Positions 1 through 64,000 of a stretch of DNA of 64,000 nt are shown piece after piece. This DNA comes from Macrostomum lignano (lineage: Eukaryota): the NCBI GenBank assembly GCA_002269645.1, contig NIVC01001021.1, positions 1 through 64,000 of the forward strand. Direction: 5' to 3'. Numbering within the stretch: position 1 is the first letter of the stretch; the number at the start of each line of letters is the position of its first letter. Below the pieces are notes generated by a model that saw only the letters and a list, made by a program, of their open reading frames with translations, was not told the DNA's origin and searched no databases. The position numbers and the translations under genes are program-made.

Positions 1-39
1 TTTATTGCCAAAAGACTAGATTATAATGAGATTTGCGTG

Positions 40-432
40 TGATTCAGGTAAGATTTAGGTGAGATTCGGGTGAGATTTGGGTGAGATGTGAGTGAAATTT
101 GGGTGAGATTCGGGTGAGATTTGAGGGAGATTTTGGTGAGATTTGTGTAAGATTCGGGTGAGATTTGTGTGAGATTCGGATGAGATTTGTGTGAAATTCG
201 GGTGAGATTTGTGTGAGATTCGGGTGAGATTTGTGTGAGATTCGGGTGAGATTTGTGTGAGATTCGGATGAGATTTGTGTGAGATTCGGGTGAGATTTGT
301 GTGAGATTCGGGTGAGATTTGTGTAAGATTCGGGTGAGATTTTGTGAGATTCGGGTGAGATTTGGGTGAGATTCGGGTGAGATTTGTGTGAGATTCGGTG
401 ATATTTGGGTGAGATTCGGGTGAGATTTGGGT
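40..432. repeat. Minisatellite, ~22 bp unit (GAGATTCGGGTGAGATTTGTGT-like)
   Basis: Directly visible tandem units; the 55..444 ORF is just its translation. Confidence 0.9.
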
Positions 433-1699
433 GAATGTGGTCAAAATTTGGCCAAGTACTATTTCGGCAGATTAAAGGATTTAATGGCCAAAATGGTAAA
501 AATAGCCGTATTTTATCAGCGTTTCAAAATTCTTTCCACAGCATTGAGTTTCGTTGCTCAGAAATGTTTTCGTGGTCTCAAATTGATTGAATAAAAATTT
601 GGGGTCTAACAATCTGCTCTCTCTCTCGCCCCAGTTTTTCTTTATAATCCTTTTCCAAAAGCTATACGCCACAATGTGAATTGCAGCAATTTTAACACCT
701 ATAAGGTAACCTAGCCAGATCAGTTTACAACTAGAAGTTAAGTCAATTTTAAAGGGCCTTTCTGGCTCCTGTCTGATTGTTCTGTAATCGATCTGAATTC
801 ATGACTCTTTAATAGGCCCGCTGAGGTGTGAGAAAATGCAGGCTAAATTCTCCCCTAGGACCCCTGTAATAACGGGATTAAGAAATTCAAGACACAATTT
901 CTGCTGCCCCATGTAGAGAAACCGAATACTTGAGAGAACAATTTCTTGAGAATATGACGGTTTTTGCTTCAACATCTCAATTGAGTTCTTTAACCCCCTT
1001 TTTCAATATAGTATTATCCTAGCTACCAAATGGACCCGGAGCTAGCCCTGTACCACGTGGTTTAATACCATTGTTTACACTTCCACTGCCCGCCAGCCCT
1101 GAGCCCCGCTGATGAGGGAGGTGAAGAGGGAGTGAAGGAGAAGGTTGGTAAGAAAATAATCCCATCTACGAGCTAATAGGACTTCATCAAGTGAGTTTTG
1201 CGGAATTGAACAAATTTTATATAACTGCTGTGATGACAAGTCGTTGACTTCTGACTCTCGGCGGGTTCCACCGAAGTCCCCGGCTATGGGCAAAAATTTG
1301 AATTTCAGCTAGAGCGGACGGGTTCATTCTCTAGTTAGGGCAAACACAGCTCAGTATAAATGCATGGGAATGAAATTAACAATCTTCCCCATAGGCCAAA
1401 GACTGAATTTATAGTTTCCTAGAGACCGCTTGTCAATACACACGCCAGTTTTGATGAGATGTTTGATTTTAGTCAAGGTTTTTTGATGTGGAACAAATAT
1501 CCTCTCCATCTGTGTTCTTGACAACTGTTTCCTGAGAACGATCAAACTCAAACTAGGGTTTGAAATGCAACCAGCAATGACTTGTTGGAATGCTTGTTGG
1601 AGTTTGCCTTCGAGAAAATGTTTTAACTCAAAGAAATAATTTGGGCTCCTCATCGAATGGCCTCATAGAATACTCGTAGCGCTTATACAATGGCGGTTA

Positions 1700-2612
1700 T
1701 AGAATGACGCTCATAGGATGACGTTCATAGGATGACGCTCATAGAATGACGCTCATAGGATGACGTTCATAGGATGACGCTCATAGAATGACGCTCATAG
1801 AATGACGCTCATAGGATGACGCTCATAGGATGACGTTCATAGAATGACGCTCATAGAATGACGCTCATAGGATGACGCTCATAGGATGACGTTCATAGGA
1901 TGACGCTCATAGAATGACGCTCATAGAATGACGCTCATAGGATGACGCTCATAGGATGACGTTCATAGGATGACGCTCATAGAATGACGCTCATAGAATG
2001 ACGCTCATAGAATGACGCTCATAGAATGACGCTCAAAAAATGGCGCTCATAGAATGATGCTCAAAGAATGACGCTCATAGAATGACGCTCATAGGATGAC
2101 GCTAATAGGATGACGTTCATAGGATGACGCTCATAGAATGACGCTCATAGAATGACGCTCATAGAATGACGCTCATAGAATGACGCTCAAAAAATGGCGC
2201 TCATAGAATGATGCTCAAAGAATGACGCTCATAGAATGACGCTCATAGGATGACGCTAATAGGATGACGTTCATAGGATGACGCTCATAGAATGACGCTC
2301 ATAGAATGACGCTCATAGAATGACGCTCAAAAAACGGCGCTCATGAAATGACGCTCAAAGGATGACGCTCATAGAATGACGCTCATAGAATGATGCTCAT
2401 AGAATGACGCTCATAGAATGACGCTCATAGAATGACGCTCAAAAAACGGCGCTCATGAAATGACGCTCAAAGGATGACGCTCATAGAATGACGCTCATAG
2501 AATGACGCTCATAGAATGACGCTCATAGAATGACGCTCATAGAATGACGCTCATAGAATGACGCTCAAAAAACGGCGCTCATGAAATGACGCTCAAAGAA
2601 TGACGCTCATAC
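1700..2612. repeat. Minisatellite, 15 bp unit (GGATGACGCTCATAG / GAATGACGCTCATAG), in the intron before the last Dbx exon
   Basis: Directly visible tandem array ending just upstream of the AG acceptor at 2644-2645. Confidence 0.95.
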
Positions 2613-2645
2613 AGTTTCCCCACCAACTCGTTCTCCAACCAATAG

Positions 2646-2879
2646 GTGAAAATCTGGTTTCAAAACCGACGCATGAAATGGCGCAACTCCAAGGAGCGCG
2701 AACTCCTGACCTCTTCGTCCGGATCGTCGGTCAGGAAAGACTCCTCATCAATTGCGGCTGGTTCAGGCGCTGCCAATGTTGAATGTCTGCAGGATGCCGT
2801 GAGACCCGAGAGCTTTGAATACGAAATGCAGTTGGCTGGCGAGACAGCGCCCGAACCCACAACCGATGAGGACCACTGA
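2646..2879 (+). CDS. DBX: Last coding exon of a Dbx-class homeobox gene (upstream exons not identified in the window)
   Basis: AG|GTG acceptor at 2645/2646, then VKIWFQNRRMKWRNSKERELL, which matches homeodomain helix 3 plus the Dbx-specific NSKERELL extension; the intron just before VKIWFQNRR is a common homeobox intron position. Confidence 0.85.
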   Translation: MKIWFQNRRMKWRNSKERELLTSSSGSSVRKDSSSIAAGSGAANVECLQDAVRPESFEYEMQLAGETAPEPTTDEDH

Positions 2880-3233
2880 TTGACTGATTTATTGATATAG
2901 TAATTTTATTGTCTTTGTCTTTTACTCTATGTTTAAGTTAAAGTAATTATGTTTCATTTTCATAAGCAGTTTAAAACATTTTTGCCGCGTTTTTTTTTCT
3001 TGTCGTATATAGAAATTCATCATTGACCTCCTATATTTGTATTGTAGTCAGTTTGCCTTTTCTTAGTTACTATCGCTGACCATGTACATCTATTATCCTA
3101 TTAGCTTGTTTAAGTTCGCTTGCACTTATAATTCTCCGCAAGGGATACTGTTTCTTAGAATCGATGTAAATACACGCAGAAGTAGGTTTTTCAAACTTTA
3201 ATGTCAGTCAGCATCAAACTTGGGTTGTCAGTG

Positions 3234-3545
3234 AGTAGTAGGGCGAATTATGATACTGCCGCACTAGCACTGGCGAGATAGGCGGCAATGCAAATGTATA
3301 GGGAAAAATACACTGCGGAGATATGAGCCCTATCTCTGTGCATTGGGGACGGCTAAGCACTGCAGAGATATGAGCTCTATCTCTGTGCATTGGGGACGGC
3401 TAAGCACTGCAGAGATATGAGCTCTATCTCTGTGCATTGGGGACGGCTAAGCACTGCAGAGATATGAGCTCTATCTCTGTGCATTGGGGACGGCTAAGCA
3501 CTGCAGAGATATGAGCTCTATCTCTGTGCATTGGGGACGGCTAAG
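3234..3545 (+). repeat. Left terminal inverted repeat: 77 bp unique end plus 5 x 47 bp units
   Basis: Reverse complement of 19708-20019; unit CACTGCAGAGATATGAGCTCTATCTCTGTGCATTGGGGACGGCTAAG starts at 3311, 3358, 3405, 3452, 3499. Confidence 0.95.
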
Positions 3546-3950
3546 CACTGCGGAGATAGAGGCGATTCATGATACTGCCGCACTAGCGCTGGCGAGATAG
3601 GCGGCAAAAAGGATATAGGAAAAATACACTGCGGAGAGGATCCTATCTCTGTGCATTGGGAACGGCTAAACATTGCAGAGATAAGAGGGGTGGCCAATCT
3701 CTGTGCTCTGTGTTAGGGTAAGGTTATAAAGTTTTACAACTGCACAGAGGACGGCTGGTGTTGCTTACCTGGATAAGGGGACGGGGGGATACACTAATTA
3801 CAGCCAGTGGCCTCTATAACGGTAAAGTAATTATTACCTGAGCATGGCTGGATGTTCATATACGATATGATAAGGAGAGGGCATGCATGTACAAATTACT
3901 ATATAAGCAGCCACGCAAGTACAAATAAACAAATAGACAAAAACAAATTG

Positions 3951-3958
3951 TATAAAAG
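3951..3958 (+). promoter_or_regulatory. Candidate TATA box (TATAAAAG) for the 4009 ORF
   Basis: Canonical TATAAAAG 58 nt upstream of the ATG at 4009; motif only, no expression data. Confidence 0.45.
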
Positions 3959-4008
3959 GATTTTTAAAAACCTTACTACTTCTAAAAAACAACTCTTTCT
4001 CTTTCAAA

Positions 4009-5418
4009 ATGAAAACTTTTAAAAGTTGTCATAGAGACCTCTATGAGGTCTGTATAAGCTGCGAAGTGTGCCTGCTTGGAGGCGTGTCCCCAAGACACCA
4101 CGAGAATGAGAACTGTCTGGTCTCATGCTGGTTGGCATGCGACCAGTGCGGCACCGTCGAAGCTCTGCAGGAGGGAAAAATTCCAGCATATCATCGAGGA
4201 CACAAGATCGTCAGCGATGACAAGAAAAAGCAAGAAAGTAACCGCTGGAAAGTAATCCGCGCCATCAAAAAGAGCAACGAGAGAGAAAAGAAGAGCCAGC
4301 AGAAAAAGGGAGCCAGCAGGAGTCTGCTATCAGCTCACTTGAGTCAAGTAATTGACTCTACATTGAAGAGGATGAGGCCAAGCGGGTCTTCAGCAGCTGC
4401 AGAATTTGAAGTTGAGCTGTCTGCTGGAGTCGAGGCTGCTGGAGTCGAGGCTGCTGGAGTCGAGGCTGCTGGAGTCGAGGCCGCTGGAGTCGAGGCTGCT
4501 GGAGTCGAGGCTGCTGGAGTCGAGGCTGCTGCTGTCATAAACTTCATAGAGGAAGATGTCCTGGATCAGTTCCTCAGGGAATTCAACGCTGGTCAGCAGC
4601 AGCAGCAGCAGCAACCTGTCTCTTCGGTTCCGGTGATTGCTGGAAAACAACTTCATCTAATTGAAGACGACCACGAAATGGAAATCCTAGAAGAGGAGGG
4701 CAGCGACAATGAGTCGCATAATGCAATTGTGCCACCTGCAGCTCCAGCCGCCCCAGCTGCTCTGGCCGCCCCAGCTGCTCTGGCCGCCCCAGCTGCTCTG
4801 GCCGCCCCAGCTGCTCTGGCCGCCCCAGCTGCTCTGGCCGCCCCAGCTGCTCCAGCCGCCCCAGCTGCTCTGGCCGCCCCAGCTGCTCCAGCCGCCCCAG
4901 CTGCTCTGGCCGCCCCAGCTGCTCCAGCCGCCCCAGCTGCTCTGGCCGCCCCAGCTGCTCTGGCCGCCCCAGCTGCTCTGTCCGCCCCAGCTGCTCTGTC
5001 CGCCCCAGCTGCTCTGGCCGCCCCAGCTGCTCTGGCCGCCCCAGCTGCTCTGGCCGCCCCAGCTGCTCCAGCCGCCCCAGCTGCTCTGGCCGCCCCAGCT
5101 GCTCTGGCCGCCCCAGCTGCTCTGGCCGCCCCAGCTGCTCTGGCCGCCCCAGCTGCTCTGGCTGCCCCAGCTGCTCCAGCCGCCCCAGCTGCTCTGGCCG
5201 CCCCAGCTGCTCCAGCCGCCCCAGCTGCTCTGGCCGCCCCAGCTGCTCTGGCTGCCCCAGCTGCTCCAGCCGCCCCAGCTGCAGCCTCTACAATTCCAGC
5301 TTCTCAATCCGAAACTCCACCCGTGCCAGCTGGAGTTGCCTTCTTTCTGCCTCCTGTCGGCGGGGCTGGGTACGAGGTAACGATTTTCGAAAATCGTATT
5401 AGAATTGTGCCGCTGTGA
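4009..5418 (+). CDS. Polinton accessory protein, 469 aa: Cys/His-rich N-terminus, basic segment, AAGVE repeats, polyQ, acidic patch, ~30 Pro/Ala hexapeptide repeats
   Basis: ATG-initiated open frame inside the TIRs with non-repetitive N- and C-termini in frame across two repeat arrays (15 bp and 18 bp units); CxxC pairs CISC and CDQC; no family recognised. Confidence 0.75.
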   Translation: MKTFKSCHRDLYEVCISCEVCLLGGVSPRHHENENCLVSCWLACDQCGTVEALQEGKIPAYHRGHKIVSDDKKKQESNRWKVIRAIKKSNEREKKSQQKKGASRSLLSAHLSQVIDSTLKRMRPSGSSAAAEFEVELSAGVEAAGVEAAGVEAAGVEAAGVEAAGVEAAGVEAAAVINFIEEDVLDQFLREFNAGQQQQQQQPVSSVPVIAGKQLHLIEDDHEMEILEEEGSDNESHNAIVPPAAPAAPAALAAPAALAAPAALAAPAALAAPAALAAPAAPAAPAALAAPAAPAAPAALAAPAAPAAPAALAAPAALAAPAALSAPAALSAPAALAAPAALAAPAALAAPAAPAAPAALAAPAALAAPAALAAPAALAAPAALAAPAAPAAPAALAAPAAPAAPAALAAPAALAAPAAPAAPAAASTIPASQSETPPVPAGVAFFLPPVGGAGYEVTIFENRIRIVPL

Positions 5419-6301
5419 CTAAGCAATTTTTGTACTTTTTTGCTTTCTGTGTGGAGTGAGAAATCTACCCATTTATTGCAATTATTGCTAAAACTTTATT
5501 TCAACTAGCTTTTTAAAGTTGAAAGTAGGTACATTAATTAATGATTTGATCATCTCATAACTCTGTATTCGCTTCTAGGAATCTTGCTTATAAGTTTTCA
5601 GTTTTCATTTCCAAATTAGTTTTAAAAAAAGCTCGTAGCTCGTAGTGGCAACCAATATTTTTTTGGTATCCGAGGTAAAAAAAATTATTTGAAAAGTAGG
5701 TGAAACATTATACAGTTGAATTTAACAAATTAAAATCAACATAACATACTTTCAATAAATTGGTGATGGTTTCGTATGCTTGGTGCGATTGATTAGGTAT
5801 AATTTTCTTTCTACTGCTTTGACGCGGTGTTTCCTCATTCTTTAATTATTGAACTTTTCAGCTATATTTCTGCTTCTAAACTCTCGTCTGTATTTGTAAT
5901 TCATTGTTCCATGCATTGTTTATTGACTATGATTGCACCATGTGAATTCGATATTTTTTTAAAAAATATATATATAATGTCAGCATTTTTCCACTCGGTG
6001 ATTGGTTTGTTAATTAACTATTGGCTTCATTTTGCATTTTTTACCGATTGAGTCTGCGTAGGAGGCAAATAGAAACGAACTTTTACGAATAGGGATCAAT
6101 AGAATATGCATGCAGAGAGCTAGCTTAAGGGAGAACCAAAAAAATATAACCAGCATCTACTAGCTTGTAAGTGTGGATATTGTACCAGTATTGCAGCAAT
6201 AAAGACTTACGAAAAAAGATTTCAAATATTCACTCCCAGTTGCTTATGACACTCAGTTGCAGCCAGTAAACACTGTCAGCTTTTAACTGCTTGCCTTTTC
6301 T

Positions 6302-6698
6302 ATGGTTGAGCACTCCTGGATGGAGCAGGAGAATGACCACTCATGGATGGAGAATGACCACTCATGGATGGAGAATGACCACTCATGGATGGAGAATGAC
6401 CACTCATGGATGGAGAATGGCCACTCGTGGATGGAGGATGACCACTCGTGGATCGAGTATGACCACCCTTGGGTGGACCATGACGTCAGCAGCGAGTCAG
6501 CAGCCAGCAGCGAGTCGGCAGCCAGCAGCGAGTCGGCAGCCAGCAGCGAGTCGGCAGCCAGCAGCGAGTCAGCAGCCAGCAGCGAGTCAGCAGCCAGCAG
6601 CGAGTCAGCAGCCAGCAGCGAGTCAGCAGCCAGCAGCGAGTCAGCAGCCAGCAGCGAGTCAGCAGCCAACAGCGAGTCGGTGACTGATGCACACCAAG
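6302..6698 (+). CDS. Predicted exon 1 of the pPolB gene: (ENDHSWM)n and (SSESAA)n repeats
   Basis: ATG at 6302; ends at CAAG|GTAAGT (phase-1 donor, intron from 6699), which joins in frame to the AG acceptor at 6930/6931. Confidence 0.7.
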
Positions 6699-6930
6699 GT
6701 AAGTGCCTTTATTTATCCTTTTCAACTTACTTAAAAATTTTCTTATCAATGCGATGTATATTATGCAGTCTAAAATTTTAGTCCAAAGAATGGGAGAAGG
6801 GGAGATAAAAGACTTTATACCGGTAGGGTTGTACATGTATGCTTGGGTACAGACGTTTAGTTTAGTATCTTTGATATTTGAAACTATAGGCAGCAAAAAA
6901 CAAAAATATTATCCTAAAACCACAAACCAG

Positions 6931-9900
6931 GTTCAACAGTCAGCTTCAGCAGAGTTGCCCAAGCCTATGATCAATCACTGGAAATACTGAGGCTCAGATC
7001 GAGTCACCCAGACACGCTTCCGTCAGAATTTTTTGTCCAAGCTGGAGACAAAATTATTGAGGCAGTTCAGCAAAGAATTTCAAGACATCATTACAAAGTT
7101 CAGCTAAAGGCGAATATTCGAATGGTCCGAATAAGAGATGGGGAGATGCTTGCCGAAGAGGACAGATGGATAAGCTGTAAAATGCAGGCCCTAGACCTAG
7201 GTGGTGAAGCAGGCCGTTTAAACAACTGGTTGATTGAGCAGGAGCAGGAGTTGGAGAGGATCTGTAGTATGATTAATACGAACGGCAGTGGCTGGACAAT
7301 TAAACAAATTAATTTTCTAGACATCAACCTTGCCAGGTACAATCCAATTCGATTTCGCCAGGGCAGAGCCGTTAGATTCAATCTTCCTGCCAGTTTGAAG
7401 AACAAAAAGGCTGTTATCAATCCACCGAGCACAGGCAAAGACTGTTTCCTGTACGCCTGTCTCGCTGCACTGCACAGCGCCGATCCGAAAGTTCAGAAAT
7501 CGCCCAACAGAATATCCTCTTACGATGAATGGTTGCGTGAGCTGGACTTTGCAGAAATCTCCATGCCAGTGAGTGTCGCTGATATCGATCGCGTCGAGTC
7601 TAACAATCCAGGAATTTGCATTTCTGCGTTCTCTTGGCAGCAGGGCAGTGTGACTCTTCTCCGTCGCCGCAAGCATGAGTCAGATGACCGAAGACACCTC
7701 ATGCTTTTGCTAGTTAAAGACAGCTACGGATCGGAGCACTGGTGTGCAATTACTAATTTTGACAGGTTAATGAACAGTCGTAATGGTCCCGCCATGAGGA
7801 AGTGGTGCACGAAATGTTTAACATCATTTTATAGCAACGAGAGGCTTCAAGAGCACAGGAACGAATGCAGCATTACTGCAGAAAATCCTGTCAAAGAAAC
7901 GCTTCCAGTTCCAGGACAGAATGAAATAAAGTTCCGAAACTGTCAAAACACTGTCAGTCCACCATTCGTTGCCTATGCCGACCTGGAAGCCATTTTGCGA
8001 GCGAACACAGACCCTGCTAACCTGATCTCAAAGCATGAACCATGTGCAGCAGCTTTTCTTGCAGTGCCTCGTGAAGGCATGACAGGACCTCCGCTTAGGC
8101 CAGAAGGAGACATGTACAAGGTCTTTTGCAATGCGGACCCTGATGAGTGTATCCTTGGTTTTCTCAAATCTCTTGAAAGCCTGGCTCAGGATATATTTCA
8201 CTGGAACCAGAAGCATAGCCACCAGCCGGCTGACCGATCATCCGCGACCGTCATGGATGATTTCAATTCTGCTGAGGTATGTCACTACTGCAAGAAGAAC
8301 TTTAAAAGTTCTACAGATAAACATTTTGACCACGATCATTTAAATGGACAGTACAAAGGTGCAGCATGTCAAGAATGCAACCTGCGAGCACAGCTCCGAC
8401 GCCGGTTTCTGCCCCTGGTTTTTCACAACTTAGGCGGCTACGACCTTCATCTTCTACTTTCCACTGCGCTTGGGAGCATGAAAAATTGGAAACTTAGTGT
8501 TGTTCCGCAATCATCCGAGCGATACTTGTCACTAAGGGCGGAATTCCCTGTTGCAAGTTACGTAAAGAACGGAAAAGTTGTGCCAATCATGTTTACAATT
8601 CAGTTCATCGACTCGCTCTGCTTTTTGAAGGGAAGTTTGTCCAATTTGTTTGCTAATCTTCCCGAAGCTGAATGCAAGCTGACAATGCAAATGCTTGAGT
8701 CAAGACCACATCTTTCAAGAGAGCTACTTCGAAAAAAAGGGATTTTCCCATATGATTACCTCACAGGATTTGAGATTCTCGAGCAGTCGGTTTTGCCGCC
8801 TAAAGATGCTTTTTTTAATCGACTTTCCGATCGGGGAATTTCCGACGACGACTACAATAGAGCAAGAGCGGCATGGGCGGCATTTCAATGCAAAAGTTTG
8901 AAGGATTATATGCTCGCCTATCTTGAAATGGATGTAAGGCAGCTGGCTGACATTTTCGAGACATTCCGACAGGCCAGTCTGAAAGAGGACGGATTGGATC
9001 CGGTACACTACTTTACTACTCCTGGTTTGTCTTACGACTCAGCTCTAAAGTCGACTGGAGTGGTTCTAGAGCAGCTGACTGATGCTGACATGTATCATCT
9101 GTTTGAGAAGGGAATACGAGGAGGCATGTCCTTCATTAATGTGCATTGCGTCAAAGGTAATAATCCTAGCTTGCCAGGTTATGATGATCAGCAAGAGAGT
9201 GTAAGCCTCATGCCGATCGATATGAACAACTTGTATGGCTTTGCCCTGTCGCTTCCGCTTCCATGCAGGGAATTCAGGTGGGTACCGGAACAGGAAATCC
9301 AGTTCTGGGACTCCAATCGGTTTCTGTCACTCAATCCAGAAGCCGAGATCGCCTACCTTGTTCAACTCGATCTAGAATACCCAGCTGAGATTCACGATTC
9401 GACTCAGGAGTTACCGTTTGCACCTGAAAAATCAAAACCACAGCCAGATCAATTCTCGCCGTACATGGCCGAACTATGGAAAGAGATTGCTGAACAGCGA
9501 ACTGGCAATGCTGAAGCTAAGTTTCAAGCAACGGAGAAGCTTCTACTCACCTGTACCGACAAGGATTCTTACGTAGTTCACAGCACCGTTTTAAGATTTT
9601 ACCTGCAACACGGAATGCGGATCAAGTGCGTCAAAAAAATGATTTCGTTCAAGCAGGAAAATATTTTCGCGCCGTACATTGCCAGCAACAATGAAAAAAG
9701 AGCTTTGGCAACTTCCGAGTTTGCTAAGGATTTTTACAAATTGAAAAACAATTCTCTCTTTGGAAAAACTATGGAGAACGTTCGAAAAAGATGCGATGTT
9801 CGAATTTGCACTAACCAGACTCAAGCAGAAACTTGCGCCTCTCGACCAAACTGTGCCGCATTCTCGATTATCAATGAGTCGTTGAGCATTTTTCAGCTCA

Positions 9901-10580
9901 AAAAAGATAAAGTCACGCTTGACAAGGCCATTTTCGTTGGCCAGGCAGTTCTCGATCTCTCTAAGATGGCCATGTACAGCCTACTATATGACAGGCTCCG
10001 ACCGCTGTTCTGTCATTCAGACGGTTCCAGAGACATGATGCTTTGCGGAGGTGATACTGACTCATTTTTTCTAGCTTTCAAGAATCATGATTTAACATCG
10101 GAGGTAATCCCGAAGCTTAGAGAGGAAAAAATACTTGACACATCCAACTATTCTCGAGACCATCCGCATTTCTCTGAAGAGTTAAAAGGAAAGCTGGGCT
10201 GCGTTAAAGATGAATCTGCTGGTGGAATTTACCAGGAGTGGATTCTTTTGCGTCCAAAACTTTATTCGTTTCTCCCTGCCGAGAATTCGAGTGCAAAGAT
10301 CAAGAAAACTGCCAAAGGCGTGAAGCAGTCAGTAGTAAGACAGCAAATTTCGCATGCGAACTATGTCGACGCGTTCGAGTCCAAGCAAGAGCAGATGGTT
10401 GCCATGACAGCGATTGTTTCCAAGAAACACGAAATCTTCACGTCGGTCATGGAGAAAAGAAGCCTATCGGTGTGGGAGGATAAGCGAGTGTGGCTTAGCA
10501 GTAATCGAAGCCTGCCCTACGGACACTATGCGCTGACGCCCGCATCCCACGATCAGCTGAAGCGCATCCGACTGGTCTAG
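6931..10580 (+). CDS. pPolB: Protein-primed family B DNA polymerase with an endonuclease VII-like Zn/HNH insert (ORF track start 7122; frame is open back to 6918)
   Basis: ExoI YADLEA, ExoII FHNLGGYD, ExoIII YLEMD, motif A DMNNLYG, motif B KLKNNSLFGKT, motif C GDTDS; CHYC...HDHLNGQYKGAACQECN insert. Confidence 0.97.
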
Positions 10581-11162
10581 TGCGGGTGTTTAACAGACTG
10601 TTTAGTACTTTTTCTTGCTTTTAGAGTTGTTTAAATTGCCAAATTCTGTTTTAAATGTAGTGACTTGCATGTAGTAACTTTTACAAATTTGTATGCTTGG
10701 CTAATTGCGCTAGATTTAGCTGTCAATTTGTTTTTGCGGCGTGAAATATTGATATCAATTTAAGTTTTACTTTTTATAAAGCTGTGTGGCAAGTGCGCTC
10801 ATACAATATTAATTCATTTTTGTTTGCTTTGTGTACTACTTGTTTAAAATGTGTTTTTGGTTTTTATCTGACACAAATTGTTCCTGTAAATTCAATCAGC
10901 GTTTTAATCATATTTTCTCTATCACTTTTCTATTTCTCTTCTCTCGGTGCACATCGTTTGTTATAACGATGGTAGTATTGTTTACTTTCGGATTTGATAT
11001 GCGTTTTGCGATACTTTTGGTGATGGGCTAAATACGTTTTTGAAGTGTTCCATAGCTGTCTGCCTGGGAAAATGAATGTAAAGAATACCAAGTTTATCCT
11101 TTTATTCACTTTTCACTAATCATTGAAATATTTGCGGCAAATTGCTTGACTTGACTTTATTT

Positions 11163-11735
11163 TTATTCAATGGAAAGAACTACATTGAGTAGACGCATGC
11201 TATCGGTATGCAACTGATTCAAGGACCGAGCTCCACTGAGAACAAAAGAGCCGCTGTGAAAAAGCAGACATTTACAAAAGTTTAAATTGAAAATTAAAGC
11301 AGAAAAGGATTCTGGTTCATATTCGGCGTTTGGGATAATTGATTTTAACATTAATAAGGAAAGTGCGGAATGAACTGGGAGCTGTCCATGAGCAGTAATA
11401 GTTTTAATTCGAACACAAATTGTTTGATGAGGCAGCAGTTGAGCCGGCACTCTCCGATGCAGCATAGCCACGAAGCGACGGGCAGCCCTTTTGGCGTCTG
11501 CGTGGGTCTTGGCACCGCAGATGCTCAGTTGCCCAGTAGGGTAGAGTAGGAGAGTCACTCTGGGAATCCGCATCCGCTTGATGAGCACCCGGGGCCAGAC
11601 GGGCCGGTAGATCACATGAGCCATGCTGAGAGCCAGTTCCCGTAGAGGCAGCTGAGCGCCCCTGCCACCATCCAGTCTCAGATCTACTCCGCCAACCAGA
11701 TTGGTCACTCTTAGGGCTGTAGCTGGTGGGCTCAT
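11163..11735 (-). CDS. Divergent TATA-binding protein (TBP)-fold protein, ~190 aa from the first ATG
   Basis: Two TBP-like repeats by eye: TNLVG...YRPVWPRVLIKRMRIPRVTLLLYPTGQLSICGAK and EYEPESFSALIF...CLLFHSGSFVLSGAR, compared with TBP NIVS...[34 protein letters not shown] and YEPELFPGLIY...LLIFVSGKVVLTGAK. ORF track start 11774 is a TTG. Confidence 0.85.
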   Translation of the reverse strand: MSPPATALRVTNLVGGVDLRLDGGRGAQLPLRELALSMAHVIYRPVWPRVLIKRMRIPRVTLLLYPTGQLSICGAKTHADAKRAARRFVAMLHRRVPAQLLPHQTICVRIKTITAHGQLPVHSALSLLMLKSIIPNAEYEPESFSALIFNLNFCKCLLFHSGSFVLSGARSLNQLHTDSMRLLNVVLSIE

Positions 11736-12255
11736 TTCGATCGTCAACTTCTTCACCAAATCTGCTTCTGCCAACTTTACTGCTCGTGTGCCACGGACAC
11801 TGCTCGCTTCTTAAGTTGATGCAGAACTTTGGCTTAAGCCAACTGTAGTGCAGCAACGAATTTCTCACTGCACAGCCAGTATCTGAATCTTCAGTCGAGG
11901 GTGCTCCCAAATCTTCTAGGTTATAAACCTGTCTTCCAAGCAGCTCAGTCAGAAAAATCGACTTCCTTTCCCCATTTGACCAGATCGGACCACTGGCAAT
12001 GCTCAGAATGTCTTCCGCCAGTTCCATGTACGGACGGGTTCCATCATTCCACTTAAACTGGTGCAGACTCTTAGATAGCTGTCTGTAGTAAACTCGCATG
12101 TCAGGTGAGACTCTCTCCCATGGATACGGAGGTGCGTACACATGGTGAGCAATGTGGTAGCTCCCCGCTCTGATTTGAACAACTGCCAACTCCTTCACAA
12201 CAAATTTTTTGCTTGTGCTGTTGCACGGGAATCCTTGGAAGTCAATGTAGTTCAT
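11404..12255 (-). CDS. DnaQ/DEDD exonuclease-like Polinton accessory protein; its C-terminal ~110 aa overlap the TBP-like gene in another frame
   Basis: N-terminal IDFQGF...FVVKELAV, PPYPW, HQFKWNDG, NLEDLG and CAVRN resemble the RNase H-like/DnaQ-like ORFs found in invertebrate Polintons; family call is from pattern recall, not a search. Confidence 0.6.
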   Translation of the reverse strand: MNYIDFQGFPCNSTSKKFVVKELAVVQIRAGSYHIAHHVYAPPYPWERVSPDMRVYYRQLSKSLHQFKWNDGTRPYMELAEDILSIASGPIWSNGERKSIFLTELLGRQVYNLEDLGAPSTEDSDTGCAVRNSLLHYSWLKPKFCINLRSEQCPWHTSSKVGRSRFGEEVDDRNEPTSYSPKSDQSGWRSRSETGWWQGRSAASTGTGSQHGSCDLPARLAPGAHQADADSQSDSPTLPYWATEHLRCQDPRRRQKGCPSLRGYAASESAGSTAASSNNLCSN

Positions 12256-12355
12256 GATGCAGCTTTCCTTCGAAAATTTCGGAGTCAGTCCACCTTCTTA
12301 TATACTTTTCTGGCAGGCAATTTCAGCCAGGCTGTGTTGCTCCCGTACCCCTTGA

Positions 12356-12976
12356 CTAGACTCTCCTGTTCTTTCTCCAGTTCACCCCTCTGCTGGTTGC
12401 CATTTTCTTCTTAACTGATTTACCAACAGCGGAAAGCGGAACATTAAGCTTTTTCTGCTGCAGAAAATCGATGAACTCGTTCCACCCAACTGGTTCACGC
12501 TCACATGGCGAATCCCTCACTGTGTGCTGAATCAAGTCCAGTATGTTTGAGGAAGGGATTGACGTGCCTGCGATTTCCACCTCCCCGTTTTCACAAACTC
12601 GAATCAGCTCTGGATTGGTGGACAGGATCGTCCACAGACTGCGAGCCCTGGTTTTGAATTTCTGTGGCACCGACTTGCTGATCTTCTCTTCCCAGGTGCT
12701 TATCTGGGGTGTCTCTGTTTTCATCAACTTGGCTTCAGTATTGCGTGCTCCTTCTTTTCCAGCGTGCTTGCGCTTGGCCAGCAAACTTTGCATTGCACTT
12801 TGGTACATGGCGGTTTTCACATCTTCTGGACAATCCTCGGCATACAAGATGTCATCGCATTTCTTCTGAGCCTGCTTCAAGTCAGCTTCAGTGGTAGTCT
12901 CATTTGGCTTCAAATTCTGCATCAACATCTCATACTCTGCTTTAGGAATCAGAACCATTTCTGAAAATTTGTTCAT
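12356..12976 (-). CDS. Conserved Polinton hypothetical protein, 206 aa
   Basis: MVLIP N-terminus and GEVEIAGTSIPSSNILDL...PVGWNEF...NVPLSAVG C-terminal block, a pattern I recall from Polinton ORFs; co-directional in the gene cluster. Confidence 0.7.
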   Translation of the reverse strand: MNKFSEMVLIPKAEYEMLMQNLKPNETTTEADLKQAQKKCDDILYAEDCPEDVKTAMYQSAMQSLLAKRKHAGKEGARNTEAKLMKTETPQISTWEEKISKSVPQKFKTRARSLWTILSTNPELIRVCENGEVEIAGTSIPSSNILDLIQHTVRDSPCEREPVGWNEFIDFLQQKKLNVPLSAVGKSVKKKMATSRGVNWRKNRRV

Positions 12977-13280
12977 TTTGCTTCTTCTTCTTTACCAGCT
13001 TAAGCAGAATCGGGAGTATTTTGATGAAGCCAGCCTTCAACAAGTCTGTCTTTCTTCTTTTGTGAGTAATTTTTCGAATTATCTCTTTTGACTTTGCAAG
13101 AACAGCTTTTTCATCGAGCGAAAACGATAGATTGTTTTGTAAGAGATTATGGCAGGCCTCGACAAGAAAATAACGCACTTCTTTTGGACAATTTTTTATC
13201 AACAGCCGCTTGAAGCGCACGGTATATTTAGGTGACGCAAGAACCGCAAAAAGACTTGCATATGAATCAAGCACTTCCAT
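12942..13280 (-). CDS. Small conserved Polinton protein (~112 aa) with a C-terminal GF-hydrophobic amphipathic helix
   Basis: EACHNLLQNNL...KAGFIKILPILLKL resembles the common Polinton EC..N.L.GN...GGFL protein; ATG at 13280. Confidence 0.65.
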   Translation of the reverse strand: MEVLDSYASLFAVLASPKYTVRFKRLLIKNCPKEVRYFLVEACHNLLQNNLSFSLDEKAVLAKSKEIIRKITHKRRKTDLLKAGFIKILPILLKLVKKKKQNEQIFRNGSDS

Positions 13281-13321
13281 TGCGATGAAAACAATAGCTG
13301 ATAAAAACAAGCTTCACTTTC

Positions 13322-13968
13322 TTAAGCAAATACAAGATGGGGTCGCTGGTTGGGCAGAATTCTGGCCCGCACTCGCAGCTCATCGGGAGTTGATGGGTGA
13401 AAGTCTAGGAACAGGTAGGCTCCCCTGCCCTGCGCGGTCACGTGCTTGAACACTGACAGCAGAAAGCCGGGCTTCTCTGTAAAGCACTGCCTGCCCAGTG
13501 CTGCAATCTGCAGCTGGTCTCGGGGTTTTTCAAGATAGCTAAGTACATTACATTCAAGCTCATTGTTCGCGACTCTTTTCCCTTGAAAAATATATTCTGA
13601 GTCAGCATCACCAAAAAGCACGGCAAGTGATGTGCGATTCCTGTGAAAAAATTTCGCATTGAAGCAGAGTTTGAAGTTTCCTCTATTAAGTCATCGAAAA
13701 CAACCAGGTCATTGGGCCTAAGTGCTGCCTCGATGTTGGTGGGAAATCCCTGGCGCAGCTGCACACCTAGGCTGTTCAGTTCTGCATGGCCTGCCTGTGA
13801 GATCCCATAGTACCACAGAACTCTGCCAGGCTTCACATCAAACATGACGTCTCTGTACTGGATCAGGTGTTCGACAAAGGTTGTTTTTCCTGCATTGGTG
13901 GGCCCGCAGACAATCATGCAGCTTCCCTGCCTGAGGCGGATATCGTAGCAAACTTGCTTTTCTCCCAT
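13322..13968 (-). CDS. ATP: A32/FtsK-like packaging ATPase, split by a single -1 frameshift at ~13522-13525 as assembled
   Basis: Walker A GPTNAGKT, Walker B VVFDD, LTQN and ESRTMSLN in one frame; PRDQLQI...YLFLDFHP...ELRVR continues in the -1 frame. Adding one C to the AAAAACCCC run gives a 215 aa protein. Confidence 0.92.
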
Positions 13969-13991
13969 GTTTAATGCATAAATATTAGAAA

Positions 13992-14504
13992 TCACGGACA
14001 TCTTTTTCTTAAGTTGGCTTCAAACCTCTGTAAGATTCTATCATTCAAATGATTTTTCTCATTAGCATGCAAATGCTTCAAAATCCCCTCAAATGACCGA
14101 TTGAACAGAAACTTTTGATAAGCAAAATAGATGCAAAACATTCCGCATTTATTAGAGTTAGCACATTGAACTCTGTTTATATTGCTTCGGAGCCAAAAGC
14201 CAGTTGTTTTAATCTCTCGAAACAAATTATAAACCAAAGATAAAATTTCAGGTTCCCAGCCGAGGGAGTTGAACAACTCAATGCGATTTCCTTGCCCAAC
14301 ATAGCACACCACCCAGTGACCAAATGAGCCATTGTGCTGAAGTAGGACAAAAACAAACTTGTTTTCAAAGGAAATTGATGATCTAAATTTTCTTTTTACA
14401 TTCAAGGGCAGAGAATTTTTATAGCGCAAATGTAAAGTAACTATGAGAAATTTTTGGTAAGGCAAAAATTTTCTGGCGAGATTAAGTAGTTGAATTGCAT
14501 CCAT
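13992..14504 (-). CDS. PRO: Adenain-like (clan CE) cysteine protease
   Basis: GHWV (His), FNSLG (usual Asp position is Asn), RVQ (oxyanion Gln), KCGMFC (catalytic Cys). Confidence 0.9.
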   Translation of the reverse strand: MDAIQLLNLARKFLPYQKFLIVTLHLRYKNSLPLNVKRKFRSSISFENKFVFVLLQHNGSFGHWVVCYVGQGNRIELFNSLGWEPEILSLVYNLFREIKTTGFWLRSNINRVQCANSNKCGMFCIYFAYQKFLFNRSFEGILKHLHANEKNHLNDRILQRFEANLRKRCP

Positions 14505-14509
14505 GTCAA

Positions 14510-15793
14510 TTAAGAGGAATAGTCCAGCAAAAGCTCTCGGTGCTTGGTGACCTCAATCAGCGAGTCATACAGGCACATAGCAATCAGGGACACCGCTTCA
14601 TTCAGAGCCTGTTGGAAGCGAATCTCCAGCCGCAGGTTGCCCTCCTTCTGTCCGTACCACAGAGCCGCTCCCTCGGGTGTGAGATCGAATGCAAACACCG
14701 TGGTGTTGTTGGAGAAGAGCTGGTAGGGGATCCACGGGACCGAGTTTGTGTGGCTTGCAGATTGACAGCTTTTCAGGTAGTGCAAGTATTCTCTTACGAA
14801 GGAATTGTTTTCAGGTGTGAAGGCGCCGTGGCACACGGTTTCCCCACCTTTCTTTAGAGCCAATCGGCTAAGGTTGAAGCTCTGGAACTGTAACGGGCTC
14901 GCGTGATGATGACCGTTGAATGCTCGGTGGCTCACGAAGGCCAGCATGATGAACTTCGGCAATTTTCCATGAGTGAATCCTTCAATGTTTTTTGACTGAA
15001 TACCCTGGGGTAGGATGAAGTTCTGCATTTCAGTTCGCTCGATGGGATACAGTGCATTTTGGTTTGTCAGCCCCTGCTCATGGGCCAGGCTGATGTGGGG
15101 CATCACTTTGACTCGGCGAAGATGCAGAATGCTGTGAGAGATTTCCATTCGGTATGCCGCGTTGTTTGCATTCGGGGTTCTGATGGCAAAGGCCCCATCG
15201 CTGGGGACCAGTTTGATGTGCAGGTGCAGATTGCTTAGCAGAAACACTGGGCACTGGAAAACATCGCTGAAGAGCGGCCCCGCATACTCCATCCATTGGG
15301 ATTCCCTGTGGCTCTCCGTGTGCTCTTCAGCTGCCGAGTTCGGCTCCAGGAAGCCAGCAGGGTAAAGTTTTAGTTGCTGGGCATCGGATGAGCTCATTAG
15401 TGCTTTGAAGTACGCATGGTAGGGATAGAGCTGGTCTCCACCAGACACCACTCGCTGGTTAATGCTCACAATTACATCTGAGAAGGCTGTAGACAGAACA
15501 AAATTTTCTGGGTGCACGTCACTGTCTCTGCGCTCGGTGATGATGCCATCTCCATCTCGAACATCCTCCCTCAGCAAACCCCCATCCAGTCTCACAAGGC
15601 GGCAGCGAATATAAAGAAAAGAATTAAGCAGATCTGTATATTCATCGGCAGATTGGTGGCAGTCAAATTCAATGGGAGAGTTTGCAACAATGGAATTAAC
15701 TGGGTGAATATCAACATAAGTAGCTTTTTCAATGCAGGTTTGTAGAACGGGCGTCTTAAATAAATCAAGTCTGGGATTGAATCCGTAAGCCAT
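14510..15793 (-). CDS. MCP: Major capsid protein (double jelly-roll, Polinton PY/hexon-like)
   Basis: LDLFKTPVLQTCIE...PIEF...YTDLLNSFLY, GPLFSDVF and FAFDLTP motifs; 427 aa; adjacent to the protease and penton genes. Confidence 0.92.
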   Translation of the reverse strand: MAYGFNPRLDLFKTPVLQTCIEKATYVDIHPVNSIVANSPIEFDCHQSADEYTDLLNSFLYIRCRLVRLDGGLLREDVRDGDGIITERRDSDVHPENFVLSTAFSDVIVSINQRVVSGGDQLYPYHAYFKALMSSSDAQQLKLYPAGFLEPNSAAEEHTESHRESQWMEYAGPLFSDVFQCPVFLLSNLHLHIKLVPSDGAFAIRTPNANNAAYRMEISHSILHLRRVKVMPHISLAHEQGLTNQNALYPIERTEMQNFILPQGIQSKNIEGFTHGKLPKFIMLAFVSHRAFNGHHHASPLQFQSFNLSRLALKKGGETVCHGAFTPENNSFVREYLHYLKSCQSASHTNSVPWIPYQLFSNNTTVFAFDLTPEGAALWYGQKEGNLRLEIRFQQALNEAVSLIAMCLYDSLIEVTKHRELLLDYSS

Positions 15794-15795
15794 GT

Positions 15796-16173
15796 CTATG
15801 ACAGAGAGTCGAGCACGCGTTTCACAGTTTTCTTGCTGACTTTTTGCTTTCGCTTTCCTCCGCCTGCTCTATTCTTCTTTGCTTTCGTCTTCCTATTCTT
15901 AAGCTTTTTCCCACTAGCCTTGCTCGACCTCTTACTGCGATTTCCACCAGTTGCCTTTCGGGTGCCCTTCTTTTTCTTCAATCGTTTCGGACTTGCTTCA
16001 GTATTTCTTTTGCGCCTGACGTTGCTAAGCGTCGAGGCTGATGATGATGATATAGCCGCTGGCGGAGGCTGGTATGTCATGATCCCTGGGAAGCTCCCAC
16101 AGCCATAGAGTGCAGGCTTTTCGTGTCCTGTCCTCACCCCCGAATATTGCTGGATTAGCTGCTGGTAGTTCAT
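15796..16173 (-). CDS. Basic Lys/Arg-rich core-like protein (~125 aa)
   Basis: ATG overlaps the penton stop (ATGA at 16170-16173); LYGCG motif near the N-terminus followed by a very K/R-rich tail; stop lies 2 nt before the MCP ATG. Confidence 0.75.
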   Translation of the reverse strand: MNYQQLIQQYSGVRTGHEKPALYGCGSFPGIMTYQPPPAAISSSSASTLSNVRRKRNTEASPKRLKKKKGTRKATGGNRSKRSSKASGKKLKNRKTKAKKNRAGGGKRKQKVSKKTVKRVLDSLS

Positions 16174-16988
16174 TGAATGCGTTTCTCCTGAATTTGAACT
16201 GTAAGCAGAACAGGGCTGTGAGTCTGTGCAATCAGTGGGCAACCATAGATGTCCCGCAGCTGAACTCGAATGCTGTGAAGAAGACTGATTCGTTGAATCG
16301 GGAAGAATATTGTTTTCTTAAATATTTTTGTTTGATAGTTGCCCCATTCAATGCCAGCTTTCATTCCAACTGTTCTCAACAAGGAGCTCCAGTTGCAATT
16401 AGTTGACTCAACGATACTGCAGTGCACATTGATTAAGCTGGTGCGCGGGCAGCCAATGCAATGCTCGGATACGCGGCTCCCTGGCTGGATTTTCACAGCC
16501 TGGTTTCCAAATCCCAGCCAATGCAGAATTTTACTAGATGGAAGAAACAGCTCTGCTCTCGCAGTGTTGTTGTGCACCACAGTTCGTGAGTTGCGGATTT
16601 CGAACTTCATACCAAATTCCCTGTTGCCACTACGCCCCATCAGGCCGGACTCATCAGCCTCCATCTCAGACTCCCTGTCACTCATTGCATCAAAGAACAG
16701 CGAATCAGAGTTGGCCAGCAGCTCATTCAGGCGCTCCACCAGCTCCTCCACTCTAGCAAAGCGTCCGGGTTGAAGAACCAGGGCCTCATGCTCTCTTCCA
16801 TCTGAGACAGTGAAGCAGTAAGGCTCGTCAACATTGAACCATGCAGCAGGCAGATGGATTTCAGCCAGACCTGCCTCATAGTCCACATTTCGATCCAAGT
16901 AAATAGGTGAAGGCAGGTAAAAATTAAAGTCACTAGGAGTACCTTCAGCATGCTCACTGTTAATCAAAATAGTTCGCATTATAATCAT
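16170..16988 (-). CDS. mCP: Minor capsid protein (penton-like, Polinton PX)
   Basis: TPSDFNFYLPSPIYL...YEAGLAEIHLPAAWFNV N-terminus and VHCSIVE...LLRTV...IRVQLRD C-terminus. Confidence 0.88.
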   Translation of the reverse strand: MIIMRTILINSEHAEGTPSDFNFYLPSPIYLDRNVDYEAGLAEIHLPAAWFNVDEPYCFTVSDGREHEALVLQPGRFARVEELVERLNELLANSDSLFFDAMSDRESEMEADESGLMGRSGNREFGMKFEIRNSRTVVHNNTARAELFLPSSKILHWLGFGNQAVKIQPGSRVSEHCIGCPRTSLINVHCSIVESTNCNWSSLLRTVGMKAGIEWGNYQTKIFKKTIFFPIQRISLLHSIRVQLRDIYGCPLIAQTHSPVLLTVQIQEKRIQ

Positions 16989-17016
16989 AAACTACATGAT
17001 GAGGGCTGTGCCAAAG

Positions 17017-18087
17017 CTAAACCTTTCTTAAGTCTTTTTCATCCACCCAGCCAGTCGAGTCGTAGCCCGCCCATTTCACCAGATAGCGAATTTTTCCCTT
17101 CCGCTTCTCCGTTTTCAGGATCTTCTCAATCACATACAGCCGCTGTGAGTCCGGGACAGCCTGCAGCTCGTGCTCATGGAAGAGTCCTCGAATCTCTTGC
17201 CCCCGCATGTCTTTAATCTTGTACATGTAGGGATAATGTTTTGGGGCTCTGCTCACCACGGTGTACACTTCCTCACTCCAGCTCGCTTTGTATCCCTTTT
17301 TGAATATCCGTGGAGCATTGGAAATTCTCACTGACTGGTTTTCAGCGAACTTAGGCTTCTTTAATTTTTCTAGAGTCTCGACTGCTTTTCCATCGTACAG
17401 GTTCATCCACACTTCAGATTCATTCTCTTTGCAGACACTAGTGGGTGCCATTTTGATGCTTCTGTGGTAGGTATTGTTGTAGGATTTTACCAGCTTAGGC
17501 AGCACATCAAGCCAGTGCAGTGTGCTCTTGTAGGTGAAGTAGCGCCACATTCTACTTTTCAGAGTTCGATTCCATCGCTCAATGACAGCTGCCTTCTGCT
17601 CGCTGTTAGTTGGGAAAGCCAGAATCCCTCTGTCAATGCAGTATTGACGGAAAGTGGAGTTGATAAATTCCTTCCCCTGATCTGTGCGAACTGTGCGTGG
17701 CTGGCGCTTTGAACTTCTCAGTATGCTCTCGAATGCTGACTTCACTTCTGCAGCAGATTTATTTTTCAGTGCCTTGGCCCAAGCACATTTTGAGAGCACG
17801 TCAATGCATGTGAGAATATATTTGTAGCCTTTATTATGCTTTGCGAATGGAATCATTTCCACTAAGTCAAGTTCCCACTGATCATCGATTGCGCGCACTA
17901 TGATTGGGGCCCTTGGATATCGCCTCCTAGCTGGCTTGTGCAGAGTGTGCACTGGCTGCTCGCTGAGCCACTGCTCAATGCTCTTTGCAGATATTCGATC
18001 ACCTCTTTGCCTCACTTCATGCAGCAACTTTGAGGCACAAGAAAAACTAGCCGGTTGCTCAGGTTTCAAATAAATTTTCTCCATCAT
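17017..18087 (-). CDS. INT: Retroviral-like (RVE) integrase with a C-terminal chromodomain
   Basis: DDE triad in WELDL, RTDQGKEF and VIERWNRTLK; YVIEKIL...RYLVKWAGYD...WV chromodomain. Confidence 0.96.
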   Translation of the reverse strand: MMEKIYLKPEQPASFSCASKLLHEVRQRGDRISAKSIEQWLSEQPVHTLHKPARRRYPRAPIIVRAIDDQWELDLVEMIPFAKHNKGYKYILTCIDVLSKCAWAKALKNKSAAEVKSAFESILRSSKRQPRTVRTDQGKEFINSTFRQYCIDRGILAFPTNSEQKAAVIERWNRTLKSRMWRYFTYKSTLHWLDVLPKLVKSYNNTYHRSIKMAPTSVCKENESEVWMNLYDGKAVETLEKLKKPKFAENQSVRISNAPRIFKKGYKASWSEEVYTVVSRAPKHYPYMYKIKDMRGQEIRGLFHEHELQAVPDSQRLYVIEKILKTEKRKGKIRYLVKWAGYDSTGWVDEKDLRKV

Positions 18088-18407
18088 GGGTTTATCAAGA
18101 TACGTGCCTATCCACCTGCTCTAGCTGTACAGTATTTTTTCTTAAGTAGAAATTTATATTCCAATTAAATGATAGAGAAACGAGTGGCAAATTAATTTAT
18201 TACTGTCAGATTGAAACCTCTAACATCGTAACAGTCGGTGTATTTTCCGAAAGCAAACAATCCATAAAAACGAACACTAAAACACTCGCACACCAGCATT
18301 TCAGAAATAGCAGAGATAAAAAACAGCATAGTGCCGTCAGGCTGGATAATCATGTGCAAGCTAAAAGTAATTTAGTTAGTCCAATGCATTCAAAGCATTC
18401 TAGCTGT

Positions 18408-19184
18408 TCAGTTATCAAAGCGAACATTGGGCTGCAGCCTCATCGCGTCCTGCCGACGAAGTTGAAATGGCAGCTTTCGCTTCCTGCTGCTGCTGCTCAC
18501 CGTCGAAGCCGCTGCATGCGCCCTGAACTGATACCACACCGGATCTTCCTCAAGGTTGGTGTCCCGCTGCGGAAGCAGTCCAGCATCAGAATCAACCGAA
18601 GGTATCGGTGTGGATGTGATTGGCTCAGTCACAATGCGCGGCCTTGTGGGCGAGCTAACGTCCTCGTCATCAGCATGATCTCCGCCCTCATCAGTCTCCA
18701 TTATGGGCTTCGTGTCCTGGTCAGCCTCCAACTTGAGCTTCTTGTCCTCTTCCTCCTCTTCCTCATCAGACTCCAGCTCGTACTGCATTGTGTTCCTCAA
18801 GGGAGCCACCAGCTGACCGTCGATCCAGGAGGCGATTTTCCAGAGCTTCTGCCACAGCGGCGGAGTCAGTGGTACGGCGTTTCGTCTCAAAAACTCCTCG
18901 CAGCAATCTTCCGGCAGCCGTTTGAGCCAAATGATGCCGCCTTTGACTTCCACAAACTTATCGAAGCCGAGTTTCACGACCTTGGGCTCGTTGTTGCGTG
19001 CAGAAATCACAAGTGAGCGTTTCACCTCCTTCAATTTCTTCCATTGGTGAACATTCAGGTTGAATCCTGGGACGCCTGGCTTCAGACTTGCCGTGCTGCC
19101 GTGTCGGTAAAATTTGCGAATAGCGATAAATTTTTGTCCTTCAAACTCCTGGACTTGTGCCTTATAGCCTTCACAGATGTCCAT
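18408..19184 (-). CDS. Protein with tandem PC4 (Sub1)-like ssDNA-binding domains, an acidic linker and a basic C-terminus
   Basis: VQEFEGQKFIAIRKFY...KPGVPGFNLNVHQWKKLKE aligns by eye with PC4 VREFKGKVLIDIREYW...KPGRKGISLNPEQWSQLKE; a second degenerate copy ends VPLTPPLWQKL. Confidence 0.8.
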   Translation of the reverse strand: MDICEGYKAQVQEFEGQKFIAIRKFYRHGSTASLKPGVPGFNLNVHQWKKLKEVKRSLVISARNNEPKVVKLGFDKFVEVKGGIIWLKRLPEDCCEEFLRRNAVPLTPPLWQKLWKIASWIDGQLVAPLRNTMQYELESDEEEEEEDKKLKLEADQDTKPIMETDEGGDHADDEDVSSPTRPRIVTEPITSTPIPSVDSDAGLLPQRDTNLEEDPVWYQFRAHAAASTVSSSSRKRKLPFQLRRQDAMRLQPNVRFDN

Positions 19185-19391
19185 TTTCCTTTCGCAATTG
19201 AAAACTCACAAAAGTTAAAAGCTGAGGAAAATTTCGGATGAAATTTTGGATTTGAAAAATTGAGAATTCTTTCTTGTCAATTTCGGGGCTTATATACCCT
19301 CGACCGAACCACCCCAAACCACCCATCCCACTCCGGGCTCTGTGATTGGCTCTTTCGCAAACATTATTTCCAATTACATAGATTAACATCT

Positions 19392-19680
19392 TATCTCTGC
19401 AGTGTTAACCACCCCCAATGCAAAGAGATAGGCCGCCTCTCCTCCTATCTCTGCAGTGTTAACCACCCCCAATGCAAAGAGATAGGCCGCCTCTCCTCCT
19501 ATCTCTGCAGTGTTAACCACCCCCAATGCAAAGAGATAGGCCGCCTCTCCTCCTATCTCTGCAGTGTTAACCACCCCCAATGCAAAGAGATAGGCCGCCT
19601 CTCCTCCTATCTCTGCAGTGTTAACCATCTCCAGTGTAAAGAAATAGGCCGCCTCTTCTCCTATCACTCCTGTGTTAAGC
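19392..19680. repeat. Subterminal 54 bp repeat (~5 copies), a diverged relative of the 47 bp TIR unit
   Basis: TATCTCTGCAGTGTTAACCACCCCCAATGCAAAGAGATAGGCCGCCTCTCCTCC at 19392, 19446, 19500, 19554, 19608. Confidence 0.9.
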
Positions 19681-19707
19681 AGAGATAGAGCTCATATCTC
19701 TGCAGTG

Positions 19708-20019
19708 CTTAGCCGTCCCCAATGCACAGAGATAGAGCTCATATCTCTGCAGTGCTTAGCCGTCCCCAATGCACAGAGATAGAGCTCATATCTCTGCAGT
19801 GCTTAGCCGTCCCCAATGCACAGAGATAGAGCTCATATCTCTGCAGTGCTTAGCCGTCCCCAATGCACAGAGATAGAGCTCATATCTCTGCAGTGCTTAG
19901 CCGTCCCCAATGCACAGAGATAGGGCTCATATCTCCGCAGTGTATTTTTCCCTATACATTTGCATTGCCGCCTATCTCGCCAGTGCTAGTGCGGCAGTAT
20001 CATAATTCGCCCTACTACT
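19708..20019 (-). repeat. Right terminal inverted repeat
   Basis: Reverse complement of 3234-3545, including the same variant outermost 47 bp unit. Confidence 0.95.
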
Positions 20020-20040
20020 ACTCAAGCTCATTATCCTCAC

Positions 20041-22095
20041 CTGTTCAGCCTCAAAGGATCGCTTACTGCTGTGAGCAATCATAGAATAAGTGGATATGCA
20101 AATCCCTGCGCTACCCGGTCGCTCTTTAGACTCGCTGGTGAATCGACATATCTGAGAATCTTCGATAGTCGACCAGAGCCGGAACTGGCTGCGCCATTGT
20201 TCAACGGCTACGCCGGAAGTGCACAGCACCAGGCATCGCTTACGCACAGTGCAAGCGGCCGTAACGCCTACTAAAGTTTTACCAGCTCCGCATGGCAGCA
20301 CAATGACACCGCTGCGAGCTCTGCCATTGCCGAACATCTTATGCAACGATCTCTCCTGATACGGCCGCAGTGTAGTTAGCGGCTTCAAATCTATAGACAG
20401 ATTCGGATTCTTCGTATCCTGACGGAAGTCGTACTCGGCCATCAGAGGATAATCCAGTTCAGTGCAGCGCTTCTGCAGCACTTCAATCATGCTCTGTTGC
20501 ACTTCTAGAGATACTCGGCTGGCCGATGCGGCCAAGTCCTCCGCGGTGGCGTCCTCTCGGTCCAGCCGATCGTATAGGTCAAGGATGTCGCTAGGAGTGT
20601 CGGTTGTCGATGCGGCGGCGGCGGCTGAGTCAGCCTGCTGTTCAGCCGCTGCGGCTGGCACAGTGCGGCCCTGTCAATCACATTTTCATGGGTATTTATT
20701 TTATTTAGGCTTTTATAGTAACAAGCAATGGATAATAGCGCAGTTTATATTTTGTATTCATATTGCTTCAGTGTCAAGGCAAATAGGATTTGGATAAATA
20801 ATTTTTGTCCCTTGTTTATTGTGCGCCCCTAGAGTCGTGTTGAAGGTAACACAGGTAAAATAGAAAAGAAGTGACTGCACCAGGGGTCGGCAAACTTTTT
20901 TATTTGAAGAATGGAAAGGAACAGGAGGGAAGAGGAGACGAGAGGAGAGGCAGCTGAGAAGAGAAAAAAACCTTGAGCGGGCCGGATTGCTATTGTGAGG
21001 TTTCAAAGAACCCGAGGGCCGGATAGAGAGGCTTTGCGGGCTGCATATGGCTCGCGAGCCGGAACTTGCCGACCCTAAAACGACGGCTGCAACTCTGAAA
21101 CGACTCTAAGGCATGCAACGCAAGTGACTCTGGTGCCGTAGAGTCGTACCTGAGGCGTGCTACAGTAGAGTTCAGTCTACTTGAGTTGGTTGGTAGAAAG
21201 TTAAAAAACGCTAGCACAACTTTTTCGAAGACTCTTTTTCATGATTTTACAACACACGCGATGCGCCCGTGACTCTACAGTCATCCCGGAGTCGCTAGAA
21301 TCACGGTGACGTTTTAATCGGGATTCCTAACCTTGAAAAAAACCACAGCACACGCAGTCTCACCTGTGCAGCTGCCACAGCCGCCTCCAGCATTGACTGA
21401 GACTCAGTGGGATTGAGCAGGCACTCCATGACTACAGGATCCAATAGTACAGTTTTCACAACTGTCAAATGCTGGCTTTCAATAAAATAGCGGCCATCTT
21501 TTAGCACTAATTTAAGCTTAGCGTAGCTTTGCGTACAAATCCTAATGAACTGCTCAATGCCGGGATCTAAAGAGGTTTTGCACAGCCGCCGCAAGTATTC
21601 AATAATATTGTCAGTTTCTAAACCGACACTAACAGCAGCGTACAGACTGTAAGAAGTCAGTCGATACTCGTGAATCAGCTCTGGCCTACTGACTGGCTCT
21701 GAGATTGCTATTAGAAAATCGTGCGCCTGCTTGTAGACCGGACTGAATGCTTCTAAGAAAATGTGCCCATCAGGCGCTACCCACAATGGCCTGGACTCGT
21801 GATCGGTTTTCAATGTCAACGATTTACTGTAGTCTTTAGCGCCATATTCGTCCGTTTCGACGGCGCCAGCCTCGGCGCCTGGCGCGCCTTTAGCAGCCGC
21901 GGCGGGCACAGCGGCCTCGGCGGCGGCATCTGTCGCCGCGTCGTCTTCAAAATCAGACGCCTGATAATCCACATCGGAATCGTCTTTGGCTGCCGGTTTT
22001 TCTATCCGGACTTTCTTCGACGGTCGGCCAGAACTTGAAGACTCTTTATTGGCGCCGCTAGATTTTCCGGCTTTCTTACGCTTGTCACCGCCCAT
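20041..22095 (-). CDS. ERCC3: XPB/ERCC3 TFIIH helicase, exons 1-2 (22095-21364, 20670-20041); the remaining exons are not found in the window
   Basis: [62 protein letters not shown] (motif I); GT/AG phase-0 junctions at 21363 and 20671; next donor CAG|GTGAG at 20040. Confidence 0.95.
20881..21077. mobile_element. Short hAT (Charlie-like) remnant in XPB intron 1
   Basis: CAGGGGTCGGCAAAC versus ACTTGCCGACCCTA imperfect TIRs, with a GCGGGCTGC...GGCTCGCGAGCCG subterminal motif; no TSD found. Confidence 0.55.
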
Positions 22096-22179
22096 TTTTA
22101 CTGTGCGAGTGGCGTTGAAACAATTTGCTGCAAAATAAAATATTTGAAAAATTATGACTCTCATTAAAAACCAAACCCT

Positions 22180-23275
22180 CTGGCGCCCAAATCACTCTCT
22201 TTTAGCACCCCAAAAACTTTAGCAGCTCGGCGGCCTCGCCGAGCACCCCAGGCACTCTCTTTAGCACTCCAAGCATTCTCTTTAGCACTCCAAGCATTCT
22301 CTTTAGCACTCCAAGCACTCTCTTTAGCACTCCAAGCATTCTCTTTAGCACTCCAAGCACTCTCTTTAGCACTCCAAGCACTCTCTTTAGCACTCCAAGC
22401 ATTCTCTTTAGCACTCCAAGCACTCTCTTTAGCACTCAAAGCACTCTCTTTAGCACTCTCTTTAGCAAACCGAAGCACTCTCTTTAGCACCATAAGCACT
22501 CTCTTTAGCAAACCGAAGCACTCTCTTTAGCATCCTAAGCACTCTTTAGCGTCCCAAGCACTCTCTTTAGAACACCAAGCACTCTCTTTAGAACACCAAG
22601 CACTCTCTTTAGCACCCCAAAGCACTCTCTTTAGCACTCCAAGCACTCTCTTTAGCACTCCAAGCATTCTCTTTAGCACTCCAAGCACTCTCTTTAGCAC
22701 TCCAAGCATTCTCTTTAGCACTCCAAGCACTCTCTTTAGCACTCCAAGCACTCTCTTTAGCACTCCAAGCATTCTCTTTAGCACTCCAAGCACTCTCTTT
22801 AGCACTCAAAGCACTCTCTTTAGCACTCTCTTTAGCAAACCGAAGCACTCTCTTTAGCACCATAAGCACTCTCTTTAGCAAACCGAAGCACTCTCTTTAG
22901 CATCCTAAGCACTCTTTAGCGTCCCAAGCACTCTCTTTAGAACACCAAGCACTCTCTTTAGCACCCCAAAGCACTCTCTTTAGCACTCCAAGCACTCTCT
23001 TTAGCACTCCAAGCATTCTCTTTAGCACTCCAAGCACTCTCTTTAGCACTCAAAGCACTCTCTTTAGCACTCTCTTTAGCAAACCGAAGCACTCTCTTTA
23101 GCATCCTAAGCACTCTTTAGCGTCCCAAGCACTCTCTTTAGAACACCAAGCACTCTCTTTAGAACACCAAGCACTCTCTTTAGCACCCCAAAGCACTTTC
23201 TTTAGCACTCCAAAGCACTCTCTTTAGCATTACAACAAGCACTCCTTGGCACTCCAAGCACTCCCTTAGGCACTT
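22180..23275. repeat. Minisatellite, 21 bp unit (CACTCTCTTTAGCACTCCAAG), just upstream of XPB
   Basis: Directly visible, with higher-order block duplications. Confidence 0.95.
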
Positions 23276-25016
23276 GCTTTCATGCCTACTAAATTTTAAT
23301 GTCATAGATTTGAATGTTAACAGTAAAAATATTTTTATTTAATATAATAATACAAATTCATCTAAATAGTACTACTTATAAACCTTAAAACATTGATAAA
23401 ATTTCAACACTTAAAAATTGGAATTTAAAATAAATTTAATTCAATCTATATTATCATAAAATAAATAGGAATCTATGCAGATAGCATGGCATCCTATATC
23501 AATAAAGAAGTCAACTGGTAAATATACAATCATAAATATTTTAAATCTTCAAATTGAGAAAGCATCAAATTATAAAAAAGCTTACTTAATTACTTTTTTA
23601 ACAATTATGCTAACAAGAAAACTGAAAAAGTTGAGCTAACTATAAAAATATATTCTTATAATCCTATATAGCTATATGCTCTATATCTAAGACTAAACTT
23701 TGTCTACAAACTTGTATATTTAACAAAGTATCTACACATTTTAAACTTACTTTAAGAGATATTTAATTTTTAGCATTAAGCTATATATTGGATATAAGCC
23801 ATAGCCAAGATATTGTCTTATACATACTCAAAAACATAAACTGATTAAATATAAATACTATGAGATATATATGTTTATCTTATATATAGACACTAGACCA
23901 AGGCAATTATACTTAAATAATTGATATTATATATGATTATATATCTCATAAACAAAATTTTGCATTATTAACATTATATAATTTTATAGCCTACCATTCT
24001 AGGAAATATAAAAAAGTTTTTTAATGATTAAGAATATATAAAGAATATAAAAGTTTTTGATTTTTAAACAATATAAGTTATGGATAGTGGAGCTTATATG
24101 TAGATAAGGCATTTTGCCTTAACAAGACAGTCAAAGTTATTGTTACCATTTACCCAAAATTTTATTAATTTTGCTTTAGGGTTTCCTTTACATGTAAGTC
24201 GCACTTTGGCTAAAAACTGTTGCATTTTTTGTTAAAACTAAGTCACATGGTCAACTGAATTTTGGAGGTTGCGCATATATGATTGTTGTGACTTTTTTTA
24301 TTATATAGGGCCTATTCTATCACATAGTTTTGTTAGATATTCCAAATTCCATTAGTCATTGGATTAATATGTAGGCTATCAATAATATTTATAGGCCTAA
24401 TACTTTCTATAATAAACCCATAAGTGATAGACTTACTAATGCCAATGGAATTACTAATGGAAGACCATTGAAATGATAAGAGACCATTGAATTACACATG
24501 GGACACTGCTCTCTACATTAATCAATGCTTAAAATATTATCTAACATAATTATTATTAGCCTAAACTAGGCTTAGGCTTATATACCAACTTGCAATCACT
24601 AGGGCCTAACCTAAAATCTAAATTCATGCCAGAAATTTCTGGCTAGGCCTAAGCCAAGGGCCAAGGCTAGAGGCAAATACACCTAGTCATACCAAAATTA
24701 TTTGGCAAGAAAGAAAACTTTACTATTTTTAGCTAACTATTAAAGTTTAATAGAATATATAAATCAATGAAATCATATATATATAAATGACTGGCAGACT
24801 ATGAATAAGGTAGGCCTAAAATTCAATAATTACAATTAGATTGACTTAAACACCATTTAGCTTTCATTAGCACTAGGCTTTAGCCGCTAAGCTGCTTTAT
24901 TTATTGGTTGCTTTTGTTAGAGACTATAACCTAGGCCTATAGTATAAGCTATACTATGATATGACATGAGCATGACTATATGTCATTGACATTGTCAAGA
25001 CAAGCTAGGCCTAATA

Positions 25017-25452
25017 TGAGGGATACTCCAAAAGTTTTGCAATTCAACCACTTGCGCAAGTCCCACGGCCACAATCTTAAAAACCAACTCTCTGTATAAT
25101 AAACATGTACATAGGCCTAGTCTCCACCTTATTTTCAAGTGAATTCATACATATACATCTGCTCAGCCTCCAGTCAAAGTCAGAGCTCCTTAACTGTACA
25201 GCTGCAGCCATGGAATTGAATCATGAGCAGAATCGGCTACTAATTTGGTACTGCCACAAGCAAAAGCTCATAGCGCTTGAGACTCATGCCGAGCTACTAG
25301 CAACATTGGAGGCTCAAGCGCCGTTATATGCTACAGTTACACGCTGGTACCGCGAGTTCCAGGCTGGCAGGACCAGCTTTTCTGATGACCCCTGGCCCGG
25401 GAGACCTCCGACAGCAGTGATAGAGGAAAACATCGCTGCAGTGCAGGAGCTG
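25017..25452 (+). mobile_element. 5' fragment of a mariner/Tc1 transposon (TIR plus truncated transposase N-terminus from 25210)
   Basis: TA-TGAGGGATACTCCAAAAGTTTT end; LYATVTRWYREFQAGRTSFSDDPWPGRP matches the mariner HTH and GRP motif; no catalytic domain follows. Confidence 0.8.
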
Positions 25453-25802
25453 ATTTATCTTTCTAATTGAAAATTTTTTCGTGCACTATCTAACAAATCG
25501 TAGAAAAATCCAATCAATTTTATCGGTTCATCCTGCGTTTTTTTAATTATATGCTGATGCTACGTGTATTTTATTTTTTACTGCTTGATTTTAACAGAAT
25601 CAATTGGGTTTTCTAGCATTTAATAAATCGCATCAATTAAATTACGATCAAGGAAGACCCATGTTTCTAGCCTTCGTTGCAATTGCAATTGCAATAAGCA
25701 ATCACCACAAGAAATAAAATCATCAAGTACAAAACCACACAATTTATAGGCCTAACTCGTCCTTATTTACGTCCTATTAAAGTTATTTATGCTAGCTATT
25801 TG

Positions 25803-26970
25803 CAGTGATGGGCATAGCGGGCGCTAAATTTGAAATTCGATTTGGCGCCGCTACGATTTTTGAAATTCGCTAATATCGCTAAATTAAATTTTGACTTAGC
25901 GTACGCTGCAAAAGCGCCGCTACGTTTCGCTTAAATTCCCCAAAAATTGAAATTCGTTAAATTTTAGGCAACTAATTTTCTTTTACATCGTTCTCTAGGG
26001 TTTTTAGTCTTCAAAACAATTTTGTTTTACTAATTTCAATTTTTTAAATCATTTTTAACGTACGTAACGTAACGGTTTTTAGAATTTACAATCAAGTCAT
26101 GTATACTGTGCTGATACTGTCATACTGATACTAATAGGGAAAGAAATAAAATAAATTGATAGTCAGTCATACTCATAGTCATATAGGACTCATAGATAGA
26201 TCATAGACTGATGCTGATGCCTGATAGACGATAGTGATAACTGATGATCGAGTGATGAGTCTAATTTTTCTTTTTTGTTTTTGTTACTTGTCTCATTTTT
26301 TGCTGCTGTTGTTCTTGCTGTTTGTTTTTTGTCTGAATAATTATTTTATCTCCTAAATAAATCTATAAATGTTCATTTTAATTTCTAGTTTATTCAATTG
26401 ATTCAATTGCGAGTGCCGTAAGTAAATACAATTCCGTAAATCAGTAATTCAAGCAATTTCGATAGTAAAATTTAAATCGTCACGTCAATTACCATCACTG
26501 ACTGCCAACCAGCAACGGTGACCGACTTGGCGACTGGCAGTGGCAACTTACTAAGTAAAGTTACTAAACTTACTACGGTACTTACTGTCTGTCATGTTAG
26601 TGTACTGGACCGGTTATCATCTACCTTATCCTTTGGCTTTGCATGGTATGAGTACAACAATTTACTTTTTTTAATTTGACGAATTTTAACTAATTTGCGT
26701 TTTTTATTTTAATAAATATAAAGTAAAATCTTTCAAATATTCACACACTGCTTAAACTAAAGAAAAGAAACGGTAAAAATTAAGTTTTTTTTCATGTTTT
26801 TAGGAAATTTTGAATTTTAGCGAATTTCATTTAGCGGCCCTAAATTCGCTAATTTTGAAACTAAAATAGCGGCCGCTACATATAGCGGCGCAAACTTTTT
26901 TTAAAAATTTGATAGCGGAAACGCTATATAGCGGCGCTACAAAAATATTTTTTAGCGGTGCCCACCATTG
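25803..26970. mobile_element. Non-autonomous hAT element, 1168 bp, with an 8 bp TSD
   Basis: TIRs CAGTGATGGGCA / TGCCCACCATTG; identical GCTATTTG at 25795-25802 and 26971-26978; subterminal TAGCGG/CCGCTA repeats at both ends. Confidence 0.9.
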
Positions 26971-28586
26971 GCTATTTGCGAGAAGCTGTGAATGGCGACT
27001 GCAGTGGACGTACGTGCCACATTGAGTTTTTGCACATACATGTATGTAAATGTATGTATGTGTAAGCTGCTGCTTGTATTATATATAGCTCGTACACGGT
27101 ATCCAGGTGCACGAGCATATTTATAAATTTTCTACGCCTGAATTTACCCACTGTATGCGCTTACATGCAGATCGGATTTCTCAAACATGTATGGTGCGAA
27201 ACCCCAATGCACCCCCACATGCAGGCGTTCTCTAGAATATATGCACTGTGATATGAAAAATGTAGCTTATGTAATAAGAAAATCAAGGGGTAACTGATTG
27301 CTTATTTTTTACTTCAGTTGTCCAAAATGATCGACCCGACGTGTGTGATGGAGATGGCTAGAATGCGAATTGGCAGTTTTTAATTTACGCTGACATGTAC
27401 TGTGTAGAGGAACGTGTACCACATACATTTGAACATGCGCACGGGACGGCACGAGCATTAAATGTTGTAACTTGAACTGATACGAGTATTCTGCACATAG
27501 CAGAGACAGGACTTACCTTGGCAATTAGATGTATTTTAAAAATTAGTTATAATTGAGTCGAACAAAACAGCAAACAGGAATAAGTTAAAAATGCTTTTTG
27601 TGATATAACGATTTTGTGACTCACTCCGGACGCGTTTAATTTTGACAGAACACTGCTTAATATGTACATGTATTTCATTTACGGTAGCCCAAACTGCGAG
27701 CGGTATATATACTTACATGTAATTATATCTGGTTTCTCGAACAGATTAGATAAGCAATATTCAGTTCCGATATTGTCTGTCTGCCTGTCTGCCTGTCTGT
27801 CTGTCCGTCTTGCCGGCCATGCGTATATGACAACAATTATTAAGGCAAGCTATAAAATTGATTATTAATAGATTTTAAACTTATGAATGGTGGCATTTAT
27901 TAAATAAATATGCGAACTAACTGTTTCAGTTTATATTTATAGGACATAGCTTCGCGTTTACAAGCTTGAAGTTTATGCAAATATATCAACTTGTTAAATA
28001 TTAAAACAGCTATATGCAACAAAAATTTACTAAACATAAATAGTAAAAGTATTTATAGATGATGCAGATTGCAAGTTTGAAAAATTGTATTATTAATTAT
28101 GCCAAAGAACTAGTAAGCTATGGTCTATTAGTATTATAATTATTATGTTCATTGCGCATATATGCAGTATGTATACGTAAATACACATATATGAAAATTA
28201 ACAGATTACAGCGAATCTCTTTATATAGCGATTTCAGTGGCGAGCTACGAGGAGAAGCAGCGACAGTGCAGAAAAAGCATTCAGATCATCAGATTTACAG
28301 AGCTCTCAGCACTTGCAGTTGGAGAAAGGCAAAATTAATGAAACACAATAGAATTAGTAAATAGTAGGTAAATTGCAGTAACAGGTAAATTAGACAGCGG
28401 GCACGGCAAAGCGAAATTATGCATTTTTATGGGCTGCGGGTACTACAGAAACTAAATTAAAATTAATAAACTTAAGTGCTAAGCCAATGCAACCCAACAC
28501 AGCTAGCTCGTATAATTGACTACTGTAAGTAGCTAAAGGGCCAAAATTACTAAGGCAAATTTAAAGAATTGTGCGACTTGGAACAG

Positions 28587-30110
28587 CTGTTTAATGGCGA
28601 TTGTTAGGGCTGTTTAATGGCGATTGCTAGGGCTGTTTAATGGCGATTGTTAGGGCTGTTTAATGGCAATTGTTAGGGCTGTTTAATGGCGATTGTTAGG
28701 GCTGTTTAATGGCGATTGTTAGGGCTGTTTAATGGCGATTGTTAGGGCTGTTTAATGGCGATTGTTAGGGCTGTTTAATGGCGATTGCTAGGGCTGTTTA
28801 ATGGCGATTGTTAGGGCTGTTTAATGGCAATTGTTAGGGCTGTTTAATGGCGATTGTTAGGGCTGTTTAATGGCGATTGTTAGGGCTGTTTAATGGCGAT
28901 TGTTAGGGCTGTTTAATGGCGATTGTTAGGGCTGTTTAATGGCGATTGCTAGGGCTGTTTAATGGCGATTGTTAGGGCTGTTTAATGGCGATTGTTAGGG
29001 CTGTTTAATGGCGATTGTTAGGGCTGTTTAATGGCAATTGTTAGGGCTGTTTAATGGCGATTGTTAGGGCTGTTTAATGGCGATTGTTAGGGCTGTTTAA
29101 TGGCGATTGTTAGGGCTGTTTAATGGCGATTGCTAGGGCTGTTTAATGGCGATTGCTAGGGCTGTTTAATGGCGATTGCTAGGGCTGTTTAATGGCGATT
29201 GTTAGGGCTGTTTAATGGCGATTGTTAGGGCTGTTTAATGGCGATTGTTAGGGCTGTTTAATGGCGATTGCTAGGGCTGTTTAATGGCGATTGTTAGGGC
29301 TGTTTAATGGCGATTGCTAGGGCTGTTTAATGGCGATTGTTAGGGCTGTTTAATGGCGATTGTTAGGGCTGTTTAATGGCGATTGCTAGGGCTGTTTAAT
29401 GGCAATTGTTAGGGCTGTTTAATGGCGATTGTTAGGGCTGTTTAATGGCAATTGTTAGGGCTGTTTAATGGCGATTGCTAGGGCTGTTTAATGGCAATTG
29501 TTAGGGCTGTTTAATGGCGATTGTTAGGGCTGTTTAATGGCGATTGCTAGGGCTGTTTAATGGCGATTGCTAGGGCTGTTTAATGGCGATTGTTAGGGCT
29601 GTTTAATGGCGATTGTTAGGGCTGTTTAATGGCGATTGCTAGGGCTGTTTAATGGCAATTGTTAGGGCTGTTTAATGGCGATTGTTAGGGCTGTTTAATG
29701 GCGATTGCTAGGGCTGTTTAATGGCAATTGTTAGGGCTGTTTAATGGCGATTGTTAGGGCTGTTTAATGGCGATTGTTAGGGCTGTTTAATGGCGATTGT
29801 TAGGGCTGTTTAATGGCGATTGTTAGGGCTGTTTAATGGCAATTGTTAGGGCTGTTTAATGGCGATTGTTAGGGCTGTTTAATGGCGATTGTTAGGGCTG
29901 TTTAATGGCGATTGTTAGGGCTGTTTAATGGCAATTGTTAGGGCTGTTTAATGGCGATTGTTAGGGCTGTTTAATGGCGATTGTTAGGGCTGTTTAATGG
30001 CGATTGTTAGGGCTGTTTAATGGCGATTGTTAGGGCTGTTTAATGGCGATTTTTAGGGCTGTTTAATGGCGATTGCTAGGGCTGTTTAATGGCGATTGCT
30101 AGGGCTGTTT
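28587..30110. repeat. Minisatellite, 23 bp unit (CTGTTTAATGGCGATTGTTAGGG), ~66 copies
   Basis: Directly visible, highly homogeneous. Confidence 0.97.
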
Positions 30111-30994
30111 AAAGCTGATTGTTGGGGCTGTATTTAAGGCCTTAAATTCCCTTAAGGGAAGAGTGAGTTGAGGGTTGTTTAAGAGACAAACTGAGCACTG
30201 TTTACCAGTGGCTTTTACCTAACTGTCTAGCCGGTACTTCAGACTTGTCAAGGGTGAAAGCGTGCCTAAAGATTAATTTAAGCTTCCGCTATCAATCAAA
30301 GCGCAAAAAAGCACAAAAATAGGCAATAGTAAATTGCGAAAAAACACACAGATAGATAGGCCTTTTCACGCCAAGCATACACTGAAGTATTATGTTCAGT
30401 GTTGAGCACAAGTTAAAGACTATTTTTTGTTAAACTATATACTTAATGAACGGTGGAATTTGAAAAAAATTAAACAGATGAGCAAGAGGCTACTAGTTTG
30501 TGTCTGTAGTAAGTAGTGCATATTGAATATTATGAGACAAATGTTCTAATAATGCTTGCTTGCGATAAATAGACAATTGCTTTTTTTGCAAACCCGCAAA
30601 ACTGACCTTTAAGCAGAGAAAGGCAAACAAACTATAAGTGTGAAAGCAAAGTGGACACGGATCGATTCTGATGAGCAAAACATTGCTTTACATATGAACT
30701 GTGTTCAATTATTAAATTATAAACGAAAAGCAATCGCTAGCAGGCTTTAGTAACAAGATATAAATATATATAGAGAAATAAACATCAAAACTATTTTGTA
30801 TGCAAATTTTGACTTTATTCAAGAACAATATTAAGGCTGTGGAGATTATACAAATGGACTTATAAGAATCAGAATAAAAGTTGGATTACTGAAGCCAACC
30901 TAAGGAGCCGGTCCATTTGGGGAAATTTCCACGAGTTTTAGACGCCAATAATTTAACAACAATCTATAAAGTTTGGGGATATGAACTTTGGGGT

Positions 30995-31282
30995 GTGGAG
31001 TTTGGGCTTTGGGGAATGGAGATTAAGGATATGGAGATTAAGGATATGGAGATTAAGGAATGAAGATTGGGATGTGGAGATTGGGGATATGGAGATTGGG
31101 GTGTGGAGATTGGGGATATGAAGATTAGGGATGTGGAGATTGGGGATGTGGAGATTGGGGATATGAAGATTGGGGTGTGGAGATTGGGGATATGAAGATT
31201 GGGGATGTGGAGATTGGTGATATGAAGATTGGGGATGTGGAGATTGGGGATATGAAGATTGGGATATAGAGATTAGGGATAC
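30995..31282. repeat. Degenerate ~21 bp minisatellite (GGAGATTGGGGATATGAAGATT-like)
   Basis: Directly visible downstream of the DYRK1A stop. Confidence 0.8.
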
Positions 31283-31462
31283 GAAATCAACGGCTTTCTT
31301 ATTCAGGCAACCTGCAACTGTGAAATTCGGCAGAGATTGTAAAACCCGAATCAGCGTCTTACACTGTAACTCTATAGGGAAACATTGTCTTGAAGAAGCG
31401 AATGCCCCTTGGCCCCAATTAATTATGAACTAATTAAAATAGTTTTTGCAAAATGAGAAGCT

Positions 31463-38122
<6,660 letters not shown>

Positions 38123-39129
38123 AAATACAATTTATAATATGTACTATCACTGCCAGCCAGTATTTATTAAACAATATTCCAGTATGCGATGCTCTTTTCA
38201 AGTCTTTGTTTCAGCTGTTAAGTAGTGATCAAGCTTGATTCTTTAGGACTTCTGTGTCTGTGTGCTGTAACTTTGCAGTTAATTGATTTTATGTTATTTA
38301 TAACACAGCAGGATTCTATAGAGTGATATTTTTGGTTTCACAGAAATATGAAAATAAGATTATTATTAAAGACTATGAAAATTACATTATCTGGCTATGA
38401 CAATCATGTTAAATATTGAACCAGTTAAATACAATATTTATTGTCTACAATAAAGATGCTTCTTATTAACCAATGCCAACTATGTTAGAGGATGAACATA
38501 TATACAAAACTGTATACACAACTTAATTTTGACCAGATTTGTATCTTACCCAAAAGCTAAGTAAGTACTTAGAAACTTAAATTTATTGTGAAATTTTGCC
38601 AAAAAGATAAAAATTGTCTAGAAAAAGTCATCAATTTTGTGATTTACCTTTGGTCCACAATAGTTTATATTAGCTAGAGTGAACAAATTGGCTAGCAATT
38701 TTGCATATATATAAACAACTCATACATCTATTTGATTTACAAACTATTATATAACTTGAGGAAAAACTTTTAATAAAAAACCTGATATAAATGTATACTT
38801 CGTTTTTATTTACATGATAATAAATTACATCATCCTTTTTGCATAAAAATAACTTGTTTAAAGGCAGATTTACAAAAAATAGGACTTCTGTTTTTTAAAA
38901 TTAAACAAAAATCCTAAAATCAAACATATAAAGCTATTATATTAGATAATGCAAAGTTAATAAAATAAACTTTTTAAAAAATTGACAATATTTATCATTT
39001 CTAATTTTTAGCTTAATAGTAAGATAGTAAAGATAATAAAGCTATAAAGTAGTAAAACACTACTTAATTTAAACCAAAAAGTTATGGAATTCCCTTGGAT
39101 CAATGGTGTTGAATAATAGGCTCTGTTTT

Positions 39130-39482
39130 ACTATCTTGCTATCTGGGATGATGCTTGCTATCTGGGTGGATGCTTGCTATCTGGGATGATGCTTGCTATC
39201 TAGGGGATGCTTGCTATCTGGGTGGATGCTTGCTATCTAGGTGGATGCTTGCTATCTAGGTGGATGCTTGCTATCTGGGATGATGCTTGCTATCTGGGGG
39301 ATGCTTGCTATCTGGGATGATGCTTGCTATCTGGGATGATGCTTGCTATCTGGGGATGCTTGCTATCTGGGGATGCTTGCTATCTGGGTGGATGCTTGCT
39401 ATCTGGGTGGATGCTTGCTATCTGGGTGGATACTTGCTATCTGGGTGGATGCTTGCTATCTGGGGGATGCTTGCTGTCTTGG
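39130..39482. repeat. Minisatellite, ~19 bp unit (GATGCTTGCTATCTGGGTG)
   Basis: Directly visible. Confidence 0.9.
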
Positions 39483-42018
39483 GAATATTTTTTATTTAGG
39501 AAGAATGTCTGTTGGCTCATTCCATATAAGCACGGTCGTAACATGACAGGCTACTTTTACTTATAAAATGAAATCTAATAATAGAATATAATAAACCAAT
39601 ATTTTAAATGAAAGATTATTTTGTCTAGAATATATTTATAGAGTTTCATATAAATGTCATCATTAGTATAGACTATGCTAATAAACCTTAAATGACACTT
39701 ATGGTCATAACGACAGGATTTTTGACATATAAAAACTAAAAGGTAAAAGTCATAACATTTTTCATTTTTTATATTTTGCAATACATTTTTAAAATTTGAC
39801 TAAGAACATCTTTAGAAATCATACTCTTTTATTAGAATATATAAACTCAAAGGCAACAAAGATACAAAAGAAAAGGCAGCCTTATGGTCCTAACATTATG
39901 GTCGTAACATATTTTTTCTGTCAATTCAGTAACTTTGAGGTACTAATACATTAAAAATATAATAGATTATTTGGTCACCAATGCTTTTATCTGATGATGC
40001 AAGTACTATACTTTTATCTATAGTTTGTTTTAACCTTCAAAAGCTTTTTATTTGTTTTTAAAAGGTACAAAATCTTTACAAAATTTTTACAAAAATGACT
40101 TTTTGCCATTTGATAACATACTAATCCAACATTTTACCATTCCTTTATATTCTTAGATTGTATATATTGTACATAAAAAACATTTGGTAAAAAATAGGAT
40201 AATAAGGCAATGGCAAGCAAAAATATTGACTTTTTTATTTTCTAAATATGTCCATCTTATATGGAATGAGCCTGTTAGCTTTGTGAAAGCTATATTTTGT
40301 TGTCTGTTTGTTAATTTAAGAAAAAAGAGATTTATAGCAAACATCTTTGTCTGTGACAATTTTACATGAATAAGGTAATTTTTAAAATTAAAGAAAGAAT
40401 TGGTTCTTAAGAATATGTGCTTTTTAATTGTTTTCCATGAACTATTTTTGCTCCTTGCTTATTGGGCACCCCGAAGGGGGCCACACTAGTAATTCCTAAC
40501 CCTATTCATTAGCCCGTTATAGCTTATCTAAATTTTTATTTTAGGTATTCATGACATTTTATTCCTATTTAAGTATTTAATGATTCTTTAATTATTGTTT
40601 GAGTTTTTAAAGCTTCTTTTTCTTATTTATGACTTTATATATTCTAATTACTTTTTTCTCTTTAAAAATTCTATACTTGTATCTAATTGGGTTTTCAAGC
40701 TTTTCTTCTACTTAACACTTTTGAAATGACTAATGTTCTAGTCTTAGATCTTGAAAACTTTCATATTTTGATAAGATACCTAATTGGCAAAATTAGTTAA
40801 GTATTGGAACAAATAGAACATAGGTTTTAAAAGGTATATTTTATTTTACTTAGTAGATGTAGGCTTTATTTATATATCTTAGTTGGAAAGAGCCATCAGC
40901 CATTCAAAAAGGCTATTATTAGCTAGTATGCATTTAAACAAATGGTAGATTTAAACAAAAAAAACTTATAACAAAAAACTATAAATTAGTTAATATAATA
41001 TAAAATACACCTTTTAATGGTATATACCTTTAATGGTACCTTTTAATGGTAATCATGGTTTCTTGCTATTATAATAAGGTATTAATAAAAATATAATACT
41101 TTATCTTGTTAAATTAGCTTTATTGCTAGCAATTAGGATTGGCATTTGACAATAAAGCTTTATATTTACTTTTTTTAATGTTAAAAATGTTTACTAATTT
41201 AGTAATAGGAGGAAAAAAAGAAACTAAAGTAAAAAATTGACAATATTGAAAATGGCAAAAAATGGGATTCTTAAAACTTCATGGCCCATGTGCAAAAAAA
41301 TGAAATTTCTAGTTTTTCAATCTATATGCAGACATAAATAAAAAAAATTACTCCAATTGTAAAGTAGCTTAAATGCTATATTTTTTAATGCCATCTTCCA
41401 CGAGGGTAAGATGCTCTTCCAGGAAAGTCTGCACCTCGACCGCCTAGGTAGGACGTAGGAGTAGGACTACGCGTCTCTAAGTATAAAAAACACTCGGCCA
41501 AAAAATTCGTTTCTACTGTGTGTTTTTCAGCATGACATTATAGGCCAAAGAAACTCTTTGAGAAACACTAGAAGCAACTGGCTGGCTTTTTAAGCCATGT
41601 GAGTGTGAGGCACTGTGAGCCTACATATGCAGTTTGACACAATCGATTTACTTTAAATTTTTTAAATAAGTCGTAGTAGTAGTAGTAGTAGTAAATTTGG
41701 CTCAGGCTTAAGGAGCCTGTTTTGCCAGTATAATCCGATGTATTTAGTATTTGTTCAAAAGTCGAAATGGTTTATTTGGAAGTTTTAAATTCGTCCCAAA
41801 AACATCGAAAACACCTACTATAACGATATTAAAAGTTTTTTAATGCAGAAAAACATTAGAACTAAATTAAACAATTTTTTGGTTGTAGAAAAAGTTTTCA
41901 CTTAAAATCTATCTATTTCTTCAAATGGCAGAAAGTATATTTTAAAAACTATATTTTCTAAGAACGCTTATTTTCCTGCTGCACGTATAACCCAAGTCCT
42001 GAGTCCTAAGTATACTTC

Positions 42019-42273
42019 CACGACAATTGCCTGCGCGACAACTGCCTGCACGACAACTGCCTGCGACGACTGTGGAGTGTGGAGACAAACGTATGCTAGC
42101 TGAGCTTGTTTAATAACTCAGAGCGTATTATCATAGTTATTATCAGTAATTAGAAGAAAAACTAAAATATCAAACAGCGAAAAAACAGGTTTTTGTGTAA
42201 TGAATTCAAAGTATGTTATAACTTGAACAAAAGCAGTTGTTGCGCAGGCAGTTGTGTGCAGGCAATTGTAGTG
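42019..42273. mobile_element. MITE-like inverted repeat pair built from ACAACTGCCTGC subrepeats
   Basis: CACGACAATTGCCTGCGCGACAACTGCCTGCA (42019) versus GCAGGCAGTTGTGTGCAGGCAATTGTAGTG (ending 42273); TSD not resolved. Confidence 0.6.
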
Positions 42274-42808
42274 CTACCATCAAATATTTCCTATCTATTT
42301 CTATAGTTTTGAATGTTAAAGCATTAGAAAATTTAAAAAATCGACACTTACTTAGTCTTAAGAATATTGTAAGAGGTCAAAAAGCTTATAATAACTTAGT
42401 AATTATCCTATTTAGTAATTATAGTTGCTAAGAACTTTGGTTTTGCTATAATTTCATTTGGAATGTTATGCATAGAAACTGGTAAAAAATATATATATAG
42501 AAACTGTTATGCATAGAAACTGGCTCTTAATATTTTTTCAAAATATAGCTATGATTAGCCCTATAGAAATATAATGATTTCGATTTAGAAAAAAACCCTA
42601 GTTTTGCTTCTAACTATGCTTATATGGCTATAGATAGTTGTCTATCTGTCTCTAGACAACTATCCTCTAGAGACATAGTATAGTTGTCCTCTACTATAAC
42701 AAAAGCTAATTTAGTAACAATTTATTTGTGTTAAGGATAACTTAGGACAGGTGAGAAAATATAATGTTTTTATTTAATCAGTTTCTTAATTTTTTGTAGG
42801 GCACAATT

Positions 42809-45574
42809 ATGTATAAACTCTTGTTTCTGAAACTAAAATGCATATATATTTCTCATTACAGTATGTTCAAATATATGCTTATTCCAGTCCAAAGTGCAAT
42901 GAGAATTATTAAAATGATGACAATAGCTAGTGCTAGTGGCACTATTGCATATTCTTCTTGGCTAGCTTTTCGACCACTGACTAATGAAGAGAAGGCTAAT
43001 TGGAATGCGATCTACATGGAGGACTCATCTATTAGGGTATGAGTGATATTTGAACTACATTTTTAATAACTTACTAATTAGATAGCAAGTCATCTAACAC
43101 TCATCATAAAGTAAAAGTTGCTCCCGCCTTTTACCCTTTTTGTACAAAAAGCTTCGAGTTTATCGTCGTCTACCATTAAATGCGCTATCCCGACTGTGGG
43201 GTCGCTGCCAGCATGTCGAGCTGCCTGAATTCGCTCGCCAACCAGCCTACAGCCTGTATGCCCGATTGTTCCATTGCAATTTAACTGAAGTGGCTAACAG
43301 TGACTTGACTGGGTACAGGAATCTGTCAGAATTCTTCAGGCGAGAGCTGCGACCCGATGCAAGACCTGTGGCAGCGAAAGTGGGCCTGGTGGCGCCCGCT
43401 GATGGCTTGGTGCTGCATCTGGGTCGGGCCGAACCTGATGGACGCCTGGAACAAGTCAAGGGTGTCGATTATACACTGCAGGTAGTCAGGGTGCTTGGAT
43501 AGAGTAGATGTAGCTTGCAGATAGATGCTGTGAATTGCAGATAGCTAGATGCAGTAGATTGCTGATAGATAGAGTAGATTGCAGATAGATTCAGTAGATT
43601 GCAGATAGATTCAGTAGATTGCAGATAGATTCAGTAGATTGTAGACAGATTCAGTAGATTGCAGATAGATTCAGTAGGTTGCAGATAGATTCAGTAGGTT
43701 GCAGATAGATTCAGTAGGTTGCAGATAGATTCAGTAGGTTGCAGATAGATTCAGTAGGTTGCAGATAGATTCAGTAGGTTGCAGATGGATTCAGTAGGTT
43801 GCAGATAGATTCAGTAGGTTGCAGATAGATTCAGTAGGTTGCAGATGGATTCAGTAGGTTGCAGATAGATGCTGTGGATTACAGATAGATACAGTAGATT
43901 GCAGATAGATGCTGTGGATTGCAGATAGATACAGTAGATTGCAGATAGATGCTGTGGATTGCAGATAGATACAGTAGATTGCAAATAGATGCTGTGGATT
44001 GCAGATAGATACAGCAGATTGTAGATAGATGCTTTGGATTGCAGATAGATACAGTAGATTGTAGATAGATGCTGTGGATTGCAGATAGATACAGTAGATT
44101 GCAGATAGATGCTGTGGATTGCAGATAGATACAGTAGATTGCAGATAGATGCTGTGGATTGCAGATAGATTCAGTAGGTTGCAGATGGATGCAGTAGATT
44201 GCAGATAGATGCAGTAGATTGCAGATAGATACAGCAGATTGTAGATATATGCTGTGGATTGCAGATAGTCTATGAGATAGATACATTATATTGCGGATAA
44301 ATGCAGTAGATTGTAGATAGATAAAGTAGACTTCATATAAAACACTCGTAAATAGATATAACGTTTATTCTAATTATAAATTTTCGCTTTTTTCGATTGC
44401 TTTAATACACCGAAGTATTAATAATCGCTAAAAATCTGCCCCATGCAGAGCTTTCTCGGTCCGTTGTCCTCCGACAACTCAAACCCGCGCCTACCCGACT
44501 CAGAATATTACTCCCGATTGAAGACTCACTCATCAGGCAGCAGCCTGTACCACTGCGTCATCTATCTTTCGCCCGGCGATTATCATCGATTCCATTCGCC
44601 GACAGATTGGCAGGCGTCAAGACGGCGTCACTATCCCGGCTATTTGATGTCCGTGTCGCCTGGCGTGGCCGGGCTTGTCCGAGGCCTGTTCTGCTTGAAC
44701 GAGCGAGCCGTGTTCACCGGCAGCTGGAGGCACGGATTCTTTGCTTATGCCGCGGTTGGCGCTACCAATGTGGGAAATATTCGAGTCTATGCGGATCAGG
44801 TGAGGGATGGTTAAAACTTGAGCATAAATTTATTTCGAAAGATACTTTCAAAATTTGGCGTATCTCTTCAAAATCCTCAATTAATATGAGGTTTGATTCA
44901 TGCTTAAAGATCTCTGAAGAAGCTTGGAGAGCCTCCCAGATCCTCAGTTGATGGGCCAGCCTCCCAGAGTGTCAGCTGCTGGGCCAGCCTCACAAATCCT
45001 CAGCTGCTGGGCCAGCCTCCCAGATCCTCAGATGCTGGGCCAGCCTCCCAGATCCTCAGTTGCTGGGCCAGCCTCCCAGATCCTCAGATGCTGGGCCAGC
45101 CTCCCAGATTCTCAGTTGCTGGGCCAGCCTCTAAGATCCTCAGTTGCTGGGCCACCAGCCTCCCAGATCCTCAGTTGCTGGGCCACCAGCCTCCCAGATC
45201 CTCAGTTGATGGACCAGCCTCCCAGATCATTAGTTGCTGGGCCAGCCTTCCAGATCCTCTGCAGTTTCTGGTCCCAAATGTTCGTATCAAAAAGCCAACG
45301 ATCTGAAGCAGTTATTCCAACTAAGCTCATAAAGAACTGTCTATGGCCCCAACCGCAGGACCTAGTCACCAATGCAGGCGGTCCGCTGGCTCCCTACCGA
45401 GATTTGGATTTGCAGTCTAAGCAGGGCGGCCTACGGCTTAGTAAAGGTGAACTGTTTGGCGAATTCGATCTGGGCAGCACTATAGTGCTGGTGTTTGAAG
45501 CTCCGGACAATTTCGAGTTTAAAGTGCATCCGGGTCAACGAGTTCGAGTTGGAGAGGCTTTAAGTAACTTGTGA
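42809..45574 (+). CDS. PISD: Phosphatidylserine decarboxylase proenzyme; exons ~42809-43036, 43152-43481, 44449-44799, 45359-45574
   Basis: LSRLWG, YRNLSEFFRR, APADG, EQVKG, YLSPGDYHRFHSP, LFCLNER, VGATNVG and the self-cleavage motif GEFDLGSTIVLVFEAP; all junctions phase 0. The start codon is uncertain. Confidence 0.95.
43505..44290. repeat. Intronic 20 bp minisatellite (GCAGATAGATTCAGTAGGTT and variants)
   Basis: Directly visible in PISD intron 2. Confidence 0.93.
44928..45262. repeat. Intronic ~28 bp minisatellite (CTGGGCCAGCCTCCCAGATCCTCAGTTG)
   Basis: Directly visible in PISD intron 3; it fuses artefactually to the last exon in ORF 44924..45574. Confidence 0.9.
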
Positions 45575-46210
45575 GGCAGCGAGATTAGAGTTGATTGATT
45601 GAAGGCGTTTCTCTTGGACTGGCGACTACCGATATGTAAAGTAGAAAGCTTAGCGCAATTCCTTACGAAGTTTTGTATTCCAGTTTTTTGTATTAATAAA
45701 CATAAATTTATCGTGGCTATGTGAAAATATTAATCCTTCTGTTACTATTTTATCATGTAAAAACCTATTAGCTGTTCCGCTTGTCTATTCTATTTTCTTT
45801 ACTATGTTATGCATATGTCTGTGTCTTTCAAGCATTTTAAAAAAAGCATTAAAATTCAGAAAGATCTTGCAAAGTACACATTGCGGTGCTTTAAAGAAGC
45901 TTTTTCGTGTTCAAAATCGCAGGTTTATTGTGCTCTTGTGCTTATTTTTAAATTGAATATGCAATACGGGACAGAAACATTTACAGATTTGAATTTCATG
46001 CAATCTTAAATACGATTTATAAAGCTTGCGGAGCTTCAGCAGGTGAATCTGTGCTTAATATTCTATTGGCTGAAATATGTCACGTGCTGGGGTGATCAGA
46101 GGCAAAAGCGAAGAAGCAACAGAATCATCCAATGAAATTTCTACAGATAGGTTGGTTCATTCAAGCGTTAATTAGCCCCGTAGCCAATCACAGCCGTCCT
46201 GCAGCCGGCT

Positions 46211-61620
<15,410 letters not shown>

Positions 61621-64000
61621 ATCGAATTCATAGCTGAAATAAAAACATGAATAGATTCTATTTTATGCACAAGATAATCAGAAACTATTATTCTTCTTTC
61701 CATTAGAAAAACTTTACAATCTATCTAATTTTTAAGTACCTGTTTAAAATTGCTGCAGCATATTATTTAACTCTATTGTATTCTATATAATATTATTCCT
61801 TTCTGATAATACGTTTATTTTTGGTTAAAAAATAATAATCTGTTTTTAATTTTTAAAAAAATTTTATTATAGCTTTTACTAAAAGTTTTTATAATGCTAT
61901 AGAAACCGATAGCTTAAACTGCTTTTTTCATAATAAATTTTTAAATTAAGATCACCGCACTTAGCAGTCGAGAATGAATTTGTAAGTTATTAAACAGAAC
62001 TTGTAAGCACTTATTATAGAATGAATTTGCTCAAAAAGTTTTTAATTATTTAAGTGCAAAACATACCGCTCCTAAAATAAGTTTTAATTTAAAATATAAA
62101 GTTCTAATCTGCATCTGATCTTGATTAGGTTGTAGATTTTCAATAATATGTCTGTAGGACTGCAGAATTACTAAAACATAAAAGTCGAGCATCATTGAAT
62201 GTCAACCTTTATATGAAACTAATATCTAAAGAAAATTAACATAAAGCAACAAGGGCTGCGCATAACTGCAGAATAAAACAGCATTATACACAAATATGTC
62301 GGATTTTTGCGTTGATTTTGAGGAAAAATTCTCTAAAATAATTTTTTGGCAAAGAAGTTAAAACGACCATCTAATGCTATGCCGATTGACTATTTTTAAA
62401 GATCTTTACAGAAAATTGTATATAAGTCATTTTTTTGTTGTTAAGAACAAATTTATACTTTGATGCATGAATTTTTTAAACTTTTAATTGTATCGTTTTG
62501 TTATTCTCTTCTGTCTAGAACGCCGGCAGATGTACAGGTTGTGTACAGGTTGTGTCGATTATAAAAATGAAATGAAATTAATTAATTTAATAATTAATTA
62601 ATTAAATGTGAGTGATGAAAGATCACGCCGTGCTGACATTAGCCTATACTTCTTATTAATGATAAAATTATTTCGATAAAAATTTCTGTCTTTGAGCACG
62701 TCTAATAATCGCTTAATTAATGCATGTATATAGGTTATATATATAGTAGGTTAATATGCTATTATTTAGTTAATAGTATTATAGCTAAATTTACATGCTA
62801 CCTCTTGTGCATTTTATTTAAGCTTGCATCTAGATTGCGTGTAGAGTGTACTCTGCAGAAAATCAATGGGCCTATGGTTAGGGTAAATTTTGAAAAAATT
62901 AATTTATGCATACTGATCGACATACATTTATAGTACTTTCTGTGAGTTGAGATCACCGTGGCGTTGTCAAATACATTCTGTATGCGTGAACAATATTTAC
63001 GAGTATTTCGTACACGTTAGCACACTGCAAGCTACACAACAGAACTGTAAATTTAGGTTTAAACATAAATTACAGACGAATCTCAGACATGCAGCGTGTC
63101 AGCTATATAGCGTGTCAGCTATATAGCGTGTGCATTTTCAAGGAGGCTTCCCTCTCTCTGTACTTTTGATAACTTATGCAGCAATACACCCACATCATGT
63201 AATATGCATGGTTAATGTTAAAGTTAGCTTTAATTTATTGATCTGTCTGTTGTACGTATTGTATATATAACATGAACGTCGGATAAATATAATATATATA
63301 TATATATATATGAATTGTCATTTAACATTAAGATACCAATACCAAGCTAGTAGTGTACCATTATTACATGGACAAGTACATGTACACGTAGTAATAATAC
63401 GTAGGTAACACGTAGTTATAGACAATGTAGCTCAATTGCACCCATTGCATTACCTTCAACAAAAAATAATATCTCTTTTAACTAGCCTAGTACGAGTGTA
63501 TTTGACTAGAATTTCTATTGTGCAGCTGTACATGCAGAGGCAGGTCATTGCCGGCCAGCTGCACTGGCTGACAGTAAGTAATGCTGTGCAAGCATGCCAT
63601 GTACGTAACTGTCAATTAAACTTGAATTTACACTATTGTACTTGCTGCTACTGCACTGCAAGAGATGCTGCAAAAGTGTAGGGCTGGGTTAACACAGCCG
63701 TTTTATATAAACAGAAGGTTTGACTCTCCTCAGTATAGCGCAGAAGAATACCTACAACCATCTACAAAAGTAAGTTTTCTTCAATTTAAAATGCTGCAAA
63801 GTTTACAAGCTATGAGTTGGCACACAAAATCAAATCATATCGTTTGCCTCAGCTTATTGGCAATAATTGCATGGCAACCATATTTTATTGCGGCCGAAAG
63901 CAAGTCTGCTTACACCGAAGCACTGCTTGGATTTGTTGATAATGTTCTATTGAGCAGCAACAAAGTGCCTCTAAGCAGCTACAATTCTAACGACTTCTCT

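Follow-up and report, generated by a model that had tools for sequence, protein, structure and literature searches.

The polymerase of a Polinton/Maverick element in the genome of the flatworm Macrostomum lignano is likely to be encoded by a split gene, in which an old, conserved phase-1 intron separates a repetitive leader exon from the remaining coding region, and whose product combines a leader, a terminal protein (TP) domain, a vOTU protease, an endonuclease VII-like stretch and a protein-primed family B polymerase (pPolB). The element, recognizable by its TIRs, Pfam domains and near-identical copies, occupies 16.8 kb (3234..20019, no strand assigned) of the window, i.e. the entire 64-kb stretch of DNA analysed here. 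Its 325-nt TIRs (left, 3234..3558 on the + strand, with AGT repeats at its start; right, 19695..20019 on the - strand) are 100% identical and the 6100-7400 region has 30 full-length near-identical matches, marking it as a young member of a multi-copy family. Of the five copies examined at both ends, three (C1101, C992 and C530) carry a 6-bp TSD; the window copy and C1063, with flanks that derive from different insertions, lack one. Beyond the pPolB (Pfam PF03175, E 2.4e-12), the element encodes a retroviral-like integrase (rve, E 3.2e-13, with a chromodomain; 17017-18087), an adenovirus-like maturation protease (Peptidase_C5, E 7.2e-5) and TBP-like and PC4-like proteins. A Pfam search of 13438-14001, 14510-15793 and 16170-16988 for a packaging ATPase and for major and minor capsid proteins recovered no match; the ORF at 13438-14001 possesses a Walker A motif, and the capsid protein labels are putative, given by size and gene order. 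Nine window ORFs had no exact-sequence match in the public protein collection, which thus yielded no gene model of the window's own family.

In the window copy the leader exon (6302..6698, + strand) begins at ATG 6302, comprises 132 codons plus one nucleotide and ends at the donor CAAG|GTAAGT (6698/6699), with the corresponding acceptor AAACCAG|G at 6930/6931. The predicted GT-AG intron (6699..6930, +) is of phase 1 and 232 nt long, has a GC content of 32% and contains stop codons in each of the three frames, and joining exon 1 (397 nt, phase 1) to exon 2 (3650 nt) gives by arithmetic 1348 codons. The coordinates, phase, intron length and 1348-aa product proposed in the initial annotation were all reproduced on recomputation. 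The polymerase frame is open from 6918 and reaches its first ATG (7122) at codon 69; an alternative phase-1 acceptor CAG (6937..6939, +), 9 nt 3' of the main one, would keep the frame. The sequence AGGTAAGT has a single + strand occurrence in the 64 kb and three occurrences on the - strand. As expected of a U2-type spliceosomal intron, the predicted intron combines GT-AG ends matching the host consensus, whose donor motif is given as GT[G/A]AG in the available text of PMC8629364, with compatible phase and free length variation. Its acceptor had been likened to those of the host, and the sole host acceptor inspected, that of an XPB-like gene, is likewise A-rich and devoid of a pyrimidine tract. 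Both intron ends are conserved in 30 of 30 copies, three of which have internal deletions of 16-17 nt; of the two features expected to persist in sister copies, the GT/AG thus held throughout, whereas the leader frame, without a stop in 26 copies, is broken by a stop or frameshift in the other four. This comparison is a weak test by itself because many copies are identical and changes of 21- or 18-nt units preserve the frame automatically.

Within exon 2 (6931..10580, +), an AlphaFold model places a little-finger/PAD-like TP domain (6939..7340, +) directly after the acceptor, as anticipated by the suggestions that the repeat peptide lies N-terminal to the terminal protein and that the N-terminal part be modelled for such a fold. 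The TP region was modelled with a mean pLDDT of 91.8, and its best fold matches are the little fingers of Pol eta/iota/IV (Z 8.3, rmsd 3.1, 108 aligned residues). The fold begins three residues past the acceptor, and ATG 7122 corresponds to model residue 64, inside the third strand, such that in this model a start there would delete two strands, one helix and most of the third strand. Given that ATG 7122 lies inside a confidently modelled fold, the start codon must therefore lie upstream, and homology to relatives starts 55 codons 5' of ATG 7122. A putative priming Ser (7287-7289), at the position described in section 6 of bioRxiv 2024.03.18.585575 in its available text, is invariant in 8/8 lineages. 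C-terminal to the TP are the vOTU protease domain (7380..7763, +; OTU matches with Z 6.0-6.7), whose Cys (7443-7445) is invariant and His (7737-7739) nearly invariant in 44 aligned rows, the endonuclease VII-like stretch (8271..8387, +; PF02945, E 1e-5) and the pPolB domain (8415..9785, +). The best viral fold match of the polymerase protein is an adintovirus protein (E 1e-19).

Nine polymerase lineages of the genome all possess a phase-1 YAG 20-32 nt 5' of the same motif, together with an upstream phase-1 donor. Among eight compared lineages, which share 34-69% identity, the YAGs located 21-41 nt 5' of the conserved AH motif are distributed over the three phases as 0/9/0; the chance product for this bias over the seven other lineages, 1e-7 to 1e-8, is indicative only. 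The window of positions and one of the donor patterns were picked after data inspection, and the lineages are related. The ninth lineage, added afterwards, has a phase-1 YAG only, at 20 nt. GC content steps up across the acceptor in 8/8 lineages (from 0.18-0.37 to 0.43-0.53), and a phase-1 donor following an open frame that begins with ATG and has 16-132 codons is present in seven of the eight. The leader frame has no ATG in L033 (a single copy) and in 8/11 loci of another lineage, which leaves the translation start of these leaders unexplained. Intron lengths in a sister family range between 359 and 1143 nt and fall into all three length classes (7/4/7), with the intron ends and the leader frame fixed in 18/20 loci, and public automatic gene models of this family join the same two exons. 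Loci left out of these counts as truncated, broken or unmatched to the motif were L034, L039 and L046 of 19; L119, L121-L124 and L127 of 14, with L116 assessed as L129; L079 and L082 of the sister family's 20; L137 of 12; and L140-L142. Word-index protein searches retrieved three relatives; shorter forms gave none and longer forms nothing further. Together with the TP model, the equivalent sites in nine lineages favour the proposal that a spliceosomal intron links the polymerase to an ATG-bearing exon upstream of it, and such an intron, just 5' of the TP domain, is very probable. Splicing of a more distant upstream ORF (4009-5418) to the polymerase was also considered and rejected: its best donor is of phase 0, and the window offered no in-frame acceptor to match. 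Two automatic models of the sister family (P0006 and P0162) join such an upstream ORF and look unreliable.

The leader peptide has a net charge of -30, with 39 Ser, 8 Trp and no Lys or Arg. It is formed by 7.5 units of a 21-nt tandem repeat (6328..6484, +), which specifies an acidic Trp peptide with a W-x-E-x-D pattern and varies between 6 and 8 units among family copies, followed by 10.7 units of an 18-nt tandem repeat (6487..6678, +) specifying a Ser/Glu/Ala linker, in keeping with the approximately 7 and 10 units first noted. Across lineages the leader repeat units measure 18, 21, 24 or 27 nt, while the periods of host satellites are multiples of three in 6/24 cases. The most frequent variant of the 18-nt unit is synonymous in the leader frame, as are the common variants of the 24- and 27-nt units; the 21-nt unit displays no such excess (3/10 synonymous variants in the leader frame and likewise 3/10 in the +1 frame). 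The leader peptide matched nothing among Pfam families and the Atlas, and no Trp-acidic repeat was evident in the N-terminal ends (last 110 residues) of 120 aligned relatives. Leaders of different lineages have distinct 3n repeats of an aromatic/Leu-S-E-S-acidic type plus a Ser/Gly/Ala linker. The Trp repeat N-terminus holds for the window family but not for every lineage: in four the leaders are short and free of Trp, and in one subtype Leu takes the place of Trp, the best-kept feature across types being a Ser-Glu-Ser/Thr-acid pattern. One leader was found on two different polymerases, with the crossover inside the intron.

The junction 6698>6931 was recovered in 0/4 runs, which consist of assembled contigs only, with rare forms dropped and RNA status guessed; the comparison spanned 6630-19380, which takes in the leader exon at its 3' end only. 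No RNA source on record is listed for 6200-8200. The contigs of X10 (6639-10654) and X19 (6640-11220) are unspliced across the intron, that of X12 covers the intron from 6700, and X14 is too patchy to judge splicing. The unspliced contigs might reflect a regulated gate, in which most transcripts keep the intron, with a short peptide or decay as the outcome, and only some cells splice to produce the polymerase. With the intron retained, translation would stop 27 codons past the donor and yield a repeat peptide of 159 codons that ends at 6781, and the third intron of the P element offers a precedent in the accessible part of PMC7776569. However, beyond the guessed status of the runs, even cover of the entire element in both gene directions would also fit DNA or host-intron read-through, and the read-through tails show no conservation from one lineage to another; we entertain such a gate as a tentative possibility.

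The same contigs would fit a gene without an intron, starting at ATG 7122 or a non-ATG codon near 6930, the upstream ORF being a separate small gene or a satellite. Satellites are indeed abundant in the genome and Met 7122 is invariant in eight lineages, but this residue lies mid-strand in the TP fold and is also found in intronless relatives with long N-termini, and the conserved phase-1 AG, the GC step and the donors would be left unexplained, making this reading very unlikely. In another reading, the acceptor would be a trans-splice site receiving an ATG-ending spliced leader, with the upstream repeats as outron. According to the available text of PMC8629364, trans-splicing affects ~30% of genes and the flatworm spliced leader ends in ATG; moreover, the repeat exon has no ATG in two lineages, and a phase-0 TTTCAG opens it in L031, L033 and L045, where the spliced-leader ATG would be in frame. 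At the phase-1 acceptor this ATG would instead be out of frame, resulting in a truncated TP, while each of the nine lineages retains a cis donor further upstream and no leader-like loose end lies near 6931 among the loose ends listed. We consider trans-splicing at the acceptor to be highly improbable, though it may occur at the upstream phase-0 site.

Under the preferred split-gene reading, host RNA polymerase II would transcribe the polymerase gene within the nucleus, and the intron, exactly at the N-terminal edge of the TP domain, would be excised by the host spliceosome. The upstream exon would contribute the start codon along with an unstructured, variable leader, in the window copy acidic Trp repeats and then a Ser/Ala linker. 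If, as has been proposed for proteins of this class, the vOTU cuts between itself and the TP, the leader would remain on the TP, which is covalently linked to each genome end. The leader would fill a slot that in many intronless relatives holds C2H2 fingers or another kind of variable module. The intron would permit changes in leader length and repeat units as well as exchange between polymerases. Here we infer the splicing, the translation of the leader and the site of cleavage, whereas the layout of the sequence, the position of ATG 7122 within the TP fold, the conserved sites and the single crossover in the intron come directly from the data. If the gene is split, we see roughly an even chance that the leader serves host nuclear proteins as a multivalent tether, flexible, acidic and probably phosphorylated, helpful to the element and non-essential. 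Alternatively, in an extension of the first suggestion, it might be an acidic activation domain, placed on the genome ends via the TP and driving element promoters with the TBP-like and PC4-like proteins that the element encodes. An acidic and aromatic composition, as in the leader, is typical of activation domains. Against this, the TBP-like gene occurs in lineages with and without Trp leaders (a correlation of the two was considered and rejected), Trp is replaced by Leu in one subtype, and the Ser-Glu-Ser/Thr-acid pattern fits other roles too, such as putative CK2 phospho-docking or an acidic chaperone for basic proteins; judged from sequence, this role seems unlikely. More speculatively, and with considerable doubt, the intron might act as both gate and hinge: host splicing would set the cells in which the element replicates, and recombination in the intron would swap leaders between divergent polymerases, giving the genome-end protein an exchangeable, length-tunable, acidic and phosphorylatable docking module for host transcription, chromatin or DNA-repair factors.

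With Polinton core genes regarded as intron-free, annotation based on ORFs would place the start of this polymerase within the priming domain and might label open copies defective. A conserved intron would be direct sequence evidence of nuclear, spliceosome-dependent Polinton expression, paralleling the adenovirus pol/pTP leader. In a tractable animal, the splice junction would offer a clean RNA marker of genuine expression for copies otherwise swamped by read-through, and a variable leader on the TP a testable handle on the host factors meeting the genome ends. In the journals covered by our literature search, we encountered no publication on introns within the polymerase gene of Polintons or on Polintons in M. 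lignano.

The architecture described above agrees with that of Polinton/adintovirus pPolBs in the accessible parts of bioRxiv 2024.03.18.585575/PMC11161782: the TP fold, the vOTU Cys/His, the order relative to pPolB and the placement of the putative priming Ser, after helix 2 and ahead of the last strand, are the same, and TIRs, integrase and protease are common to these elements and that of the window. The Maverick core genes of vertebrates and nematodes are intronless in the available text of PMC8097293 and 10.1101/2022.07.12.499685; the window lineage would differ from them in a conserved intron 5' of the TP, itself supported by comparative evidence. Its N-terminal module would be a spliced repeat exon, as against the in-frame C2H2 fingers of 39/120 aligned relatives. 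Spliceosomal introns within Polinton-like elements are also seen in the dinoflagellate Maverick-Polinton-like introners (10.1101/2025.03.18.643946, as far as available); those are recent mobile insertions, whereas the intron described here has one fixed position in lineages 34-69% identical and an unconserved sequence. The P element likewise has a key transposon enzyme that needs host splicing, as proposed here, and regulated retention is proven for its third intron in the accessible part of PMC7776569, while being a possibility for the Polinton intron. In adenovirus E2B the start codon of pol and pTP comes from an upstream exon, as we propose here, and the HAdV-A31 annotation joins each of them to the same 9-nt exon (PMC2794291, available text). 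The adenovirus exon has three codons, is several kb away and is common to two separate proteins; in contrast, the Polinton leader would have 16-400 variable codons and lie 180-1140 nt upstream of a fused TP-vOTU-pol. By this analogy, a protein-primed viral polymerase dependent on host splicing would not be unprecedented.

The Polinton at 3234-20019, which is bounded by TIRs of 325 nt and whose gene content comprises a protein-primed family B polymerase (pPolB), endonuclease VII, an rve integrase with a chromodomain, a C5 protease and PC4-like and TBP-like proteins, probably carries its polymerase as a split gene with an upstream leader exon, and the underlying sequence arrangement is a real feature. 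The initial annotation had proposed a leader starting at the ATG at 6302, a donor at 6698/6699 and an acceptor at 6930/6931; these positions are borne out, as is the product of 1348 codons (397 + 3650 nt once joined). The predicted intron is 232 nt long, has 32% GC and contains stops in all frames, and a second phase-1 acceptor is present at 6939. Upstream of the ATG, a further GTAAGT (6167-6172) and several CAG sites (around 6258-6279), all on the forward strand, could mark an intron in the 5' UTR or an acceptor for trans-splicing.

The 300 residues that follow the acceptor were modelled with AlphaFold from a 44-row alignment (mean pLDDT 91.8), giving two domains. Residues 3-136 match the little-finger/PAD fold of Y-family polymerases (Z 8.3 for the best match, with 108 residues aligned at an rmsd of 3.1), and residues 150-277 match OTU proteases (Z up to 6.7); these scores are moderate, but many rows agree. 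The repeat leader is thus N-terminal to a predicted terminal protein (TP) domain, as previously anticipated, and a Ser is invariant where the TP priming residue is expected. The window polymerase shares this TP-vOTU layout with the Polinton pPolB proteins described in bioRxiv 2024.03.18.585575. The ATG at 7122 is residue 64 after the acceptor and falls within the third strand of the modelled TP; hence, on this model, coding for the polymerase has to start close to the acceptor, where no ATG is found.

A genome search with a relative gave 50 matches, from which 19, then 14 and 3 stretches were fetched, making nine lineages evaluable. The first eight are 34-69% identical over 250 aa, and all eight display a phase-1 YAG 26-32 nt ahead of a conserved AH motif and an increase in GC across the acceptor site; their YAGs 21-41 nt ahead of the motif are distributed 0/9/0 by phase. 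Taken over the seven other lineages, the chance product of such a phase-1 YAG comes to 1e-7 to 1e-8, a figure that is indicative only, because the interval was chosen once the data had been seen and the lineages are related. The residue read across the site is Gly in most lineages and Asp in two, and the constraint is therefore on the AG rather than on the amino acid. In 7/8, a phase-1 donor lies upstream together with an open frame of 16-132 codons that begins with ATG (one donor pattern having been added post hoc), with phase 0 also giving a 30-codon frame in two lineages; L033 has 108 open codons and no ATG. In the ninth lineage, fetched later, the single YAG in range lies 20 nt ahead of the motif and is in phase 1; its donor is phase 1 as well, and an ATG in the leader frame occurs at only 3/11 loci. 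In the L037 family the intron holds its own tandem repeat and ranges in length from 359 to 1143 nt (length classes 7/4/7), and the fixed ends and intact leader frame are retained in 18/20 loci; public automatic gene models of this family, which may be RNA-based or ab initio, connect the same two exons. The nine lineages and two Logan proteins form one clade (98/98), in which the window lineage branches first (remainder 85/90, not firm), and one of these proteins, P0002, has the same Ala-Gly spot ahead of the AH motif. Sequence comparison therefore indicates that the intron was already present before these polymerases diverged.

The main result against the split-gene reading comes from contigs of four runs from four studies, none labelled RNA on record, which were aligned on 6630-19380 and show no joint at the intron. 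Contigs of X10 and X19 pass through it unspliced; in X12 the intron is covered from 6700, and X14 is patchy. Cover is even across the whole element, a pattern expected of DNA or of read-through from host introns; X10 alone falls off between the converging genes. Since contigs lose rare forms, an unspliced form exists but a spliced form is not thereby absent. The unspliced contigs are a reason to consider regulated intron retention, by analogy with that reported for the P element (PMC7776569). Trans-splicing is described as common in Macrostomum lignano, with a spliced leader ending in ATG (PMC8629364), and at phase-0 acceptors it could account for ATG-less leaders; at the polymerase phase-1 acceptor, however, the spliced-leader ATG would be out of frame. 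Separately, L031, L033 and L045 have a phase-0 TTTCAG acceptor at the repeat exon start, and further upstream L031/L045 have a candidate mini-exon of 14 codons that includes an ATG and ends in a phase-0 donor, which may point to two introns or trans-splicing in some lineages. Cis-splicing, which would yield leader-TP-vOTU-EndoVII-pPolB, is the most likely mechanism, and we consider it quite probable. If the cleavage proposed between TP and vOTU (bioRxiv 2024.03.18.585575) occurs there, the leader would stay on the genome ends.

Among 54 matches in the 764-Mb genome, at least 30 cover the polymerase-start region in full at 95-100% identity. Donor and acceptor are conserved in 30/30 of these copies, phase 1 is kept in 29/30 and lost in one, and the leader (361-439 nt) is stop-free in 26/30 and interrupted in four. 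Three copies have intron deletions of 16-17 nt and leader stops. This test is weak, because nine copies are identical across 1301 nt and changes in repeat-unit number preserve frame by construction. Target-site duplications of 6 bp flank 3/5 copies examined at both ends, and none is found at the flanks of the window copy (3234 and 20019), because these stem from different insertions: the right flank matches an insertion in an XPB-like host intron, some 20 nt below its donor (contig C530; site empty on C415 and C2252, so that empty and filled alleles are both present), and the left flank another insertion (C100). The window copy is most likely a chimeric assembly join through the repeat, which leaves the intron finding unaffected.

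Long leaders, found in the window lineage and the clade L115/L031/L033/L045, have a common plan and no common DNA unit. Their first part is acidic and places a large hydrophobic residue ahead of x-E-S/T/N-D/E; it is built of 21-nt units in the window lineage and 24-nt units in L031 (with as many as 42 in L032), has degenerated in L033 and L115, and is Leu-based in L129/L130; their second part is a Ser/Ala, Ser/Thr or Gly/Ser linker of 18- or 27-nt units. All leader units are multiples of three, as against 6/24 listed host satellite periods, and common variants of the 18-, 24- and 27-nt units are synonymous in the leader frame, with no distinct bias of this kind for the 21-nt unit. L045 matches the L031 left arm (96-98% nt) until about 90 nt inside the intron, beyond which the polymerase is only 50% identical; this crossover was seen on two contigs, possibly one locus counted twice. 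Among 120 distant relatives with an aligned TP start (including 16 Macrostomum lignano models), 73 have at least 40 residues ahead of TP and 39 have C2H2 fingers. Other modules thus often fill this slot in one open frame, and the slot is variable by nature, whereas in these worm lineages it is an exon.

That the leader is an activation domain, as had been suggested, seems unlikely, and the distribution of the TBP-like gene does not follow the Trp leader. The clade L035/L036/L037/L040 (96/95) has leaders of 16-54 codons without Trp repeats, so that the Trp form is not essential. Phospho-dependent docking or an acidic chaperone role, by analogy, and a tolerated spacer are the other candidates.

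The TBP-like gene (11163-11735, reverse strand; PF00352, E 1e-24) is found in every Polinton lineage checked, has 75-89% identity between lineages but about 38% to other genomic TBP-like loci, and shares about 330 nt with an ORF at 11404-12255 in a different frame. An ORF at 4009-5418 (forward strand) is rich in Cys/His at its N-terminus, contains repeats of 15 and 18 nt and keeps a conserved hydrophobic stretch at its C-terminal end. Such an ORF precedes the polymerase in all of the 8/8 lineages compared, with a repeat particular to each lineage, and its type goes together with leader type. Right-arm genes (L090-L097 compared with window 11163-19184) are mostly 63-99% identical, with polymerases there at 34-69%, in mosaic patterns that suggest modular recombination. 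Adjoining the right TIR, a 54-nt repeat (19383-19691, reverse strand) translates into a repeat peptide of 18 residues and has no ATG. A small Lys/Arg-rich ORF (15796-16173, reverse strand) between putative capsid genes is similar in composition alone to a DNA-condensing core protein.

Our literature search, confined to main texts, found no report of a Polinton polymerase intron: the available parts of PMC11131425, PMC12220804 and 10.1101/2023.08.22.554363 hold no relevant passage, and that of the adintovirus study PMC8502044, which names TBP-like genes in a figure legend, lacks the string 'splic'. Introners are reported in dinoflagellate Maverick-Polinton-like elements (10.1101/2025.03.18.643946). 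The core genes of vertebrate and nematode Mavericks are described as intronless (PMC8097293; 10.1101/2022.07.12.499685), in contrast to the worm Polinton polymerase with its inferred intron. Adenovirus pol and pTP use a 9-nt upstream exon according to a table in PMC2794291; what is particular to the worm Polintons is that the leader is repeat-built and exchangeable.
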